From a virus: 64,000 nt of DNA. Made by a program: the position numbers and the translations under genes. Location of the stretch: the IMG/VR virus record IMGVR_UViG_3300021404_000006, positions 1 through 64,000 of that record, one strand, 5' to 3'. Of this stretch, positions 1 through 64,000 are shown piece by piece. Numbering within the stretch: position 1 is the stretch's first letter; each line of letters opens with the position of its first letter. The notes beneath the pieces were generated by a model that was given only the letters and a program-made list of their open reading frames with translations, was not told where the DNA came from and did not search any database.

Positions 1-127
1 AGAGCCATAGGCAGAGCCATAGGCAGAGCCATAGGCAGAGCCATAGGCAGAGCCATAGGCAGAGCCATAGGCAGAGCCATAGGCAGAGCCATAGGCAGAG
101 CCATAGGCAGAGCCATAGGCAGAGCCA
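1..127. repeat. Tandem repeat of 12-mer AGAGCCATAGGC (~10.5 copies, truncated by window edge; degenerate GCCATAG copies continue to ~265)
   Basis: Directly visible perfect repeats. Confidence 0.97.
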
Positions 128-239
128 AGCCATAGGCATAGCCCGACCCATAGCCATAGGCATAGCCTGCATTCCAGCCTGCATTGCCAAGCCATAGCCA
201 TGTGCATAGCTATGTGCATAGCCAAGCCATAGGCATTAG

Positions 240-780
240 TTGTATGAGTATAAGCATGGCCATAGCTAGAGCATGATTCTAGAACTACTAATGGGCTATA
301 TAGAACAACATTCTAGAACACGCAATGGCATGGCTTATCGCATTGCCGATTGTTAGCATGCCTAAAGGAGTGCCTTACGCATCATGTAATTAGTTTGCAT
401 CACCGTAGTACATGCGCATCGTATTAGTTTGCATCACACAATTACTGCCGCAATTCATGTATGTATTTAACGCATGAATTAACTATTTAATTGTCGGTTA
501 ATGTTCAATTTTTTAGTTAATTTGATTCCCGGACGGTTTGGTCGGCAGATTTCTCCCCCGTCGAAAAAAGTTCCAAGCAAAGCGGTTGAAGCTTCAAACT
601 ATCGAAAAGTGCCTCTGACCTGCGGAAACTCGGCCGAAAGTGTTCGAAAATAGCAACAACCTAATAGTTTATGGCATAAACCCGCGATTACTAATGAATT
701 ACTAGTAGTTTGCCCTACCAAACTATCGAGGTCATAAACCCTGGTCCAGGGGTTACCGGACAGTAACTCGGCCTCCGAAT
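240..780. promoter_or_regulatory. AT-rich non-coding region with direct repeat ATTAGTTTGCATCAC (389-403, 423-437); possible origin or genome-end/control region
   Basis: Sharp drop in GC versus rest of window, no credible ORF, short direct and palindromic repeats. Confidence 0.45.
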
Positions 781-806
781 TCGCCCCGTCTGGTACCATC
801 GGAGCC

Positions 807-1466
807 ATGAATGACCCCACATTTCCGTCAGAATCGCTGCGTGTGCGCGTGAGTGGCAATGCAAGCGAAGATACTTACGCTCAGGTCGGCAAGCAGGCAG
901 CTAGCTTGCTCACGGAGATCATAAACGAGTACGCACCGGGGAGTGAAGATGTCCTGGACTGGGGATGCGGGCCGGGGCGCGTAGCTGTACACCTGAATTA
1001 CCCGGGCCTTCGGGGATGTGATCCTGATCCTGAGGGCGTGGCCTGGTGCAATGCCAACATCGCTGAGGATCGTTTCGTTCATACCGGGCTTTACCCGCCC
1101 CTGCCGTACGAAGACGAGTCGTTCGATGCGGTTATCGCCGTATCGGTCATGACGCATCTGAAGCGCGATGTTCAGCGGCTGTGGCTGTGCGAGCTGGCGC
1201 GGGTCCTGCGCCCCGGTGGCATCTTCATTGCCACCGTCCACGGTGAAGCCGCCGCTGGAGCCTTCGGGATAACAGACCTGGGCAACGGGATTCAGGATCA
1301 CTGGCTGGACCCGTTTATGGCGGGCATCCTGTCAGCTGATTATTACAAGACTGTTCTCCAGTCGGAAGCCTACACGCGCAGATCCTGGCGGCAGTTCTTC
1401 GACATCGTGGCATACGAAACTCCTGGTCTAGAGCTTCACGACGTAGTGGTGTGCAGGAAGAAGTAG
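807..1466 (+). CDS. Class I SAM-dependent methyltransferase
   Basis: VLDWGCGPG motif I, FDAVIAVSVMTHL, ELARVLRPGG. Confidence 0.9.
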   Translation: MNDPTFPSESLRVRVSGNASEDTYAQVGKQAASLLTEIINEYAPGSEDVLDWGCGPGRVAVHLNYPGLRGCDPDPEGVAWCNANIAEDRFVHTGLYPPLPYEDESFDAVIAVSVMTHLKRDVQRLWLCELARVLRPGGIFIATVHGEAAAGAFGITDLGNGIQDHWLDPFMAGILSADYYKTVLQSEAYTRRSWRQFFDIVAYETPGLELHDVVVCRKK

Positions 1467-1470
1467 TGAA

Positions 1471-1510
1471 ATAGAAAACCCCTCGATCAGTAGACCGAGG
1501 GGTTTTCTAT
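1471..1510. terminator. Bidirectional intrinsic terminator
   Basis: ATAGAAAACCCCTCG...CGAGGGGTTTTCTAT inverted repeat between convergent genes. Confidence 0.85.
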
Positions 1511-1513
1511 CTT

Positions 1514-2077
1514 CTAATTGCTTGCGCAGATTGCGTATACCGTCAGGAGTTCTCCAGAAGGGCCGCCGGTCTGGGTTGCAGTCCAGCCGTTATTTCCGTC
1601 CGGCTTTGAGATACCTACTGCCGTGCCGCCGACGTTACCTGCTTCAAATCCGCCGCCTGTAACAGTGGTCCCAGTAGGACATGTAACATCAGCTACATTG
1701 CCTGAAGGAAAGCCACCCGGATTTGTGTAAGTGACAACTGTAGTTGTCAGAGGGGCAGGAGTACCCGCTGGCCCAGTAGGACCCGCTGGTCCGGTTGCGC
1801 CGGTAGCTCCTGTGGCCCCCGCTGGCCCCTGTGGACCTGTCTGATTCCACGTCAGTTCTGTCTGCCCGCTTGGGCAGTGCCCGTTGGGGAGCGCAGTGTC
1901 GATGACGCCAAGCGCGGAGCTGTGCCCGTCGCTCTGGGGGTGATAGCAGCCGTGAATCACGCCACTGCTGTCGGGGATAGCCGCTTGGGCAACGCCTGCT
2001 CCAAGGCCTGCGAGTGCGAGAGCCGCGACAGCTATTCCTGCGGCCGTTTTCTTATGCTTGATCTGAATCTTTCGCAT
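1514..2077 (-). CDS. Secreted protein with short collagen-like (Gly-X-Y) repeat
   Basis: Signal peptide ending AQA, GPQGPAGATGATGATGPAGPTGPAG, Cys-containing flanking domains. Confidence 0.8.
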   Translation of the reverse strand: MRKIQIKHKKTAAGIAVAALALAGLGAGVAQAAIPDSSGVIHGCYHPQSDGHSSALGVIDTALPNGHCPSGQTELTWNQTGPQGPAGATGATGATGPAGPTGPAGTPAPLTTTVVTYTNPGGFPSGNVADVTCPTGTTVTGGGFEAGNVGGTAVGISKPDGNNGWTATQTGGPSGELLTVYAICASN

Positions 2078-2099
2078 TCCCGTATATTACACTGAATTC

Positions 2100-2645
2100 G
2101 TGAGCGACTTTATGAAGACCGTGGACGGACTCCTCGCAAATCCCAAGCCCGGCATGATCGGCCTGACCCAGATCAGCGGCGGTGTGGGTAAGGCAATTGA
2201 GTTCGGACAGTGGCTGAACGGCGAAGGCTTCCAGATGTGGGAGCACGCTTTCGTCCTGCTGCCCGAAAACCAGATTCTTGAAGCCGAGCCCGGCGGTGCG
2301 AGGATCGTGCCGCTGCATTACAACGATGTTTACTGGTGCACTGGCCTGTACAAATTGCTGCCGATGACTCCCAGGCCTGATGACACCGCGAGCTGGATGG
2401 CAGTGGCGAACCAGTTCAAGGGCATTCCGTACTCGTTCCTTGACTACGCAGCCCTGTCCGCTCATCGGCTGCACATTCCGATACCGGGACTAGAGGATTT
2501 CATCGCTGACTCCGGGCATGAGATCTGCTCCCAGCTGGCCGATGACTTCTACACGCGCCTGGGCGCGACGATCTTCACCGACAAGCGCTGGACTGGCTTC
2601 GTGACGCCGGCGGGCCTCTACAAGCGCGACCTTCAGCTAAAGTAA
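2100..2645 (+). CDS. Permuted papain-like (NlpC/P60 superfamily, YiiX/YaeF-like) hydrolase
   Basis: His before Cys order: WEHAFV ... G-x-PY ... ICSQL. Confidence 0.6.
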   Translation: MSDFMKTVDGLLANPKPGMIGLTQISGGVGKAIEFGQWLNGEGFQMWEHAFVLLPENQILEAEPGGARIVPLHYNDVYWCTGLYKLLPMTPRPDDTASWMAVANQFKGIPYSFLDYAALSAHRLHIPIPGLEDFIADSGHEICSQLADDFYTRLGATIFTDKRWTGFVTPAGLYKRDLQLK

Positions 2646-2652
2646 GGGGGCC

Positions 2653-3261
2653 ATGATGAAAAAATCCCTTATCGCCAGTCTGTTCTTGGTCCCCGTAGCT
2701 GCGACTGCGTTTGCCGTGGCCTGTCAGCCGGTTACCAGCTCCACTACGCCCCCGGCTCCCGCTAGCTCTACCGCGTCCCCAGCTCCCGTAACTCCGGTGC
2801 CAGTGACTACGACAGCCAGCCCGGTGCCAGTGACTACGACAGCCAGCCCGTCAGCACAGTGTCACTTCCGCTACGACGCAGGAAATCCCCTTCCCGACCC
2901 CCGGTGCACCCCTGGCGCTGTTCAGTCCACCTCGGTAACGGCGATCTGTGCTTCCGGCTGGGCAACGGCTCACCGCGAGTACTTCACCAAGGCCGAGCGC
3001 GAGGTAGCCTTCGCTAGGTACGGCGTGATCACGCTTAACCCCGTTGGTTACGGCGAGTACGACCACCTGATCCCGCTGGAGCTGGGAGGGGCGAACAGCC
3101 CGGATAATCTCTGGCCGGAGAAGGGCAAGATCCCCAACGCCAAGGACGCGATTGAGAACACCCTGCACGAGGAAGTATGCGCAGGCAAGGTGTCCCTCGC
3201 AGCCGCCCAGAGCGCCATCGCTTCTGACTGGGTGACCGCTGAAACAGTACTAGGAATCTGA
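2653..3261 (+). CDS. Putative lipoprotein with HNH-like nuclease domain
   Basis: Signal peptide with FAVAC lipobox-like site, Pro/Thr linker, EYDHLIPLELGGAN...NLWPE. Confidence 0.75.
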   Translation: MMKKSLIASLFLVPVAATAFAVACQPVTSSTTPPAPASSTASPAPVTPVPVTTTASPVPVTTTASPSAQCHFRYDAGNPLPDPRCTPGAVQSTSVTAICASGWATAHREYFTKAEREVAFARYGVITLNPVGYGEYDHLIPLELGGANSPDNLWPEKGKIPNAKDAIENTLHEEVCAGKVSLAAAQSAIASDWVTAETVLGI

Positions 3262-3262
3262 C

Positions 3263-3772
3263 ATGAGCGTGACTACGAAGGCGGCTCGCCGTGCCGGCGG
3301 GTGCGTGTGCTCTCAGAACTGGAAGAAGCTCAAGGGTCTTGACTATACCGAGACCACCTGCAAGCCGGGCTACTGCTTCTCGGCTAAGTGCCTGACCTGC
3401 GGCGGCGAGGTCTTCGGCATGGGTCCGATGGCCTGCCCGTGCGAGGCTCCCCGGTGGTTCAGGCACCCGGACATGGCTAGGCGCGGGTACTTCGACCTGG
3501 ATAAGAACGAGTTCGTGGAGTCGCGTGGCGTGGCGGTCAAGCCGAACATCGCGAGGAGGAATCGTGGCAAGCGGTTATGCTGCGCCAGGCCCCAGCCCCA
3601 TGTGCCGCAAGTGCGGCCTGACCGATGGAGTACACACTCCAGGATGTCCTCTGGGAGAAGCCTCGAAAAACAGGTTGCGAGCACTCGGGGGCGTGGGGTA
3701 GGGTGGGGTCATGAGTTCAAGGACAGCCATCAGCCAGCGACCGTGCTACAAGCACGAGACGCCCGGTTTTGA
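3263..3772 (+). CDS. Cys-rich hypothetical protein (3' part doubtful)
   Basis: Starts immediately after upstream stop; CxC/CxxC motifs in first 100 aa; distal part overlaps another small ORF and a structured region. Confidence 0.5.
   Translation: MSVTTKAARRAGGCVCSQNWKKLKGLDYTETTCKPGYCFSAKCLTCGGEVFGMGPMACPCEAPRWFRHPDMARRGYFDLDKNEFVESRGVAVKPNIARRNRGKRLCCARPQPHVPQVRPDRWSTHSRMSSGRSLEKQVASTRGRGVGWGHEFKDSHQPATVLQARDARF
3564..3701 (+). CDS. Small 45-aa putative Zn-binding protein (not in ORF track)
   Basis: Strong RBS GAGGAGG before GTG; translates to MASGYAAPGPSPMCRKCGLTDGVHTPGCPLGEASKNRLRALGGVG. Confidence 0.5.
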   Translation: MASGYAAPGPSPMCRKCGLTDGVHTPGCPLGEASKNRLRALGGVG

Positions 3773-3899
3773 TGCCTGGAACCAGGTACTCGGGATGAGG
3801 CGAACCTAGCTCAGGAACTTTCTGAAACTAGGGCCTCGAACCGGGGAATAACCGGAGCGGGGCCTTCGTTATAGAGGGCGCAAGACACTAAAACTCCAT

Positions 3900-3976
3900 A
3901 TGGGAGCAGCTAACCCGGCCGGGCCGGGAGCGGATTCCAAACCCGCCAGCAATGCGTTCGACTCGTAGTTCCCGTG
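3900..3976 (+). tRNA. tRNA-Trp(CCA), atypical
   Basis: GCGGA-TTCCAAA-CCCGC anticodon arm, TTCGACT T-loop, 4-bp T stem. Confidence 0.7.
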
Positions 3977-4226
3977 CTTAGCTCCACTACCCGAAACCTG
4001 CGAGGGGACTAGGATGTGAACGAGCTTGTTGCGGCTCCGGCCGTGTGTCAACTCCATAGTGATGAGCATGAAGTACCTCGTAGTCAACGGGCCTCCACCC
4101 TGCGACTGCGACGGGGCCAGGACTCCACTCCTGGTCCCAATCTTTACAGCGAGATGCGGCGCGAACCCCCCGACCATCGCAGGGGCTAGACAGTACAGGA
4201 CTGCGGTAACGCCGAATCTCGCTCAC

Positions 4227-4299
4227 GGGGTAGTGGCACGACAGGTAAGGCACCTGCTTTGCAAGCAGCTACATGAGGGTTCGAATCCCTTCTACTCCA
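4227..4299 (+). tRNA. tRNA-Ala(TGC)
   Basis: GGGGTAG/CTACTCC-A acceptor with G3:U70, loop TTTGCAA. Confidence 0.88.
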
Positions 4300-4501
4300 C
4301 TGCTCCGAGGTAATTAGCGGCCACCTTAGACGTGGTGACAACGCGGTAGAAGGAGCTTCAAATTCCGCGAGAGTAGTCCTTTGCCGGACGAGGGTAGCGG
4401 GTAAAGCGGGTAAAGGGTTTCTGTGGGCTTTCCCTCCGCCTCGCCAAAGATACTGCCGGGGGTAGCTACCTGGTAAGTCTGGAATCGTGACAGCCTTACG
4501 A

Positions 4502-4573
4502 CGGGATTGAGGAAGACGGTAATCTGCTTCGTTCGGATCGAAGAGAAACTGGGTTCGACTCCCAGAGTCCCGA
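4502..4573 (+). tRNA. tRNA-Pro(CGG)
   Basis: CTTCG-TTCGGAT-CGAAG anticodon arm, GTTCGACT T-loop. Confidence 0.88.
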
Positions 4574-4576
4574 CAA

Positions 4577-4700
4577 GTGCTCAGTAAACGGTCGATAGGG
4601 ATCAGATGCGGGTTCAAGTCCCGTCACTTCCACGGTGTGCAAAGCCAATGGGGGTGTAGCTCAACGGCAGAGCGGTGAACGTAGACCGGGTAATGAGCGC
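4577..4700 (+). ncRNA. yrlA: Y RNA, YrlA-like (circularly permuted tRNA-like domain on a Ro60-binding stem)
   Basis: Terminal stems GTGCTCA/TGAGCGC and CGGTC(GA)/GACCG enclose T arm (GCGGG-TTCAAGT-CCCGT), acceptor stem CACTTCC/GGGGGTG closed by a loop, then D arm (TAGCTCAACGGCAGAGC). Confidence 0.8.
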
Positions 4701-4794
4701 CTAGCGAGAAGAGTCGCGAATCTTTGAGCGAACCGGAAGCGTACCTCCGAGGGACCTAGGCCGATCACCTGGGAGCGTCCCGAAAACGTGTCAT

Positions 4795-4866
4795 CGGGAG
4801 CGAGGAAGACGGTAATCTGCTTGCTCGGGATGCAAGAGAGACTGGGTTCAACTCCCAGGTTCCCGA
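4795..4866 (+). tRNA. tRNA-Pro(GGG)
   Basis: CTTGC-TCGGGAT-GCAAG anticodon arm. Confidence 0.88.
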
Positions 4867-4921
4867 CGCAGCCGCCAGCCTGGATACGAAATATGTGTGG
4901 CTAGAAAAAGTCCAGGAATAA

Positions 4922-4992
4922 CGGGATGTAGCGTAATGGTAGCGCGCCTGCTTTGGGAGCAGGTGGTTCAGGTTCGATTCCTGGTATTCCGA
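4922..4992 (+). tRNA. tRNA-Pro(TGG)
   Basis: CCTGC-TTTGGGA-GCAGG anticodon arm. Confidence 0.9.
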
Positions 4993-5061
4993 CGACGGGT
5001 GACCGCACTCAAGTGTCAGGGACGTGCGGCAGCAGGCGTGATGGGTGTAGGCGTCGCACAT

Positions 5062-5134
5062 GGGTCTGTAGCTCAATCGGTAGAGCGCTGGTCTGAAAAT
5101 CCAGAGGTCACAGGTTCGATTCCTGTCGTTCCCA
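5062..5134 (+). tRNA. tRNA-Phe(GAA)
   Basis: Loop CTGAAAA, canonical D and T arms. Confidence 0.88.
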
Positions 5135-5135
5135 C

Positions 5136-5206
5136 GGGGTAGTTAGTTAACGGCAAACTCCCACTCTTCCAAAGTGGTACTGCGGGTTCGAATCCCGTCT
5201 GCCCTT
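5136..5206 (+). tRNA. tRNA-Gly(TCC)
   Basis: CCACT-CTTCCAA-AGTGG. Confidence 0.88.
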
Positions 5207-5255
5207 CAAGGTCGGCCTCAATAAGCCATTTACGCGCCCAACCGGGCCGGCCCCT

Positions 5256-5328
5256 GTCACAATAGCTCCAGCGGTAGAGCGCCCCTTTCGTAATGGGGAG
5301 GACGTGGGTTCGAATCCCTCTTGTGGCT
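5256..5328 (+). tRNA. tRNA-Thr(CGT)
   Basis: Loop TTCGTAA, canonical cloverleaf. Confidence 0.88.
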
Positions 5329-5329
5329 C

Positions 5330-5403
5330 GCGTCTCTAGCTTAACGGTTCAAAGTAACTGGCTCTTACCCAGTGAGATCAGGGTTCGAATCCCTGGGGAC
5401 GTA
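5330..5403 (+). tRNA. tRNA-Lys(CTT)
   Basis: ACTGG-CTCTTAC-CCAGT. Confidence 0.88.
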
Positions 5404-5407
5404 CTGT

Positions 5408-5484
5408 GCTCGGGTAGGCAACTGGCAGACCACAGGGTTTCAAACTCCCTGATGCTGTGGGTTCAAATCCCATCCTGAGTACCA
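5408..5484 (+). tRNA. tRNA-Leu(CAA), short variable loop
   Basis: AGGGT-TTCAAAC-TCCCT, A73, encoded CCA. Confidence 0.8.
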
Positions 5485-5485
5485 T

Positions 5486-5558
5486 TTCCGTCTGGCCAAA
5501 TTGGCAAGGCACCTGGCTCTGAACCAGGAGATTCCAAGTTCGAATCTTGGGACGGAAG
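5486..5558 (+). tRNA. tRNA-Gln(CTG)
   Basis: CCTGG-CTCTGAA-CCAGG. Confidence 0.9.
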
Positions 5559-5627
5559 CGGGGAAATCGTACAGCTACGATGAGGAAATACCCGAATACG
5601 AGCTGAGTCCGGCGATTTCCCTACCAT

Positions 5628-5701
5628 GCTCCGCTAGGCAACTGGCAGACCACAGGGTCTCAGAAATCCTGATGCTCGGGGTTCGAATCCCCGGTGGAGT
5701 A
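5628..5701 (+). tRNA. tRNA-Leu(CAG), short variable loop
   Basis: AGGGT-CTCAGAA-ATCCT. Confidence 0.85.
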
Positions 5702-5803
5702 CGCGAGACGAGCCGGATGTAATCGGTTATCCTGGCCAAAAGAATTACAGGGGCGCTATTGCAGCGCTTAAAGCTCGGTTGCAATAAATATGTTCGTCTC
5801 CAT

Positions 5804-5876
5804 GCCTCCTTAGCTCATTCGGAAGAGCAGCTGTCTTGTAAACAGCAGGTGATCGGTTCGAATCCGATAGGTGGCT
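5804..5876 (+). tRNA. tRNA-Thr(TGT)
   Basis: GCTGT-CTTGTAA-ACAGC. Confidence 0.9.
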
Positions 5877-5956
5877 CTGGGCTTGTTAAGAAATCCGCAA
5901 CACGGTCGTTAGTCGGCCGCCTACGGGCGCGGCTCTTACACTGGCAGGCTCTTCAT

Positions 5957-6029
5957 GTCACAATAGCTCCAGCGGTAGAGCGGTTGCATGGTAAGCAACA
6001 GGTCTCGGGTTCGAATCCCGATTGTGGCT
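5957..6029 (+). tRNA. tRNA-Thr(GGT)
   Basis: GTTGC-ATGGTAA-GCAAC. Confidence 0.9.
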
Positions 6030-6113
6030 CTAGCTCAGACACCGTTCGACGCGCCCCGGCTGCAAGCGGACGTACTGTCGAATTACCTTGCAGGGGTCGT
6101 CTGAGCTTTAATT

Positions 6114-6218
6114 GTTTCCGGTCGAGGCAATAGGCAGACCCTAGAGGAGCAGCTTAGCTGCAACAAGCCGTCATAAGGCTGAGATAGTGTGCCGGTTCGA
6201 AACCGGCCCGGAAACCCA
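6114..6218 (+). tRNA. Atypical tRNA(CAT) with extra arm 5' of the anticodon arm
   Basis: GTTTCCGG/CCGGAAAC acceptor + CCA, AGCC-GTCATAA-GGCT anticodon arm, GCCGG-TTCGAAA-CCGGC T arm, inserted GCAGC-TTA-GCTGC hairpin. Confidence 0.6.
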
Positions 6219-6219
6219 T

Positions 6220-6293
6220 GTGGTAGTAGCTCCAATTGGTAGAGCATCGGCTTGCCAAGTCGAATGTTGCGAGTTCGAATCTCGTCTGCCGCA
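6220..6293 (+). tRNA. tRNA-Gly(GCC)
   Basis: TCGGC-TTGCCAA-GTCGA. Confidence 0.9.
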
Positions 6294-6347
6294 CTTACCC
6301 GCACAGGTACCTCGTATGGAAGGTGGGATTAAAAACCCTGTGACCCT

Positions 6348-6430
6348 GCGCACATGATGGAATGGTAGACGTGCTGTCTTGAGGAGGCAGTGTCCGGAAG
6401 GGCGTGCCGGTTCGAATCCGGCTGTGTGCA
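6348..6430 (+). tRNA. tRNA-Leu(GAG)
   Basis: CTGTC-TTGAGGA-GGCAG, long variable arm. Confidence 0.9.
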
Positions 6431-6504
6431 CTAGCTAGCGGAAGGAAGTACGCCTTCGCCGGGGAAGGTCCGGCACGAGAGAAGAATCGTCCGCTAGCTT
6501 TAAT

Positions 6505-6589
6505 GGAAGGCTCGCATAGCGGTCTAGTGCGCTGCCCTGCTAAGGCAGTTGGGGTCAAACTCACGCGGGTTCGAATCCCGCGCCTTCCT
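6505..6589 (+). tRNA. tRNA-Ser(GCT)
   Basis: CTGCC-CTGCTAA-GGCAG, long variable arm. Confidence 0.9.
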
Positions 6590-6665
6590 CGGTAGGTGGT
6601 TTCAGGTGAATCGTTCCTGATGAAATGCTCTCCGGTTATTAGGATATGAGCTGCCACCCCTTAAC

Positions 6666-6750
6666 GGATGATTCGCATAGTGGTCTAGTGCGCCAGCTTG
6701 GAAAGTTGGTATGGGTCAAACCATCGCGAGTTCGAATCTCGCATCATCCT
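6666..6750 (+). tRNA. tRNA-Ser(GGA)
   Basis: CCAGC-TTGGAAA-GTTGG, long variable arm. Confidence 0.9.
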
Positions 6751-6751
6751 C

Positions 6752-6836
6752 GGAAGATGATCCCTGCCGGTAATGGGGGCCGCCTCGAAAGCGGATCGTG
6801 GCTAATCACCATGGCGTTCAATTCGTCCTTCTTCCT
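6752..6836 (+). tRNA. tRNA-Ser(CGA), possible 8/4 fold
   Basis: CCGC-CTCGAAA-GCGG; GGCG-TTCAATT-CGTC 4-bp T stem. Confidence 0.75.
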
Positions 6837-6904
6837 CTTGGGCGCAGGCTGGCACTGTGGGTAACTCCTGGGAAATACGGGCTCGTACCAGGACCCATTT
6901 ACGA

Positions 6905-6977
6905 GCCGATTGCAGAGCTGGTTGCTCGGAGAACTCTGATAAGGTTCTTGCGCTGAGTTCAATTCTCAGAGTCGGTA
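6905..6977 (+). tRNA. tRNA-Ile(GAT)
   Basis: GAACT-CTGATAA-GGTTC. Confidence 0.85.
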
Positions 6978-6978
6978 C

Positions 6979-7052
6979 GGGAGCAGGTCCGAACGGTATG
7001 ACGGAATCTGGCTTATATCCAGCTTGACTAGGTTCAATTCCTAGTGCTCCTA
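6979..7052 (+). tRNA. tRNA-Ile(TAT)
   Basis: CTGG-CTTATAT-CCAG, GGGAGCA/TGCTCCT acceptor. Confidence 0.8.
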
Positions 7053-7053
7053 C

Positions 7054-7127
7054 TGTGGCGTAGCTCATTGGCTAGAGCGCCGGCTTCATAAACCGGGAGG
7101 TAGAGGGTTCGAATCCCTTCGTCACTA
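7054..7127 (+). tRNA. tRNA-Met(CAT), initiator-like 1:72 mismatch
   Basis: Loop TTCATAA; T1:T72 mismatch. Confidence 0.85.
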
Positions 7128-7128
7128 C

Positions 7129-7200
7129 GGGTCTTTCGTTCAATGCGCAGGACAGCGGGCTTTTACCCCGTATATCTGGGTTCGAATCCCAGAGGACCCA
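7129..7200 (+). tRNA. tRNA-Lys(TTT)
   Basis: GCGGG-CTTTTAC-CCCGT. Confidence 0.88.
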
Positions 7201-7294
7201 CGGCAAGTGTGAGCAATCAGATTACTTGTACTCCCTCTCGCTTTTTGTGCAGCCCGGTAAACGGGTGGAGGACGGATGGCCTGGTTGCAAAAAT

Positions 7295-7368
7295 GCTCCG
7301 TTGGTCTAGCGGTCAGGACACCTGGTTCTCAGCCAGCGAGATCATCGGTTCGAATCCGATACGGAGCA
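7295..7368 (+). tRNA. tRNA-Glu(CTC)
   Basis: CTGG-TTCTCAG-CCAG. Confidence 0.88.
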
Positions 7369-7388
7369 CGCTACAATAAAAAGCACAA

Positions 7389-7462
7389 CGTCCATTAGGC
7401 AAGCGGTTCAAGCCACCTGTCCTTCAAACAGGGGATCATCGGTTCGAATCCGATATGGACGA
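7389..7462 (+). tRNA. tRNA-Glu(TTC)
   Basis: CCTGT-CCTTCAA-ACAGG. Confidence 0.85.
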
Positions 7463-7463
7463 C

Positions 7464-7539
7464 TGCGGGGTGACTGGAGTTCGGACCCAGCCCGGCCTCA
7501 TAAGCCGCATAAACGTCGGTTCAAATCCGACCCCCGCTT
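7464..7539 (+). tRNA. tRNA-Met(CAT), fMet-like
   Basis: GCGGGG/CCCCGC acceptor with 1:72 mismatch, CGGC-CTCATAA-GCCG. Confidence 0.82.
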
Positions 7540-7576
7540 CTCGTCCAATCCGTAAAGACGTAAAATTTCCGGGCAT

Positions 7577-7649
7577 TGGCCCTTAGCTTAATCGGCAAAG
7601 CACTGGACTGTTAATCCGGGGGATATTGGTTCGAATCCAATAAGGTCAG
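7577..7649 (+). tRNA. tRNA-Asn(GTT)
   Basis: CTGGA-CTGTTAA-TCCGG. Confidence 0.9.
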
Positions 7650-7691
7650 CAAGCGCTTTCAAACCCCGGCGCTTTATAAGAACGGGGCTAT

Positions 7692-7766
7692 GGGATCATA
7701 GCAAAATCGGAATAATGCACCACCCTGTCAAGGTGGAGGGTACGGGTTCGAATCCCGTTGGTCTCG
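7692..7766 (+). tRNA. tRNA-Asp(GTC)
   Basis: CCACC-CTGTCAA-GGTGG. Confidence 0.9.
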
Positions 7767-7864
7767 CGTAGTGCCTTCGTTGTCCTTCTGCTCCTGGGGT
7801 GAGAGCCGTATATTTCTACGCTGTTTCAATGTTCTGATTTTTCCAAGCAGGAAGTTTCTGATAC

Positions 7865-9355
7865 ATGGCAAGGCACAGCAGAACGCTGGCAAAGCACGGC
7901 CGGAAAAGGCCTAAAAGGACTTGGCGCAATTCAAACTTCAAGGTGTATTCTCTGGTAGCAGCCGGCGCTATCGTACTGGCGTGTGCTGCGGCAGCTCCTG
8001 GCGTACTGCACGGGAATACCTCGAATCTCGTAGCCACCCAGTTCGCAAACAGCAACGCGCGGGTACAGGCTACTGCTCCTCCCTCTAGCCCCACTGCCGG
8101 CAGCAACAGCGACGCGGCACTTCCCAGCCAGATGACAGGCAGCGAGCAGATACAGCTCGGCAATCTCCTGACGGCACCGCAGTGTACGCTGAACGTGCCC
8201 TCTGATCCGCTGTCATCAGGCCTGTCCCAGCCGTGGTTCCTGGAAAGTGCTACCGCTGCCTGTGCGGAAAACGCTCAGACTGGCGCATTCGTCCAGGCGA
8301 CAATCCTCGATCCGGCCACAGGTGCCCTCAGCGTTTACTACCCGCTGGTAGTACCAGAAGGTGCAACTCCAGCCAGGACCATCGTGCCGCCGGTTCTGCC
8401 GCCTAACGCGGTTGTCACCATCTGGACAGGGTTCAACGGCAGTCAGCTCAAGCTAGCCGGACCTGGTGCGGCGTACTTCGTTAACTTCGCCCAGCAGTCG
8501 TGGGCCAACAGCCCGCAGTTCTTCCAGGCACTGCGTACGGCAATCGGCCAGGGGCTGGTTACCGTTCCTCCTAACGGTACCGCTAAGGACGGTCTCCCCT
8601 GTCCTACCACCCGGGACTTCTCGATCGTGGACCAGGATCAGTCGGACAACGTGCCCTCTTCAGAGCTGGTTGCAGGGCTCGGTGCGACAGCTCAGGCTAA
8701 TGCGGCGAACATCGCTGCGCTGCCGGGTGCTACCCAGCTGTTCAACGGCTCCGATGAAGGGGTCCTGGAATCCGTAGACAGTGCCCTAGGCTGTAAGCAG
8801 TGGATGGTACCCGACCAGACTGACAACAACGTCCTGGCCCCCTCTGCTGCGCTGAACGAGCAGCAGGCCGCATCCTTCCAGGGCATTCCGATGGCCTTGG
8901 TACCTGGCTTGAACGACTTCGTGACCAGCAATGGCACGGCTCCCCCTGCGGGCAAGGAAAACCTGTTCTTGCAGAACCTGTACCGCTTGCAGGTAGGCCA
9001 GCCGCCCACAGGCAACGGCAACGACACCAGAGAGTACTGCGTCAATCTTGCACTGACCGGGGCACCACGGCTGCAACTGGACTTCGATACCGAGTCGTCT
9101 GCACCCACCCCCGCGTTCCTTGCCGGAACCGGCGTCAACCTCGCTCTCGCGCTCGCGCACCGTTTCACGGGCACCTGGGCTAACTTGAACTGTACGGGCC
9201 TTACCGGGCAGCCAAGTCCGGTTACGGTGACCCTATCCGGCAACACTGCTATCGCGGCTACTTTCACGCCGTACCGGGGGCCGCTGTTCGGCCTCTCGTA
9301 CTCCGGGTACCCGTCAGGCAGTTCGTCCTCAGGCAGTACGCATTTCGGATCGTGA
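7865..9355 (+). CDS. Secreted/membrane-anchored protein of unknown function inserted in tRNA array
   Basis: 496-aa ORF; basic N-terminus plus hydrophobic helix; paired Cys; CTLNVPSDPLS and CPTTRDFSIVDQDQSDNV blocks. Confidence 0.8.
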   Translation: MARHSRTLAKHGRKRPKRTWRNSNFKVYSLVAAGAIVLACAAAAPGVLHGNTSNLVATQFANSNARVQATAPPSSPTAGSNSDAALPSQMTGSEQIQLGNLLTAPQCTLNVPSDPLSSGLSQPWFLESATAACAENAQTGAFVQATILDPATGALSVYYPLVVPEGATPARTIVPPVLPPNAVVTIWTGFNGSQLKLAGPGAAYFVNFAQQSWANSPQFFQALRTAIGQGLVTVPPNGTAKDGLPCPTTRDFSIVDQDQSDNVPSSELVAGLGATAQANAANIAALPGATQLFNGSDEGVLESVDSALGCKQWMVPDQTDNNVLAPSAALNEQQAASFQGIPMALVPGLNDFVTSNGTAPPAGKENLFLQNLYRLQVGQPPTGNGNDTREYCVNLALTGAPRLQLDFDTESSAPTPAFLAGTGVNLALALAHRFTGTWANLNCTGLTGQPSPVTVTLSGNTAIAATFTPYRGPLFGLSYSGYPSGSSSSGSTHFGS

Positions 9356-9361
9356 CAGACT

Positions 9362-9405
9362 CTGCTGTATGCCATTCGGGCATTTCCGCCGGGTGGCATA
9401 CAGCA
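9362..9405 (+). terminator. Strong hairpin after secreted-protein gene (terminator or processing site)
   Basis: CTGCTGTATGCCA...TGGCATACAGCAG inverted repeat; no U-tract. Confidence 0.55.
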
Positions 9406-9413
9406 GGAAACAT

Positions 9414-9487
9414 GCAGCGTTAGCACAATGGACTAATGCACCTGACTACGAATCAGGAGAATAGGGGTTCGAGTCCCTTACGCTGTA
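9414..9487 (+). tRNA. tRNA-Arg(ACG)
   Basis: CCTGA-CTACGAA-TCAGG. Confidence 0.9.
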
Positions 9488-9546
9488 CTAGGTCCGTGGG
9501 TACCTTTTGTGAGTCTCTTCGGAGGCCTAGATAAAACCCACATCAA

Positions 9547-9618
9547 GCCTCTTTAGCTCAATGGTAGAGTAACGGTCCTACAAACCGAGGACTTAGGGTT
9601 CGATTCCCTTGAGAGGTA
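9547..9618 (+). tRNA. tRNA-Val(TAC)
   Basis: CGGT-CCTACAA-ACCG. Confidence 0.85.
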
Positions 9619-9620
9619 CC

Positions 9621-9693
9621 GGGTCGTAACTCAAACGGTTGCGAGACTTGGCTGTGACCCAAGTGTGAGCGGGTTCGACTCCCGCACGACCCT
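9621..9693 (+). tRNA. tRNA-His(GTG)
   Basis: CTTGG-CTGTGAC-CCAAG. Confidence 0.82.
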
Positions 9694-9793
9694 CAAGGAA
9701 TGACACTGCTATTCCCTAACCGCAGGACTAGGGCCTCGGGCATGCAGTGCGCTGGAGAGCGCCTAGTGGGAGAAAAATAAGTACTCACATCAA

Positions 9794-9871
9794 GCCTGTT
9801 ACGCTCCAAGGTGGACACGGCGGCTGTAAACCGCTTGCTTCGGCAGGGGAGTTCGATTCTCTCAACAGGTA
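9794..9871 (+). tRNA. tRNA-Tyr(GTA)
   Basis: GGCGG-CTGTAAA-CCGCT, variable arm TGC-TTCG-GCA. Confidence 0.85.
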
Positions 9872-9959
9872 CGGCTCCAGTGCACCGCTATCCGGCCGGT
9901 AGCTAGTTTCCCGTGAGGGATTGCGTTCTGTTAGGGAACGGGTGCACTGGAACTGGCTT

Positions 9960-10031
9960 ACATCTGCTAGCGGACCTAGTTCTTTCCCTCCGAAGGAAGG
10001 ACACCGAGTTCGACTCTCGGCAGGTGTACCA
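9960..10031 (+). tRNA. tRNA-Arg(CCG)
   Basis: TTTCC-CTCCGAA-GGAAG, encoded CCA. Confidence 0.82.
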
Positions 10032-10105
10032 CGGAGGTTGGCCGAGAGGCGAGGCGCTAGGCTGCAACCCTAGTTACGCGGGTTCAAATCCCGCATCTCC
10101 GTCCA
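10032..10105 (+). tRNA. tRNA-Cys(GCA)
   Basis: CTAGG-CTGCAAC-CCTAG, U73, CCA. Confidence 0.9.
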
Positions 10106-10106
10106 T

Positions 10107-10178
10107 AGTCCTGACAGCGGACCTGTACCTGCGTCCCCTAAATGCGGCGTCCGAGTTCGACTCTCGGTAGGACTACCA
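10107..10178 (+). tRNA. tRNA-Arg(CCT)
   Basis: TGCGT-CCCCTAA-ATGCG, encoded CCA. Confidence 0.82.
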
Positions 10179-10198
10179 GTGCTCATCACTATGAACTA

Positions 10199-10278
10199 GG
10201 GGCCGGGTTGGTATCGACGTAGGGAAAGCCGCATGCGGCACCCGCCACGGATCTAGGGTTCGAATCCCTACGGCTCCA
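10199..10278 (+). ncRNA. Minimal tmRNA-like RNA (tRNA-like domain only, no tag reading frame)
   Basis: GGGGCCG/CGGCTCC-A acceptor with G3:U70; stemless D-loop GGTTGGTATCGAC resembling tmRNA GG-x-TTCGAC; GGA before T arm TAGGG-TTCGAAT-CCCTA; no anticodon loop. Confidence 0.7.
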
Positions 10279-10279
10279 C

Positions 10280-11950
10280 TTAACCGATCGATTTCAGGAT
10301 GTCGTAGTCGTGGCGTTTCTTGTTCAGTCCCCACGCTGCCAGGTTGCAGCTCACCGCCGGCGTGATGTCCGTGGTTGAGTCCCTGCGGCACCAGGTCTTG
10401 CCTCCGTCGCCCATAAGACGCGTTTCAGCCGTTCCCACGGCATGCCAGAGGGTGTACCCGGTCTTCTCTCCCAGGTGCCTTAGCGGCCGGTTCTCGTCCT
10501 TGCACTGCTGCACGAACCAGGCGTAAGCCGCCGCGTCGTCGCTAGCCGTGGACCTGATGAGCCTGGACCCGAACTTATGATGCTTCGGCCACAGCTTCTC
10601 AAGGTCATCTCCGAGGCCTGCGGCCGGCCCTGTGCGCGGCGCTACGATCGCCAGGGGCCTGTACTTCTGTACCAGCTCCGCCAGCCGGTCTACAACCCAG
10701 TTAGTGCCAGGGCGGGCACAGTTCCTCGGGATCTCCATCACCAGGAAGCCTTCAGGATGCACCCAGGAAACCGCGATCGAGGCGCTGGTACCGTCCTCGG
10801 CAACATCCAGCGCGAAGGCTGTCTGGCCGCCAGCAGGGATGATTCCTGGCTTCTTCACCGTCAGGCTGCGAAACAGGTCTTCGGAAACTACCTTCCAGGC
10901 TTCCTCTTCCGCCGGCCACTGGCCGACGCCCAGCCGCTCGCGGTCGTACTCGACATCGGAAAGCGTCGCCAGCTCGTTCTTCGTGAATTCCCAGGACAGG
11001 CGGTAGCCGAACCCAGGATTGGCCTTAGCCGCGCTCTCAGGGGTGTCGCGGTCGTCGTGCTCATCGCAGACGATGTAATGGTTGGTCTTCCGTCCGTTGG
11101 TACGGTCTACCTTGCACGTCGGCAGGTGCGGCTGTATCGACCATTCAGCGCCGAACAGGTCTTTAGTGTCGTGCGTGATGCGCCTGCGGGACCGGGCCAG
11201 CTGCTCGGAGTCTTCCAGGCCTGCGGAGCCGGCCAGCCACATCTGCGAGTTGGGCACGGCGGACATGGTAGGCAGCGAGGCACCGACTGATTCGGCCGCG
11301 AGGATCATGGCTTCGTCGTAGATCAGGCAGTTACAGGTGAAGCCTCGGGCGGAGCCACGCGACCTCGCCAGGAAGCGAAGTCGCGGGCTTACGCTCTCGA
11401 AGACGCGCTTACGGCCGGAGCCGAAGATAAGGGTGGGCCTGGCAAGGAGCTGAATCTGCTCTTCACCGTGAGAAAACCGTGGCTTGCCTTTCATGCGCCG
11501 CGACAGAGCCGGGTAGTTCTCAATGGTCTGGATGACGCGGAGGAAATGCTCCTGGGCAGTCTTCAGCTCGTGGGCCGTGTGAATAATAAGCTTCTCGCCC
11601 AGCAGGTACATGCCCGCCAGCTCGCGGATTTCCAGGATCGTGCCCTTGCCGTTCTGCCTGGAAACAATTACGTCATTCTCGAAGCTAGCCCACCGGCCGT
11701 CAGGACGCGTACCGCAGGCTTCCCTGATCACCCATTCCTGCCACGGGTCCGGTTTGTAGCCGAAGCCTTTAGCCCAGTCAAGAATTTCAGTGGAAAGGTA
11801 ATCGCCGCATCCTATTCCGCTGTAGCCGTCTTCAGTTATACCACAGCTAGGGCAGGTGCTTACTTCTTCCCTGTGCCTGTCGGGCGCAGTCCAGAACCGG
11901 GGCATTTGCTGCCCGTAAACCTCTGGTTCTTCAAGTACGGCACTTACCAT
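10280..11950 (-). CDS. terL: Terminase large subunit
   Basis: PDPWQ Q-motif, Walker A SRQNGKG, Walker B LIYDEA, ANPG, ERLG, RNase H-like FALDV. Confidence 0.93.
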   Translation of the reverse strand: MVSAVLEEPEVYGQQMPRFWTAPDRHREEVSTCPSCGITEDGYSGIGCGDYLSTEILDWAKGFGYKPDPWQEWVIREACGTRPDGRWASFENDVIVSRQNGKGTILEIRELAGMYLLGEKLIIHTAHELKTAQEHFLRVIQTIENYPALSRRMKGKPRFSHGEEQIQLLARPTLIFGSGRKRVFESVSPRLRFLARSRGSARGFTCNCLIYDEAMILAAESVGASLPTMSAVPNSQMWLAGSAGLEDSEQLARSRRRITHDTKDLFGAEWSIQPHLPTCKVDRTNGRKTNHYIVCDEHDDRDTPESAAKANPGFGYRLSWEFTKNELATLSDVEYDRERLGVGQWPAEEEAWKVVSEDLFRSLTVKKPGIIPAGGQTAFALDVAEDGTSASIAVSWVHPEGFLVMEIPRNCARPGTNWVVDRLAELVQKYRPLAIVAPRTGPAAGLGDDLEKLWPKHHKFGSRLIRSTASDDAAAYAWFVQQCKDENRPLRHLGEKTGYTLWHAVGTAETRLMGDGGKTWCRRDSTTDITPAVSCNLAAWGLNKKRHDYDILKSIG

Positions 11951-11960
11951 ACATTGTATA

Positions 11961-12317
11961 TTACACGATGTTAAGTTCGGCCCTCGGAATCCAGGTGGCC
12001 GTCTCCAGGTCCCAGACGTGTGATGTGAGTACGATACTGCGAGTATGGGACTGCCTGTATTGCCTGGCGCGCTCTTGTCCTTGTTTGCGGCTGTCCGCCA
12101 GTCCGCCGTTTACCTTGCTCTCCTTGTAGAACAGGTGCCAGTAGAAGCTGTCGGGCTCGGCCGGGCCGTTTATCTGGTTGACTACGATTTCGTAATCCTC
12201 ATTCCAGGCCTCCATGAGGTCGAAAAGGCGCCTCGTGTATTCACGGCGCTTCTGTATCGCGTCGGCAGAGGAGGTGCGTCCAGCTGGGGTCCGCAGAAAG
12301 TTCTTTGACTTCGACAT
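11961..12317 (-). CDS. Hypothetical phage protein
   Basis: ORF in tightly packed minus-strand operon. Confidence 0.65.
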   Translation of the reverse strand: MSKSKNFLRTPAGRTSSADAIQKRREYTRRLFDLMEAWNEDYEIVVNQINGPAEPDSFYWHLFYKESKVNGGLADSRKQGQERARQYRQSHTRSIVLTSHVWDLETATWIPRAELNIV

Positions 12318-12594
12318 AACGGTGAAAATGCTTCCATGTCTCGTAGGCGTCCGGGCATTCCATAAGCAGGGTGCCGATTACTTCTGTGTACCAGCCGGAA
12401 GGACGCATATCGCGCTCCTGGCTGATGGGCTTGCGCATGCGGGTGGAACTGGTTTCGTGCCTTAGCCGGTACTTCATGCAGTTGATCGACACTGCCGTCC
12501 TGCCGAGCTTTTCAGCTAGAACGCTGTCAGGCATCGCCATGTTATCACTAACCAGGTCTTTTTCGGCCTGAGTCCAGTTAGGGCCTGCGCCCAT
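12241..12594 (-). CDS. Putative Myb/HTH-like DNA-binding protein
   Basis: NWTQAEKDL...LAEKLGRTAVSI pattern. Confidence 0.55.
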   Translation of the reverse strand: MGAGPNWTQAEKDLVSDNMAMPDSVLAEKLGRTAVSINCMKYRLRHETSSTRMRKPISQERDMRPSGWYTEVIGTLLMECPDAYETWKHFHRYVEVKELSADPSWTHLLCRRDTEAP

Positions 12595-12850
12595 TTAGCA
12601 TCACCTTCGCAGTGTTGTTCCAGAACACGTGGATCGGGTCGTACTCAGGGGGCAGCACCCCGAACAGGTGCGCGGTAAGTATTCCCCACGCGGTAAAGAT
12701 GACCGGCTTGCCTACCGGATGCCTGCTCGCGGCCCGGAAAGCTTCGCTCATGGTTCTTTCGTCAAGTAGCTCAGCTATGACGACTACAGTTCCTACCGCT
12801 ACCCACCCGGTTGCCCCAGGAGAAAGCCGTTTCATGCGCTTATCCCGCAC
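12578..12850 (-). CDS. Small membrane protein
   Basis: Two hydrophobic segments, TMSEAF and LTAHL motifs. Confidence 0.65.
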   Translation of the reverse strand: MRDKRMKRLSPGATGWVAVGTVVVIAELLDERTMSEAFRAASRHPVGKPVIFTAWGILTAHLFGVLPPEYDPIHVFWNNTAKVMLNGRRP

Positions 12851-13029
12851 TTCTTCAACCTTGCCTTGGTGTTTTCTATTCCCCTCTTGCCCTTAGAGGG
12901 AGTGGTGGCCGTTACCAGCCTTAGCTTCCCTGTTTCGTCGTACCACTTCAGGTGCTTTCCCTGCACCAGGGTCCAGTTCATCTCTTCTGCCAGGGCGACT
13001 TCCTTGCGCAGGTCAGCCGGTATTTTCAC
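12832..13029 (-). CDS. HicA-like toxin-fold protein
   Basis: 65 aa, basic; W-x5-GKHLKW and TPS motifs with C-terminal LKKCG. Confidence 0.6.
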   Translation of the reverse strand: MKIPADLRKEVALAEEMNWTLVQGKHLKWYDETGKLRLVTATTPSKGKRGIENTKARLKKCGISA

Positions 13030-13274
13030 CGTTGGGCCTTGTCAGCTGCCCAGCCAAGGAGAATGCTCAGCTGCCTGAGCGAGATGGACCTGTTGTTGGC
13101 TATCTGCTTCATGATGCCCAGCCTGACGCCTTTCGGGTAAGGGCTCTTATCGGCAAGGGCAAGTGCTACGTGGAGGTCTACGTCTACCCGGGTGTAAAAG
13201 TCCAGCTGGCCGGCGTGCCGTCGCAGGTCTTCGTAACCGAAGGTCTTAACCTCCGGGGTTAGCTTTTTACTCAT
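13026..13274 (-). CDS. Hypothetical protein
   Basis: Overlaps both neighbours in the operon. Confidence 0.6.
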   Translation of the reverse strand: MSKKLTPEVKTFGYEDLRRHAGQLDFYTRVDVDLHVALALADKSPYPKGVRLGIMKQIANNRSISLRQLSILLGWAADKAQR

Positions 13275-13698
13275 CTACGTAGCCTCCGTCCATCAGGAGC
13301 AGCCTTTCGCGTCGCTTCCGCTTCTTCTCGGTGTCGTCGTCTTCCTCGGCCGGAGGGAACTGGTCCCTGAGCTGGGCTAGCTGCGTACGCGATTCTTTCA
13401 GTAGCGGGGCGATGTCCCGGTCGGCAACTTCCCCGCTGTCGATCAGTCTAGCTGTCTTGAGCATCAGCTGGGCGATAGTTCCCTTAGAAGCCTCTTCCGG
13501 TAGCCGGTCCAGGTCTTCGAGCACGCCGGATTCAACCTGGCCTACTTCCGGTTCCTCGTGCTCAGCTAGCGATCCGTCCATCTCGCACAAGTAGGTGCCA
13601 CGGCGCAGGTAGTAGAACCGCTGGCCGATTTCTATGCGGGCATGGCACCGCGCACATGAGGTAAGCCGGTCAGCCGACTCGATCCACCTAGCTGCCAT
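13267..13698 (-). CDS. Probable terminase small subunit with N-terminal Zn-finger-like motif
   Basis: AQLMLKTARLIDSG...IAPLLKESRTQLAQL helical pattern like actinophage TerS; upstream of terL on same strand. Confidence 0.55.
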   Translation of the reverse strand: MAARWIESADRLTSCARCHARIEIGQRFYYLRRGTYLCEMDGSLAEHEEPEVGQVESGVLEDLDRLPEEASKGTIAQLMLKTARLIDSGEVADRDIAPLLKESRTQLAQLRDQFPPAEEDDDTEKKRKRRERLLLMDGGYVDE

Positions 13699-13776
13699 TG
13701 AAAAATCTCCAGATGAGTAGGGTAATGAAGAAAAAGCACAGTACGCCGAGTATGCCGCCTATCAGGTTGCCCATGT

Positions 13777-13971
13777 TTACCTCTCGGGCGGGCGGCCGAT
13801 TCTGGCGACCTGCTCATCGGTTTCTTTCCATTCCCCGGCTAGCAGGTAACGGTTAAAGGCACGGCAGATGAGGCTGCCTCCAGGTAGGTGCAGCCTGTGT
13901 GCCCACCACTCGTCTATCCAGGCGAACATCTTAGTCCGCGACTTGCCTAGCCAGGCGCGTATCTTACTCAC
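13777..13971 (-). CDS. Hypothetical protein
   Basis: ORF with RBS in operon. Confidence 0.5.
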   Translation of the reverse strand: MSKIRAWLGKSRTKMFAWIDEWWAHRLHLPGGSLICRAFNRYLLAGEWKETDEQVARIGRPPER

Positions 13972-14103
13972 GCGGGCCTCCTATTGGCCAGAACCGGCCC
14001 CACAGCAGGATGCAGCCGCATACAACAGCAGTTCCCACCAGGTACCAGATAAGTACCTGCCAGTCATCCCAGGTCAAGTCGCTCAGATCCTCCCACGCTA
14101 GCA

Positions 14104-14421
14104 TCACGTGACATCCTGGTACGAGTGCCCGGTGATGACCTGCCTGACTGTGCTGCGTCCGATGATCCCTCCGAGCTTCTTCGCGATCCTTGCTTCCCCG
14201 AAGCCTTCCGCTGCCCACTCGCGGATCTGCCGTACCTGGTCATCGCTCAGCTTGCGGTTCTTGTTGCGCAGAACGCTTCCCTTGAAGCTCTTGCCCAGCA
14301 CTACGTTGCGGATGGTGTCAACGTGAACGCCGTACTCCCGGGCGATCTGAGACTTAGGGAACCCGAACTCATCGAACAAGCGTATGAACTCAGCGTCCAT
14401 GTTGGTAAGTTTACGGTTCAA
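14104..14421 (-). CDS. Double HTH DNA-binding protein
   Basis: Two repeats of KL(T/S)...IAREYGV / IAKKLG HTH modules. Confidence 0.75.
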   Translation of the reverse strand: MNRKLTNMDAEFIRLFDEFGFPKSQIAREYGVHVDTIRNVVLGKSFKGSVLRNKNRKLSDDQVRQIREWAAEGFGEARIAKKLGGIIGRSTVRQVITGHSYQDVT

Positions 14422-14665
14422 CTAACTTTCCCCTCGAAGTGCTCCTTGAGCAGAAGATACAGCTCGAACGCATAATCCTCAGGCATAACAATGGGAACGT
14501 CGTTATTCTTCCTGCGGATGAGCATCGTCGGGGGCGGCGGAGGCGGCGAGGGCCTGAATTCCAGCCGGAACAGCGGTTCGTCGTCATCAGCCACGGAAAT
14601 TCTCCTGTCTCTGTGCAGCTAAGTCTACTGGGAACAGGATCGCTGCTGGTAGTGTTACTGCTTCT

Positions 14666-15244
14666 ATGAAGGACTTTCTGGGTAACGAGTACGGCGAAGG
14701 CGACCTGGTGATCTACGCGGCAGCGTCAGGCAGGTGCATCACCATGGTGATCGGCCGCGTCGTGAGCATCAGCCAGCGCGAGTCGCGGGACTACGCCGAG
14801 CGGCCGGACGGCACGTGGGGCTATTTCAAGGTTCCTGTGACGGACAAAGACGGCAATCCGGTCTATTCCGTCCGCGTCCAGCCGCTGAACTCTTCCCGCT
14901 GGGAGCAGCACAGCCCGCGTATCTACTACGTGGACACGCGTACCGGCAAGACGGTAGACCGCTACAGCCACGTCAAGGAGCACAGCTACTCCACGGACGC
15001 GAGGACCGGCGAGCGCCTGCCGGACATCTGTGGTGAGTACTACATCTGGAAAACAGAGAGGCGCTACGGGTACGAGGAAAGGGTTTCCTGCAAGAACCCT
15101 GATTACGTTTTGCCTGAACTGCGCACCTACCACCCGACTGTCTTCGAAGATTACCTGGAAGAGCGCCGCGAAGGCCCGAAGCCGGTTACCATTACGGTGA
15201 CGGAGAACATCGTCAAGTGGAGCGGAGAGCTTCCGGATGCCTGA
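14666..15244 (+). CDS. Hypothetical phage protein
   Basis: MKDFLGNE...GDLVIYA N-terminus typical of phage SH3-like proteins. Confidence 0.7.
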   Translation: MKDFLGNEYGEGDLVIYAAASGRCITMVIGRVVSISQRESRDYAERPDGTWGYFKVPVTDKDGNPVYSVRVQPLNSSRWEQHSPRIYYVDTRTGKTVDRYSHVKEHSYSTDARTGERLPDICGEYYIWKTERRYGYEERVSCKNPDYVLPELRTYHPTVFEDYLEERREGPKPVTITVTENIVKWSGELPDA

Positions 15245-15563
15245 CCACGTTAATCACCCGCAGCATTACGGTGGTGAAGACGATCCGTACGAGGTTATCA
15301 AGGTCATGATCGCCTGGGACCCGGAAATGGCCTACCATTTCTGCGTCGGCAACGCGATCAAGTACCTAGGCCGCCTCGGCAAGAAAGATCCTGAGAAACG
15401 CGTCGAAGACCTGAGGAAATCTTCCTGGTACTCAGAACAGGCAGCAAATATCTACACCATGTACCTGTCTGAAGAGCCAAAGTCGGACATGGAGGAATTG
15501 TTGACAGGGACGATAAACAGATACGCGCGGATAAAGCAGGAGGAATCAGATGTACGACGCTGA
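15237..15563 (+). CDS. DUF3310 (SaV-like) protein
   Basis: DHVNHPQHY, FCVGNAIKYL, EDLRKS-WY. Confidence 0.88.
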   Translation: MPDHVNHPQHYGGEDDPYEVIKVMIAWDPEMAYHFCVGNAIKYLGRLGKKDPEKRVEDLRKSSWYSEQAANIYTMYLSEEPKSDMEELLTGTINRYARIKQEESDVRR

Positions 15564-16317
15564 CTACGCAAACTACCTAGAAGCTCAGGAAGAAGCTGAA
15601 GCGCTAGGGTTTGTTACCAAGAATTCTGGCACCAAGGCTCACCACTCAGATGGAGTAGTCAGGGACACTGACAAGGGAAAGCCGCGCTTCGACCTGATGT
15701 TCCCCAAGGGCGTGCCGTTCAGTGAGCAGCTTATAACCCGCGTGGCCGAGCTGTACGAGCGCGGCGGTCAGAGCTACGGCTACCGGAACTGGGAGAACTC
15801 CAGCACCGAAGAAACCCTGGAGCACCATGAAGCCGCCCTCATGCGCCATGTCATCAGGTTCCTGACCGGAGAGGAAGACGGCGAGGACCATGCTGCGGCT
15901 GTGGTGTGGAATGTCAATGCCGTAGACCTGTGCAGGCGCAAGCTAGCGCTGAAGGCTCTCAAATCCACTATCGAAGCTGCGAACAAGGTTCTTCTCCCGG
16001 CGGCAGAAGAAACTGAGCCGGAGTGGGATGATGAGGACGAGCTGGAAGAGGACCAGGGCATCGCCCCGCTATTCGGCCGCTCGCCGTACGTGTGGATTTA
16101 CTGTGCAGACAGCGGAACCTGGCTGTACAAAACACCTAACGGGAAGCCATATCCTGAATCAGCACGGTCGTTCAAGAAACTGCTTGAAGACTTCGGCCCG
16201 TTGAAGTGCACAAAGGGAAAGCACGAGGGAGAAGTGTTCGACGGCGAGGGAAAAGGTGTTTTATGGCACTTGACGATGAGAAGGAACGTCTGGACCTGGC
16301 AGAAGAATGGCTGCTAG
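15550..16317 (+). CDS. dATP/dGTP diphosphohydrolase domain protein (DUF5664-like)
   Basis: GKPRFDL, G-x-x-YGYRNW, ALMRH, EDHAAAVVWN. Confidence 0.8.
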   Translation: MYDADYANYLEAQEEAEALGFVTKNSGTKAHHSDGVVRDTDKGKPRFDLMFPKGVPFSEQLITRVAELYERGGQSYGYRNWENSSTEETLEHHEAALMRHVIRFLTGEEDGEDHAAAVVWNVNAVDLCRRKLALKALKSTIEAANKVLLPAAEETEPEWDDEDELEEDQGIAPLFGRSPYVWIYCADSGTWLYKTPNGKPYPESARSFKKLLEDFGPLKCTKGKHEGEVFDGEGKGVLWHLTMRRNVWTWQKNGC

Positions 16318-16484
16318 CTCACGCGGCTAACAGCCAGGAATTCGAGTCGGCACTAGAGCACGTCCGCTGGGTGCACGCCAATAAGCCAGACTGGAAGCTG
16401 CGGTGCGAGGCCATCCTGGCGAATGTAGTGACGCGGCGGCGGGACGAGGTATACACCATGGAGAAGCTGCGAATACTCAAATGA
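16263..16484 (+). CDS. Hypothetical protein
   Basis: ATG with RBS; stop overlaps next start. Confidence 0.55.
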   Translation: MALDDEKERLDLAEEWLLAHAANSQEFESALEHVRWVHANKPDWKLRCEAILANVVTRRRDEVYTMEKLRILK

Positions 16485-16858
16485 CTACATCTGAGTTCAC
16501 CGAAAGTACTCTCAAGCCGCGCCTGCGTGAGCTGGAATTCAACCAGCTGGTCATGTTCACGGAAGACCTGGCGGAAGAGATCCGCGTACACGCCGCCCAG
16601 GGAGCCAGCGACCAGGAGTGGATGGATGCTCAGGCCATGTGCGTGGCCGAGGAAGCCGGGGAGTTCATCAAGGCCTACCGGAAGTGGCGCGGGTTCGCCC
16701 GGACGGCCGGTTCAGTCAATGATGTGCATGAAGAGCTGGCTGATGTGATCATTGCGTCACTCCTGATGTTCTCCGTGATGAACTACGATGCCCAGCGGCA
16801 CATCAAGGACAAGCTGTACCAGGTGATAACTCGCGGTTACGTTAACAAGCCGGGTTAA
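16481..16858 (+). CDS. MazG-like nucleotide pyrophosphohydrolase
   Basis: EEAGE ... EELADV motifs. Confidence 0.85.
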   Translation: MTTSEFTESTLKPRLRELEFNQLVMFTEDLAEEIRVHAAQGASDQEWMDAQAMCVAEEAGEFIKAYRKWRGFARTAGSVNDVHEELADVIIASLLMFSVMNYDAQRHIKDKLYQVITRGYVNKPG

Positions 16859-16861
16859 AGC

Positions 16862-17077
16862 ATGGAAACTTCACATAACAAGGCTATATTCGACGGAATG
16901 TACCAGATACGGGCCAAGCTGTTCAGGGCGGCGGAGCGCTGCAAGGAGATGAGCATGTCCGAAAGTATCATGGGCTATCACGAGTCTTCCGCAATCTATA
17001 CAGAGATGATGAGCGAGATGACAGCAGTCAAGCCCTGGATAGAGGAAACTATGCGGGGACTTATTGAGATAAAATAG
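16862..17077 (+). CDS. Hypothetical protein
   Basis: ORF in operon. Confidence 0.5.
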   Translation: METSHNKAIFDGMYQIRAKLFRAAERCKEMSMSESIMGYHESSAIYTEMMSEMTAVKPWIEETMRGLIEIK

Positions 17078-17081
17078 GGGA

Positions 17082-17351
17082 ATGATCATCACCACGGCCC
17101 CTGTGGTCACCTCTAACGCGGAAATTGCGGCTAAAGCCCGCGACATTCACCCGGTGCAGTTCACCGGACGCATGCTCCTGACTACGATCACCTTCGTTTT
17201 TATGTCGCTCGGCTGGGTCGCCGGCACTTCCTGGTACCTTGCCGTCTTCTCTGTTCTCTGGACTGCAAGTCACCTGAAGTGGCTCGGGCTCTGCGTCCGC
17301 TACGGCTTCGTCAAAGGAGCACGTCACAGCCTCGTGCCTAAAGGCGAATAA
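17082..17351 (+). CDS. Small membrane protein upstream of portal
   Basis: Hydrophobic helices. Confidence 0.65.
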   Translation: MIITTAPVVTSNAEIAAKARDIHPVQFTGRMLLTTITFVFMSLGWVAGTSWYLAVFSVLWTASHLKWLGLCVRYGFVKGARHSLVPKGE

Positions 17352-17454
17352 TGCCGTAATCTACAGTTAGACCCATGGCCTTTACGGGAGCTGGGTAATA
17401 CCGGAGCAGGAGCAAAGTGCTCTTTGGCCGGATAGCCAGCCGAGGAGATCCCCC

Positions 17455-19059
17455 GTGGGGCTGATTGAGAATGTTTCCGCATCTTCTAAGATGAAAGTAG
17501 AGCGGCGGACTATTGGCGGCGTGCCCTGGCAGCCGTGGACCGATCCCTTCATGCGCTTCGACGTGGGCGGCCCTGTTCACCCCACGCGCCAGATTTTCGG
17601 CTTGGATAAAGCACTAGGCCTTCCTGCTTTGTATGCGGCAACTAAGATCCTGTCTGACAATGCCGCGTCCCTGCCTATCCGGGTTTACCAGAAGTCCCGT
17701 GACGGCCGGAAGGCACCTTACAGCGGCCCGCACCTCTTCGAGAACCCGTCTGTAATAGGCACCGGCTACGACTGGATGTTTGCCTGCATGGCCAGCCTGA
17801 CTCTCCAGGGTAATGCCTGGGGGCTTATCACCGGCCGCGATGGATTCGGGTTTCCCACCGGAATTGAATGGATTCCCCCGGAGCACGTCATCGTGGACCA
17901 GGAAGACTCTGCTCAGCAGCTCATCAACCCGCTGAATACCAATGTCTACGCATACGGCCGGAAGATGACCTGGTACGGGCCTGATTCGGAGCTGTTCCAC
18001 GTAAAAGGCTACTCGCTGCCCGGACGCCTAGAAGGCATTTCGCCGCTGCGTGCTTTCGCGCTCACTATCCTCGCCGGCCACGAAAACCAGAGATACAGCA
18101 CGGACTGGTTTGCATCAGGAGGATTTCCCCCGGGCACTTTCCAGAACTCCGAAATCGAAGTAGACGCCCAGCAGGCAGCTGAAATCCGCCGCATGCTCGT
18201 TACTTCCCTGCGCAGGCGCGAGCCTTTGGTATATGGCAGGGACTGGGATTACACCCCCGTTACCGTTCCGCCGAACGAGGCAGTATTTATCCAGGCCATG
18301 CAGCTCAACGCTACGCACATTGCCTCTATCTACGACCTGCCGCCTAACAGGGTCGGGGGCATGAGTGCGGGCAGTCTTACGTACTCCACTACGGAGCAGA
18401 ACCAGCTTCAGGTAATCGAAGCTCTCAGGCCGTGGCTGTGCCGTCTGGAATGGGCATTCAACGACCTGCTGCCTGCCAGGCGCGTAGTGGCGTTCAACAC
18501 CGACGCGCTGCTCAAGACCGACCTCAAGACCCGTACCGAGATCTACCAGATTCAGCGGAACATCGGCCTGCGCACCACGGACGAACTCCGCGAGCTGGAA
18601 GACCTTCCCCCGCTGCCTAAGGGCGCGGGCAGCGAGTCGCTGCCGCTGACGCTCATGGTGTCCATGGCCCAGCGTGCGGGAGCACTGCCGAAGTCGATGC
18701 TGGACCAGGTTGTGCTGCTTATCGACGTAGCCGGCAAGAAGCTGGAAAACCTCCAGCAGCAGGGACTTACCAAGAAGCCGGTCGGCGGCGAGTTCAAGCC
18801 GGACCCGGATACAGGGGAGCCTACCGGCCCTGCCAACGACCCCGGCCAGTTCTACGCCAACATGATGAACGCCTATTCCCGTGAGCTGGACAAGCAGGGC
18901 GAGCACAAGGCAGCGGATATTCTTCGCCTGGGAGTAGTCCAGCGTGCGCTTATCGAGTCGGTGGACAAGGACCGTTTCACGGCCAAGATGCCTAACTCTG
19001 TCATCAGGGACATGGTGGAGAATTACGATGATATTCCGCCTACAGGCCTCCAGGATTAA
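17455..19059 (+). CDS. Portal protein, HK97 family
   Basis: ASLPI, LQGNAW, GISPL, IASIYDLPP, YSTTEQ, ELRELEDLPP. Confidence 0.95.
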   Translation: MGLIENVSASSKMKVERRTIGGVPWQPWTDPFMRFDVGGPVHPTRQIFGLDKALGLPALYAATKILSDNAASLPIRVYQKSRDGRKAPYSGPHLFENPSVIGTGYDWMFACMASLTLQGNAWGLITGRDGFGFPTGIEWIPPEHVIVDQEDSAQQLINPLNTNVYAYGRKMTWYGPDSELFHVKGYSLPGRLEGISPLRAFALTILAGHENQRYSTDWFASGGFPPGTFQNSEIEVDAQQAAEIRRMLVTSLRRREPLVYGRDWDYTPVTVPPNEAVFIQAMQLNATHIASIYDLPPNRVGGMSAGSLTYSTTEQNQLQVIEALRPWLCRLEWAFNDLLPARRVVAFNTDALLKTDLKTRTEIYQIQRNIGLRTTDELRELEDLPPLPKGAGSESLPLTLMVSMAQRAGALPKSMLDQVVLLIDVAGKKLENLQQQGLTKKPVGGEFKPDPDTGEPTGPANDPGQFYANMMNAYSRELDKQGEHKAADILRLGVVQRALIESVDKDRFTAKMPNSVIRDMVENYDDIPPTGLQD

Positions 19060-19127
19060 CGCTTAGAGTAGCGTATGGTCGAAAATCGCCTTAACCTGGA
19101 GATTGATATCTATGGCTTGGAGGGTTA

Positions 19128-20501
19128 ATGACCGATGTGCATAGCGCAGGAGAGTTCTACTCTGCGTTCCCCGAACGTCGCATTAACCAGTTCCGGCCCG
19201 AGCTTCGCTCCGTAGACGGAGGTAACGGGCCTAAGCACATCTGGGGCTATGCCTCCATGTTCAACAAGCTCTCGCGTAAGCTTGGCGGCTTTGTAGAGCG
19301 CGTTGACAGCAGGGCTTTCACTGAGGGCAGGGCTATTGGATTCCCCGATGTGGTTTGCCGTTTCAATCACAATGACGATTTTCTGCTCGGCACTGTGAAT
19401 GCGCGTACCTGCCTTATCGACGTAGACAGCACCGGCTTGCTTTACGACGTTGTTCCTCCCTCCTTCCGCAAAGACATTATCGAACTGATGGAGCGCGGCG
19501 ACGTGTCCAGTTCCTCGTTCGCTTTCCGGGTTCCCGAGGGCGGTGACGACTGGGGTCTTTCCGATTTCAACTACCCGCTCCGCACTCTGCTTTCCGTGGA
19601 CCTGGTTGACGTTGCTCCTGTGACTACGCCTGCCTATCCTGACGCTACTTCCGCAGTTCGCTCTATGGATGGTGCGGTACAGTCACTGGCAACCAGGTTC
19701 GACGTAGAGCCTGCGGAAATCCGGTCGCTGCTCGAAGCCAATCAGGGCGTAAAGCTGTTCAAGCGTACTGACCGCCCGTCTGCTCCCGCTGTACAGCTCA
19801 CAGGTTTCAGCACAGGTGCAAATACCTATTCCACGGCCGGCACCAGCGCTACCCTTGAGATCACGACCATTATCCCTGAGGAGGCTAAAGTGAGTCTCGA
19901 AGAGAAGCGCCTCGCCCTCTACGAGGATGAAGTTCGTGCCAAGTACGATGCTGCGGCCCTGAAGAAGGCCGCTTCCAGCGGTGCGACAATGCCGAATGCC
20001 AATGGCGAGCCTTCCTACCCGATTCAGGATGAGGAAGACCTGCACGACGCCATTCACGCGGTAGGGCGCGGTCACGCCAGCCACGAGGCTATCCGCCAGC
20101 ACATCATCACCCGTGCCAAGGCGCTCGGCCTTTCACACATGCTTCCGGCGGACTGGACTTCCGAAGACAACACCCCGGCAGCCGCTGACAGCTCTGACGA
20201 GAAGAACTCCGCTGAGGAGACATCCGAAGAGCGCGTACTGTGCGCCAACTGCGGCAAGCCCGTGGAAGAGCGTACTGAGACTCCTACAGAAGAGGTTGAG
20301 ACCGTGGAAGAGCCTGAAAAGACTGAAGAGATCCGGACAGAGGAAACCGAGTCTCCGGCTGAAGTTACCGAAGAGGTAACTAATGGTCATGTAATCGACA
20401 ACGGAGAAGCTCAGCTCGCAAAGCTCGGACTCCAGCGTCGTCAGCGTATCGCGGAACTTCAGGAGAAGAGGTTCGACCCCTTCATCGGTACTGACGAATA
20501 A
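19128..20501 (+). CDS. Prohead protease (HK97 type) with long acidic C-terminal extension
   Basis: GYASMFN, FNHN, SSFAF, LVDVAPVTTPAYPD; C-terminal SYPI...IITRAKALG domain and Glu-rich tail. Confidence 0.92.
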   Translation: MTDVHSAGEFYSAFPERRINQFRPELRSVDGGNGPKHIWGYASMFNKLSRKLGGFVERVDSRAFTEGRAIGFPDVVCRFNHNDDFLLGTVNARTCLIDVDSTGLLYDVVPPSFRKDIIELMERGDVSSSSFAFRVPEGGDDWGLSDFNYPLRTLLSVDLVDVAPVTTPAYPDATSAVRSMDGAVQSLATRFDVEPAEIRSLLEANQGVKLFKRTDRPSAPAVQLTGFSTGANTYSTAGTSATLEITTIIPEEAKVSLEEKRLALYEDEVRAKYDAAALKKAASSGATMPNANGEPSYPIQDEEDLHDAIHAVGRGHASHEAIRQHIITRAKALGLSHMLPADWTSEDNTPAAADSSDEKNSAEETSEERVLCANCGKPVEERTETPTEEVETVEEPEKTEEIRTEETESPAEVTEEVTNGHVIDNGEAQLAKLGLQRRQRIAELQEKRFDPFIGTDE

Positions 20502-20511
20502 CCAATACCTG

Positions 20512-20550
20512 TAAAAAATCTGCCTTTACTTGCTAAAGGCAGATTTTTTA
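20512..20550. terminator. AT-rich inverted repeat (terminator or operator) between protease and capsid genes
   Basis: TAAAAAATCTGCCTTTA-CTTGC-TAAAGGCAGATTTTTTA perfect 17-bp arms. Confidence 0.7.
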
Positions 20551-20650
20551 TGTTAAATCGTAATTGACCTCCCACGGCCGAGTAGCTGCACTGAGTGCAT
20601 GGACTCCGGAGCTGGATGGTAATCGAAACCAACCCAGCTTTGGAGGAATC

Positions 20651-21910
20651 ATGGCATCTGATGTTGCCAATAACCTCCGTGATCGCCGTCAGAGGGCTTG
20701 GCACGAGGCCAAGGAACTTCTCGACAGGACTTCCACGGAGAACCGTGACTTCACGGGCGAGGAAGAGAGCAAGTGGTCCGCTCTCAACGCCGAAATCGAC
20801 AAGATCGATGAGCGGCTGAAGGCTGTTCTCGACGCTGAGTCCCGTTCCCGCGAGACCGATGAGGTTTACAACCGCCTCGGTTCCCGTCCGGTAGAGGCAG
20901 CCGCAGCGTACGATTCGGCACGCGAGGAAATCCGGCAGTGGATGATTAACCCGAGCCGTGGTGCGATTGAAGTTCGTCGCGCTAACCGGGGTTCCGTCAA
21001 TCCCAAGTACCTGATGTCGGACGAATTCCGTACCCTTACCACCAACGGCGTACTGGCCGGCTCGACCAACGCGTCTTCCACCGTTCCCGTGGACTTCTAC
21101 GACCAGCTGATCAGCTACCTGATCGAGGTTTCCGGACTTCTCCAGACCGGCCCGAGCGTTCTGAACACCGCCGGCGGCGAGACGATCCAGATCCCCGTCG
21201 TATCCTCGCATCTCACCAGCACTTCTGCTGCACAGGGTGCATCGATTCCGTCCGCTGACCCCGCGTTCACGCAGGCTACTCTTGCTGCCGTCAAGTTCGG
21301 CTCGCTCACCCAGCTCTCCCGCGAACTGATTGACGACACCGCAGTTGACCTCCTGGGTTACCTCGCGATGTCCGCAGGCCGTGCGATCGGAAACGCATTC
21401 GGTACCGCTCTCGTTAACGGCACCAACGGCATTACCGGCGGCCTGCTCTCCGGCGTGTCCATCGGTATTACCGGCGCAACCGGCACGAGCGGCGCGGCTA
21501 CATACGCCAACCTCGTGGACATGGAGTACAGCGTAATCGCACCTTACCGTCAGTCACGGTCCTGCTACTGGCTGGCTGCGGACAAGACGATCGGCGGATT
21601 CCGTAAGCTCGTGGACAGCCAGGGACGCCCCGTATGGGAGCCGTCCATGGTCCTCGGTGCTCCTGACCTGCTGCTCGGCAAGCCCATTGTGGCGGACCCG
21701 TTCATGCCTGCCGTAGCTACCGGAGCGCAGTCTATTGCCTTCGGTGACTTCAGCCAGTACTTCGTGCGCCTGGCCGGCGGACTCCGCTTCGAGCGTTCCG
21801 ACGACTTCGCATTCGGTAGCGACTTGGTTACGTTCCGTTGCCTGCTCCGTGGCGACGGTAACTGGGGCGACACTCACGCAGTCAAGCTCTTCAAGGGCGC
21901 TCTCACCTAA
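20651..21910 (+). CDS. Major capsid protein, HK97 fold with N-terminal delta domain
   Basis: SRELIDD, KLVDSQGRPVW, LLGKPI, AFGDFS; GGAGG RBS. Confidence 0.95.
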   Translation: MASDVANNLRDRRQRAWHEAKELLDRTSTENRDFTGEEESKWSALNAEIDKIDERLKAVLDAESRSRETDEVYNRLGSRPVEAAAAYDSAREEIRQWMINPSRGAIEVRRANRGSVNPKYLMSDEFRTLTTNGVLAGSTNASSTVPVDFYDQLISYLIEVSGLLQTGPSVLNTAGGETIQIPVVSSHLTSTSAAQGASIPSADPAFTQATLAAVKFGSLTQLSRELIDDTAVDLLGYLAMSAGRAIGNAFGTALVNGTNGITGGLLSGVSIGITGATGTSGAATYANLVDMEYSVIAPYRQSRSCYWLAADKTIGGFRKLVDSQGRPVWEPSMVLGAPDLLLGKPIVADPFMPAVATGAQSIAFGDFSQYFVRLAGGLRFERSDDFAFGSDLVTFRCLLRGDGNWGDTHAVKLFKGALT

Positions 21911-21924
21911 GCCCTACCTTTACC

Positions 21925-21958
21925 GGAAAGCCTCGGCCCTTAGGGGTCGGGGTTTTTC
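21925..21958 (+). terminator. Intrinsic terminator after capsid gene
   Basis: AAAGCCTCGGCCC-TTAG-GGGTCGGGGTTTTT. Confidence 0.8.
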
Positions 21959-21974
21959 GCATATACTGTTGCTT

Positions 21975-22442
21975 ATGACTGTTATCCGCATGCTGACGCA
22001 CATGACAGGCGGTCGTTACGATAACCGGGAATGGCCGGGGTACATGGGGGAAATCGACGTGCCGGAATGGGAGGCGAAGCATCTTATTAATGGCCGTAAC
22101 GCCGAATATACCGATACTCCTGTCCTGGACCGTGGCTATGACGTTCTCAAGGTTCCTGATCCTAACTACGAATCGAAACTGAAGTTCGCAGACGGAGGAA
22201 TTATCGAACGTTCGGTAGAAGAGGAGCCCGAGCCCGCATTGCCTAGTTCTGACTTCGATAATGACTTCGAACGCGATGATGACGATAACGAAGTCGAGGA
22301 AGTAACCCCGCAGGTTAAACGCCCGTCCACCGTAGACAACAAAGCAGCTTGGATTGACTGGGCAGTAGCCAACGGAGCAGATAGGGAAAAGGCATCAGCG
22401 AAGACAAAGACTATGCTAATTTCCGAATACGGAAAGCTGTAA
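21975..22442 (+). CDS. Hypothetical protein with C-terminal Lsr2/LEM-like motif
   Basis: RP...NKAAWIDWAV..G...TK..LI pattern; likely leaderless start. Confidence 0.65.
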   Translation: MTVIRMLTHMTGGRYDNREWPGYMGEIDVPEWEAKHLINGRNAEYTDTPVLDRGYDVLKVPDPNYESKLKFADGGIIERSVEEEPEPALPSSDFDNDFERDDDDNEVEEVTPQVKRPSTVDNKAAWIDWAVANGADREKASAKTKTMLISEYGKL

Positions 22443-22510
22443 CTAGCACGAATCTCTTCAGGCAGCTACGCTGGGAATGAACACCAGCCTGACCTAACAG
22501 GAGGATATAA

Positions 22511-23035
22511 ATGGCTGACAAGACGCTTGGTGGGCCTGCGAAGGGCATCACTGTAGGCGGCGACCAGACCGCGCTCCCTGGTCAGGCTGCCGGCAAGCTC
22601 CCCTTCGGTATCCAGAACCCGCTGAGCACGGGCGCACCGGGTACCGGCGGTACCGGACTTGCCTCTGACCCCACGCTTCAGGCTCCGGTTCCGACTGCTG
22701 CCTACGGCGCGCAGAACGATGATGCCGACACGGGCGCTCCCGGTGGCAATGGCGTTTCTGCTCACGTAGCTACCGGCGCTACTTACACGCTGGACTCCTA
22801 CGGCGCGTCGCCGCGCCAGAACATGACCGGCGGCTCTGTGGACACCGAGGCACAGTCCAACAAGTACGGCACTGACACGGGCATCCCTGGCCTTCACGTA
22901 CCTGACGGCACTGGTGCTCCCGGCACCGTGGGTACGTACACCGTTCCCGGTGGCCACGGCGTCGGCAACGGCCCGGCTGGACATGGCGGCGCAGCCGGCG
23001 GCAGCATCACTGACGGCAGCGAGCGCATTCACTAA
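22511..23035 (+). CDS. Gly/Thr-rich low-complexity protein (putative virion-associated)
   Basis: Strong RBS, TGAPG repeats. Confidence 0.75.
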   Translation: MADKTLGGPAKGITVGGDQTALPGQAAGKLPFGIQNPLSTGAPGTGGTGLASDPTLQAPVPTAAYGAQNDDADTGAPGGNGVSAHVATGATYTLDSYGASPRQNMTGGSVDTEAQSNKYGTDTGIPGLHVPDGTGAPGTVGTYTVPGGHGVGNGPAGHGGAAGGSITDGSERIH

Positions 23036-23194
23036 GGAGCGTTATGGAAGACCTTTCGCACATCGTAGTATCCGCTATTCCGGTCAAGGACGGGCTTCCG
23101 GCTCTTCCCAAGGCTGTCATGGACGGGTTCAGCGATGCTGCGACGATCGTCCAGGCCACTAAGCTCATGGGCTTTACCGAGACGGAGGCACCTG

Positions 23195-23440
23195 ATGGCG
23201 ACCAGTAACCCGAACGAGCCTACTTATGTGGATATGAGCCACCTGGTACCAATCGATCTCGGCTTGTGCGGCGGCGAGTCTATGTCTGGCGGAAACACCA
23301 CCAGCCGCCCTCTGCCTTCCGGAGCTGCCGGCGCACCCGGCTCTGAGCCGGTAAACCCGCCTCCTCCAGGTACGGTAAACGATAATCCCGAGATGGATAT
23401 CAAGCCCTTTAAGAGCTACACGAAGAAAGTAGGTAAATAA
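23195..23440 (+). CDS. Small Pro/Gly-rich protein
   Basis: GGAGG RBS, coupled to next ORF. Confidence 0.55.
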   Translation: MATSNPNEPTYVDMSHLVPIDLGLCGGESMSGGNTTSRPLPSGAAGAPGSEPVNPPPPGTVNDNPEMDIKPFKSYTKKVGK

Positions 23441-23658
23441 TGGCAGCCCCCAGCGGTGAGAACGTGGTTCGCGGCGGCAAGGAAGGCGGCCTGAACGAGT
23501 ACAGCTACGATGCTGCTTCCGGCAGCCCTGTAGCAGGCTGGTCCAAGGTTGACGACAACGCCGGCGCGGTAGGCATGACCGGAGAAAACGGCGACCATTT
23601 TTCTGCGGCAGAGCACTCCGGTAACGCAGGTAACGCTCAGCCGGGCTCGCAGACCTAA
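23440..23658 (+). CDS. Small Gly-rich protein
   Basis: TAATG coupling with upstream ORF. Confidence 0.65.
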   Translation: MAAPSGENVVRGGKEGGLNEYSYDAASGSPVAGWSKVDDNAGAVGMTGENGDHFSAAEHSGNAGNAQPGSQT

Positions 23659-23800
23659 TCACGACCCGAGACATCCGCTTTACTGCTGGTGCAGCTGGAG
23701 ATGGGCCGGCAGGCAGCGCTGGTCCCCGTGTACCCGCGACGCCGATTCCCCGGACGGCATAACCTATTAGCTCTCCTGGCCTACCCTTATCCAGGAGTTA

Positions 23801-23839
23801 CGAAAACCCTAGTCCCGAAGCCCGGGGCTAGGGTTTTCG
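23801..23839. terminator. Bidirectional intrinsic terminator
   Basis: CGAAAACCCTAGTCCC...GGGGCTAGGGTTTTCG. Confidence 0.8.
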
Positions 23840-24032
23840 CTACTTCTTCTTGTTGCGCAGTCGCTTAGCCTCTACTGTCTCCCGGGCAGCTATCTTGGCG
23901 TTTCTCTCCAGTATCTCACTCACTATGCGGTAGTCAACGGTCATTACCGGCGTGCGCTCTACGAAACGGTGCATAGGGCTACTGTAGCGGAACAGGAACG
24001 GATTTCGCTGCTGATCAGGTAAGCTTTCTTCC

Positions 24033-25046
24033 ATGCGTATCCTAGCAGCGCATGACGGCCTCGGCTGCGGTCATGTCAGGATCATACAGCCGCTCCGCGA
24101 GCTGGCGAAGCACGGGCATGAAGTTACGCTCTGCACTACTGATGAGACTAAAACACTGGATTACCTGCGCGACGGTTCCAGGTGGGACATAATTGTCGGC
24201 CAGAGGCTTGCCAAGTACGACGGAATGACTACCTGGCGACGAGCGCGAGCACCCCGTAACCGGCTTGTGTACGAAGTTGACGATGACCTTTACACCATCG
24301 ACAAGATCAACTGGGCAGCGCACGAGCAGTTCAACAAGCCTGATATTCAGGATGCCGCCAAGACCTACTCGCTGATGTCAGACCTGGTGACCGTAACTAC
24401 GGAAACCCTGGCTAACGTCCAGCGGGGTATCGGGATCGAGAAGGTTGCGGTACTTCCCAACTGTGTTCCTGAGTACGTCCTGAACATGCCGAAGGCTGTC
24501 TCCAGCCGCAGGCCGAGGATTGGCTGGATTGGCGGTGCCAGTCACGGGCTGGACGTTCACGAGGCAGTACCCGGCGTGCGCAAGTTTCTCGGCAAAAATC
24601 CAGGCTGGGACCTGTATCTCGCCGGCACTGACTACCGGCCGTCATTCAACGCGAAGAACTGGGACCAGATGCTGCACGCAGACTGGAAGCAGATCAACGA
24701 TGAAGAACACGCTTACTACGAGATGCTGGATTTCGAAATCGGCATAGCCCCGTTGAAGGACACCTTGTTCGCACGGTCGAAGTCCCCGCTGAAGACACTG
24801 GAGTACAATGCGCGGGGTATCCCCGTTATCGCTTCCGATGTTCAGCCTTACAGGGAGTACGTAGTCCACGGCGAGAACGGCTTCCTGATCAAAGCACCCC
24901 ACGAATGGGGCAAGTACATCCGGTTGCTAGCCGACAATCCTGACCTGCGGGCTGAAATGGGAGCTAAGGGCAGGGAAACCGCGAGCAAGTTCACGCACGA
25001 GGGCAACTGGAAGCTCTGGGAGCACGCCTACGAAAGCTTGTTCTAA
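24033..25046 (+). CDS. Glycosyltransferase, GT-B fold (GT4-like)
   Basis: YEVDDD, IGWIG, KSPLKTLEYNARGIPVIASD, HGENGFL. Confidence 0.92.
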   Translation: MRILAAHDGLGCGHVRIIQPLRELAKHGHEVTLCTTDETKTLDYLRDGSRWDIIVGQRLAKYDGMTTWRRARAPRNRLVYEVDDDLYTIDKINWAAHEQFNKPDIQDAAKTYSLMSDLVTVTTETLANVQRGIGIEKVAVLPNCVPEYVLNMPKAVSSRRPRIGWIGGASHGLDVHEAVPGVRKFLGKNPGWDLYLAGTDYRPSFNAKNWDQMLHADWKQINDEEHAYYEMLDFEIGIAPLKDTLFARSKSPLKTLEYNARGIPVIASDVQPYREYVVHGENGFLIKAPHEWGKYIRLLADNPDLRAEMGAKGRETASKFTHEGNWKLWEHAYESLF

Positions 25047-25104
25047 TGGACGACCTTCTTTGCCTCTTTGCCTGCCTTGGGCACCGGCCGCCGTGGTACC
25101 GTGA

Positions 25105-25356
25105 GTGGTGGTGCAGGCCGCCCTACTGGAGGTAGCGATGGACATCCCGGTCGAAGACATCAAGTGGCACAGGATTATCGACCCGACATATCTTGACCTG
25201 CCTAAGGATCACTATGCGGAATTCTGCCGATCCGGCGGCGAGCTGATAGTCAGGATCACCGGGCCGAACGCTCACGTCACCGGCAATGCCGAAACCCTGG
25301 ACAAGGCCGTAGAATACGCACTGGAGTGGTTCAGTGAAGTAGGCGGTGAACTGTGA
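25105..25356 (+). CDS. Hypothetical protein
   Basis: ORF coupled to next gene; probable ATG at 25138. Confidence 0.5.
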   Translation: MVVQAALLEVAMDIPVEDIKWHRIIDPTYLDLPKDHYAEFCRSGGELIVRITGPNAHVTGNAETLDKAVEYALEWFSEVGGEL

Positions 25357-26012
25357 ACGCGCCTCTCGTAACCGTCGTCACGTCTTCCTGGCAGCGAGCT
25401 ACTACGGTCGTCAACCACGCGGTGGCCAGCATCGAGCGGCAGACTTACCCGCGTGTTCAGCATCTGGTAGTTATCGACGGGTTCGACCCGGCTACCGAAG
25501 ATTCCCTGACCGAAGCCGGGTACAGCACTGATGGCGAATCAATGCGCAGGTTCGTAGCTCTCGGGCGCAACTGGTCCGCCTTGGCGATAGAGGCGCGCTA
25601 CGGGGGCGACACAGGCCAGCTCAGCGGATTCGGGGCTACCGCCCGGCTGACAGGTTCTCTTCTTGCCGCCGGGGACCTGGTGGCGTACCTGGACGACGAC
25701 AATGACTACACGGAATCGCATATAGCCGAGATGGTGCAGCTGTTCGAGGAGAATCCTCATATCGAATTCGCGCTGAGCGCCGGAAGCTGTGTTCCTTCTT
25801 CGCCGTTTCCGGCCGTAGGGCGCGCTGACACCTCGGGAATCATGCACCGGACCCGGCTTGTGATGACCCACGGGGGATTCGACCCCAGAGACGGCTACGA
25901 AGGGGACGGAAAGATGCTCGCACGGTGGGCTGCGGCAGGAGTACCGTGGGCCGCTAAGGACACTTGCACTTTCATTCTGCACGGATACCACCACGGAGCG
26001 CCGCTAGGATGA
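25353..26012 (+). CDS. Glycosyltransferase family 2
   Basis: PLVTVV, AVASIERQTY, LVVIDG, VAYLDDDN DxD motif. Confidence 0.88.
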   Translation: MNAPLVTVVTSSWQRATTVVNHAVASIERQTYPRVQHLVVIDGFDPATEDSLTEAGYSTDGESMRRFVALGRNWSALAIEARYGGDTGQLSGFGATARLTGSLLAAGDLVAYLDDDNDYTESHIAEMVQLFEENPHIEFALSAGSCVPSSPFPAVGRADTSGIMHRTRLVMTHGGFDPRDGYEGDGKMLARWAAAGVPWAAKDTCTFILHGYHHGAPLG

Positions 26013-27034
26013 CTACTGTCGTAATCGCGTCTAACCGCGAAGAGTCCATGCAGCGGTGGCTTGCCGCCTGGCGCGAGCAGCTGAAGGACACCCGGGTAAT
26101 CCTGGTAGAGGACAGCCCTTCGAAATCATTCGATCTTAACACGGCGGGTTATTCGGGCTTTGAGCACTACGCCTGGGATGACATCGACCGTGACCTCGGC
26201 GGCGACTCGTGGATCATTCCCAGGCGCAGCTCGGCAGTCAAGAGCTACGGATTCCTGAAGGCCATGGGCGACATCACCTGGACCCTGGACGACGACTGCT
26301 TCCCTGAGCCTGATTTTGACTGGTGCAATTACGTGCGCAGCATAGAGGCCATCATGACTTACGGGTACTCCGAGCATGAATGGGAAAACACCCTGCCTTC
26401 CGCGTGCCTGCTGTACCCGCGCGGCTACCCGTACGACATCCGCAAGAACAAGCCGGTCAAAGTGTGGCACGGGCTGTGGTCCAATATCCCTGACCTTGAC
26501 GGGGTGACGGCTCTTGAGCACCCGGGATTCAGGACCCCGCCGGAAACAGGGCTCAGGGTAATGCCGTACGGAAAGCTGTTCGCTATGTGCGGAATGAACC
26601 TCGCCTTCAGCCCGGACATGCTCCCGGTTATGTACTTCCAGCTTCAGGGGCACGAGAAGACCCGTAACGGCCTGGAAAAACTGCCGTTCGACCGATTCGA
26701 TGACATCTGGGCCGGCCTGTTCGTGAAGAAGACACTGGACCAGATGGGGTGGCTGGCCGTTTCAGGCGGCCCCAGCATTAAGCACACCAAGGAATCCGAC
26801 CCGCAGACGCGCGTGGAAAAGGAAGCACCAGGCATCAAGGTTCACGAGTCTTTGTGGAAGCACATAGCTTCCGTTGACCTGACCGGGCTCAAAACTCCTG
26901 GTAGCTGTTATCCGGTGCTCGCAGATGCGATAGAATCCTTTGCACGGTGCGACAACGAAAACGACTACGAGCACCTTTACTACTGGTATAAGCTGGCGCG
27001 GGCCATGCATATCTGGACGGAGCTGACAGCATGA
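26009..27034 (+). CDS. Reversibly glycosylated polypeptide / UDP-arabinopyranose mutase-like (GT75, RGP family)
   Basis: WTLDDDC, YPRGYPY, HGLWSNIPDLDG, MCGMNLAF, RFDDIWAG - hallmark RGP motifs. Confidence 0.85.
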   Translation: MTTVVIASNREESMQRWLAAWREQLKDTRVILVEDSPSKSFDLNTAGYSGFEHYAWDDIDRDLGGDSWIIPRRSSAVKSYGFLKAMGDITWTLDDDCFPEPDFDWCNYVRSIEAIMTYGYSEHEWENTLPSACLLYPRGYPYDIRKNKPVKVWHGLWSNIPDLDGVTALEHPGFRTPPETGLRVMPYGKLFAMCGMNLAFSPDMLPVMYFQLQGHEKTRNGLEKLPFDRFDDIWAGLFVKKTLDQMGWLAVSGGPSIKHTKESDPQTRVEKEAPGIKVHESLWKHIASVDLTGLKTPGSCYPVLADAIESFARCDNENDYEHLYYWYKLARAMHIWTELTA

Positions 27035-28074
27035 CCAAGCGCATCTTGATCTCGGGAGCCGGCGGCTTTGTAGGCCATCATTTCCTTGAGCACGTCCTGA
27101 TTAACACGAACTGGGATGTGGTGCTCACCGATTCTTTCCGGCACAAGGGCACGAACGACCGCGTAGCGGAAGTTATCGAAGGTCACGACTGGCGTTCTCG
27201 TATCGACGTTATCATGCATGACCTGCTGGCTCCTTTCACCGCGCGTGAGGCTCAGCGGATCGGAGACATCGACTACATCGCCGCTATAGCCTCTGAGAGC
27301 CACGTAGACCGCTCTATCCAGGAGCCTGCCCCGTTCATCAGGAACAACGTAGAAGTAGCCCTTAACACACTGGAGCTAGCCCGCGTCCTTCAGCCCAGGG
27401 CAGTTATCTGGGTGTCTACCGATGAAACCTACGGGCCGGTAGCTGCCGATGACTACGCAGGCCATCCTGAATGGGACGTAGTTCTTCCCTCGAACCCTTA
27501 CTCCGGCTCCAAGGCTGCCCAGGAAGCGATTGCTATTTCCTACTGGCGTACTTACGGAGTTCCGGTCGTAATCCTGAACATCATGAACATGATCGGTGAA
27601 CGCCAGGATCTGGAGAAGTTCATTCCCCGGGTTATCTCCAAGGTAGCACAGGGCGAGCTGGTTACCATTCACGGTTCTGAGGGCAATATCGGCACGAGGC
27701 ACTACCTGCACGCGAGGAACGTAGCCGATGCTTCTCTCTTCCTGCTGAACCACACCGACCCGGCCGCATTTCCCGCGCACAAGGCCTACGACAGCCAGCC
27801 TGTGTCTGACCGGCCCGACCGTTACAACATCGCCAGTCCTGACCGGATCGACAACCTGACACTGGCGAAGATGATCGCAGAGGATATCGGCCAGCCGCTG
27901 AAGTACAAGCTGGAAGACTTCCACACCACGCGCCCTGGCCACGACCCTCACTACGGCCTGGACTCCTCGAAGATCAGGGCACTGGGCTGGGAGCTTCCGG
28001 TAGCGTTCCGCGAGTCCCTGGAGCGTACGGTGAAGTGGACTATGGCTAATCCGCGCTGGCTGTTGACAGACTAG
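27031..28074 (+). CDS. rmlB: NDP-sugar 4,6-dehydratase (RmlB-like)
   Basis: GAGGFVG, ESHVDRSI, STDE-YG, PYSGSKA, RPGHD. Confidence 0.88.
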   Translation: MTKRILISGAGGFVGHHFLEHVLINTNWDVVLTDSFRHKGTNDRVAEVIEGHDWRSRIDVIMHDLLAPFTAREAQRIGDIDYIAAIASESHVDRSIQEPAPFIRNNVEVALNTLELARVLQPRAVIWVSTDETYGPVAADDYAGHPEWDVVLPSNPYSGSKAAQEAIAISYWRTYGVPVVILNIMNMIGERQDLEKFIPRVISKVAQGELVTIHGSEGNIGTRHYLHARNVADASLFLLNHTDPAAFPAHKAYDSQPVSDRPDRYNIASPDRIDNLTLAKMIAEDIGQPLKYKLEDFHTTRPGHDPHYGLDSSKIRALGWELPVAFRESLERTVKWTMANPRWLLTD

Positions 28075-28088
28075 GGTAAGCTGCGGAC

Positions 28089-28652
28089 ATGATCTCAGAT
28101 AATGCGCCTTTTCGTTACGGAATGGCCGGGGAACTCCAGCGAATACTTCATGAGGCCTACAATGACGAGCACGCTTTCATGCTCCAGGGCGGCGACGGGA
28201 TACGTACCAGCTGGATGCCTTTCCAGCTTGCCGATTTCGTAGCCATTATGACCGAGGTAATGTGCGTCACTGATGGCGTGGGATTCCTCGAAGTAGGCTC
28301 GGGCGTAGGTACCAAGTCCATGGTCGCACGGTACATGTTCGGCCTTTGCACGTTCGGCATCGAATTCAACGAGCCTCTTGCCACCGTGGCCATGCAGAAG
28401 CACCGTGGTCCTGTATGGGTAGGAGACGCGCTCACCTTTCCGCACGGTTACGGAAACTACGACATCATCTGGATGTACCGGCCGTTCCGCGACAGTGACC
28501 TTCAGGACCAGCTAGAGCAGCGCATCTACAAGGAAATGCGGCCTGGTGCGGTACTCGCCGGCGCAGGACTGGAGCACGTTCCCGATGGCTGGATTACCGT
28601 TGTCGATGACTACGACACAGGTAACCGTGGAGCCTGGAAAAAGCCCTCATGA
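28089..28652 (+). CDS. Class I SAM-dependent methyltransferase
   Basis: FLEVGSGVG, GIE, GDAL, YDIIWMYRPF. Confidence 0.85.
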   Translation: MISDNAPFRYGMAGELQRILHEAYNDEHAFMLQGGDGIRTSWMPFQLADFVAIMTEVMCVTDGVGFLEVGSGVGTKSMVARYMFGLCTFGIEFNEPLATVAMQKHRGPVWVGDALTFPHGYGNYDIIWMYRPFRDSDLQDQLEQRIYKEMRPGAVLAGAGLEHVPDGWITVVDDYDTGNRGAWKKPS

Positions 28653-29191
28653 CTAGCCGACCGGGCTGGGATATCTACTACCTCGGGATCACCGACTCGG
28701 TATCCGTCAGAGCTGACTGCACGCGGCGCAAGGTAGGCGCGATCGTAGTCAGGGACAACGCCATCATTTCCACCGGCTATAACGGCTCTCCGCCCGGGGA
28801 ACCCGGCTGCCTGTCTGACGGTGCTTGTCCCCGTGGCCGCCATTACAAGACGATGGGCTACGGTTCCATGGACTACAGCTACCACTGCGGCGGGTGCGGT
28901 CCCAAGGTTGCGTGGCCCTGCGCGATGGCTGTAGCGCCTGGTAGCTCGTACGATACGGGACCTGGAGCCTGCATAGCCCTGCACGCCGAGCAGAATGCCC
29001 TTATACGGGCCGGAGACCGCGCGCAGGGTGCAATCCTCTACTGCACTGAAAAGCCCTGTGACGGCTGTATGAGGCTCATCCAGGGGGCAGGAATCCAGAC
29101 GGCTGTCTGGTACGGCGGCCAGTGGAGCAGGGAGACGAAGAAGTCATGGCTGCGGAGAATCGCGGGCCATATCCTGAAAGCATGGCGGTAG
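28649..29191 (+). CDS. dCMP deaminase
   Basis: VGAIVV, GYNG, HAEQNA, PCDGC. Confidence 0.93.
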   Translation: MTSRPGWDIYYLGITDSVSVRADCTRRKVGAIVVRDNAIISTGYNGSPPGEPGCLSDGACPRGRHYKTMGYGSMDYSYHCGGCGPKVAWPCAMAVAPGSSYDTGPGACIALHAEQNALIRAGDRAQGAILYCTEKPCDGCMRLIQGAGIQTAVWYGGQWSRETKKSWLRRIAGHILKAWR

Positions 29192-29500
29192 AAGCAGGGC
29201 CAGGACCAGAGCGAGAGTCCGTAAAGCTCCATCAGTGGGAAGCTGACGCCTTCATGATGATCGTGGACTACAACACGTTCGAGGCCCAGCGTTTCCATCT
29301 GTCGTATGCGCTGCGCCAGATAAATACGCCGCAGGGAGATTTCGTAGTCAACGGCTACCACAAGAGCTGCCGGAAGATCTGGCGAAGTGTCCCGCCGCCC
29401 GCCGCTGAAGACCCACGGTAAGCAAACCGGAGTATCGGTTTTCAGCGATAAACGCCCTGTATCAGTCATCTGCGATAAAAAGTCCCGGTCCCCCGCAGCG

Positions 29501-29929
29501 TTAGGTGGGAGAGACCTGCGGGCGTTGCTGCTGCGGGGGCCGGGGATGCGGTTGTACCTGGTCCAACGCTGCCCTGTCCGGCTTTATTCCCCGCCTCCAG
29601 GCCCAGTGTCCCTGCTGCGCGGTCTCCAGGCGATGATGCATCAGGCAGAGCAGCCGGCACTTGGCGATCTCAGCCTCCAGCTTCTCCCAGTTGGCCGGGT
29701 CATTGGGGCTGTACCTCATCAGGTCGCTGATGTTGTGCTCTTTGTCTTCCTGGGAAATATGAGCGAATTCAAGCTGTGACGGCACTTCGATGACATTAAT
29801 GCATCCGGGCCACTGGCAGCCTGTTTCAAGCTTCCTGCGGTCTATCTCCTGCTGCCACATGCGGTTCCTGGCGCGGCGGATCTCGTTCTTCGCCTCTTTC
29901 TGCTCAGGAGTCAGCGTCACGCTGATCAT
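29501..29929 (-). CDS. HNH-like endonuclease
   Basis: CQWPGC, LEFAH, EIAKCRLLCLMHH; antisense to surrounding operon. Confidence 0.7.
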   Translation of the reverse strand: MISVTLTPEQKEAKNEIRRARNRMWQQEIDRRKLETGCQWPGCINVIEVPSQLEFAHISQEDKEHNISDLMRYSPNDPANWEKLEAEIAKCRLLCLMHHRLETAQQGHWAWRRGIKPDRAALDQVQPHPRPPQQQRPQVSPT

Positions 29930-29989
29930 AGTACTTTAACGCTGGCGGTTATACTCGATTATCTGTAATCTAAAGGTGGAGGTCCCCTG

Positions 29990-30316
29990 GTGTTCGAAGT
30001 ACCGTTGCTTGGCCAGCAGTACGAAGATCTGCACTGCCCGAACTGCGGGCTGGCAGAGCGAGTTTCGCCACCCCTGACTGCCTCTCAGACCCGATTCCAC
30101 AACTGTCCCCGGCTTCACGATCTAAGTGCTCCGCTGGTTCCAGTAACTGAGGACTGCGCAGTAAAGGCTGTCGAACGCGAGGACTACCTGAACGGCGAGT
30201 CGCAGGCAATGGGCGACGACGGCAAGGCGTACATGGCAGTTCGCACGGATTACGCGGATGGCAGGGAAGGTCGCGCCGTTAACGCCGGCCTCGCACACGG
30301 GGAGTTCAGGGTCTAA
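29990..30316 (+). CDS. Hypothetical Zn-ribbon protein
   Basis: CPNC ... FHNCP; RBS GGAGG. Confidence 0.7.
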   Translation: MFEVPLLGQQYEDLHCPNCGLAERVSPPLTASQTRFHNCPRLHDLSAPLVPVTEDCAVKAVEREDYLNGESQAMGDDGKAYMAVRTDYADGREGRAVNAGLAHGEFRV

Positions 30317-30434
30317 TGGGAAAGGCATCTCGCGCAAAACGCGAACGCAAGCAGCAGCCCGTCGTAATCCGCGCGGGACTAGCTTCAGCTACCAGCTCTA
30401 CCGGGCCGGAGCAGCAGACTAAGGAGAATGACTA

Positions 30435-30983
30435 ATGGCTTGGGGCTCCGCACCAGCGAGTGCAATATTCCAGCAGGCAATGCTAAACCCGATCACTAAC
30501 GGTGGCGGCGGCGTAGGAGCAGTGACCAAGCCTACTACCTACACGAGCCTTACGGCCGATGCAGTTAAGGTAGCTGTCTTCAACAACACCACGACTCCTG
30601 ACAGGACCGCAGCAGTTGGTTCTACAGGCTTCAACACAGGCGTATGGATCACGGCTAACGAAGTCACAGGTACCAACTGGGCGTCCGGAGGAGTTTCTGT
30701 TGGCTCCACGAAGACCTGGACTGTAGACTCGGGTTCTTCGTCGCTGTGCTACCAGGTGACAGCTCCTACCGCTGGGCAGACGAGCACGGCTTCCGTAACC
30801 CTTTCCGGGTTCTACGGCGCGTTTGTCTACGATTCCACTATCTCGGGTGGCACGGTAGCCAGTCAGGGCATCTGCTACAACTACTTCGGCGGCACGCAGA
30901 CGGTTACCGCAGCGACGTTCACAATTCTGTGGGCTACTCCTGCTTCGGCCGCCATTACGGCCATCTTCAACATCTCGGTATAA
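30435..30983 (+). CDS. Putative virion structural protein
   Basis: Thr/Ser/Gly-rich beta-type; EVTGTNWASGG; strong RBS. Confidence 0.75.
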   Translation: MAWGSAPASAIFQQAMLNPITNGGGGVGAVTKPTTYTSLTADAVKVAVFNNTTTPDRTAAVGSTGFNTGVWITANEVTGTNWASGGVSVGSTKTWTVDSGSSSLCYQVTAPTAGQTSTASVTLSGFYGAFVYDSTISGGTVASQGICYNYFGGTQTVTAATFTILWATPASAAITAIFNISV

Positions 30984-31000
30984 CAGGAAGGGGGTAGCTT

Positions 31001-31594
31001 ATGTCCGGTTACACCAACACGATGTTCGAGCAGCAGTATTCGCTCCAGGCAGCCGTCACAACGAACTCGTTCACGACGATCACCGTGATCAGCGCCAAGG
31101 CCGGGGCATCGCCCCCCCGGTGTATCATCCCAGCCGGGTTCTTCAGCGCACCGGGAAAGTCGCTTTACTATCGGGCTCGCGGTACGCTTCAGTCGGCGGC
31201 CGGCACGGCAACGTTCTCCTTCACCGGGGGCCTCGACTCAACGCAGGCTTCGCTTGGCAAGACACTGTTCGCGACGGCTAACCTAACCCCGGCTACCGGC
31301 ACGATTGTATTCGACATCGAAGGCGATATCACCGCCCAGGCGGTCGGCCAGGCGGCCAGCACACTCCAGTCCAACGGCTCAGTACGCACGGCGGGCACGA
31401 CGGCAAATGGATGGATCACGTCGGTGAACCCGACCGGCGGCGCTCTCGTGGGCGCGCAGATGCTGTTCTCCAACAGCATCACCACTCTGGACAACGAAGT
31501 TAACCAGTACTTTGAGCTGTTCTGCACGTGTTCCGCGTCCTCGGCTACTAACCAGATCATCCTTCAGCAGTTCAAGGTCTACGGCGAGAACTAA
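31001..31594 (+). CDS. Putative virion structural protein
   Basis: Thr/Ala-rich ORF in structural operon. Confidence 0.75.
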   Translation: MSGYTNTMFEQQYSLQAAVTTNSFTTITVISAKAGASPPRCIIPAGFFSAPGKSLYYRARGTLQSAAGTATFSFTGGLDSTQASLGKTLFATANLTPATGTIVFDIEGDITAQAVGQAASTLQSNGSVRTAGTTANGWITSVNPTGGALVGAQMLFSNSITTLDNEVNQYFELFCTCSASSATNQIILQQFKVYGEN

Positions 31595-31606
31595 AAGGAG
31601 AAAGCA

Positions 31607-32077
31607 ATGACCACTGTAGGCGGCACAGATCGCGGATTCGACATGCCATACACCACAGTGACCGACCGAGACCCTAGCGTGGTCTTCAACTGGACGCTAA
31701 CTCAGCCGATGATAGCGGCCTCGATCGTTATAGATCTGACAGTGCCTGACGGCGCTAACTTTCATGATCCTTCCGTCACTTACAGCATGCTTGTGGAAGC
31801 ATCGACCGATGGCTTGACATGGGAGCCAATAATCATCGGCGGTCCTGAGCCGTGCGGCATGACCTTCAACGCCAAATACGCGCCGTACGGGATACAGCAC
31901 CTCATGCTCTGGAGCAAGGCAGGCGGCACCCAGGAATACCCCGTCGGAACCCAGCTCCGGACTACGATGTCTGCGGACGGCTTGTCGCATCACGAAACAC
32001 TGTCGTTCTACGGCGGATTCGTTTACCGAGACACGACTGACGAACTTCAAATCGCCTGGTCGGGTGGTACGCAGTAG
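31607..32077 (+). CDS. Hypothetical protein
   Basis: AAGGAG RBS; structural operon. Confidence 0.7.
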   Translation: MTTVGGTDRGFDMPYTTVTDRDPSVVFNWTLTQPMIAASIVIDLTVPDGANFHDPSVTYSMLVEASTDGLTWEPIIIGGPEPCGMTFNAKYAPYGIQHLMLWSKAGGTQEYPVGTQLRTTMSADGLSHHETLSFYGGFVYRDTTDELQIAWSGGTQ

Positions 32078-32139
32078 AAAGCTTAACTCATAGAATTAGC
32101 AGGAGGATTGCGCCTGGGCGGAATAGGAGGTGATGACCT

Positions 32140-35100
32140 GTGGCCGTCGCCTTTGATGTCGCAGGTGGCGGCAGCGGTACTTCCAGCAGCACTACCTACA
32201 ACTGGACGCACACCGTAGGCGGCGGTGTCACCAACGGTGCGATCCTTGTCGGGGTTGCCACAGACGCTAGCGCTGACGGCGCGCTCACCACCACCGTCAC
32301 TATCGGCGGAACAACCGCCACATCTCTCGGCAAGATCCACTGCGACAACACCACGCAGGGATACCTGCAAGTCTTCGGCCTGGCAACCGGGTCAACCACA
32401 GGCTCCGTAGCAATCGCAACCACCGTGTCCGGTGGTACGCCCACCGACATCAACGGCGGCTCGCTGTCGTTCTCCGGTGTCAACCAGACCACCCCGTTCA
32501 TCAACACCCTTACATCGCCAGCAGTAAACAACGGATGGGGTTCGGGCACTACCCCGTCAGGTACCACCCCCGGAGCCACGACCAGCGGCAACCTCGTCGC
32601 CGGCTTCTGTGCCAACGGTAGCGCTATTGCGAGCGCCACCTCGCCGTCCACATCTCAGTTCATCGACAACTTCAAGACCACCGGCGACTTCGCGGCTGGC
32701 TGCTCAGCAGGAGCAACCAGCGCGGCTACCGGCTCAGCCGTCACGATGGCTTGGACGGTTACCAGCGACTTTTGGGCTGTGCTCGTTACCGAAGTTCAGG
32801 CAGCAGCGCCCACCTCAGCACCGCAGATTCCCCCACAGCCAGGCAGCAAGCAGTGGCAGCGCAGGCACCATCGCCATCAGCAGATAATTTCTGCGCCGCA
32901 GCAGCTCATCACCCTTGACGCCTCAACCCCGGCAGCAGTCGATAACGTCAGCAGCGTCAGCACAACCGCCACCACCGCGTCATTCTCGCCCCCAGCTAAC
33001 TCGATGGTGGTTGTAGCGGTCGATGTCGGTCTCTTGTCATCGAACGCGACGATGACGATGACGCTGGCGGACTCGCTGTCGAACTCGTATACAGCAGGCC
33101 CGAACATCTGGGCGTTCTCAAATAACGGCGTCTGGTACTTCACCCACTACTACTCGTCTGCCCCCGGCTCGATCACCCTCACCGCGACGCGTAGTTTCGC
33201 CGGCCAGGGATTGTTCTCCGTGAAGACAATGGTGCTGAACGGGGCGAACAGCAATCAGAGCGGGGCGGCGGCCCCATCCGCCACTAGCGGTAACAACGCC
33301 ACGCTGGAAAGTTCCATCACCCCGACCCAGCTCAGTAGCTGGTGCTTCGCTACTACCTCCTCCAACGCGCTAGCGGGTACCGCAGCCGGGCTCACCGAAG
33401 ACCACAACTTCCACGACGGCACAAATGGCGCTCTTGCCACGCTGGGTCACGTCAACACGTCTAGCCTAAGCCCGGAGACGATTGGGTGGACCGCTACCGC
33501 ATCAGTGTTCTGGGCATGGGCAGGGCTTGAGATCCTGCCCGCATCCCCCGGCGGCGGCCTGACTGTCAGCGCTGGACTGGCTACAGCTACCGGAACTGCA
33601 CTTGACAGCAGCGGGGGCATGGCTGTCGGTATTACCTCTACGCTCGCTACAGGCACGGGTACTTCGCTCGCTCCTGCTGTCGGCCTTACTCCCGGCCTGG
33701 CTACAGGTGTAAGCGATACGGGCCAGTACGGCGGCGGCCCTAGCGGTATCGCTCTTGATGCTTCTACCCCCACAGCCGGATACAGCTCCTCCTTCGCACA
33801 CACGCCGTTGTGGACATCAGGCGAAGTATGGGGGGCCAACCCGCCTACCTTCACCCCGCCGGCAAAGTCCCTTGTCGTGGTGATGGCGAACATCGGATTC
33901 GGATCTGGTGCTGCCGGAACGTTTACGGTCACGGACGGGTCCAACACCTACACCAACTCCGCGACGATCAGCAATACCACCGCCACTACCGCCGTGCTAA
34001 TCGCCCAGTTCTACTACACCACGTCGCCGGGCGCTATCACGGTTACCATGTCCAACAGCAACACGACTATCAACAAGGACTACTTCCTGTTCGTCCAGGT
34101 ACTCACGGGGGCAGCAGCAAGCCAGACCGGCGCGGCTAGTTCAGCGATCTCGTCTGGTGCCACAACGTCCTTCGCGGTGAACAACTCGCTGACCCCGACC
34201 CAGACTGGCTCCTGGGTGTACGTTATCGGCAACAACGGCGGCTCAACTACGGGAGCAGCGGTCACCGGGACGACCACGGCGCTAACCGACAGCGGCGGCC
34301 ACCTGGCTTCCGGCGGGTACTTCAGCGACGCGTCGAACTCGGTGGATCAGTTCACCTGGGGCAAGTACAGCGCTAACCCCACAACGTCGCTGTCCGCACT
34401 GACCCTCGGCTGGACCTATTCCGGCGGCACCGCCGGGGCCAATACCTGGGCCGCGCTGGAGATCCTGCCTGATCTTACTGCCGGCGCTGGAACGTCCGTA
34501 GCCATAGGTATTACCCCTGCACTGGCCACAGGTACCGGCGGTGCCGGCAACATTACGGTTCTCTCCCCCGGCATCAGCGCAGGCCTGGCTACGGGTACAG
34601 GTACGGCCTTCGGTATCTCGATCGTAATTAATGCCGGGCTCGCTACAGGCACAGGTACTGCTTTTGCCCCGGGCATAGGAATTACGGCCGGCCTGGCTAC
34701 TGCTACGGGTACGGCGTTGGGGGCTAGTTACAGCATTACCCCGGCGCTTGCTACAGGTACGGGTGCCGCTCTCGCACCTGGTGTCGGCATTATTCCTGGC
34801 CTGGCCTCCGGTGTCGGTGCGGCTAACGCACCTAACATTGGCTTTACCCCGGGGCTCGCTACAGGTGCTGGCGCGGCACCGGGGATTTCGCAGGCTGTTA
34901 ACGCCGGGCTTGCTACAGGCACGGGTAATGCTTTTGCCCCTGCTGTCGGTCTCACTCCTGCCCTGGCTACTGCCACAGGTACGGCATCCGGTATTTCTAT
35001 CCGGATTAACGCTGGGCTAGCTACAGGCACAGGTGCCGCTCTTGCCCCTGCTGTCGGCCTTACCCCGGGCCTTGCTACAGGCACGGGCAATGCGGGCGGT

Positions 35101-36777
35101 ATCTCGATCCGGGTCAACGCCGGACTTGCCACTGGTACAGGCACAGCAGGCAACATTACTGTTCAGGCTCCAGGCATAAGCGCCGGGCTGGCTACTGCGA
35201 CAGGTACCGCAGGCGGGATCTCGATCGTAGTTAACGCAGGCCTTGCTACAGGCACTGGTACCGCAGGCAGCATCTCCATCCGGGTCAACGCCGGGCTCGC
35301 CACGGCCACGGGTACCGCACAGCCTGTCGCGGAGGCGACATTCTCCTTCTTCGCCGGACAGACCGGCCCGTCTTCTCCAAATGCATACACAGGTCCGTAC
35401 ATTGCCGCGCTCTCCTTCAAGGCAACTTCGTCGGGAACCTGGTTCTACAGTTACAGGTACTGGTGCCCTCCGGGCGGTGACACCGGCTCGCAGAAATTCG
35501 CACTGTGGATCGCAACGTCCAGCACAACCGGGAACCTTATTTCTGGTTCGGTAATCAACTCGGGCACGCTGACAACCGGGTGGAACGTCGTCACGCTGCC
35601 GACTCCCCTTCCGCTTACTTCCGGCGTTACTTACGTAGCGTGCACAGGCTGGACCGTTGTCAACGGATTCCCCTATACCGGGTTCCAGTTTGGCAGCGGC
35701 AACCCGTATTCCAGCGGCATCACCAGCGGGCCGATTTTCGCGTTCGCTGACGGAACCAGCGGCGGCTCTCCAGGTGAGCCAAACGGATTGCCGCAGTCTG
35801 TGTTCTCTACGACCTCCGCAGACCCGTCTACGAGCTTCCCGACGCAGGGATTTGATAGCAATTACCTCTGGATAGACGTAGCTGTATCAACCGGCGCACC
35901 CCCTGTTTCCCTCGCCGGGCTTGCTACAGGCACAGGTAGTGCTCTTCCTCCTGCGGTCGGTATCACAGCCGGGCTGGCTACGGCCACGGGGAGTGCTCTT
36001 GCTCCTGCTGTCGGTATTACCGCAGGACTCGCTACAGGCACCGGCACGGCATTCGCGCCGACTGTTCCTCGTACCCCAGGTCTTGCTACAGGCACAGGCA
36101 CGGCATCCGGTATCTCTGTTCGCGTAAACGCAGGCCTGGCTACGGGTACAGGATCTGCTCTTGCTCCTGTTGTTCTCCACCGGGCTAATGTCGATTTCAC
36201 TGGCAGCACGCTCGTGGACCCGAATACTCTGGGCGGCACGCTTTCCATAGCAGCTTTGGGCGGTACTCTTTCCGCCGCTAATACCCTGGGGGGCACGCTT
36301 TCTATAGCGCTTCTAGGCGGTACTCTTTCCGCTGCTAATACCTTGGGTGGCACTGCTTCTGTTACAACCAACACCCTTACAGGTACTCTTAGCGTAGCGG
36401 TAAATGCCCTTAGCGGAACGGATGTGACGGACAAGATGCAGGAAGTAGATATCATCCTCAACGAATTCAACGACGCCACTGTCACGTTCCAGATCCTGAA
36501 CAACGGCAGCCCGATGAACATCACGGGTATGACCGTCAACGCGCTGTTCAAGAAGACCCGGGGTGACCTGGACAGCGCAGGTACTACGAAGACCTACAGC
36601 TCGGCTGGCGGCTCTCCTGCCATTACCATAAACACGCCGACAACGGGATCGTGTACGCTGGCAGTTCCTGACGCTGATGTAGTTTACCCGAATATGACTT
36701 TCTACCGGATTGACGTGGTAAACGGCACTGTAACTACTACTGCCATCTTCGGTACCGTGACTATCATACAGCTGTAA
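32140..36777 (+). CDS. Giant Ser/Thr/Gly-rich repeat virion protein (fibre/decoration-like)
   Basis: 1545 aa; duplicated LDASTP...F(S/T)PPA domains, more than 20 GLATGTG repeats, NTLGGTLS repeats, BppU-like C-terminus. Confidence 0.85.
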   Translation: MAVAFDVAGGGSGTSSSTTYNWTHTVGGGVTNGAILVGVATDASADGALTTTVTIGGTTATSLGKIHCDNTTQGYLQVFGLATGSTTGSVAIATTVSGGTPTDINGGSLSFSGVNQTTPFINTLTSPAVNNGWGSGTTPSGTTPGATTSGNLVAGFCANGSAIASATSPSTSQFIDNFKTTGDFAAGCSAGATSAATGSAVTMAWTVTSDFWAVLVTEVQAAAPTSAPQIPPQPGSKQWQRRHHRHQQIISAPQQLITLDASTPAAVDNVSSVSTTATTASFSPPANSMVVVAVDVGLLSSNATMTMTLADSLSNSYTAGPNIWAFSNNGVWYFTHYYSSAPGSITLTATRSFAGQGLFSVKTMVLNGANSNQSGAAAPSATSGNNATLESSITPTQLSSWCFATTSSNALAGTAAGLTEDHNFHDGTNGALATLGHVNTSSLSPETIGWTATASVFWAWAGLEILPASPGGGLTVSAGLATATGTALDSSGGMAVGITSTLATGTGTSLAPAVGLTPGLATGVSDTGQYGGGPSGIALDASTPTAGYSSSFAHTPLWTSGEVWGANPPTFTPPAKSLVVVMANIGFGSGAAGTFTVTDGSNTYTNSATISNTTATTAVLIAQFYYTTSPGAITVTMSNSNTTINKDYFLFVQVLTGAAASQTGAASSAISSGATTSFAVNNSLTPTQTGSWVYVIGNNGGSTTGAAVTGTTTALTDSGGHLASGGYFSDASNSVDQFTWGKYSANPTTSLSALTLGWTYSGGTAGANTWAALEILPDLTAGAGTSVAIGITPALATGTGGAGNITVLSPGISAGLATGTGTAFGISIVINAGLATGTGTAFAPGIGITAGLATATGTALGASYSITPALATGTGAALAPGVGIIPGLASGVGAANAPNIGFTPGLATGAGAAPGISQAVNAGLATGTGNAFAPAVGLTPALATATGTASGISIRINAGLATGTGAALAPAVGLTPGLATGTGNAGGISIRVNAGLATGTGTAGNITVQAPGISAGLATATGTAGGISIVVNAGLATGTGTAGSISIRVNAGLATATGTAQPVAEATFSFFAGQTGPSSPNAYTGPYIAALSFKATSSGTWFYSYRYWCPPGGDTGSQKFALWIATSSTTGNLISGSVINSGTLTTGWNVVTLPTPLPLTSGVTYVACTGWTVVNGFPYTGFQFGSGNPYSSGITSGPIFAFADGTSGGSPGEPNGLPQSVFSTTSADPSTSFPTQGFDSNYLWIDVAVSTGAPPVSLAGLATGTGSALPPAVGITAGLATATGSALAPAVGITAGLATGTGTAFAPTVPRTPGLATGTGTASGISVRVNAGLATGTGSALAPVVLHRANVDFTGSTLVDPNTLGGTLSIAALGGTLSAANTLGGTLSIALLGGTLSAANTLGGTASVTTNTLTGTLSVAVNALSGTDVTDKMQEVDIILNEFNDATVTFQILNNGSPMNITGMTVNALFKKTRGDLDSAGTTKTYSSAGGSPAITINTPTTGSCTLAVPDADVVYPNMTFYRIDVVNGTVTTTAIFGTVTIIQL

Positions 36778-36785
36778 GGGGAACT

Positions 36786-37775
36786 GTGACTAACGCGCCG
36801 ATTTATTACGACACTGCCGATCAGGTAGTGCCGATTACTGTTGCCTTCACCAAGGCTGACGGCACCCCTACTTCCCCTGCCTCGGTAGCTGTCGTAGTCA
36901 CTGATCCTCACGGTACTGCCACTACTTATACTTACGTTGGCGGGAACGTTGACCCGAACGCGGTTGTCAGTGACGGCAGCGGGACATTCCACGTCTGGCT
37001 TACCAACCCGGCCACTTCCGGCTTGTGGACTTACGTGTGGATGGGCTCTGGCGGCGCGGTAGCCCAGGGATTCCAGGTACTCACCGGCACCTTCCGCGTG
37101 CTCTCCTACAATGACACCGGCCTGGGAATGACCACCTGGTACTGCTCGAAGGAAGAGCTGAAGTCCAGGCTCCAGATCGCGGCGACCGACACTAAAGACG
37201 ACTACGAAATCCAGCTCGCCATTCAGGCCGTGACCGACTGGATTACCACGTACACCGGAAGGCATTTTTACCGTGTCTCCGAAGTCCGGACCTACGTGCC
37301 TACCAACGTGTGGAACCTGGAGGTCGATGACCTGGTTACCTGTACCAGCCTTGACCTTGACTACGACGGAGACGGCATTTACGAGGTCCACTGGACAGAG
37401 AACGTCAACTTCCAGATCTTGCGCTATCCCGCCAATCACAACCAGCACGACGCCGGCGTAGCCCGCCCGAACAACTACATCCAGGTAACCTCAGGAACTC
37501 CCGGCAATCCGGCTGGCGGCCAGTGGTTCCCGTGGCTCTGGCCTTTCACGCGCCAGGACAGGGTAAAGATCACCGGAATATGGGGCTGGCCTGATGTTCC
37601 CCCGAACGTTACGATGGCCGCGCTAATTCTCGCCTCTGACCTTTTCAAGGCTAAGGACGCTCCGTGGGGCGTAGCCGGAATCGGTGACATGGGAATGGTA
37701 AAAGTGCAGTCTAACCCGTGGGTGGTAGAGTTGCTAAGGCCGTACATAAACGTGTCTGCAAAAGTAGGAGTATAA
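36786..37775 (+). CDS. Head-to-tail adaptor with extra N-terminal Ig-like domain
   Basis: YCSKEELKSRL, TGRHF, VKITGIWGWPDVP, AALILASDLF, LLRPY. Confidence 0.85.
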   Translation: MTNAPIYYDTADQVVPITVAFTKADGTPTSPASVAVVVTDPHGTATTYTYVGGNVDPNAVVSDGSGTFHVWLTNPATSGLWTYVWMGSGGAVAQGFQVLTGTFRVLSYNDTGLGMTTWYCSKEELKSRLQIAATDTKDDYEIQLAIQAVTDWITTYTGRHFYRVSEVRTYVPTNVWNLEVDDLVTCTSLDLDYDGDGIYEVHWTENVNFQILRYPANHNQHDAGVARPNNYIQVTSGTPGNPAGGQWFPWLWPFTRQDRVKITGIWGWPDVPPNVTMAALILASDLFKAKDAPWGVAGIGDMGMVKVQSNPWVVELLRPYINVSAKVGV

Positions 37776-37778
37776 ATC

Positions 37779-38042
37779 GTGAGTGACGAAGCCCGGATTA
37801 CCATGCGGTGTGATTCTTGCTTCCAGCTGGACACTGACCCGCGCCACCACGTTCTCCAGGAGGACGGATCGGTGCAGACCATGCACATGGACTGCTGCCG
37901 GGACAGCGGAAGTTGCGTTGATGACCACTGCCACAGGATTCTCACTGCCAGCGGCGAGAAGCGAGGCGACGAGCTGCTTCTGCACATTCTCCTGAACGGG
38001 AAGCCTCAGACAGAGCCGGTTACCTTGGAAGAGGAGGAGTAA
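37779..38042 (+). CDS. Small Cys/His-rich protein
   Basis: CDSC..D..PRH...HMDCC. Confidence 0.7.
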   Translation: MSDEARITMRCDSCFQLDTDPRHHVLQEDGSVQTMHMDCCRDSGSCVDDHCHRILTASGEKRGDELLLHILLNGKPQTEPVTLEEEE

Positions 38043-38476
38043 TGGCTAGCGGTATGGCCTCCGGTGTAGCGGTCTCCTGCATTAACGGAATGATCGGCAA
38101 GACTGCTTTCGGTGCGTTCGGCGGGACCGCCACCAAGCTCAAGCTGATGTCCACGGCGGCTAACGAAGGCGCTGACGGCACTGAGATCTCCGGTGGTTCT
38201 TATCCTGCCGGCGGTATCTCGGCTACGGTATCCACTACATTCGGTGCAGGATCTTACGCCCTGGGCGTAGCTACCATTACCAACTCCGGCGCGGCTATCA
38301 GCCAGTCCAACATGCCTACGGTTGTAAGCCCCGGCGTAGTATCCGCTTCGCTCTGGGACACGGGCACCACGCCTGTTCGCTGGTGGTGGGGCGACCTTAC
38401 GACTGGTGTCGCAACCAACCTCGGGGACACCCTTACCTTCAATACCTCCTCGGTAACTATCCAGCTGAACGTGTAG
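38042..38476 (+). CDS. Putative structural (tail fibre-like) protein
   Basis: GTEISGGSY, LWD, GDTLTF motifs common in actinophage virion proteins. Confidence 0.7.
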   Translation: MASGMASGVAVSCINGMIGKTAFGAFGGTATKLKLMSTAANEGADGTEISGGSYPAGGISATVSTTFGAGSYALGVATITNSGAAISQSNMPTVVSPGVVSASLWDTGTTPVRWWWGDLTTGVATNLGDTLTFNTSSVTIQLNV

Positions 38477-38489
38477 GCAGGAACTTATT

Positions 38490-38750
38490 GTGCACGCTGT
38501 CAGTATGAAATCGTGGTATGACCAGGTAGATAGTGATTTTGACACACTCTGTCGGCTGTGGGCAGAAGATTGGCCTTGGAATCCTCCTCAGGACTTGCCT
38601 AAATATCACGGTGCTCAGGCAGCTTGGAACAGGCTAGAAGTCGCACACAAGCGCTCTGCTCCGGTAACTATTTTTCCTGTATACGATCCTGAAGAGGATC
38701 TTCGGGCTATATTCGACGCCATGAAACGTGCAGCTGCTGGTAGTCTCTAG
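38490..38750 (+). CDS. Hypothetical protein
   Basis: ORF in operon. Confidence 0.45.
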   Translation: MHAVSMKSWYDQVDSDFDTLCRLWAEDWPWNPPQDLPKYHGAQAAWNRLEVAHKRSAPVTIFPVYDPEEDLRAIFDAMKRAAAGSL

Positions 38751-38752
38751 TC

Positions 38753-38989
38753 ATGCGATTCATCTTCGGTATGGGCACCAAGCTTCTGGTGTGGGAAACT
38801 TCCGTGGCTAAGGTATCGATGCGCATTGCCGGAGAGCCTGCGGAAGACGACGACTACGAAGAGGACTTCAAGCACATTCCCCAGGACCCGCACAGCACCA
38901 ACGGCGCGCACCTTGAGATCTCCCCTGACGCCATCGGAGCCTACGGCAAGAGGAAAATGGGATTCAGTGGCAGCGAAAACGCCGGCTAA
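38753..38989 (+). CDS. Hypothetical protein
   Basis: ORF in operon. Confidence 0.45.
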   Translation: MRFIFGMGTKLLVWETSVAKVSMRIAGEPAEDDDYEEDFKHIPQDPHSTNGAHLEISPDAIGAYGKRKMGFSGSENAG

Positions 38990-39980
38990 GAAAGCCGCGC
39001 CTAAGAAGGCCCTTGTCAAGGCTTCGAAGGCGAAGACCAAAGCGAAGACCCGGTACACCAAGGCTCAGCGGAAGGCTTACAGGGCTGCTGCAAAGACAGC
39101 TGTTGCCAGGGCGAGGGCGGCTTCGAGGACAGCTGCGGCTAAGGCGAGGTTCATACAGAACGCCAAGGGAGTGCAGCACCGGAGGGCTGTGAAGGCCGCC
39201 CAGAGTAAGGCTAAGCCCGGCAGGAGCGGTAAGCGCCTTCAGCCTGTTTCCGGTAAGCAGGCGGTAATCCGGTTGAAGAGCCAGGCTGCCCAGGCTGCCG
39301 GCTACATGCGCAGGACGCAGGTTTACACCTACCAGCAGGCAGCCTTTCTCACAGGCCTGGCCACGCTGGCGGCTAACAGGAAAGCACTTGCCCGCGCACT
39401 GGCCCGGAAGAAGCTGAAGCCTAAGAAAGTATCGAAGAAGACAACAGCTAAGACGGCTCCGAGGCGTCCGTCGAAGTACGCGGCTGTCGGGGCGAAGGCA
39501 GGAGCGGCAGCGGCGGCCAGGGTTAAGCCCGTCAGGGCCAAGGCGGCATCGAAGACCAGGAAGGCAGCAGGAGGAGTAACCCCGCCGGTTAACGATCCTG
39601 AGTGGATCACGGCAGGCAATGACAAGGACGTAGAGAACTGCGTAGCCGTAGCCGTAGCCAATCACCTGCTGCTGCACACCGGATACAGGGTAAGCAAGCT
39701 GGAAGTCAGTTACCTTCTCTACCGGGACTCTGTGTGGAAGGCCCTTGAAGTACTCGATTACCACGAGGATGTCTGGAAAAAGGTAGGGCTCAGCGAGTAC
39801 GGCATGATAAACCCTGAAGACGCAGAACCGGGAGACATCATCGGATTCGAAACCCCTAACGGTTCTCACTGCGGAGTACTTATGCCTGATAACAAAGTGA
39901 TAAGCTGGGGCGAAGTAGTACCGCTTGAATCCACGATAGACGAGGCATGGCAGGTGACATGGACAGTGACAAGCCAGTAG
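38967..39980 (+). CDS. Lys/Ala/Arg-rich histone-like protein fused to putative papain-like domain
   Basis: About 200 aa AKK/KKA-rich region, then NCVAVA ... PGD ... SHCGV ... ISWG. Confidence 0.7.
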   Translation: MAAKTPAKKAAPKKALVKASKAKTKAKTRYTKAQRKAYRAAAKTAVARARAASRTAAAKARFIQNAKGVQHRRAVKAAQSKAKPGRSGKRLQPVSGKQAVIRLKSQAAQAAGYMRRTQVYTYQQAAFLTGLATLAANRKALARALARKKLKPKKVSKKTTAKTAPRRPSKYAAVGAKAGAAAAARVKPVRAKAASKTRKAAGGVTPPVNDPEWITAGNDKDVENCVAVAVANHLLLHTGYRVSKLEVSYLLYRDSVWKALEVLDYHEDVWKKVGLSEYGMINPEDAEPGDIIGFETPNGSHCGVLMPDNKVISWGEVVPLESTIDEAWQVTWTVTSQ

Positions 39981-40171
39981 ATCCTGATACCGCACGCGAG
40001 GTTCAGGATGCCATGGACGAGGCTATGAAGGAAATGCGCGATGAGGGCGTTACCCAGCTAGCCAGGTACATGAAGAGCAACTACACGGCTTTCCGCAAGC
40101 AGGGTTTCAGCCGCAAGCAGTCGTTCTCCTTCACGATCCTGCTCTACCAGAATCTCCTTCTCCATGGCTAG
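39947..40171 (+). CDS. Hypothetical protein
   Basis: YTAFRKQGFSRKQS small helical phage family pattern. Confidence 0.6.
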   Translation: MAGDMDSDKPVDPDTAREVQDAMDEAMKEMRDEGVTQLARYMKSNYTAFRKQGFSRKQSFSFTILLYQNLLLHG

Positions 40172-40625
40172 CGTCAACCAGGTGAAGACAGCCCTGGCCG
40201 CGCAGATCCAGGCGCATACCGGGCTGACTACTCTGTCGCTCATGCCTGATCAGATCAACCCGCCGATAGCGGTAATTCTTCCCGGTGCACCTTACATCAA
40301 GTACGGCGTTACGCTGGGGGATTCTCTCATCGGACTGCCTCACGCCGTTCCGGTGCCTGCTGATATCAACCTGGTAATCTGCGTCTTCACCTCACGGGCA
40401 CCGTCTCTTGAGCGCGCTCAGCAGTCCGTAGACCAGTACCTGGGGCTTGAGCCGTCTGACACGGTAACGTCTATCCCCCTCGCCATATTCGCTGATCCTA
40501 CTCTCGGCAGGATTGTCGAGTACTGCGAGCCGTTGCAGGTAATCGCTTACGGAGACATTGAGATTGCCGGGCAGACCTATTTCCAGGGCAGGATCTCTGT
40601 AACCGCTTCTGTTGTACAGAGTTAG
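40164..40625 (+). CDS. Probable tail terminator/completion protein
   Basis: PDQINPP, AI-ADPTLG pattern; position upstream of major tail gene. Confidence 0.7.
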   Translation: MASVNQVKTALAAQIQAHTGLTTLSLMPDQINPPIAVILPGAPYIKYGVTLGDSLIGLPHAVPVPADINLVICVFTSRAPSLERAQQSVDQYLGLEPSDTVTSIPLAIFADPTLGRIVEYCEPLQVIAYGDIEIAGQTYFQGRISVTASVVQS

Positions 40626-40633
40626 GAGTTTCC

Positions 40634-40984
40634 ATGGGATGGGCAAGCGGAGGCTATATCTTCGATGCGCTCTGCGAAGAACTTCAGAAATCCTTCCTGG
40701 TGCCTGCGACCAGGAAAAAGGTGCTTGTCAGGTTGATCAAGGCTCTTCAGCAGAATGACTGGGACACCGAGGGCGAGAGCCTTGACCAGTTCAAGGGTGA
40801 CAAGGTGGTCGTAGACGCATTCAGGGAATGCGGTGTCTATCTCTGGGGCACTCCTGAATGGGATCAGGCTTACGGCGAGAACTCCTTCGCTGAGAAAATA
40901 AATCTGGATACTGCGGGCACGCGCGAGGTAATACCTGAGTACGAAGAAGACGACGACTACCGGGAATTTAGGGGGCGCTGGTAA
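40634..40984 (+). CDS. Hypothetical phage protein
   Basis: MGWASG..IFD ... DWDT-ES conserved-looking motif. Confidence 0.7.
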   Translation: MGWASGGYIFDALCEELQKSFLVPATRKKVLVRLIKALQQNDWDTEGESLDQFKGDKVVVDAFRECGVYLWGTPEWDQAYGENSFAEKINLDTAGTREVIPEYEEDDDYREFRGRW

Positions 40985-42072
40985 TGCGCATTCTCATGAT
41001 CCACCCTGGCCCGGAGTTTTCCGTAGCCGACGTGTTCAACGGGTGGAAGAAAGCATTCGAGGCTCAGGGGCACCAGGTCCACGTGTTCAACACCAACGAC
41101 CGCCTGTCGTTCTACAGCCAGACCTCTATCCCTGACTTCAAGAGCGGAAAGAAAGACCCGTGCAGCGAATGCGGCCAGCCAGTCTTCAAGCAGGCTATGG
41201 ACAAGGAAGACGCCGTGATCGCCGCGATGCAAGGAATGACCCACGACCTGTACGCTGTGTGGCCGCACATGGTATTCTTCGTGTCGGCGTTCTTCACTCC
41301 CGCGTGGGTCCTGGACCTTATCCGGCAGCGCCGTCACAAACTGGTGATCCTTCACACCGAGTCTCCCTACCAGGATGACGAGCAGCTGATGCGCTCGCAG
41401 TACGCTTCGCTGAACCTGCTCAACGACCCGGTGAACCTGGAAGAGTACGCGCAGCTCGCCCCAGCTATGTACATGCCCCATGCCTACGATCCTGACATCC
41501 ACTACCCAGGCCGGGTTAGCAAAAAAGACCTGGACTTCGCATTCATAGGCACTGTGTTCGATTCGCGCAGGGTGTTCTTCGAGGAGTTCTTCTCGCGCAT
41601 TGACGCAGACAGCAACCTGAAGATAGCCCTGGGCGGCGCAGCCTGGGACGGTAAGCACCTGGACGGTTCCCCTCTGCTCAGCTACCTGGGCCATCCCCGC
41701 GAGGAAGCCGTAGACAATCAGGAGACTGCTGACACCTACCGCCGTAGCCGGCTGGGCATTAACTTCTACCGCCGCGAAGCGGAGAAGGCGCACGCAGGAG
41801 AAGGCTGGGCTATCGGGCCGCGCGAGGTGGAGATGGCCGCCTGCGGTATCCCGTGGCTTCGTGACGCACGCGGGGAATCCGATGAGCTGTTCCCGTTCCT
41901 GCCGACGTTCAGTACGGCTGGCGAGGCCGCTGACCTGCTGCGCTGGTACCTGTCCGATGACGACCGCCGCGTAAAGCTGGGACGGCAGGCCCGTGCCGCG
42001 ATTAGGGACCGCACCTTCATGAATCACGCGAACATGCTCATGGACGAAATGAGCAGGGCAGGACTGCTGTGA
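40984..42072 (+). CDS. CgeB-like glycosyltransferase
   Basis: TESPYQD, YMPHAYDPDIHYP, DFAFIGT, GINF, GPREVEMAACG. Confidence 0.85.
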   Translation: MRILMIHPGPEFSVADVFNGWKKAFEAQGHQVHVFNTNDRLSFYSQTSIPDFKSGKKDPCSECGQPVFKQAMDKEDAVIAAMQGMTHDLYAVWPHMVFFVSAFFTPAWVLDLIRQRRHKLVILHTESPYQDDEQLMRSQYASLNLLNDPVNLEEYAQLAPAMYMPHAYDPDIHYPGRVSKKDLDFAFIGTVFDSRRVFFEEFFSRIDADSNLKIALGGAAWDGKHLDGSPLLSYLGHPREEAVDNQETADTYRRSRLGINFYRREAEKAHAGEGWAIGPREVEMAACGIPWLRDARGESDELFPFLPTFSTAGEAADLLRWYLSDDDRRVKLGRQARAAIRDRTFMNHANMLMDEMSRAGLL

Positions 42073-42623
42073 CCAGGTATTACGTAGACATCTCTGCTGA
42101 CCTTATCAAGCAGATAAAAGGCGACGACTCTGCCTTTCCGGACGGCTGGCGTCTTGTCGAACGCTGGGGTCCGCGAGACCTGATGACGGAACGCTGGATA
42201 GTCGAAGACGATTATGCTCCGGCTTACCTGGAAGACTGCCTCGTAGAACCCGTACTCTGCCGGGTAAACGGGAAGGCGGTCATAGAAGAACGAATAGCTT
42301 GCCGTGTGAACTTAACTTTTCCTGAAGTACTTCTTAACCAGTTGCTCAAGAGCCACTTCATACCCTTTAGGTGTGATGGAGTTGCTGGACCCCGACTACG
42401 CATCCCGTCTCCTAAAAGACTGCGCACAGGATCTTGTGGTTCACCAGCACCTGATCTGGATGCGAGATCATTTCGAGGAGATGAACGGGACTGTGATTTC
42501 CATGGGCGACGACGGCAAACTCATAGACGGTCATCACCGCTGTACGCTGGTAGTTCTTACAGGAAAGTCATTGCAGGTCTACTTTCACAAGAAGCCTTAT
42601 CACGTGCAGCGCTTTATCCCTGA
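42069..42623 (+). CDS. Hypothetical protein (3' half doubtful)
   Basis: Start coupled to upstream stop; distal part overlaps ParB-like ORF. Confidence 0.4.
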   Translation: MTRYYVDISADLIKQIKGDDSAFPDGWRLVERWGPRDLMTERWIVEDDYAPAYLEDCLVEPVLCRVNGKAVIEERIACRVNLTFPEVLLNQLLKSHFIPFRCDGVAGPRLRIPSPKRLRTGSCGSPAPDLDARSFRGDERDCDFHGRRRQTHRRSSPLYAGSSYRKVIAGLLSQEALSRAALYP

Positions 42624-42627
42624 GTGA
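42373..42627 (+). CDS. Small ParB/Srx-like domain protein
   Basis: GKLIDGHHR motif; TACCCT 6 nt upstream of GTG. Confidence 0.55.
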   Translation: MMELLDPDYASRLLKDCAQDLVVHQHLIWMRDHFEEMNGTVISMGDDGKLIDGHHRCTLVVLTGKSLQVYFHKKPYHVQRFIPE

Positions 42628-42690
42628 GGATTGCAGAACAACAACTTCGCGCTTACCCTAGGAATGTACAGACCTAACTAGGAGGCCGAA

Positions 42691-43125
42691 TTGTCGAGGA
42701 TTCACGGTCGCAATGGGATCGTCTATTTGGGCGTGAACCCTGCCGATGCAGCCAGCCCCATGGCATTCCTTTCCGACTGGAGCATTAACTTCTCCGTTGC
42801 GAAGGTTGACGTTACCGCAATGGGCGACCAGAACCTGATCTGGGTAGCCGGACTGCCCGACGCTTCCGGTGACTTCTCCGGATTCTTCGACACCGCTACC
42901 GCGCAGACTTACATTGCGGCTCAGGACGGCCAGCCCCGTAACTTCTACCTTTACCCGAGCACTCTCGGTTCGCAGGGCTCGTCCCCCGGCCAGTATTTCT
43001 TCGGCCAGGTACTGCCTGACTACTCGCTCGCCGGCGGCGTTGCCGCATCTGTGAGCCTGAAGTCCACCTGGAACGCAGCTAGCAGGATTTCCAGGTACCC
43101 TGTCAGCGGTATCGCAGGAACCTAA
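42691..43125 (+). CDS. Major tail (tube) protein
   Basis: RIHGRNG, WSINF...VDVTAMGD...GLPDASG; followed by terminator and chaperone. Confidence 0.8.
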   Translation: MSRIHGRNGIVYLGVNPADAASPMAFLSDWSINFSVAKVDVTAMGDQNLIWVAGLPDASGDFSGFFDTATAQTYIAAQDGQPRNFYLYPSTLGSQGSSPGQYFFGQVLPDYSLAGGVAASVSLKSTWNAASRISRYPVSGIAGT

Positions 43126-43139
43126 TCCTAGCTTCCTAA

Positions 43140-43172
43140 CGATAGCCACTTCGGTAATCGAAGTGGCTATCG
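43140..43172 (+). terminator. Intrinsic terminator after major tail gene
   Basis: CGATAGCCACTTCG-GTAAT-CGAAGTGGCTATCG followed by T-rich tract. Confidence 0.8.
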
Positions 43173-43213
43173 CTATTTGCTTTGTGTGATAGGATTCCGC
43201 GCAGGAGGTAAAA

Positions 43214-43627
43214 ATGCCTGTAGCTAAGAGGACCACTGCCGATCGCGAACTCGCTGTCATTCAGTTGTCGAACACAGAAGACGAGGCCCTTTCCGACGCC
43301 ACCGTAGAGGGGAAGACGGCTGCTAAGAAGCAGTGGGACTACGTAAGCCTGGGAGAAGAGAAGTTCAGGCTGCGTGAGAAGATCGGCGCTTTGGCCATGT
43401 TCAAGTGGTCGGCTGCCTCCGAGCTTTCCACCGAGGACCCGCGTGCCCTGGCTGCTATTTACGTCTTCCTGAAGAGCCTTATCCACAAGGAAGACTGGCA
43501 GGCTTTCGAGGACCATGCACTGGACGAGGACGCTGACGCTGAAGTTCTGCTTGACGTGATCACCAACGCCCTGGAAGTCATCTCGGGACGCCCTACCGCG
43601 CCGTCCTCACCCTCTTCCGCTGGATAG
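43214..43627 (+). CDS. Tail assembly chaperone (G)
   Basis: Between major tail and tape measure; ends SGRPT. Confidence 0.8.
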   Translation: MPVAKRTTADRELAVIQLSNTEDEALSDATVEGKTAAKKQWDYVSLGEEKFRLREKIGALAMFKWSAASELSTEDPRALAAIYVFLKSLIHKEDWQAFEDHALDEDADAEVLLDVITNALEVISGRPTAPSSPSSAG

Positions 43628-44025
43628 TAAATTACCAGGGAGAGTTTGAGGGCAAGCTCCTGTGGTCAGGACACAGGATTACGGATTTCACGATCCGCGA
43701 GCTGGCGAACATGGCTTACTACCATCATGTCAGCAAGCTTCAGCCAGGACATAAGGACGAAGATCCCACTATCGAAGAACAGATCGAGCTTTTCGAGGAG
43801 CAGATAGGCCAGCGCATATCCGCCACCACCAAGGCCGAGGAAATGATGCGCCAGTCCATGATCTTGCGCGGCCTTGACCCGGACGCTAAGCCCGAGCTTT
43901 CTCCCGAACTGGCAGCTAGACTGGAACAGGACGCTATGAAGTCGGATACCGATGTCTTCTTCGCTGGCGACCTAAACAGGGAATTCAAGGGAAAGCCGGT
44001 CAGGGAAGGAGACGACGATTTCTGA
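43591..44025 (+). CDS. Tail assembly chaperone extension (T), likely reached by -1 frameshift
   Basis: -1 frame is open from the CGC CCT ACC site through the 43711-44025 ORF. Confidence 0.65.
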   Translation, partial: PYRAVLTLFRWIVNYQGEFEGKLLWSGHRITDFTIRELANMAYYHHVSKLQPGHKDEDPTIEEQIELFEEQIGQRISATTKAEEMMRQSMILRGLDPDAKPELSPELAARLEQDAMKSDTDVFFAGDLNREFKGKPVREGDDDF

Positions 44026-44429
44026 TGAACGACGTTAATATCTCCCAGCGGGAAGTCGATGAGCTGTTCCAGGACATTGACGGCCCTGTCGGGCTGCTGA
44101 TGCGCGAGATAGCCGACCATATAGCCTTCGTTGCCGCAGCTACCGTGCGCGTGCTAGATCCTAGTAACCGGAAAATGACATGGAACTTCCATTCCTCCGC
44201 TTACTACACTGACCCCGGAAGGCGCGGAGGAGCATTCAAGCCGCCTGGCTATACCAAGCGGAACATCACGACAACTGTCGGGCACGCCAAGCTGCACAAC
44301 GACTACGTATTCGGCGGCGCGAACGCACCAGGGAATCCCGGCCTGTTTCTTGAAGAGCCAGCTGAGCAGGAGCACAGCAAGCACCCGTTCCTTACAACCG
44401 GGCTATGGTCTGTCGAAGGCTGGCTGTAA
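44025..44429 (+). CDS. Putative neck/tail completion protein (HK97 gp10-like)
   Basis: DGPVG, C-terminal HPFL motif. Confidence 0.55.
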   Translation: MNDVNISQREVDELFQDIDGPVGLLMREIADHIAFVAAATVRVLDPSNRKMTWNFHSSAYYTDPGRRGGAFKPPGYTKRNITTTVGHAKLHNDYVFGGANAPGNPGLFLEEPAEQEHSKHPFLTTGLWSVEGWL

Positions 44430-44483
44430 CTCCAAGGGATTCTAGATTATGCTGGCGGCTGAATACAAAAGTTAGGAGACTAG

Positions 44484-47400
44484 ATGGCACGACTTCTCGG
44501 TGAAGCCCGTGTCTCTGTGCTGCCTGACGGTACCCGGTTCCGCCCTGAAACTGAAGCTGTGGTAAAGAAGGCCATAGCCGGGATAACAGGAAAGATACCT
44601 ATCTCTCCTGACCTTGATAAATTCCGCACCACCACGTCAGCGGAAGTAAAGGCTGCTCTCGCAGGCCTTAACCCTAAGATAAAAGTAAGCGCTTACGTTG
44701 ACGAAGCCACGCTGGCGAAGGTCGCCGCTGCCAAGAACGCGATGGCCACACCTGTAACGGCTCCTCTTAAAGTCACGACTGATCCCTCGGACCTCGCAGC
44801 TAAAAAAGCCTACCTGGGAATGTACTTCAAGGAAGCTCTAAGCCTTGACTACGCGGTTGACCCCACCAAGACGCGCCGCATGAAGACATTTCTTAACCGC
44901 TGGCTGTACACGAATCAGTACAACACGTCGCCGCTTGCCCTGAACTACACGGTTGACCCGGCGAAGGTCGCTACCATGAAGCGGCTGCTTGAGCAGTACA
45001 TGTCCGGTAACGCCCAGTTCGGTCTTTCCATCAGCCCCTCTCAGGTGGCAGCCCTCAAGGCAACGCTTGACAACCTTAACAGCCAGGCTCAGGTCGGAGT
45101 CAGCGTTGACCCCTCGGAGCTGGCACTGGCTGAGGCGACGCTGAACAGGATCAAGGACGTTAAAGTAGGGGTAATCCTGGACCCCGCTGAACTGAGGCGC
45201 ATAAAGACCTCCATTGACAGTTTCATGGCGAACAATGTCCTGCTCGGGTTCTCCGTAGACCCCGCTAAGCTGGCTATTGCCAAGAAGCAGGTAATGGGAG
45301 AATTCTCCCGGACAAAGATTACAATACCTGTTGACTTCGGCGTAGTGAGCGGCGGCAAGCTAATCGCCATGCAGAAGAGCTTTGACGCCCTGCTCAATTC
45401 CAATTTCGTACTGGGTGTAAACATCGCGCCTGCCATGGCAAAGATGGCTGCTTTCGCGGCGTACACCAAGAACCTGTTTAGCACGTCCGGCAGCTGGTTC
45501 AAGCTCAATGTAGCCCCCGCGATAGTACAGCTTCTCTCACTCCAGGCAGCTATTACCAGCGTTAAGAATACCTTCAGCCAAATGGGCAACAACGCGAACG
45601 TGGTAGCAGCTGTAACAGCGGCAGCAACCGCCCGAACGGCAAACGCCTTTATCACCATGGGGGCAGGCGGAGGCGGCGCGCTCGGATTCCTCACTAACAA
45701 GATCACGCTGTTCGCCGGAGTAATGGACCGCGTACTTCCCGCCGCGCTTACCCGCGTAGCAGTCTGGCACGTTGCCGCAGACGCGATACTTGAATTCGCT
45801 GCCGTGTTCGTCCCTGCTACGATCGCCGTAGTGGCATTCGGTGCTGCTGTAGCTCCCGTCGTATCGGACGCGGTAAACCGGCTCAAGGCAATGCAGCAAG
45901 CGGCGGCAGCTACAGGCACCAGCATCGGCATTTTCAACTACAACGCCCAGGGCGCTGTCGGCCCCATGCAGGCCCTTCAGAACAAGCTCCAGCCTGTAGT
46001 GTGGGAAGTCTTCGGAGACGCGATCACCGTAGCCGCGAAGAAGACAGGTATTTTCAGCACCCTGGTTACCCAGGTGGGTACGGTTGTGGAAGACCTTTCC
46101 GCCCGCATGACCCGGGCGTTTTCTTCCAACTCGATGGGTAACTTCCTGAAGAACGGTGCCCTGGACTTCCAGAGGTTCGGCACTATAATCGGTAACTTCG
46201 GCGGCGCTATCGGCAACATCATCAAGCAGGTGCCCGGATACGCGGAAGTATTCCTACAGCTGTTCACGAAGATATCAGCCGGAATCGAATGGTTCACAGC
46301 GATAGCCGGGCCGGTCATCAAGGCAGGACTCGCCCTGCACGGATTCTTCCTCTACGCAGGACTGGCTACAACCGCAGGCGTAGCGCTCCTGGCCGGCGTA
46401 GGGAACATGATTACGAAGTTCTTCACCTTCGCGACGGCCGCTACCAGCCTGACAGGCGTAGGCGCGAGGATAGCAACGTCGTTCAAGGCGGCCGGCGCAG
46501 CGGCAGCGGGCTTCGGAAAGAACCTGCTGCTGCTGGCCACCAACCCTTACATAATCGGCCTGGCTATCCTCGGCGCGGCGATCTACACCATCGTCAGCAA
46601 CTGGCATGCGGCTGACGCTGCCACTTCGCAGTTCATCTCCAACATGGAGAACTCCCTAGCAAACATGTCCGGGGGCTCGGCTATTCAGGCCATATCCATG
46701 GACCTGGGAAGCCTTACCCGGCAGATGAAGGAAGCAGGTTCGCAGCAGGCATTCGATTCCATTAACAAAAACTGGCAGAACCTGGGTAACACGGGTAGCC
46801 GCCTGAGCACGGACATGTCGCTCGCGGGACAGCATTTCAAGATGGCCTGGCAGGATATAACGGGGTCTAGCACCAACCCGCTAAAGGGCATGGCCGACGC
46901 TATAACCAATGTGGGCCATGCCCTGGGTAACATATTCCTCGGAAGCAGCGGCTTCGACCAGCAGTCCGCCGTATTCGCGAAGATGAAAGACAACATCAAC
47001 GCCCTGGAAACCGAGTTCCACAAGCTCACCGGAGAGCAGCAGAAGCTTCTGACTGTTGCCGGTGACCTGATGACAAACTTCAAGCTGGGGAACACGTCAA
47101 CGTTCACGTGGGCTCAGTCGCTGGGAATCCTGGACGCCGCCGGAGTACAGGCCAGCGACAGCCTTGACATGATGGTTACCAAGGTGGAGGGGCTGCTCGC
47201 GGGCTGGAAGCAGTTCGGGCTTAACGCCACCCAGATTGGCAACGCGGTCAACGCCATCTCCCTTCAGACGGAGATGCAGCAGTCTTCCATCACGACCCTT
47301 ACCGGGGCGTACTCGAACTTCATCGGCGTAGTTACCGGCGGAGAATCGGCATTCGCCACCTTCGGCCAGGGGATGTCCACCCTGAGCCAGGCACTGAACA

Positions 47401-49718
47401 GCGCGAGCGCAGGCAGTGTCACGTGGAGCAACAGCCTCGGTAAGCTCAGCACGAAGGGAACCGCAGCCGGCGCGTCCCTGAACGGCCTGTCCCAGGCGTC
47501 CCTTAACGCACGCGGAGCCTTCGCACAGCAGGTCGGCAGTGCCCAGAACCTGTACAACTCACTGCTTACCATGTCCGCCGTGTCAGCTAAGGGCGCTCAG
47601 GGCCAGAAAGACCTTGCATCTGCCGGCAGGGACATGGTGGCTATGCTCCTGCCCCTTGCCAACGGAAGCAAGACTGCCACGGCTGAGGTTTACGCACTCG
47701 CGCAGACCGCCGGCTACCAGGGGGCCGACAGCTTCAAGGCCCTTGCCAAGTGGGTCGGCGGAGTTAAGGCCCCGATGCAGGATCTTAACAAGCGAGAGCA
47801 GGATCTTACCGTATCGTCCGCTAACTTGCTGAAAGATACGCAGAACCTGGCTGGCGCTATGGGACAGACTCTCACGTCAGCGATATCCGGAGCTATATTC
47901 GCCGCTGAAAAAGGTCCGCAGGCTCTCCAGAAGCTGGCCGATGCCATGCAGGCTCTCCAGACAGGCAAGGGCTCCGTGACGGGAGTAGAGCAGGCGCTCA
48001 AGAGCGTCATTCCCGCGCTGGTTCAGATGACAGGAAGCCTGCCTAACGCCAGGGACCAGTTCCTTGCCATGGCGGGCGCTATGGGTATCGGCCACGATAA
48101 AGCCATTGCCATGTGGAACGCCGTAGAGCAGGGAAAGGGAGCGCTGGCCGGCGCTACCGGGGCTATAGGCTCTATGAGGAACGCTGTTACCAAGATAATC
48201 ACGGACTTCAACAACCAGGCCAAGGCGTCGGCTAACGCTAAGGACGCGCTTGACAAGTACAACACCGCGATCAAGAACAACGGGGTTAACTCCGACCAGG
48301 CCAAGGCAGCACGGGCCGCTCTTATCGCGGATCTTATCAAGGCCGGGGTAAACGCCAAGACCGCGAACTCGGACGTAGCCGCGTACAGCAATGCCGTAAA
48401 GAGCAACGGCGTCAACTCCGACCAGGCACGGAGTGCCCGCCTGCGGCTTATCAATGACATCTTGACCGCGAGCAACAACTCGAAGACCGGAAAGGCGGAC
48501 CTCGACGCCCTGACTAGCGCGGTGCGTAATCACTCGGCCAGCTCCGATCAGGTGCGAAGTGCGCGGGCACGCCTGATCGCTGACCTTGAGAAGACCGGGA
48601 CGAACTCCAAGACCGCTACCTCGCTGGTGGACGGGCTGATTTCCAGCATCAAGAAGATTCCGTCGTCCTGGTCCACCTCGATCAAGGTCAGCGCCACGGG
48701 ACAGTGGTCCATTACCGGCGTCTCCGCTAAGGTGCTGGCTGGGTTCGGCGGCGGGAGCGCGGCTAACATCCAGGCCATCGCCAATCAGAACGCCAGGCAG
48801 GTCATGGGCGGCGCTAAGGGCATGTTCGTCACGGACGGAACCACGCCCACGGCGGACGACGTTCTGGCGAGGGTATCCAAGGGCGAGCTGGTAGTCCCGG
48901 CGAACCTGGTGAAGCGCGGAGCGGTAGACCACCTCCGGGGGAAGATCCCCGGCTTCGCGGGCGGCGGCTATGTCGGCAACCCGGCCCAGGTCGGCGGGTT
49001 CATCGATACCGAGGAAAAGGCTACCGACGCGGCAGACATATCCGCTACCGCTAACGCTCTCCGGGCTGCTATCCAGTCGATGCTCAAGTCGGCTATCGCG
49101 GCTGCCAGCGCTATGAACGTGCCTAACGTGGGCTCCGGTGTGGCCCGCTGGAAGGGCACGGTAGACCAGGCGCTGAGGATGCTCGGGCTGTCTACTTCAC
49201 TGGACCGCCAGGTTCTGTACCAGATGCAGACGGAATCCGGTGGCAACCCGAACGCCATCAACCTCAGCGACTCCAATGCCGCAGCGGGCGACCCGTCTCG
49301 TGGGCTGATGCAGACGATTATGGCCACGTTCAAGGCGTACCACGTAGCGGGCACCAGCAGTAACATCTACGATCCCCTTGCCAATATCGCGGCTGCCATC
49401 AACTACGCCCGAAGCCGTTACGGGCCGACGCTGATGTCCGGCGGAATGGGCATGGGGTCTGGTCACGGCTACGCACTAGGCGGCCTTATCCCGTCGAAGG
49501 TATTCGACAGGGGCGGAACGCTCGCACCGGGGCCGAATATGGTCTACAACCTGACCGGCCGGCCCGAGCACGTTGTACCTACTGACGGCAGCCAGACCAT
49601 TACACTGGAGATAGCAGGAGGAGATTCGGATCTAGAGCAGCTGCTTGTCCAGGTAATCCGCAGGTATGCACGAATAAAGAGCGGCGGAAACGTGCAGCGT
49701 GCATTCGGGAGGAATTAG
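44484..49718 (+). CDS. Tape measure protein with C-terminal lytic transglycosylase (SLT) domain
   Basis: 1744 aa Ala-rich helical; ESGGNPNAIN, SRGLMQ, DPLANIAAAINY..RYG. Confidence 0.93.
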   Translation: MARLLGEARVSVLPDGTRFRPETEAVVKKAIAGITGKIPISPDLDKFRTTTSAEVKAALAGLNPKIKVSAYVDEATLAKVAAAKNAMATPVTAPLKVTTDPSDLAAKKAYLGMYFKEALSLDYAVDPTKTRRMKTFLNRWLYTNQYNTSPLALNYTVDPAKVATMKRLLEQYMSGNAQFGLSISPSQVAALKATLDNLNSQAQVGVSVDPSELALAEATLNRIKDVKVGVILDPAELRRIKTSIDSFMANNVLLGFSVDPAKLAIAKKQVMGEFSRTKITIPVDFGVVSGGKLIAMQKSFDALLNSNFVLGVNIAPAMAKMAAFAAYTKNLFSTSGSWFKLNVAPAIVQLLSLQAAITSVKNTFSQMGNNANVVAAVTAAATARTANAFITMGAGGGGALGFLTNKITLFAGVMDRVLPAALTRVAVWHVAADAILEFAAVFVPATIAVVAFGAAVAPVVSDAVNRLKAMQQAAAATGTSIGIFNYNAQGAVGPMQALQNKLQPVVWEVFGDAITVAAKKTGIFSTLVTQVGTVVEDLSARMTRAFSSNSMGNFLKNGALDFQRFGTIIGNFGGAIGNIIKQVPGYAEVFLQLFTKISAGIEWFTAIAGPVIKAGLALHGFFLYAGLATTAGVALLAGVGNMITKFFTFATAATSLTGVGARIATSFKAAGAAAAGFGKNLLLLATNPYIIGLAILGAAIYTIVSNWHAADAATSQFISNMENSLANMSGGSAIQAISMDLGSLTRQMKEAGSQQAFDSINKNWQNLGNTGSRLSTDMSLAGQHFKMAWQDITGSSTNPLKGMADAITNVGHALGNIFLGSSGFDQQSAVFAKMKDNINALETEFHKLTGEQQKLLTVAGDLMTNFKLGNTSTFTWAQSLGILDAAGVQASDSLDMMVTKVEGLLAGWKQFGLNATQIGNAVNAISLQTEMQQSSITTLTGAYSNFIGVVTGGESAFATFGQGMSTLSQALNSASAGSVTWSNSLGKLSTKGTAAGASLNGLSQASLNARGAFAQQVGSAQNLYNSLLTMSAVSAKGAQGQKDLASAGRDMVAMLLPLANGSKTATAEVYALAQTAGYQGADSFKALAKWVGGVKAPMQDLNKREQDLTVSSANLLKDTQNLAGAMGQTLTSAISGAIFAAEKGPQALQKLADAMQALQTGKGSVTGVEQALKSVIPALVQMTGSLPNARDQFLAMAGAMGIGHDKAIAMWNAVEQGKGALAGATGAIGSMRNAVTKIITDFNNQAKASANAKDALDKYNTAIKNNGVNSDQAKAARAALIADLIKAGVNAKTANSDVAAYSNAVKSNGVNSDQARSARLRLINDILTASNNSKTGKADLDALTSAVRNHSASSDQVRSARARLIADLEKTGTNSKTATSLVDGLISSIKKIPSSWSTSIKVSATGQWSITGVSAKVLAGFGGGSAANIQAIANQNARQVMGGAKGMFVTDGTTPTADDVLARVSKGELVVPANLVKRGAVDHLRGKIPGFAGGGYVGNPAQVGGFIDTEEKATDAADISATANALRAAIQSMLKSAIAAASAMNVPNVGSGVARWKGTVDQALRMLGLSTSLDRQVLYQMQTESGGNPNAINLSDSNAAAGDPSRGLMQTIMATFKAYHVAGTSSNIYDPLANIAAAINYARSRYGPTLMSGGMGMGSGHGYALGGLIPSKVFDRGGTLAPGPNMVYNLTGRPEHVVPTDGSQTITLEIAGGDSDLEQLLVQVIRRYARIKSGGNVQRAFGRN

Positions 49719-52700
49719 TGACCTCTCTTAACGGTGCACTGAGCGCCGGGATTACAGCAGGCGCTTCTTTCGGCGGCCACAAGGTAATAACCACCGGATT
49801 CCCGTACAAGAAGCTAGGCGTTAAAGTAGAGCTGCTTCTTAACACGACGTGGACCGACATCACCAGCTTCGTTCTCGTTCGCGATAACATCACCATCTCT
49901 CCGTTCGGCCGTACCGATGAGGCGTCCTCGATGCAGGCCGGGCAGGTGACGCTCACCCTGAAGAACGCAGACGGACGGTTTACCCCTAACAACGCGAGCG
50001 GCGCTTACTACCCGTACATTCAGCTGAACGGCCAGCTCAGGATTTCGGTCAACGACACCTCCAGCAACGGCACTGTCTATGCCGGCTACCGTTTCTGGGG
50101 CGAAGTCAGCGAATGGCCGCCGCAGTGGGACCCGTCCGGCAGGAGCGTTTACGTTACCATTACCGCTTCGGGCATCTGGCGCAGGCTCAGCCAGGCGACA
50201 ACGACCCTGGGAAGCCCGTTCACGCGGTGGAACACGCAGCTGGCTAACAGCTACACCCTCGCCGGCTACTGGCCGATGGAAGACAGCGCGACCTCTGGTT
50301 CGTTCGCTGCGGTAGCAGGCTCGGCTGCCGCGATGACGATCATTCCTACCAACGGCACTCCCAGCCTAGCATCGTGCACCGCGTTCCCCGGCTCTGACGC
50401 CCTGCCGCAGCTGAACGGCGCGGAATTCTCAGGCCTGATATCCACCAGTTCCAGCCCGACGCAGATCATGTTCCGCTTCTGCCTGTTCGTCCAGGCGGGC
50501 GGTGACACAGGCGCGGGCATCAGCACCATCGCACGCTTGCACCTGGGAACCAACACGTCGCTGAACTACGTTGACGTGGGCTTCGGCAGCGGCGCAGCCG
50601 GCGGTCCCTTCACCATTACCGGATACAACTCCGGCAACTCGGTAGTGTTCAGCAGTACGCTGACAGACCAGATCTGGGGCAAGCCGATTATGCTTCAGGT
50701 CGGCCTGGTGAAGTCTGGCTCCAATGTTAACTGGAGCCTCAACACCATCCTGCCGAGCACCACCACCTGGTACGGCACGACCACCGGAACGGCCACAGGC
50801 GTATCGATAGCCGATGTCAGCAGCGTCATCTTCAGCCCCGGTGCCGCGTTCAAGGGCGTCTCTGTCGGGCAGGCAGCGGTCTACTACGCCAACCCTTCCA
50901 TCACCACCGACGCGTCCGCCCTGGGCGGCTGGAGCGGCGAGAATGCCCTTACCCGCTTCGGGCGCATCTGCACTGAGCAGGGCATCGCATACGAGTCGAT
51001 CGGCACAACCAGCACCCCTATGGGACCGCAGATCGATGACACCCTCGTTAACGTGCTCCAGTCGATCGAGGACACTGACGGCGGCCTGATCTACGAAGCC
51101 AGGGACAAGCTGGGCCTCGGCTACCGCACCATGTCCAGCTTGCAGAACCAGTCGGCAGTGCTCACCCTTGACTACAGCGCCGCGCAGGTAGGGCAGTCCC
51201 TGGCTCCTGTCAACGACGACGCGCTCATTCGCAACGACGTGAACCTAGCCAACTTCGACGGCTACTCGGTGCGTACCTACCTGGCAAGCGGCGCGAGGTC
51301 GCTGCAAAGCCCGCCTAATGGGGTAGGCAGCGGGTACGCGTACGCCCGTAACGTCAACAGCACCAGCCACACCCAGATAAACGCCCTGGGCAGTCAGATC
51401 CTCAACTGCGGCACTACTTTCCAGAACCGCTATCCTACGATGTCGGTGAACCTGGCCCGCGTAACGACAGCCAGCCTGTTCGGCACTGCCCCGTCGATGC
51501 GCATCGGAGACTTCCTCCAGGTAAACAATATGCCGTCCTTTATGGGCGGCGGCAGTGAAAAGCAGCTCGCCTGGGGCTGGACCGAGACAATTAACTACAA
51601 TGTCTGGACGATTACCTACAACACCATTCCCGAAGCACCCTGGGAATCGAGCTTCAACCCTGGTACTTCTTCCACGGCACAGATACCTGGGTCTCCGGTA
51701 ACTTCCGCGCAGGCAGGGTCGATCAGCGGCGCGCAGATAGCCGAAGGCGCGGTCATCGGGGCGAATATCGCTTCAGGTACTGTCAGCGGCACCAACATAG
51801 CCCTCGGTACCATTACCGCGACAAACATCGCCACAGCTACTATCACCGGCTCGAACATAGCGAACGCCACCATTACCGGAACCCAGATAGCCACTGGTAC
51901 TATCAGCGGCAGCAACATCGTCAATGCTTCCATTACGGGCACCCAGATAGCCACGGGTACGATTACCGCAACGAATATAGCAAACGCTACTATCACGAGT
52001 GCGCAGATCAGCACATCGGCTAACATTTCGGGCTCTCAGATAGGTACCGGAACTATCACTGCGGGCAATATCACCAACGCCACCATCACGAATGCCCAGA
52101 TCGCCGGCGGAACGATCACCGGCAGCAATATCGGCAGCAGCACCATTACCGGGGCGAACCTAGCGAATGCCACTATTACCTCGGTGCAGATCAGTAACGG
52201 TACCATCACGACTACGCAGATCAGTAACTCGGCTAATATCACCGGCACGCAGATCGCCTCGGGTACGATCGTTACAGGTAACATTGCCGCGAATACCATT
52301 ACCGCCGGAAACATCGCTGCCGGAACGATCACCACCACGCAGATCGCCGCTAACACCATCGTCGCCGGAAACATCGCTTCAGGTACGATCACCGCCGCGC
52401 AGATCGCGGCTGCTACTATCACCGGAACCCAGATCGCCGCGAGCGTGTCTCTAACCTCCCCGGTTATTACCGGCGGCACGATCACGGGCGGCCAGCTTAT
52501 CGCGTACGGGTCAACCGGCGAGCTGCTAGTCTACAGCGGCACTCCGGCAACCGGCAACATGGTAATGAGCGCGTCGGCCGTTTCCGGAACGGACAGCCAC
52601 AGCAATAGCTACCCGGCCGGCATCGGATTGTTCAACAGCTCCACAGCGTACACAACACTGGCAGCAAGTACAGCCGGCAACCTGTCGCTCGGCACCGGCT

Positions 52701-53320
52701 CTGGCGGCGGCGGCGGACTGGAGATGGTAACCCAGTCCAGTACCCCGTTCTCGCAGAACTCGATCTTCTACGCAGACTCAAACGGCACCGCAGCGTTCCG
52801 CAACGGCTCGGCAGGATTCAACGGGCAGCTGGTCAACAGTATCGGTGCCGTGCCATCAGTTCGCACAGCCAACTCCGGCACCGCAACGGCGGTTACACCT
52901 TTGTTTACTGTCCCGGCCGGCGATGCTACTGCTGGCACCACGTACCGCATCAAGGCGACAGGTGTCGGTACGTACTCCAGCGGTAACAATACCTGGTGGG
53001 AGATCCAGGCGTTCGGCGGTAATCAGGCTCAGGCAGGATACGCCAGTTTGCCCGGCTCGTTCATGTGGGAAACGGAGGCAGTTGTATCCGTTGTCACAGC
53101 AGGTGCCACCGGAACAGCTTATATGTGTGTGCGCGTATGCCTGAGTGCGTCAGGAGTAGGCGCGTCTCCCGGTCTGATACTCGGCTACACTGGCGGGACA
53201 GGAGGTACCACGGTATCGATCGATACTACTTCGAGTACTACCATAGGCCTGATATGTGCAGGTAATGGCACGTTCTCGATTAAAGGCATAACAGCCAGCT
53301 TGGAGAGGATCGGGCCGTAA
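49718..53320 (+). CDS. Minor tail/baseplate protein with 10-aa beta-helix repeats
   Basis: WTDITSFV, GRTDE, LKNADGRFTP; about 25 (A/G)TIT(G/A)x(Q/N)IA repeats. Confidence 0.88.
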   Translation: MTSLNGALSAGITAGASFGGHKVITTGFPYKKLGVKVELLLNTTWTDITSFVLVRDNITISPFGRTDEASSMQAGQVTLTLKNADGRFTPNNASGAYYPYIQLNGQLRISVNDTSSNGTVYAGYRFWGEVSEWPPQWDPSGRSVYVTITASGIWRRLSQATTTLGSPFTRWNTQLANSYTLAGYWPMEDSATSGSFAAVAGSAAAMTIIPTNGTPSLASCTAFPGSDALPQLNGAEFSGLISTSSSPTQIMFRFCLFVQAGGDTGAGISTIARLHLGTNTSLNYVDVGFGSGAAGGPFTITGYNSGNSVVFSSTLTDQIWGKPIMLQVGLVKSGSNVNWSLNTILPSTTTWYGTTTGTATGVSIADVSSVIFSPGAAFKGVSVGQAAVYYANPSITTDASALGGWSGENALTRFGRICTEQGIAYESIGTTSTPMGPQIDDTLVNVLQSIEDTDGGLIYEARDKLGLGYRTMSSLQNQSAVLTLDYSAAQVGQSLAPVNDDALIRNDVNLANFDGYSVRTYLASGARSLQSPPNGVGSGYAYARNVNSTSHTQINALGSQILNCGTTFQNRYPTMSVNLARVTTASLFGTAPSMRIGDFLQVNNMPSFMGGGSEKQLAWGWTETINYNVWTITYNTIPEAPWESSFNPGTSSTAQIPGSPVTSAQAGSISGAQIAEGAVIGANIASGTVSGTNIALGTITATNIATATITGSNIANATITGTQIATGTISGSNIVNASITGTQIATGTITATNIANATITSAQISTSANISGSQIGTGTITAGNITNATITNAQIAGGTITGSNIGSSTITGANLANATITSVQISNGTITTTQISNSANITGTQIASGTIVTGNIAANTITAGNIAAGTITTTQIAANTIVAGNIASGTITAAQIAAATITGTQIAASVSLTSPVITGGTITGGQLIAYGSTGELLVYSGTPATGNMVMSASAVSGTDSHSNSYPAGIGLFNSSTAYTTLAASTAGNLSLGTGSGGGGGLEMVTQSSTPFSQNSIFYADSNGTAAFRNGSAGFNGQLVNSIGAVPSVRTANSGTATAVTPLFTVPAGDATAGTTYRIKATGVGTYSSGNNTWWEIQAFGGNQAQAGYASLPGSFMWETEAVVSVVTAGATGTAYMCVRVCLSASGVGASPGLILGYTGGTGGTTVSIDTTSSTTIGLICAGNGTFSIKGITASLERIGP

Positions 53321-53356
53321 TATGTGCAATAATCTAGCAAGCACGGGAGAATAGAA

Positions 53357-53710
53357 ATGACATCAGGCGTAGGCACCCAGCCTAACAACGCGACTATTAA
53401 CAACCAGATAACAGGTCTCGCCTTGCAGATGAGGGACCTCATGCAGCAGGCATCGAACCTGTCTACGCAGATTAACGGCACCGGGCAGGGGCTGGCGTAC
53501 CTGAAAGCGGTTGGTTTCGACGGAACAAACGCCAACCCGCAGAACCCGTCTAACATGACCGACGCACAGTGGGCGCTCCAGGTAATCGCTTACTTCAACA
53601 CCCTTGCCGGATGCTACTTCGGTACCGTTCAGCAGGGAGGAAACGGCGGCACGGGCGCAACTCAGTTCAACTTCCACAATGCGCTGGCCAGCCTTTGGAA
53701 CGGACAGTAG
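53357..53710 (+). CDS. Hypothetical tail-region protein
   Basis: ORF with RBS. Confidence 0.7.
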   Translation: MTSGVGTQPNNATINNQITGLALQMRDLMQQASNLSTQINGTGQGLAYLKAVGFDGTNANPQNPSNMTDAQWALQVIAYFNTLAGCYFGTVQQGGNGGTGATQFNFHNALASLWNGQ

Positions 53711-53712
53711 AA

Positions 53713-53907
53713 ATGGCCTCAGTAAACATAGCAGGGCTTCAGGTGGACCCCATCAAGGTGATCAGCATCCTCAAGACCAGGCTGGCTGAGGAACAAGCTA
53801 AGTCCGCGCTCCTGGAAGCGGCATTGCAGGATTACCAGGAGCGCGAACAGCAGGCCCAGGAACAGCAGGTCCAGGTCGTCCAGGAGCAGGTTCCGGGTCA
53901 GGAATAG
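53713..53907 (+). CDS. Small coiled-coil protein
   Basis: ORF after 53710; Gln/Glu-rich helix. Confidence 0.6.
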   Translation: MASVNIAGLQVDPIKVISILKTRLAEEQAKSALLEAALQDYQEREQQAQEQQVQVVQEQVPGQE

Positions 53908-54758
53908 TTCTTGTCCGGCGGGAAATACCGGATAAGCAGTTCCTGGTCGGTGAAGATCTTGGCGCTCGGGTAGCGCGCAGACAGCATTCCTTCTATTTCC
54001 GATACCCTTGTGACCAGTTCTGCCTCCGAGCACTTATCGAAAGAAGGCGGTTGTTTATGCGTGGGTCCAAGAACGGTAGGGCTCTCCTTGTAATGTATCC
54101 ACCACTGGAGCTGCTGAACCGCCGCTTGCGGTATGCAGAGCCCCATTATTTCGGCATACTGGCACCGGAAGCCTTTTTCTCCGATGATCACGCGGCCGGT
54201 CCCCTTGATTACCCCGAACACGGGGATCGCCGCTGCCCAGGAAAACAGCCTAGGCGTGTAGCCGTCTACGAAAGAGAGCACTTCGTCTACTCTAAGGCCC
54301 TGGTTGAAGTATCCCCAGAATCCGCAGCCGCATGCCACTCTGGTCTCCGGGGGCTTGTGAATCGTAGGGGGCTTATTCATGACGAACGAGTAGAAAGGAC
54401 TCTCTGACGTACAGGTGGCTTCCATCCTGCCGTCTTCCCACTCCTGATTATGGGCTCCGTTGAGTACGCAGAGATGCCTGCCTGTCACAGTAGTCCTCGG
54501 CGGGCAGTCCAGGTAGCCGGCCATCTCCGGCGTGATAGGAAGGTACCACCAGCGGTACCCGTATACCTGGCCCATGGCCGTGTCCCATTCTTCCGGGGCA
54601 CCGCGCTCAGAGTAACCGGGTAGTCCCGAGTACGGAATACGCTTGTCGCTCACAGCTTTCGCGGCCTTGTCTGCCGGAGTCTTGGTATTAATGGTGAAAT
54701 ATGTGCCCGAGGTGGAATTCGTTCCGGACGAGCACAGTCTCCGTAGAAGTTCTAGCAT
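53898..54758 (-). CDS. Hypothetical protein, CGCGFW family (paralog 1)
   Basis: GYRWW, H..P...CGCGFWGY, G-VIIGEKGFR. Confidence 0.8.
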   Translation of the reverse strand: MLELLRRLCSSGTNSTSGTYFTINTKTPADKAAKAVSDKRIPYSGLPGYSERGAPEEWDTAMGQVYGYRWWYLPITPEMAGYLDCPPRTTVTGRHLCVLNGAHNQEWEDGRMEATCTSESPFYSFVMNKPPTIHKPPETRVACGCGFWGYFNQGLRVDEVLSFVDGYTPRLFSWAAAIPVFGVIKGTGRVIIGEKGFRCQYAEIMGLCIPQAAVQQLQWWIHYKESPTVLGPTHKQPPSFDKCSEAELVTRVSEIEGMLSARYPSAKIFTDQELLIRYFPPDKNYS

Positions 54759-54780
54759 CTTCTGAGGATCGACGCTGCTG

Positions 54781-55638
54781 CTAATGACGGCCTCCGTAGT
54801 TCTTGTCCGGCTCGCAGTTCCTCATTAGTTCCCCCGGGGTGTCATGCCATTTGAAATTTGCGCCCAGGGACATAGTTATTGCTGCGTAGATAGTTTCCCG
54901 CACCAGAGTGTCCGGCACTGCGAGTGTCCTCGACAGGAATGCTGCTACGGGCTGCTCTGTATCGAGGAAAGTGCTTTCGTTGATGAGGAACAGAGACATA
55001 GACAAGGGATCTCCGACACGAAACGCGTCTTCTATGCATACGCCTGTTTCCTCCTCGAATATGCATCCTCCGGAGATAGGCATGGCAAGGTCAGTGATGC
55101 GTGCCCGCTCTACCCTGAATCCCTTGTCTCCGATAATGGCAGCGCCTGATCCCTCGATAACTCCTGACAGGGGAACTGTTACTTCGTAGCTGCCGTTACT
55201 GAATTTCTTCACCCATATCTTCTGGGCGTCGAATTCAGTCATGCTCTGCGCTTTCCAGTACGCCCAGAAACCGCAGCCGCAGCCCGGGTACGGGGGCCTG
55301 TGCACTTGCACCTGCGCGGGCAGAAGGTCTGAAGCCGGAGTTATTGCACAGCTGCGAGCACAGCTCGCCCCGTACCATCCGCTGTGCATGCGCTTGTACG
55401 ACCACCGGCCTCCGTACATTCCCTCTACGAATGCATGGCTCAGCCACGGGAGAACCGGAGCGGAATAGTAATTCCGCTTCTCGCCCCAGCCGCTGGCAAG
55501 CAGAGAGGTTCCGTAGTACCTTGTCACATCAGCCGGACAGCGCAGGGGAAGGCGCAGCGACCAGCTGCGGAACCCCCGCACGGTGCCCATGGCCGTGTCC
55601 CATTCTTCCGGGGCACCGCGCTCAGAGAAGCCTTCCAC
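54781..55638 (-). CDS. Hypothetical protein, CGCGFW family (paralog 2)
   Basis: GFRSW, HRPP..GCGCGFWAY, IIGDKGFR. Confidence 0.8.
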   Translation of the reverse strand: MEGFSERGAPEEWDTAMGTVRGFRSWSLRLPLRCPADVTRYYGTSLLASGWGEKRNYYSAPVLPWLSHAFVEGMYGGRWSYKRMHSGWYGASCARSCAITPASDLLPAQVQVHRPPYPGCGCGFWAYWKAQSMTEFDAQKIWVKKFSNGSYEVTVPLSGVIEGSGAAIIGDKGFRVERARITDLAMPISGGCIFEEETGVCIEDAFRVGDPLSMSLFLINESTFLDTEQPVAAFLSRTLAVPDTLVRETIYAAITMSLGANFKWHDTPGELMRNCEPDKNYGGRH

Positions 55639-55640
55639 GT

Positions 55641-55811
55641 CTACGCCGGAACAGGCTCGGCTGCGGGCTCCGCCTGGGGCAGCGGCTCTTCGACCGGGAA
55701 CTCTTCGGGCAGCGGCTCCAGGATGATCCTTTTGCGCTCCTTGCCGATGTCGCCGGCCCTAAGCTCACGGATCTCTTCTGCCGTGTACCACGGCTTCCAG
55801 CTCCAGGTCAT
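55641..55811 (-). CDS. Small Pro/Glu-rich protein (56 aa, not in ORF track)
   Basis: AAGGAGG RBS; MTWSWKPW...LEPLPEEFPVEEPLPQAEPAAEPVPA. Confidence 0.65.
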   Translation of the reverse strand: MTWSWKPWYTAEEIRELRAGDIGKERKRIILEPLPEEFPVEEPLPQAEPAAEPVPA

Positions 55812-55826
55812 TTAGTCCTCCTTGCG

Positions 55827-56340
55827 AGGTTTGCGTACCTTCTCACCGGGCTCCAACAACCCTACTGTTCCCTGTATTCCCCCGTACACTGAAGCTGTGA
55901 GCGAGAAGACCGTACGAACATGCACAGTACCTGGGTGCTCGCGCAAATATTTCTGCTCAGGCTACTGCTCCGGGCACTACGAACGCGTGCTGAGGACTGG
56001 GAACCCCGGTACCGCGCGGCTTCGCCGGTATGGAGGCAGTAAGACCGGCACCTGGAACGGCTACGTGCGAGTGTGGGACACCGAGACGAAGCAGCAGATG
56101 CCTGAACATCGTCTAGTAATGGAACATACGATCGGCCGAAGGCTCTTGCCTCATGAGACGGTGCACCACAAGAACGGAATCAGGACGGACAATCGTCCGG
56201 AGAACCTGGAGCTGTGGTCCAAGTCCCATCCCGCTGGCCAGCGTGTTGAAGACAAGATCTCTTGGTGCCGAGAATTCTTGGCGCAGTATGGCTACTCCGT
56301 ATCCTTAGGTTTGCGTACCTTCTCGCCGGGTTCCAACAGC
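55827..56340. mobile_element. HNH insertion bounded by 34-bp imperfect direct repeats
   Basis: AGGTTTGCGTACCTTCTC(A/G)CCGGG(C/T)TCCAACA at 55827 and 56307. Confidence 0.7.
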
Positions 56341-56421
56341 AAGTCTTCCGGGCCAATCCCCAGGGCGGTGTACAGCCTGCGGAACGAGGACTGGCCGGGA
56401 GACACGCGTCCCTGCTCGTAG
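55897..56421 (+). CDS. HNH homing endonuclease
   Basis: CTVPGC..YCSGHY, EHRLVME, VHHKNGIRTDNRPENLELW. Confidence 0.9.
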   Translation: MSEKTVRTCTVPGCSRKYFCSGYCSGHYERVLRTGNPGTARLRRYGGSKTGTWNGYVRVWDTETKQQMPEHRLVMEHTIGRRLLPHETVHHKNGIRTDNRPENLELWSKSHPAGQRVEDKISWCREFLAQYGYSVSLGLRTFSPGSNSKSSGPIPRAVYSLRNEDWPGDTRPCS

Positions 56422-56531
56422 GAACAGATCGAGTCATAGGACAGGCGCGTGGCCTCGGCCAGCTGAACGCGGTCCATTCCTCGCATGTGCCGCCAGTATC
56501 TGAGCTTTTCCGGGTAGATGCGAACTCCCAT
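56292..56531 (-). CDS. XRE-family HTH regulator
   Basis: LRYWR..RGM...LAEATRLS...SYEQG..SP...LYTALG. Confidence 0.85.
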   Translation of the reverse strand: MGVRIYPEKLRYWRHMRGMDRVQLAEATRLSYDSICSYEQGRVSPGQSSFRRLYTALGIGPEDLLLEPGEKVRKPKDTE

Positions 56532-56548
56532 GCTGTACTGTACCTCGC

Positions 56549-56899
56549 ATGAGCAGGAAGAAGCTGTTCTCCGTGACACTGGACGACTGTGAAATCCAGA
56601 CGTTCACCGCAGGAGGACCCGGCGGCCAGCACCAGAACACCAGCAACACCGCTGTCCGCATCGTCCACCGGGCAAGCGGAGCGGTAGGCACCTCGCGCAC
56701 AGAGCGGTCGCAGCTCCAGAACAAGAAGGCCGCGTTCCGGCGCATGACCGAGCACCCCAGGTTCAAGGTATGGCTGAACCGGGAGATCTTCCGCCTGGAC
56801 GGCAAGCCGTCTCCGGAAGAGCAGGCTGAGAAAGACATGGCTCCTGAAAACTTGCGGGTAGAAGTGAAATGCAAAGGCAAGTGGGCGGCAGCGGAATAG
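56549..56899 (+). CDS. Stand-alone RF-1 GGQ domain protein (peptidyl-tRNA hydrolase, ArfB/PrfH-like)
   Basis: GGPGGQHQN..NTAVRIVH..SG....RSQLQNK. Confidence 0.9.
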   Translation: MSRKKLFSVTLDDCEIQTFTAGGPGGQHQNTSNTAVRIVHRASGAVGTSRTERSQLQNKKAAFRRMTEHPRFKVWLNREIFRLDGKPSPEEQAEKDMAPENLRVEVKCKGKWAAAE

Positions 56900-57131
56900 A
56901 GGTAGACTTTCGCTATGGCCGTTTACTTCAGGGTGCATCCCGATAAGAACAACCGAGACATATTCGATTCCGATGGCAAGCTTTACGACGCTGATTTCAA
57001 CGAAGTAGAGCCCGAGGTGCTGCACAGCAACGACGTGCTGGTCACCGCCTCGCCGGAAGAGTTCGAGTCGATTCTCAGCAGCAGGCGGTAACAGCGGAAT
57101 AATATAGCAACGACAGGGAGTTACACCTCTC

Positions 57132-57314
57132 ATGACAGCAGCAGCGAAGCGAGCGCGCAAGAAGGCAAACAAGCTGAAGGGCTGGCCGGAGCAGGAACCG
57201 GCAGCGGAGGAAATAACCCCGCAGGTTAACGAGCCTGCGACTACGGAATCCGAGCACGCGGCGGCAGTGACCGCCCTGGCGGCAGCCAGGAAAATGAAGA
57301 AGACAGGTGAATGA
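57132..57314 (+). CDS. Hypothetical protein
   Basis: ORF coupled to next gene. Confidence 0.5.
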   Translation: MTAAAKRARKKANKLKGWPEQEPAAEEITPQVNEPATTESEHAAAVTALAAARKMKKTGE

Positions 57315-57760
57315 TGACGGTATTTCACGTGTCGCACCCGGTTGAGTGGACGGTAACCGGAGCCGGCAACAAGCTTCCCTCCGTACTGAAATGGAGTTCT
57401 GAGGACCCCCTCGCTGTCATGATCAGCTTCGGGGATGCAACCGGCGAAGTCAAGTGGACATTCGCCCGTGACCTGCTCGCAGACGTTATATCAGGCAAGT
57501 GCGATGCCGCAGGCGACGGCGACGTTCACGTGTCAAGGTCGGTTAACCACGGGCTGAGCGGACCTGGCAAGGCCCAGCTGATACTTGTCCTGTCAGTGAA
57601 TCACAAAGCGATGCTGCGCGCTGACCTGGAGCAGGTCAAGTTCTTCCTGGACAGCACCTTCATCTACTCTCCGTGGGGTGCGGAGATAGTAGACATCGAC
57701 ACTACCATCGTCAGGCTGCTGGACGGCGGATGGGAAAACGGGCGGGAAACCAGTGTCTGA
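57311..57760 (+). CDS. SsgA-like sporulation/cell-division protein (SALP)
   Basis: DPLAV.ISF, WTFARDLL, GDGDVHV, FLDST. Confidence 0.85.
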   Translation: MMTVFHVSHPVEWTVTGAGNKLPSVLKWSSEDPLAVMISFGDATGEVKWTFARDLLADVISGKCDAAGDGDVHVSRSVNHGLSGPGKAQLILVLSVNHKAMLRADLEQVKFFLDSTFIYSPWGAEIVDIDTTIVRLLDGGWENGRETSV

Positions 57761-58463
57761 TCCTGTATTCAGGTCTGACATGGTGGTAGAGCTAGTTGAC
57801 CACATGGGCGACGACCGGCGTGTCGTCCAAGCAGCCCGCGTCTCTACCGGCAGCGACCTCCAGATCCCCGAAGTAGCCTTCGAAACCGTGGCCGGCCTGA
57901 TCAGGTACCTGATAAAGCACAGGCACGGCACGCCATTCGAGCACAACGCCTTCACCTTCCGCGTAGAGGCTCCGATCTTCGTCGCCCGCGAGTTCATGCG
58001 TCACCGCATCGCCAGCTACAACGAGGAATCCGGCCGCTACACGCAGCTCGATCCTGTCTTCTGGCATCCAGCTCCGTCTCGCCCGCTAGTGCAGGAAGGC
58101 AAGCCCGGCCACTACATCATGAAGCCTGGCACGATGAAGCAGTACAGAATCACGATCGCTTCTATCAAGAACGCCTGCAACGTCTGCTATACCGCCTACG
58201 AAGTAATGCTGGAAGCGGGCATTGCCCGCGAAGTGGCGCGTACCGTCCTGCCAGTCGGCATCTACACCTCGTTCTACGTGACAGAGAACGCACGGGCACT
58301 GATGAATTTTCTCTCTCTGCGCATCGATGACCCGGACAATGCGTACGAAACAAAGCCGCAGTACGAAATCCAGCAGGTAGCCCTCGATATCCAGGATCAT
58401 TTCAGCAGGCGCATGCCGGTGACGTACAAAGCATTCGATGAGAACGGACGGGTTGCCCCGTGA
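57753..58463 (+). CDS. thyX: FAD-dependent thymidylate synthase
   Basis: AARVS, HGTPFEH, REFMRHRIASYNEESGRY, ARTVLP. Confidence 0.96.
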   Translation: MSDPVFRSDMVVELVDHMGDDRRVVQAARVSTGSDLQIPEVAFETVAGLIRYLIKHRHGTPFEHNAFTFRVEAPIFVAREFMRHRIASYNEESGRYTQLDPVFWHPAPSRPLVQEGKPGHYIMKPGTMKQYRITIASIKNACNVCYTAYEVMLEAGIAREVARTVLPVGIYTSFYVTENARALMNFLSLRIDDPDNAYETKPQYEIQQVALDIQDHFSRRMPVTYKAFDENGRVAP

Positions 58464-58717
58464 GCCTATACCTGGAAGTAGCCGCCGGGGAAATACATCT
58501 AGAAGGCTCTGAGAACGAAGAAGAAATAGCAGAACTGGTAATTGCCCTTATCTGCGGCCACGGCAACGACTGGGTACGCCTGCGTACTTCTCGCCACGAG
58601 AACTGGTCTACTGAGTGGACCGTACTGGAGCGCAGTTCCAGCGATGTACCGACACAGATAGGCTGCCGGGAATTCGACGGGGAAATGGAAGTAATTTCCC
58701 CCGAAGTGGTGATCTGA
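58460..58717 (+). CDS. Hypothetical protein
   Basis: Coupled ORF. Confidence 0.55.
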   Translation: MSLYLEVAAGEIHLEGSENEEEIAELVIALICGHGNDWVRLRTSRHENWSTEWTVLERSSSDVPTQIGCREFDGEMEVISPEVVI

Positions 58718-58977
58718 TGGCCGGCAGCTGGGGTCACATGACCAACGACGACGGTACGCCTTACGGCACGCCTTACGAGGACTTCGGTGCCGGGTCGATG
58801 CTGGAGAACAACGACGACTACTTCGAGGCACTGGCCCAGTGCTATGGCATGGTATGGATGCTGGCGCACTGGCTACTGCCCGCAAAAGCTACCCGGGAAG
58901 ACGCCCTTGCCCTTATCGCCCAGGCTCAGGAAGAATACGAGACCGGGATAAGCCTGGGAAAGAAGACTGACTGGTGA
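58717..58977 (+). CDS. Hypothetical protein
   Basis: TGATG coupling; MAGSWGH start. Confidence 0.6.
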   Translation: MAGSWGHMTNDDGTPYGTPYEDFGAGSMLENNDDYFEALAQCYGMVWMLAHWLLPAKATREDALALIAQAQEEYETGISLGKKTDW

Positions 58978-59154
58978 ATCACATCTGGAAATGCGAACTG
59001 TGCGGCGATTCTCACACAGCAGACAAGATCCTGAATCACCTGCGCCTTATGCACCCGGACAAAGACGCGGCTCCTGAATTCTGGCCTGACGGTGATCCCG
59101 TGATACTGGAAGACGCGGACGAGTTCTTCCTCTGAGCTGGTAAACTAGGTTAGT

Positions 59155-59475
59155 ATGTCCCGTACTCATCATGCTACCTGCGCATTCCGTCTTAGCTGCG
59201 GGTGCATCGCAGAGTACAATTCTTTCCCTGAGGCCCGGCAGCCTACCGTACTGTGCGGAAACTGCGGGAGGTCAGCCACGATCGACTTCCGCTACCCGGA
59301 CGACAGCGAATCCTGCCACGTTACCTGCCGGGCTGACAGGCCGGGGGGAGGAAGCGTCAGGGTGCGCTGCGGCAAGAGCAAAAGTCATAAAGGCAGCAAG
59401 CACTACGATCCCTCTGTTAGGCTGTCGTTTATCCTGCCAGCTAAGCTGAAGTCGGGAAGGACCGGGAACACGTGA
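59155..59475 (+). CDS. Cys/His-rich hypothetical protein
   Basis: LSCGC, CGNC, C...H..SKH. Confidence 0.6.
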   Translation: MSRTHHATCAFRLSCGCIAEYNSFPEARQPTVLCGNCGRSATIDFRYPDDSESCHVTCRADRPGGGSVRVRCGKSKSHKGSKHYDPSVRLSFILPAKLKSGRTGNT

Positions 59476-59638
59476 ACGAAGACCGGGACGGCGAGATCGC
59501 GATATGGGCGCTGGGCAGGTGGGAGTTTTTCGTACGTGACGGCAAGGGCTGCCCTGTCTGCGGGGCTATCGGAGAAGGACGCCACGGAACCTCGTGCCCC
59601 CACTGGAAGAAGCAGTTCAGGAAGAACGGCAAGGAACT

Positions 59639-59842
59639 ATGAAACTCGGGCCTACTGACTACAACCGCGCTTCCCGTGACCTCGCAGTACGGACGTGGCT
59701 AACGGGCTGTTCGAAGAGAATCCGCTGGTGGACTAGCCAGACATGGAAAATGATTTACCTGCGGGACGCCTACGATCACGGCTACATTCACGGGTACACC
59801 GACAGGGGAGAAGATGATGCCCAGGGTCCTGATCGCATGTGA
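59639..59842 (+). CDS. Hypothetical protein
   Basis: AYDHGYIHGY motif. Confidence 0.45.
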   Translation: MKLGPTDYNRASRDLAVRTWLTGCSKRIRWWTSQTWKMIYLRDAYDHGYIHGYTDRGEDDAQGPDRM

Positions 59843-60551
59843 GATGTCTGGCCGGGTACGCACGCAGTTCGCGCTTCGAGGATGGGACGCCTGGTCGGCT
59901 GACCTGTTGCCTGACGAGTCCGAGATGTGGACAGGCGTACCGCAGGGCAGGTTCAACCGCCATTACCAGGGCGACGTACTCACCATCATCAGGGACGACT
60001 GGGATCTGATCATCGCCCACCCGCCATGCGATCACCTTGGCCAGGTAGGCGCGCGGTACTGGAAAGAGAAACAGGCGGACGGACGCCAGCAGACAGCCGC
60101 CAAGTTCTTCAAGAAGATGATCGAACTCCCCTGCCCTAAAACCTACGTAGTAGTAGAGAATCCGCGTGGCATTATGTCCCAGTGGCGTGAGCCTGACCAG
60201 AAAGTCCAGCCCTGGTGGTTCGGTGACCCGCTGAAAAAAGAGACGTGCCTGTGGTACCGGGGTGCGTGGGGTCCTTCCCGGCCGATGCTGCGTGACTACG
60301 TATACGATGAGCTGCCCCACCTGGTGGCCACTCACACCCTGGCTGACTACCCGGACGGGGTGGGGCGCACGTGCACGGGCGGAGGGAGCTGGCGGACGGA
60401 CACGAAGAACGGCCTGACCGGCATGAACAAGAACTGGGAAGACAGCCAGGGACGGGCGCGGAGGCGTATACTGAGGTCCATCACACCAGAGGGATTCGCC
60501 CGAGCGGCAGCAGAACAGTGGGGTAGCTATGTTGAGGCCCGTCGCCCCTGA
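59814..60551 (+). CDS. Phage DNA cytosine methyltransferase-like protein
   Basis: VLIACEMSG, WDLIIAHPPC, VENP, QPWWFG..KETCLW, RSIT..GFARA. Confidence 0.8.
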   Translation: MMPRVLIACEMSGRVRTQFALRGWDAWSADLLPDESEMWTGVPQGRFNRHYQGDVLTIIRDDWDLIIAHPPCDHLGQVGARYWKEKQADGRQQTAAKFFKKMIELPCPKTYVVVENPRGIMSQWREPDQKVQPWWFGDPLKKETCLWYRGAWGPSRPMLRDYVYDELPHLVATHTLADYPDGVGRTCTGGGSWRTDTKNGLTGMNKNWEDSQGRARRRILRSITPEGFARAAAEQWGSYVEARRP

Positions 60552-60783
60552 CCCTGACCTGATCGAGTGGCTGTGGTCTGCCGAGGGCAGGCTCTGGCAC
60601 CGTGAGGCCATCAGGAGGGTAGCCCATGCGCACGGGTGGTTCGCTGAAGTCAAAGAGGACCACGAGTGCTACGCGGACGACTGCGAGCCGTACCCCTTCA
60701 TTCCTCACGCTGACGGCATTATCGCATCCGATCTCAAAGCCTACGGAATCTCGGGTGTCCCGGTGGAATGGAAGCTGCACTAG
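60529..60783 (+). CDS. Hypothetical protein
   Basis: ORF in operon. Confidence 0.5.
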   Translation: MLRPVAPDPDLIEWLWSAEGRLWHREAIRRVAHAHGWFAEVKEDHECYADDCEPYPFIPHADGIIASDLKAYGISGVPVEWKLH

Positions 60784-60800
60784 GAGCGTTGCAAGAAAGT

Positions 60801-61280
60801 ATGACGATGAACTACTACCTCGCCTGGCTCCATTTCGACTCTCGTGGAAGGATGAGCACGCGCCTGCCTGACGGGCACCGTGTCCTCCACGTCCTGCACA
60901 ACTCAGGCAGCAACCGGCATCCCCCGGCGCTGTGGGTCCTCGTGGAGGCAGTCGTGGCCACTCCGTCCTACACACCGCCGGCGGGCTTCCCTTCCTCTGA
61001 GGAGGTACCTGTCGAGTACCGCACCCCTACCCAGCCCCCGTCCCAGTCAATGCCGATGTCAGCAGTACCGGCTCCCGTGCCCACGCGAGACTACCGGGGC
61101 GACACAGGAGAGTTCACTTACCGCGAGTCTGACTACCGTGAGCAGGACTACCGCGAGCACACGGACGCCGGCCAGAACGGGCGCACCCGGTACCCGGAAC
61201 TCTCCCCGGAAGCACGCGACGACGACTACCGCCAGAACTACGTCCCGGGGATTCCGATGTCCCCTGCTAGCAGGGGGTAA
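60801..61280 (+). CDS. Pro-rich hypothetical protein
   Basis: ORF with (D/E)YR repeats. Confidence 0.55.
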   Translation: MTMNYYLAWLHFDSRGRMSTRLPDGHRVLHVLHNSGSNRHPPALWVLVEAVVATPSYTPPAGFPSSEEVPVEYRTPTQPPSQSMPMSAVPAPVPTRDYRGDTGEFTYRESDYREQDYREHTDAGQNGRTRYPELSPEARDDDYRQNYVPGIPMSPASRG

Positions 61281-61283
61281 ACC

Positions 61284-61580
61284 GTGTTCACCAAGGTCCA
61301 TCCGGTAACCAGCATCGATGACGCCCTGACTCAGCTAGACACCCGTGTTCCGCTGCTTCACTCAGAGCTGGTGCTGATCGTGCAGAGCCTGTACGACCTG
61401 GCATTCCGCGAGGGTGCCCGTCAGGGGCGGCAGGCCGGGGTCGAAGCCATGCAGAATGCCGGGCGCGAGCAGGAAGACCCCGGTCTGCTGGTGGACCCCG
61501 GCCTGTCGTACCGAGACCCCACCACAATTATCCGCGAGCGCCTGGCAGCCACCGAACGCGCAAGGAACGGCAAATCCTGA
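61284..61580 (+). CDS. Hypothetical protein
   Basis: ORF in operon. Confidence 0.55.
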   Translation: MFTKVHPVTSIDDALTQLDTRVPLLHSELVLIVQSLYDLAFREGARQGRQAGVEAMQNAGREQEDPGLLVDPGLSYRDPTTIIRERLAATERARNGKS

Positions 61581-61581
61581 G

Positions 61582-62037
61582 GTGACCTACTACCTGGGTG
61601 TCGATCCCGGCCCGAGCACAGGCATTGCCCTGCTGAACCTGGAAGACGGCTGCTCGCCGGAGTGGACCGTCTTCCAGGTTAACGGGGCCGGCGCACCCTG
61701 GCTGCTGACTGAGCTTTGCCGGGCCTTCTGCCCCCGGGCGGTGTCCTACGAGGAATTCGTGGCGTCCAACCGGGCGGGAACCAAAGGGAAAGCAGCCCAG
61801 GAGACACGAAGAATCGCTGACCAGGTTGAACCGATCGCCAGAGCGAACTGCCGCCGCAGTACTCCTGTTTACGTAGTTGCGCGCAGGGCTACCGATGTAT
61901 TTGGCTGGGCTACTGAGAAGCGGCTGGAGAAATCGGGGTTCCCGCTCGGGCCGAAGTTCAGGGACGCACGAGCCGCAGGCAAGCACGTGCTGTACCTTGC
62001 AGTGCGAGACGGAAAGGAGCGAGATCCGCTGGCGTGA
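61582..62037 (+). CDS. RuvC-like Holliday junction resolvase
   Basis: YLGVDPGPSTG, VSYEEF, RDARAA.KH. Confidence 0.8.
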   Translation: MTYYLGVDPGPSTGIALLNLEDGCSPEWTVFQVNGAGAPWLLTELCRAFCPRAVSYEEFVASNRAGTKGKAAQETRRIADQVEPIARANCRRSTPVYVVARRATDVFGWATEKRLEKSGFPLGPKFRDARAAGKHVLYLAVRDGKERDPLA

Positions 62038-62261
62038 ACAACGAAGTTAATACCTGCTGCCCCGTCTGCGGTACCTGGTTTTACCGTGCGCCTGGTTCAC
62101 GGCAAAAGTACGACAAGCCGCTATGCCGGAAAATAGGGTTGAACAAAGCTGCGCGAATCCGGCGAAAGAAGGCCAGTACACGCCGGCTCTCCTAATGACG
62201 ACAACGGTCCTGTCTCGTAGACTGAAGAAGATATCTATGTCTACAGCAAGGAGGCAGGCTG

Positions 62262-62897
62262 GTGGACCCGGCAACCATTTCGGCAGTCATCCTTGCAGTC
62301 GCTACGATTATAGGCTTGGTAGTCGCTTATATCCAGTGGCGCGAAAATCACAGCGACCGGATCAGCGGAAAGCTCAGTCATACGGTAAAGACTATTATCC
62401 AGCAGGAAAGCGAGCCTATTAAAGCCGCTGTCAGCGATCATTCGGTCAGGCTTACCCAGACGGGCGACAGGCTGAACAGGATCGAAGAACTGCTGAAGGA
62501 TATTGCCCAGGATCAGCGCCAGTCTAATGACACTGTTACCAAGATGGGCGTAAAAGTAGACATGTACTGGGCTAGCCTGGAGGCACTGGCTATGAACTCA
62601 GCGAAGGGGCTGCACCAGCCTGATCCCCGCCGTCAGCGCATTGACGACCTGCTAGAAGCGTTCATGGAAGGCGTGCTTACCGACAGCGAGCGCATTGAAC
62701 TGAAGAAAATCCTGGTGCAGATCCGCAATTACGAGCCAGAAGGCCCAGACCTTGAATTTCCCGTGTACCCTGGCGAGCATACCCTTGCTGCTATCCTCCT
62801 TAGTACAATAGATATGGTAGATCCTGCTAGGATAGCATTGCTCGGACACGCTGCGCACAGGTCGGTTGCGCACAAGCTAAAAAGGGAGGGTAAGTAA
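62262..62897 (+). CDS. Membrane-anchored coiled-coil protein (possible lysis-region gene)
   Basis: N-terminal TM helix then coiled coil. Confidence 0.7.
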   Translation: MDPATISAVILAVATIIGLVVAYIQWRENHSDRISGKLSHTVKTIIQQESEPIKAAVSDHSVRLTQTGDRLNRIEELLKDIAQDQRQSNDTVTKMGVKVDMYWASLEALAMNSAKGLHQPDPRRQRIDDLLEAFMEGVLTDSERIELKKILVQIRNYEPEGPDLEFPVYPGEHTLAAILLSTIDMVDPARIALLGHAAHRSVAHKLKREGK

Positions 62898-63259
62898 TGA
62901 GTAATCCAGAAGCGAATTTCATGCTTGCCGCTGAAAAGGCAATAGCCGATCTTCAGGATGAAGTTAAGAAAGGCCGTACTGCGGCGCGCAGGAAAACAGC
63001 ATGGAATATAATTCTCAGCATCGTTGCCGCAGCTACCATCCTGCTCGGCCTTCAGCTCCACCAGCAGGCAGTTTCCTCGTGTCAGGCTGGCAATGACCGG
63101 GCAACGGGCACGATTGTGACGATAGACAGGCTGACATTTCTTCTCGAAGGCCCGCATCCTAGTGCGAAGGTACAGAAAGCAGCCGCTGAGTACGAAGCTT
63201 ACGTAGCCCAGCACAATGCCCCCCGAAACTGCACGCAGGCCTATCACATCATCCCGTAA
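62897..63259 (+). CDS. Membrane protein
   Basis: Single TM, two Cys; TAATG coupling. Confidence 0.7.
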   Translation: MSNPEANFMLAAEKAIADLQDEVKKGRTAARRKTAWNIILSIVAAATILLGLQLHQQAVSSCQAGNDRATGTIVTIDRLTFLLEGPHPSAKVQKAAAEYEAYVAQHNAPRNCTQAYHIIP

Positions 63260-63296
63260 ACCCGGCTGATAGAATTCCCAAGGGGAGGAGGTAAGC

Positions 63297-63629
63297 ATGG
63301 AGGAAAACAAGAACACTGACGGCACGGTGATGAGCAAGCTAAAGCCGATCGTGACCATGCTTACCGAAGCCCTGATCAAGGACTTCGCTCCTGCGTACCG
63401 TAAAGCAGAAGAAGCAGAACTGTGGATTCGCACGGCTGAGGACAACACAGAAGCCGTGGTTACCGCAGAACAGCTTCAGAAAGACGTGGAGACCTGGCTG
63501 CTGGGACTGGAAGCCGAAATGGAAAACGACTCTGACCGTCAGTACGCCAAGATGGTCACGAACATGATCCGCAAGAACCCCGGCTGGGTAAAGCTGCTAA
63601 CCAACCGGGTTAAGCGCAGGATCTCATGA
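63297..63629 (+). CDS. Hypothetical protein
   Basis: Strong RBS GGAGGAGG. Confidence 0.7.
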   Translation: MEENKNTDGTVMSKLKPIVTMLTEALIKDFAPAYRKAEEAELWIRTAEDNTEAVVTAEQLQKDVETWLLGLEAEMENDSDRQYAKMVTNMIRKNPGWVKLLTNRVKRRIS

Positions 63630-64000
63630 GGGACCCGCTAAGGTACCACCGTGGTCACAAGGACAAGCACGGAACGTTCGGCAATGACACGTTCGGGCGG
63701 GTAGCGGAAAAGGTAGCCCGGTTCCTGGGCACCCCGAAGTTCATCGGCATCCAGACGGCCATCGTAATCTGCTGGATTATCCTCAATGTGACTGCCGTGG
63801 TGCATCACTGGGACCCGTACCCGTTCATCCTGCTCAACCTCACGTTTTCTACCCAGTCCGCTTACGCCGCGCCCATGATCCTGCTCGCGCAGACACGGCA
63901 GGCTGACCGCGACAAGGCCAGCGAGGAAGCAGACGCCCGCCACCGCGAGGAACTGGCCCTCAGCCAGAGCCAGCAGCTCAAGGTCAACCTGGACCTGACT
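63626..64000 (+). CDS. DUF1003 family membrane protein (partial, runs off window)
   Basis: ARFLGT, WDPYPFILLNL, YAAPMILLAQ.RQ..RD. Confidence 0.88.
   Translation, partial: MRDPLRYHRGHKDKHGTFGNDTFGRVAEKVARFLGTPKFIGIQTAIVICWIILNVTAVVHHWDPYPFILLNLTFSTQSAYAAPMILLAQTRQADRDKASEEADARHREELALSQSQQLKVNLDLT

What the first reader, a model, noticed from the sequence alone, without database searches (positions are those of the whole stretch)
3705..9951. tRNA array doubles as a carrier for about ten self-contained structured non-tRNA RNAs
Seen: most of the longer spacers (about 45-100 nt) between tRNAs are closed by their own terminal helix, which often begins and ends within a few nt of the flanking tRNAs. 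Examples: AGCGAGAT/ATCTCGCT (4148-4223), GGGAAATCG/CGATTTCCC (5561-5621), GAGACGAGC/GTTCGTCTC (5705-5800), GGGCTTGTT/GGCAGGCTC (5879-5951), AGCTCAGAC/GTCTGAGCT (6032-6107), AGCTAGCGGA/TCCGCTAGCT (6433-6499), GGTGGT/GCCACC (6595-6658), TCCAGTGCACC/GGTGCACTGGA (9876-9951). They hold multiway junctions, lack U-tracts and differ in sequence from each other. Inference: tRNA processing would release a library of stable small RNAs, possibly decoys or aptamers against host defence or RNA-binding proteins, much as the Y RNA and mini-tmRNA appear to be.
Basis: partly seen in the sequence, partly recalled or inferred. Interest (0 to 1): 0.8.

Follow-up and report, generated by a model that had tools for sequence, protein, structure and literature searches.

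The report
Small folded RNAs inside phage tRNA operon
Between the tRNA genes of this uncultured soil phage sit about a dozen small RNA modules, each clamped shut by its own helix; one is a partner RNA for the phage's own Ro60 protein, and several others are better conserved than the tRNAs around them.

Summary
All 8 named helices lie exactly where stated. Six of 19 spacers carry an end-to-end helix of at least 9 bp, against 0.10 expected from shuffles.

- **E3 (5705-5800) is a Y RNA.** It shares a covarying two-helix handle with four tandem units upstream of the phage's Ro60 gene. The same handle precedes Ro60 in Mycobacterium and other Actinomycetota genomes.
- **Five other modules have relatives.** These are E4, E5, E6, E7 and 6302-6342. 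Differences inside their helices are compensatory; no pair is lost in the two-sequence comparisons.
- **E4 and E6 look mobile.** They are 87-91% identical to copies in a phage whose tRNAs are only about 65% identical, and there they sit at different junctions.
- **E1, E2 and E8 have no known relatives.**

Not shown: release by tRNA-processing enzymes, any decoy or aptamer role, or expression. Metatranscriptome contigs only show presence. No Rfam family matches.

Earlier notes of this scan describe similar RNA-carrying tRNA arrays in other phages. I rate this a new variant of a known kind.

The parts
3900..10279 (+). tRNA array that carries the modules. It holds 27 ARAGORN tRNAs plus non-standard ones.
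   Evidence: The tRNA order is conserved in relatives. No + strand terminator or sigma-70-type promoter was found by a simple scan.
4148..4223 (+). E1: a module closed by an 8-bp helix, lying 3 nt before tRNA-Ala. No relatives found.
   Evidence: z -2.79; 8 of 8 pairs in the context MFE; no homologue.
4577..4703 (+). YrlA-like Y RNA candidate with a permuted tRNA-like domain. It was the subject of another finding and is listed here for context.
   Evidence: Rfam RF02553 scores 35.7 bits, below the gathering score of 69. Its spacer family is shared with L007, L008 and L010.
5210..5252 (+). Hairpin-closed spacer (9-bp helix) between Gly-tcc and Thr-cgt.
   Evidence: p 0.001. Homologues occur in L010/L012 and in G002 at 85%. 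The same junction holds closed spacers in G002 and G003, each with a 12-bp helix.
5560..5622 (+). E2: a module closed by an 11-bp helix (9 Watson-Crick and 2 G-U pairs). Its interior is also structured. No relatives found.
   Evidence: (z -4.33; interior -3.26).
5705..5800 (+). E3: a Y RNA paralogue. It has a terminal stem plus a second stem of the Ro60-linked handle, and lacks a tRNA-like domain.
   Evidence: 94.5% paired; 8 of 17 pairs changed on both sides; 0 of 500 shuffles reach the observed values; 75.3 bits.
5879..5951 (+). E4: a module closed by a 10-bp helix with 4 G-U pairs, so it pairs only on the transcribed strand. A copy lies at another junction in G003.
   Evidence: z -1.97 on + and +0.15 on -; 87% over 68 nt; 23 pairs: 2 changed on both sides, 3 on one side, none unpaired.
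6032..6107 (+). E5: a conserved closed module, followed by a tRNA-like element at 6108-6219.
   Evidence: homologue in L011; 28 pairs: 4 changed on both sides, none unpaired.
6302..6342 (+). Closed spacer between Gly-gcc and Leu-gag, among the best conserved stretches of the array.
   Evidence: 90-96% identity to L007, L011, L019. One search shows the closing helix as CACAGG, CTCAGG or CACGGG, each with a matching 3' arm. One search finds it only in these relatives.
6433..6499 (+). E6: a cloverleaf-shaped module closed by a 10-bp helix. A copy lies at another junction in G003.
   Evidence: 91% over 53 nt; 21 pairs: 4 changed on both sides, none unpaired; 92.7 bits; 98.8 bits in G003 and in L296.
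6595..6658 (+). E7: a three-way-junction module that always lies just upstream of tRNA-Ser(gga).
   Evidence: 5 phages; 6 of 19 pairs changed on both sides; no further member in 167 loci.
9362..9406 (+). A 13-bp hairpin between the inserted ORF (7865-9355) and tRNA-Arg(acg).
   Evidence: Read from the sequence. Rfam gives only a weak miRNA-model hit there. Not followed up.
9876..9951 (+). E8: a cloverleaf-shaped module closed by an 11-bp perfect helix. It is absent at this junction in relatives and has no homologue.
   Evidence: z -4.43; pair probability 1.00; relatives have 3 nt here.

Best explanation
The array is one long RNA operon. The junctions between its conserved tRNA genes act as slots for small, self-clamped RNA modules.

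Each module is closed by its own helix of 6-13 bp. The helix begins 0-4 nt after the upstream tRNA. It ends 3-7 nt before the next tRNA, and the intervening bases finish in a CAT-type leader. The host enzymes that cut tRNA ends should therefore free each module as a small RNA with paired ends. That means RNase P at the 5' end of the next tRNA, and RNase Z or an exonuclease at the 3' end of the previous one. This release step is inferred, not shown.

The set is mixed:
- E3 is a Y RNA that most likely binds the phage's own Ro60. The YrlA-like element at 4577-4703 is probably a second Y RNA.
- E4, E5, E6, E7 and 6302-6342 are structured RNAs kept by selection or moved between phages as units. Their partners are unknown. 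By analogy with the Y RNA, I think they are most likely protein-binding small RNAs.
- E1, E2 and E8 are lineage-specific modules of the same design.

The closing helix does two jobs. It lets an insert fold on itself without disturbing the neighbouring pre-tRNAs, and it shields the freed RNA's ends from exonucleases.
For: **Closing helices are real and non-random.** They are also in excess in the relatives. They are commoner on the transcribed strand: 15 versus 9 of 67 spacers have at least 8 bp. E4 has 4 G-U pairs.

**E3 is a Y RNA.**
- The handle alignment of 10 units is 94.5% paired. Eight of 17 pairs are changed on both sides, and 0 of 500 shuffles reach the observed values. With the 3' partners slid, only 28-45% of cells pair.
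- The four paralogues lie directly upstream of a TROVE plus vWA_Ro60 gene.
- The model built from these units finds 2-3 tandem units upstream of Ro60 homologues in 4 Actinomycetota loci. It finds nothing above 16.1 bits in the other 14 loci tested.

**Helix differences in conserved modules are compensatory.**

| Module | Pairs | Changed on both sides | Cells not paired |
|---|---|---|---|
| E5 | 28 | 4 | 0 |
| E6 | 21 | 4 | 0 |
| E4 | 23 | 2 (plus 3 on one side) | 0 |
| E7, 5 phages | 19 | 6 | some, in the misaligned rows |

The closing helix of 6302-6342 changes on both sides at 2 positions among 4 phages.

**Modules are conserved above the tRNAs and move between junctions.**
- E4 and E6 are 87% and 91% identical to G003 copies at other junctions. 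The 28 shared tRNAs are only 53-88% identical, median 65%.
- Four further families sit at different junctions in different phages. They are 67-93% identical, against tRNA medians of 68-72%.

**Spacer ends fit tRNA-end processing.** Before tRNAs, position -3 is C in 83, -2 is A in 90 and -1 is T in 79 of 125 spacers. The first spacer base is C in 1 of 125.

**The array is present in RNA libraries.** Contigs from three soil metatranscriptomes, with no differing letters, bridge tRNA-spacer-tRNA stretches.
Against: - No cut site, RNA end or abundance has been measured. Contigs of RNA libraries can contain DNA, and I had no control stretch.
- Arrays of relatives work with junctions of 0-5 nt (L028, G003). 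So the modules are not needed for tRNA supply.
- E1, E2 and E8 have no homologue in about 12 related arrays, in 50,697 GenBank phage records (E2 and E8 tested), or in IMG/VR for one E8 pattern.
- Module interiors other than E2 do not fold better than shuffles.
- Most covariation rests on 2-5 sequences.
- High identity to G003 could reflect recent transfer rather than selection for function.
- No module other than E3 matches the Y-RNA handle model at E up to 10. No Rfam family matches at E up to 10.
Confidence: 0.55

Rival explanations
1. Passive insulators. The inserts are functionless in trans. Only the closing helix is selected, because a long unstructured stretch in an untranslated operon would disturb folding of neighbouring pre-tRNAs, or invite Rho termination or endonuclease attack. 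Any insert that survives is therefore self-clamped.
For: - The closing helix is the only feature that beats shuffles in most modules.
- One junction holds unrelated clamped inserts in different relatives. At Leu-gag to Ser-gct, the window has E6, L009 has a 66-nt element with a 12-bp helix, and L019 has a different element.
- Three modules are lineage-specific.
- Compact arrays exist.
Against: - It does not explain why the interiors of E4, E6 and 6302-6342 are far better conserved than the tRNAs, with loop sequences unchanged.
- It does not explain why inner helices covary.
- At least one module is a Y RNA with a likely protein partner.
Confidence: 0.2
2. Selfish mobile cassettes or mutational by-products. 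These would be short DNA segments with inverted ends that insert at tRNA junctions. Alternatively they are hairpins made by template switching during replication, which spread between phages without benefit to them.
For: - Distribution is patchy. E4 and E6 are shared with the distant G003 but absent from closer relatives, and lie at other junctions there.
- Six families in all are found at different junctions.
- The three modules without relatives have all-Watson-Crick arms of 8, 9 and 11 bp.
- A 1.6-kb ORF-bearing insert occupies a junction that is 0 nt in relatives.
Against: - Each module is single-copy in the genome, and modules do not resemble each other.
- Reading the flanks, I saw no target-site duplication.
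- No transposase or integrase lies among the window ORFs that I scanned next to the array.
- G-U-rich helices such as E4 pair only on the transcribed strand.
- Compensatory changes show the helices are maintained after insertion.
Confidence: 0.12
3. Decayed tRNAs. The modules are former tRNA genes that kept the acceptor stem as the closing helix while the arms drifted.
For: - Module sizes of 63-96 nt are tRNA-like.
- E6 and E8 fold as cloverleaves.
- Relatives carry non-standard tRNAs with odd T-loops, which ARAGORN misses, in spacers of 73-76 nt.
- The offsets from neighbouring tRNAs resemble those of an abutting tRNA.
Against: - There is no tRNA model hit at E up to 10.
- There is no similarity to 281 tRNAs of the clade beyond shuffled controls for E1, E2, E4, E6, E7 and E8.
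- Reading the folds, I saw no anticodon-type loop.
- Closing helices are 8-11 bp, not 7.
- At the same junctions the distant relatives have 0-5 nt, not a tRNA.
Confidence: 0.05

Closest known systems
Bacterial and phage Y RNAs (YrlA/YrlB) with Ro60/Rsr. Chen et al. 2014, PMC4201824 (abstract and passages read). Thermus phage phiLo Ro60 with Yrl1/Yrl2, PMC12135203 (passages read).
   Same: E3 has a terminal stem plus a second conserved, irregular stem. It shares these with tandem units just upstream of Ro60 in this phage, in another phage (L048) and in Mycobacterium/Actinomycetota genomes. Like YrlB-type RNAs, it lacks the full tRNA-like domain.
   Different: - E3 lies about 65 kb from the Ro60 gene, on the other strand, inside the tRNA array.
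- Its 5' motif reads GCCGGA rather than the published GNCGAA.
- Rfam YrlA does not match it.
- Ro60 binding is untested.
Phage T4 small RNAs RNAC and RNAD (species 1 and 2). PMC9697503 calls them RNAs of yet unknown function (passage read). That they lie in the T4 tRNA gene cluster is recalled, not from a call.
   Same: Stable non-tRNA RNAs encoded with phage tRNAs, with no known function.
   Different: Here there are about a dozen modules, each clamped by its own helix. They are variable between relatives, and one is identified as a Y RNA. There is no sequence or Rfam relation.
tRNA-spacer-derived regulators such as the E. coli 3' external transcribed spacer of leuZ, an sRNA sponge. Search listing only; details recalled.
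   Same: By-products of tRNA operon processing that act in trans.
   Different: Those act by base pairing with Hfq-dependent sRNAs and are not closed by terminal helices. No target complementarity was tested here.
Murine gammaherpesvirus 68 tRNA-miRNA-encoded RNAs (TMERs). Search listing only; the release of hairpins by tRNase Z is recalled.
   Same: A virus links structured small RNAs to tRNA-like units, so that host tRNA-processing enzymes release them.
   Different: It is a eukaryotic virus transcribed by Pol III, and its cargo is pre-miRNA hairpins. There is no homology.
Earlier notes of this scan on other phages (e1-5712908, e1-6154531, e1-5582326, e1-221247). These are AI notes and I did not check them.
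   Same: tRNA arrays carrying stem-clamped or Y-RNA-like modules.
   Different: Several of those describe one shared handle with variable cargo. Here only the Y-RNA family shares a handle; the other clamps are all different.

Membership tests
Y RNA (bacterial/phage YrlA-YrlB type), tested for E3 5705-5800 | A stem joining the 5' and 3' ends, plus a conserved, irregular second helix that forms the Ro60-binding module. | tested here: met
   17 pairs in 2 helices over 10 units are 94.5% paired. Eight pairs are changed on both sides, 0 of 500 shuffles reach the observed values, and slid controls pair at 28-45%. One unit (Ro-proximal unit 3) needs a 1-nt bulge.
Y RNA (bacterial/phage YrlA-YrlB type), tested for E3 5705-5800 | Encoded near Ro60 on the same strand, the criterion used by Chen et al. 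2014 (PMC4201824, passage). | tested here: not met
   E3 is at 5.7 kb on the + strand, while Ro60 is at 69.5-71.1 kb on the - strand. Its four paralogues meet the criterion. So do the matching units in L048, L173, L201 and L248.
Y RNA (bacterial/phage YrlA-YrlB type), tested for E3 5705-5800 | The 5' motif GNCGAAN0-1G (PMC4201824), or CGAA (PMC12135203). | tested here: inconclusive
   All 10 units read GAGCCGGA at this place, which is one base off GNCGAA. The same variant precedes Ro60 in Actinomycetota genomes.
Y RNA (bacterial/phage YrlA-YrlB type), tested for E3 5705-5800 | A match to Rfam RF02553 (YrlA) at its gathering score. | tested here: not met
   There is no YrlA match to E3 at E up to 10. 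The Ro-proximal units reach only 22.8 bits, and 4577-4703 reaches 35.7 bits, against a gathering score of 69. That model includes the tRNA-like domain, which E3 lacks.
Y RNA (bacterial/phage YrlA-YrlB type), tested for E3 5705-5800 | Binds Ro60. | not testable with these tools
   This needs RNA immunoprecipitation or a gel-shift assay.
tRNA or tRNA pseudogene (E1, E2, E4-E8) | A match to tRNA models, or residual similarity to tRNAs of the clade. | tested here: not met
   ARAGORN finds none even at relaxed settings. RF00005 gives no hit at E up to 10 in 5555-6670, or up to 5 in 3400-10400. The best local alignment to 281 tRNAs stays within shuffled controls, except for a marginal E5 (27 against a shuffled maximum of 26).
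Any described RNA family (Rfam 15, 4227 models, including ribozymes and riboswitches) | A covariance-model match. | tested here: not met
   Searches give no match inside any of the eight named modules.
Intrinsic terminators | A G+C-rich hairpin followed by a U-tract. | tested here: not met
   No + strand site was found in 3300-10500. No run of four T follows within 12 nt of any of the 8 helices.
Miniature inverted-repeat mobile elements | Multi-copy families with shared terminal inverted repeats and target-site duplications. | tested here: not met
   Each module is single-copy in the 118,922-bp genome. There are no window-to-window families. I saw no duplication at the flanks when reading, but I ran no systematic test for one.

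The most novel reading that the evidence does not exclude
The junctions of phage tRNA arrays form a cassette-exchange system for small RNAs. Self-clamped modules hop between junctions and between distantly related phages, and they are better conserved than the tRNAs around them. Together they make up an accessory 'RNA island' whose members are set free by the host's universal tRNA-end enzymes. They act on host or phage proteins, for example in takeover or counter-defence, much as the Y RNA acts with Ro60.
Probability: 0.25. Interest if true: 0.8.

Novelty: new variant of a known kind. Interest (0 to 1): 0.6.

Why it matters
Phage tRNA clusters are usually read as codon-supply or anti-defence tRNA sets, and their spacers are ignored.

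Here the spacers hold a Y RNA that is separated from its Ro60 gene. They also hold several structured RNAs more conserved than the tRNAs themselves, which appear to move between junctions and between phages.

If these RNAs are released and bind partners, tRNA arrays are general delivery operons for phage small RNAs. That would give a simple rule for finding new phage non-coding RNAs: look for a helix-clamped insert between tRNAs. The idea can be tested directly by small-RNA sequencing and Ro60 pull-down.

Tried and rejected
1. **Relatives through the inserted ORF 7865-9355.** Nineteen pattern hits were found, but none encodes a relative.

2. **GenBank phages.** Megablast found 5 records and distant blastn 284; every listed row was a tRNA match. 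Single-module queries for E2, E4 and E8 found nothing at E up to 1. E6 gave one 25-nt chance hit inside a coding gene.

3. **A loose E7 pattern in IMG/VR.** That scan was largely wasted.

4. **The Y-handle pattern in genome contigs.** My own arithmetic expects about 87 chance hits for 18 fixed bases. I tested only part of them:
   - 92 of 120 by tblastn with the phage Ro60; 3 had Ro60.
   - 18 of 120 with model R2; 4 loci gave 9 strong hits. L247 scored 16.1 bits, L169 15.3 bits, and 12 loci gave nothing.
   - The Agrobacterium/Rhizobium matches did not fit the model, so I take them as chance or as another sequence.

5. **Origin from tRNAs.** Rejected on sequence grounds.

6. **Ro60 as a means of clearing structured spacers.** There is no support. 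G001 is a complete genome with Ro60 and six Y units but no tRNA array.

7. **My own earlier reading.** Up to I held that E1, E2, E4, E6 and E8 were all orphans and that only the clamp mattered. It fell when a wider BLAST found E4 and E6 in G003. Those copies lie outside the flanks fetched at first. Absence of relatives for E1, E2 and E8 may therefore also be a sampling gap.

8. **'ACCA' after the clamp.** Seen in E2, in one L009 spacer and in the G003 copy of E6. It overlaps the general CAT leader, so I do not claim an encoded CCA end.

9. **Interior z-scores.** They do not discriminate. Conserved modules with covariation (E4, E5, E6) score no better than shuffles.

10. **RNA libraries.**
    - Contig depth was uneven. 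In X1, the contig over 4100-4728 had depth 33 against 4-13 elsewhere. A cross-mapping contig from the Ro60-proximal Y unit had depth 53-63 in X2 and X3. This hints at real RNA.
    - The tool warns that contig depth cannot rank parts of a sequence, and I had no call left for a silent control stretch.
    - Parts without cover mean nothing.
    - Runs X4 and X5 held small shares (0.15 and 0.06).

11. **Models R1 and R3.** They found no further E7 or E6 members in the loci searched. The single E8 pattern found nothing.

12. **Papers.** I found none on structured non-tRNA modules in actinophage tRNA arrays with the searches. That covers only the held library. The supplementary tables of PMC4201824 were closed.

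Full report
**Setting.** The window is the first 64 kb of a complete 118,922-bp virus record with direct terminal repeats.
- ARAGORN finds 27 tRNAs on the + strand between 4227 and 10105. Rfam and relaxed ARAGORN settings add non-standard ones: Pro-ggg 4795-4867, Ser-cga 6752-6837, Ile-tat 6979-7053, Met 7464-7540, Tyr 9794-9872 and an Arg-like element near 9955-10028.
- The array ends next to the large terminase gene, 10280-11950 on the - strand.
- A simple scan finds no sigma-70-type promoter and no + strand terminator inside it.
- GenBank phages share only tRNA-sized matches with it.

**The observation.**
- All eight quoted arm pairs are at the stated coordinates. They have 5-11 Watson-Crick pairs plus 0-4 G-U pairs, and none is followed by a T-run.
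- I tested for a contiguous helix whose arms start within 6 nt of the two spacer ends. Six of 19 spacers reach at least 9 bp. Shuffles give 0.10 on average and never more than 2 in 2000. Same-length pieces of the rest of the window reach 9 bp in 0.5% of draws.
- Of the 14 spacers of 45-101 nt, 8 are closed if two 6-bp helices set slightly further in are counted.
- Whole modules fold better than dinucleotide shuffles, with z from -1.9 to -4.4.
- The closing helix survives when the module is folded with both neighbouring tRNAs. It is in the minimum-energy structure in 9 of 10 cases, with mean pair probability 0.39-1.00.
- With the clamp removed, only the E2 interior beats shuffles. The 'multiway junctions' are therefore not supported by thermodynamics alone. 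The later comparative data show this test is too weak to count against them.

**Relatives.**
- The terminase brought in 24 IMG/VR loci and 15 metagenome loci, many of them duplicates. About a dozen carry the array.
- The tRNA order is conserved, but the junctions are not. One junction may hold 0-5 nt in one phage and unrelated inserts of 45-250 nt in others. L028 and G003 are largely compact.
- Closing helices are also in excess in the relatives. Ten of 55 spacers without a T-loop-like motif have at least 8 bp, against 0.75 expected.
- They are commoner on the transcribed strand, 15 versus 9 of 67.
- Some closed spacers of 73-76 nt in relatives are simply non-standard tRNAs that ARAGORN misses.

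**E3 is a Y RNA.**
- The 5' part of 5705-5800 matches a place at 71.4 kb of the same genome. Four tandem units there lie directly upstream of a gene with TROVE (5.6e-40) and Ro60-vWA (2.2e-65) domains.
- All five copies share GAGCCGGA, a few variable bases, then ATCGGTTATC at the 5' side. At the 3' side they share CCGGT, variable bases, then G(T/C)TC.
- An IMG/VR scan with the core motif found the syntenic copies in three relatives. It also found a different complete phage (L048), where tandem units again precede a Ro60-like ORF.
- On an alignment of 10 units, the terminal stem and the second stem are 94.5% paired. Eight of 17 pairs are changed on both sides in 22 cells, and no shuffle reaches these values. 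Sliding the partners drops pairing to 28-45%.
- A model built from these units finds only E3 in the window (75.3 bits).
- In bacterial genomes the model finds 2-3 tandem units (44-57 bits) upstream of Ro60 homologues that are about 46% identical to the phage protein. These lie in one Actinomycetota and three Mycobacterium assemblies. It finds nothing convincing in the 14 other loci tested.
- Chen et al. showed that M. smegmatis Rsr binds YrlA and YrlB, which are encoded upstream of it (PMC4201824, passages). I did not check that those two RNAs carry this exact handle.
- E3 fails two formal criteria. It is not near Ro60, and it does not match Rfam YrlA. Its 5' motif is one base off the published GNCGAA.

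**Other modules with relatives.**
- **E7 (6595-6658)** occurs in five phages, always just upstream of tRNA-Ser(gga). Six of 19 predicted pairs are changed on both sides, and the junction sequences are conserved.
- **E5 (6032-6107)** has one homologue, in L011. Of 28 pairs, 4 are changed on both sides, 2 on one side, one pair is inserted and none is lost.
- **6302-6342** is 90-96% identical in three relatives. Its closing helix changes on both sides at two positions.
- **E4 and E6** at first looked like orphans. A BLAST against everything fetched then found them in G003, a phage whose terminase is 49% identical.
  - E4 is 87% identical over 68 nt. In G003 it sits between Thr-cgt and Lys-ctt; here it sits between Thr-tgt and Thr-ggt.
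  - E6 is 91% identical over 53 nt. In G003 it sits between Asn and Asp; here between Leu-gag and Ser-gct.
  - In E6, 4 of 21 pairs are changed on both sides. In E4, 2 of 23 are changed on both sides and 3 on one side. No aligned cell is unpaired; in each alignment one pair is present in only one of the two sequences.
  - The 28 tRNAs the two phages share are only 53-88% identical, median 65%.
  - Both modules also occur in a second G003-like contig. They are absent from the closer relatives.
- Four further spacer families sit at different junctions in different phages. They are 67-93% identical, against tRNA medians of 68-72%.

So modules behave as units that are retained or exchanged independently of the tRNAs.

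**Modules without relatives.** E1, E2 and E8 have no homologue in:
- the related arrays;
- the rest of the genome and all loci held;
- G002 and G003;
- GenBank phages, tested for E2 and E8;
- IMG/VR, for one E8 pattern.

Given what happened with E4 and E6, this may be a sampling gap.

**What they are not.**
- No Rfam family matches at E up to 10.
- They show no similarity to 281 tRNAs of the clade.
- They are not terminators.
- They are not a multi-copy repeat family.

**Processing and expression.**
- Spacers end in a strong CAT-type leader: C at -3 in 83, A at -2 in 90 and T at -1 in 79 of 125. They almost never begin with C (1 of 125).
- From general knowledge, which I recall and did not test here, U at -1 favours bacterial RNase P, and a CCA-like start blocks RNase Z. 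That fits cutting at both tRNA borders. Such cuts would free each module with a 0-4 nt 5' overhang and a 3' tail of 3-7 nt.
- Three soil metatranscriptome runs hold 54-80% of the sampled words. Their contigs, with no differing letters, bridge tRNA-module-tRNA stretches such as 5151-5916 and 6385-7413.
- Contigs cannot show ends or levels, and DNA carry-over is not excluded. I count this as presence only.

**Reading.**
- The best account is a mixed set of genuine small RNAs carried in the tRNA operon. One has an identified partner (Ro60). Five are conserved or exchanged as structured units. Three are unplaced.
- The clamp serves both clean folding of the precursor and protection of the released RNA.
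- The pure-insulator reading explains the clamp and the turnover, but not interiors conserved far above the tRNAs.
- The selfish-cassette reading explains the patchy distribution and the changes of junction, but not strand-specific G-U pairing or single-copy status.
- The decayed-tRNA reading has no positive evidence.
- A role as decoys against host defence remains possible but has no evidence here.

**Comparison and novelty.**
- Non-tRNA stable RNAs beside phage tRNAs are known from T4 (RNAC and RNAD, function unknown; PMC9697503 passage, with the cluster location recalled).
- Phage Y RNAs next to Ro60 are known (PMC4201824, PMC12135203).
- The new points are three: a Y RNA placed inside the tRNA array far from Ro60; the general clamp-plus-leader design; and modules that change junction and phage while staying more conserved than the tRNAs.
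- Earlier notes of this scan describe related cases in other phages. I did not check them.
- I class the finding as a new variant of a known kind, with moderate to high interest.

Noticed in passing
window 7865-9355 (+), with hairpin 9362-9406: A 496-aa ORF with no Pfam or PHROG match lies between tRNA-Asp and tRNA-Arg(acg), a junction that is 0 nt in relatives. It has no relative in IMG/VR by the patterns tried. A 13-bp hairpin follows it.
   Followed up: partly
window 4301-4501: The 200-nt spacer between tRNA-Ala and tRNA-Pro(cgg) is conserved in four phages, with cores 85-93% identical. It has no closing helix, a folding z of +1.57 and no Rfam match. It may be another non-coding RNA or a small coding region.
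   Followed up: no
window 6108-6219: A tRNA-like element with a 7-bp acceptor-type stem, a canonical T arm and a 7-nt loop reading CAT in the anticodon position. It carries about 40 extra nt of hairpins, and ARAGORN misses it.
   Followed up: no
L009, L027 and L028 (reverse-complement coordinates given): Relatives carry cloverleaf tRNAs with normal anticodon loops (Thr-tgt, Thr-cgt, CAT) but unusual T-loops containing GGCAC. ARAGORN does not call them.
   Followed up: no
L007, L009, L010 and L019 spacers: A recurring element of about 73 nt, not present in the window. It has a hairpin with loop GTTGCAA, followed by a 9-bp stem that encloses a canonical T arm. It sits at three different junctions in different phages.
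   Followed up: partly
125 spacers of the window and relatives: There is a strong CAT-type leader just before tRNA 5' ends, and C is almost absent as the first base after a tRNA.
   Followed up: partly
window 7370-7388, 7541-7576, 7651-7691: Short A+T-rich spacers contain -10-like hexamers (TACAAT, TAAAAT, TATAAG) about 7-12 nt before the next tRNA. Two are 86-95% conserved, and in other phages they occur at other junctions. They may be internal promoters.
   Followed up: no
L048 2855-3566 (-), genome G001: A complete 127-kb phage without a tRNA array carries six tandem Y-handle units upstream of a Ro60-like ORF.
   Followed up: partly
L173, L201, L238, L248: The phage's Y-RNA handle and a Ro60 that is 46% identical occur together in Mycobacterium and other Actinomycetota assemblies. 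This hints that the host is an actinobacterium.
   Followed up: partly
window 4100-4900, and the Ro60-proximal Y unit 3: In the RNA libraries, contigs over the promoter-proximal part of the array are several times deeper than the rest of the array. So is a contig that cross-maps from Y unit 3.
   Followed up: no

Follow-up and report, generated by a model that had tools for sequence, protein, structure and literature searches.

Here we report that an 80-nt RNA gene at the end of the tRNA array of a soil phage is, as judged by comparative sequence evidence, a real gene for a tmRNA that has been reduced to its tRNA-like domain (TLD), without the tag-coding part. This mini-tmRNA is placed by its predicted architecture, and by a covariance model of its family, as a further member of the TLD-only type represented by Mycobacterium phage DS6A, and not as the first phage case. 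We consider it probable that such a TLD-only tmRNA of the DS6A family lowers SsrA tagging in the host through competition with the host tmRNA. The initial annotation of this DNA had proposed a tmRNA tRNA-like domain lacking the mRNA-like domain, an assignment that is supported both by the Rfam tmRNA model RF00023 (49.2 bits) and by R1, a model of the family built in this study (56.2 bits). The novelty which it implied for a phage tmRNA lacking that domain was estimated too high, since the DS6A precedent was not known to it.

The source genome is a complete virus record of 118,922 bp with direct terminal repeats, and the window, by which we mean the whole 64,000-nt stretch that was analysed, is its first 64 kb (Table 1). 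The number of tRNA genes in the array depends on the method, with 25 recovered by Rfam at the gathering threshold and 27 by ARAGORN. The stop of the convergently transcribed terminase gene, at position 10280, falls directly after the end of the mini-tmRNA. Of the neighbouring ORFs this terminase is the sole one named by PHROGs (phrog_9, E 4.3e-50); in tblastn searches it is 30-35% identical to actinobacteriophage terminases and matches approximately 1,588 phage records, whose hosts are nearly all actinobacterial, similarities that point to an actinobacterial host for the phage. Pfam returned no match for the terminase at E up to 0.01, and none for the five ORFs around the mini-tmRNA. A site search detected nothing that resembles a promoter, and on the plus strand nothing that resembles a terminator; the sole terminator-like site is on the minus strand (9563-9541), far upstream, so that no such site adjoins the mini-tmRNA. 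A coding function for the element was considered and set aside, as the open frames that cross it constitute no evidence of coding.

Table 1. Features of the mini-tmRNA and its surroundings (positions are those of the window).
Feature	Position	Strand	Description
tRNA array	4227..10186	+	27 ARAGORN tRNAs plus tRNA-like genes missed by ARAGORN; the mini-tmRNA closes the array
Canonical tRNA-Ala(UGC)	4227-4300	+	same array
Mini-tmRNA gene, TLD only, whole	10199..10278	+	80 nt, from 5' G to discriminator A; direct reading; RF00023 49.2 bits; R1 56.2 bits
Acceptor 5' strand	10199..10205	+	GGGGCCG; G3 at 10201 pairs with T at 10275 (G3:U70)
D-loop analogue	10206..10218	+	stemless, 13 nt, ending GGTATCGAC; direct reading
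Helix 2 (P2) 5' strand	10219..10224	+	GTAGGG; direct reading and model alignment
A-rich internal loop	10225..10227	+	AAA, conserved in the family; direct reading and family alignment
Cap hairpin	10228..10239	+	GCCG-CATG-CGGC, 4 pairs, 4-nt loop; at the place of the mRNA-like domain and pseudoknots in full tmRNA
Helix 2 (P2) 3' strand	10241..10248	+	CCCGCCAC; direct reading and model alignment
Linker before T arm	10249..10253	+	GGATC, 5 nt (family consensus GGAC); direct reading
T arm	10254..10270	+	TAGGG-TTCGAAT-CCCTA, canonical; direct reading
Acceptor 3' strand	10271..10277	+	CGGCTCC; 7 pairs with 10199-10205; discriminator A (A73) at 10278
Terminase large subunit	10280..11950	-	556 aa, convergent neighbour; tblastn, phrog_9

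Direct reading of the element bears out the anatomy that had been proposed for it. The last member of the array has the acceptor GGGGCCG/CGGCTCC-A with the G3:U70 pair, a D-loop without a stem, and GGA before a canonical T arm, while between these lies a short helix with the GCCG-CATG-CGGC cap, and no anticodon loop, pseudoknots or tag ORF. The CCA end is not encoded, the A73 discriminator being followed by a C at 10279 and then by TT. At the end of the D-loop, G10216 and A10217 stand opposite A10251 and G10250 as tandem non-canonical pairs, and C10218 pairs with G10249. Helix 2 (P2) is less regular, its pairs in the model alignment (10219:10248, 10220:10247, 10222:10243, 10223:10242 and 10224:10241) being interrupted by one mismatch and by bulges. 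The interior between the D-loop and the GGATC linker amounts to 30 nt, too short a stretch to accommodate pseudoknots or an mRNA-like domain, and the central loop of four bases means that there is no anticodon loop. Hence the mRNA-like domain (resume codon, tag reading frame and stop) is absent, as are pseudoknots PK1-PK4, with a single 12-nt hairpin in their stead; a full tmRNA has approximately 250 nt of pseudoknots and tag message in the place of these 30 nt. The two acceptor strands are in the standard order, 80 nt apart, and ARAGORN made no permuted call, which is not the arrangement of a two-piece (permuted) tmRNA. The arrangement is that of the DS6A type, namely a gene of approximately 65-85 nt in standard 5'-3' order that comprises a TLD and a short capped helix 2.

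Rfam model RF00023 aligns end to end with positions 10199-10281, with one large deletion, at 49.2 bits against a gathering cut-off of 47. The same model gives 21.1 bits on the phage's own tRNA-Ala(UGC), and therefore prefers the mini-tmRNA by 28 bits. The tRNA model RF00005 yielded no match on the mini-tmRNA at E up to 10, and ARAGORN reported neither a tRNA nor a tmRNA nor a tag peptide at 10199-10278, so that the concern, raised in the initial annotation, that the element might score better as an ordinary or degenerate tRNA is not borne out. Of the other models that had been advised for it, that of mitochondrial tmRNA, RF02544, matches nowhere in the complete phage genome at E up to 10. With default or lax filters, and even when 1 kb was scanned at E up to 10, cmscan placed neither a tRNA nor a tmRNA on 10199-10278, and the rows that overlap it, mascRNA-menRNA (17.8 bits), Plastid-psbl-rps4 (16.9 bits) and cyano_tmRNA (8.8 bits), are all far under their cut-offs. 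As both ARAGORN and default Rfam scans miss the mini-tmRNA, phage annotation overlooks a common gene, one that probably targets host ribosome rescue.

Neither the fold of the single sequence nor a search with it is informative. The predicted fold is unexceptional, with a z-score of -1.08 and 25 of 200 shuffles folding as well, and the minimum-free-energy structure, which differs from the structure of the family, was rejected as a structural guide. Searching the related loci with the single 83-nt query in nhmmer returned weak matches only (E 0.015 or worse), and such a search is not enough for the mini-tmRNA. The fold being unremarkable, the case for the mini-tmRNA rests on comparative evidence.

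To define the family, a first pattern combining the cap hairpin, the T-loop and TCCA was applied to a viral collection, in which it recovered at least 119 stretches. From 110 distinct matches we removed seven, of which four combined an excessive span with 6 of 7 acceptor pairs (L063, L175, L192 and L246), one had 5 of 7 pairs (L189), and two were shorter than 74 nt and tRNA-like (L145 and L149). This left 103 distinct sequences of approximately 75-86 nt with all seven acceptor pairs. Four near-duplicates (L013, L174, L204 and L223) were left out of 104 aligned sequences, giving 100 for the analysis of covariation. The covariance model R1 was built from 19 gap-free members and a hand-drawn structure of 22 pairs, with the window's copy and that of DS6A both kept outside the seed. 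R1 matches the window at 56.2 bits (E 7.9e-12), as compared with 28.2 bits on the phage's tRNA-Ala, and separates the family (47.7-99.7 bits) cleanly from tRNAs (34 bits at most). Within the family the window's copy scores low, ranking 92nd of 100.

Across the 100 distinct sequences, 96.5% of cells hold standard pairs, as opposed to 67.2% after shuffling and no more than 50.4% once pairing partners are slid. Changes on both sides of a pair were found at 15 of the 22 pairs overall, including all 7 in P2 and 4 of 5 in the T stem, and the T stem is paired in 100% of the family. Since the search pattern fixes U70, C71, C72, A73 and the CCGCAYG cap, the filter fixes acceptor pairing, and the alignment (A5) was fitted to the model, the free tests of covariation in these counts are those of the P2 and T stems only. 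In the homologs from related phages, for which a test of covariation had been advised, the form of approximately 80 nt recurs with its two freely tested helices maintained by compensatory changes. The family also retains the pairs beside helix 2: G.A is present in 97 of 100 sequences, the second non-canonical pair covaries (A.G in 69, A.C in 9, C.U in 8 and U.C in 6), and the Watson-Crick pair is C:G in 83 and U:A in 10. All three of these flanking pairs are present in the window.

A second pattern provides a view of the acceptor end that is free of the first search, as its constraints are confined to GGAC, the D-loop motif and a portion of the T arm, and touch neither the acceptor nor the cap. 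It recovered at least 87 distinct elements, of which one (L266, with 5 of 7 acceptor pairs) was dropped to leave 86 usable. Among the matches listed, G3:U70 is found in 84 of 86, A73 in 85, C74 in 82 and a GGG start in 84, from which the alanine identity set is, on this pattern of conservation, seen to be under strong selection. The CCGCAYG cap occurs in 33 of the 86 members listed, the rest having other short stems with loops of 4-5 nt; because its sequence varies freely across the family, the cap is a matter of structure and not of fixed sequence. Taken over both patterns, the uncultivated phage contigs hold at least about 150 distinct elements of approximately 80 nt.

The terminase was also used as a query to retrieve 24 related loci from IMG/VR (49-85% identity), 11 of which hold a mini-tmRNA by R1, for the most part at the same site. 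ARAGORN finds tRNA arrays in 7 of the 24. The mini-tmRNA adjoins tRNA-Arg(CCU) in close relatives and is placed elsewhere in more distant ones, and both by eye and in the alignment helix 2 and the T stem differ among relatives by compensatory changes. ARAGORN found no full-length tmRNA in the 24 loci, and RF00023 gave matches of approximately 80 nt over its cut-off in 4 of 10 related contigs tested, none of them longer. The concern that relatives might carry a full-length tmRNA at this place, the window's copy being a non-conserved deletion, is therefore answered by the short form that the relatives share.

Cultured carriers were identified by BLAST with two family members and confirmed with R1. 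They include the Streptomyces phages LuckySocke (97.5 bits), BRock (89.1 bits) and Shaeky (81.7 bits), in which the mini-tmRNA occupies gaps of the tRNA arrays, as well as Pontimonas phage phiPsal1 (72.7 bits) and Stenotrophomonas virus Jojan60 (71.8 bits); in all five the copies are unannotated. In Streptomyces phage GiJojo (PP725410.1, 17025-17103) a copy 97.5% identical to a family member lies under an annotated 'hypothetical protein', probably an ORF called in error across the RNA gene. Several genomes that carry a mini-tmRNA also have annotated genes for RNA repair or RNA quality control. In LuckySocke an RNA ligase and a Ro-like RNA-binding protein are encoded close to the array, BRock has an RNA ligase and DS6A an RtcB-like ligase.

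In prokaryote genomes sampled at one per species, the pattern matched 85 stretches, and the 80 loci listed were tested with R1 at E <1e-6. Ten of these 80 are R1 matches, in Streptomyces, a Mycobacterium MAG, Cellulosimicrobium, Acidimicrobiales, an Actinomycetota MAG, Sinomicrobium, two Christensenella MAGs, a Saccharibacteria MAG and one further bacterium, and presumably represent prophages or mis-binned phage contigs. The remaining 70 listed loci, including four haloarchaeal records, were rejected as family members by R1 at the same threshold.

The closest known system is the element of DS6A, which R1 locates at JN698994:28478-28557 with 61.4 bits, between gp33 and the DNA polymerase III gene and unannotated. 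That R1 finds it, with the same cap motif, places the window's element as a member of the DS6A type. The two (DS6A being tmID 11587 of the tmRNA Website) share a length of approximately 80 nt, a 7-bp acceptor, G3:U70, the T arm, a stemless D-loop ending TCGAC, a short helix 2, an A-rich internal loop and a CCGCAYGCGG cap; in both records the gene is unannotated. They differ in setting. DS6A is a temperate phage of 60.6 kb with an integrase and with no annotated tRNA array around the element, whereas the window's copy closes a large tRNA array in a 118.9-kb phage with terminal repeats, and its P2 is less regular. Mao et al. 2009, as cited in PMC4131195 and PMC11915505, is reportedly the primary paper on DS6A-type tmRNA. 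Hudson, Lau and Williams (2014, PMC4131195) list the element as 'Mycobacterium phage DS6A (TLD only)', and PMC10865867 mentions DS6A and tmRNA solely in connection with integration sites.

Comparison with other tmRNA forms further delimits the element. With canonical tmRNA (RF00023) it shares the acceptor with G3:U70 and A73, the T arm, the stemless D-loop and the start of helix 2, but it is without the mRNA-like domain (resume codon, tag ORF and stop) and without pseudoknots. Like the organelle tmRNAs that lack a coding sequence (CDS), including jakobid and other mitochondrial forms (RF02544) and the plastid forms of Mallomonadaceae, it consists of a TLD only, with no tag frame. As described in PMC11915505, CDS-less tmRNAs occur in mitochondria and plastids, with plastid forms of approximately 65 bp in Mallomonadaceae; the mitochondrial ones are found together with SmpB and are believed to assist where mRNAs are incomplete, and mitochondrial tmRNA genes are usually circularly permuted. 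The window's element, in contrast, has no RF02544 match and is in standard order. Moreover, the organelle forms act beside their own imported SmpB, whereas that of the window is a viral gene in a host with a complete tmRNA.

In its favoured role as a competitor of the host tmRNA, the mini-tmRNA would be made as part of the array transcript, and its ends would be matured, as in a tRNA, by host RNase P and 3' processing. It would then receive its CCA from a host enzyme, given that only C74 is encoded in the window, and would be charged by the host alanyl-tRNA synthetase by means of G3:U70 and A73. Binding of host SmpB through the D-loop/T-loop elbow would allow it to compete with host tmRNA for SmpB, and probably also for EF-Tu and for the vacant A site where ribosomes have stalled. 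SsrA tagging would be reduced during infection, and phage proteins whose mRNAs are broken or stalled would escape being marked for proteolysis. No smpB, CCA-adding enzyme (PF01743) or peptidyl-tRNA hydrolase gene was found in the complete phage genome, and the host must consequently supply each of them.

By analogy with DS6A-type molecules, competition with host tmRNA, resulting in less SsrA tagging, appears to be the best-supported effect. [quoted passage not shown] What that paper and PMC11915505 describe, however, is inhibition in E. coli by a molecule or form of this kind, and not a natural phage-host pair. Other considerations also count against the explanation. The window's own copy has a mismatch and bulges in P2, a 5-nt linker and a low rank in the family, and were SmpB titration the whole mechanism, with charging dispensable, the near-invariant alanine identity set would be left unexplained.

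This last point raises an alternative, which we regard as possible though unlikely, in which the RNA acts as a tag-less rescue molecule. Alanylated mini-tmRNA would enter stalled ribosomes with SmpB and EF-Tu and accept the nascent chain. As there is no template, release would follow by drop-off together with peptidyl-tRNA hydrolase or an alternative rescue factor, so that ribosomes would be recycled with the product left unmarked, and repeated rounds would add several alanines. The conservation of G3:U70, A73 and C74 in a set of at least 86 listed elements chosen regardless of them speaks for this alternative, since a near-invariant acceptor end implies that charging or ribosome entry matters beyond the needs of a pure SmpB sponge, although the same end may be kept for processing, stability or EF-Tu binding. 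The mitochondrial CDS-less tmRNAs that occur with SmpB (as outlined in PMC11915505) offer a parallel. On the other hand, no route is known by which an RNA lacking template and stop codon could complete the reaction, the phage has no peptidyl-tRNA hydrolase gene of its own, and the E. coli result, as cited in PMC4131195 and PMC11915505, is one of inhibition and not of rescue.

The near-invariance of G3:U70, A73 and C74 does keep alive a related and more doubtful proposal, that alanyl-mini-tmRNA together with SmpB works in charged form on the ribosome, with the nascent chain either left untagged or extended by alanines in repeated rounds. Were it true, ribosomes would keep recycling while phage products were hidden from SsrA-directed proteolysis, which could be of importance where tRNAs or mRNAs are cleaved by nucleases of host defence. 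Such a setting would fit the location of these genes, which in some isolated phages lie within tRNA arrays and close to genes for RNA repair.

Two further explanations dispute that the element is a functional tmRNA derivative at all. It is highly improbable that it is a decaying remnant without function, either of a phage tmRNA that has lately lost its middle or of a piece of host ssrA taken up from an integration site. Phages often integrate in ssrA and can carry ssrA fragments, according to PMC9004378, and the P2 of the window is indeed imperfect; however, the same architecture of approximately 80 nt is found in relatives whose terminases are only 49-79% identical and across phages of several bacterial phyla, every variable helix has compensatory changes, the 5' and 3' halves are both present, unlike in an attP core, and relatives contain no full-length tmRNA by ARAGORN (24 loci) or the tmRNA model (10 contigs). 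Equally hard to credit is a divergent or D-stem-less tRNA-Ala that still decodes: the tRNA-like acceptor and T arm and the site in a tRNA array are what it would predict, but the central loop has 4 nt where an anticodon loop has 7, there is no D-stem, the cap sequence is free in the family, the tRNA model and ARAGORN are silent while the tmRNA model prefers the element to a genuine tRNA-Ala by the 28 bits given above, and the D-loop motif and tandem non-canonical pairs are those of the family that contains the DS6A TLD.

For the window alone the result is modest, being one more TLD-only tmRNA. The family is of wider interest, as it is larger than the searched literature suggests: at least about 150 elements, compared with 9 'standard, no CDS' sequences in the 2025 tmRNA database, which has 79 bacteriophage sequences in all (PMC11915505). 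Our search of the literature, supplementary tables excepted, found no published large family of phage TLD-only elements beyond DS6A; Table S2 of PMC11915505 may list the nine 'standard, no CDS' and the phage entries, and could alter the novelty of this breadth. The family is probably an under-annotated and testable phage counter-measure against host ribosome rescue, and the existence of cultured carriers makes the question of decoy versus rescue directly testable.

With respect to expression, three soil metatranscriptome runs cover much of the region, with shares of 0.76, 0.45 and 0.43. In one of these (X1) a 170-nt contig covers positions 10138-10307 without a difference, while parts of the terminase gene are uncovered in the same run; the other two (X2 and X3) have no contig over 10199-10278. 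Only these three runs were drawn on, the DNA runs X4-X23, whose shares are small, being left aside. Contigs of this kind cannot show ends, strand or level. They hint that the array is present as RNA, with the qualification that the libraries may contain DNA and that the best-covering run may be the source of the window's assembly. Position 9448, the wobble A34 of tRNA-Arg(ACG) (9414-9488, anticodon 9448-9450), reads G in X1 and X2 and A in X3, which looks like inosine, produced by A-to-I editing by a host enzyme; strain variation is also possible.

The array has several further peculiarities. It is split by a 496-aa ORF (7865-9355, plus strand) for which Pfam and PHROGs gave no match, and a long inverted repeat at approximately 9360-9408, after the stop of this ORF, was reported only as a chance-level MIR160 match. 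Positions 9790-9872 probably encode a tRNA-Tyr(GUA) with a long variable arm, which ARAGORN did not call and which gave a weak tRNA-Sec match (20.7 bits); the matching place in relatives is an ARAGORN tRNA-Tyr. Two tRNA-like genes, at 9955-10031 and 10106-10186, are missed by both ARAGORN and Rfam RF00005 and align with the tRNA-Arg(UCG) and tRNA-Arg(CCU) of relatives, respectively. Their anticodon loops hold CCG and CCU, the CCU gene having C instead of U33; their D-arms are short and odd, and their T arms are near-identical (89% over 28 nt). Finally, in two relatives (L014:6637-6711 and L015:10558-10635, minus strand), ARAGORN calls a 'tRNA-SeC' with anticodon TCA at the array place that is occupied by tRNA-Leu(CAA) in the window and in other relatives, and which may represent a suppressor-type tRNA that reads UGA.
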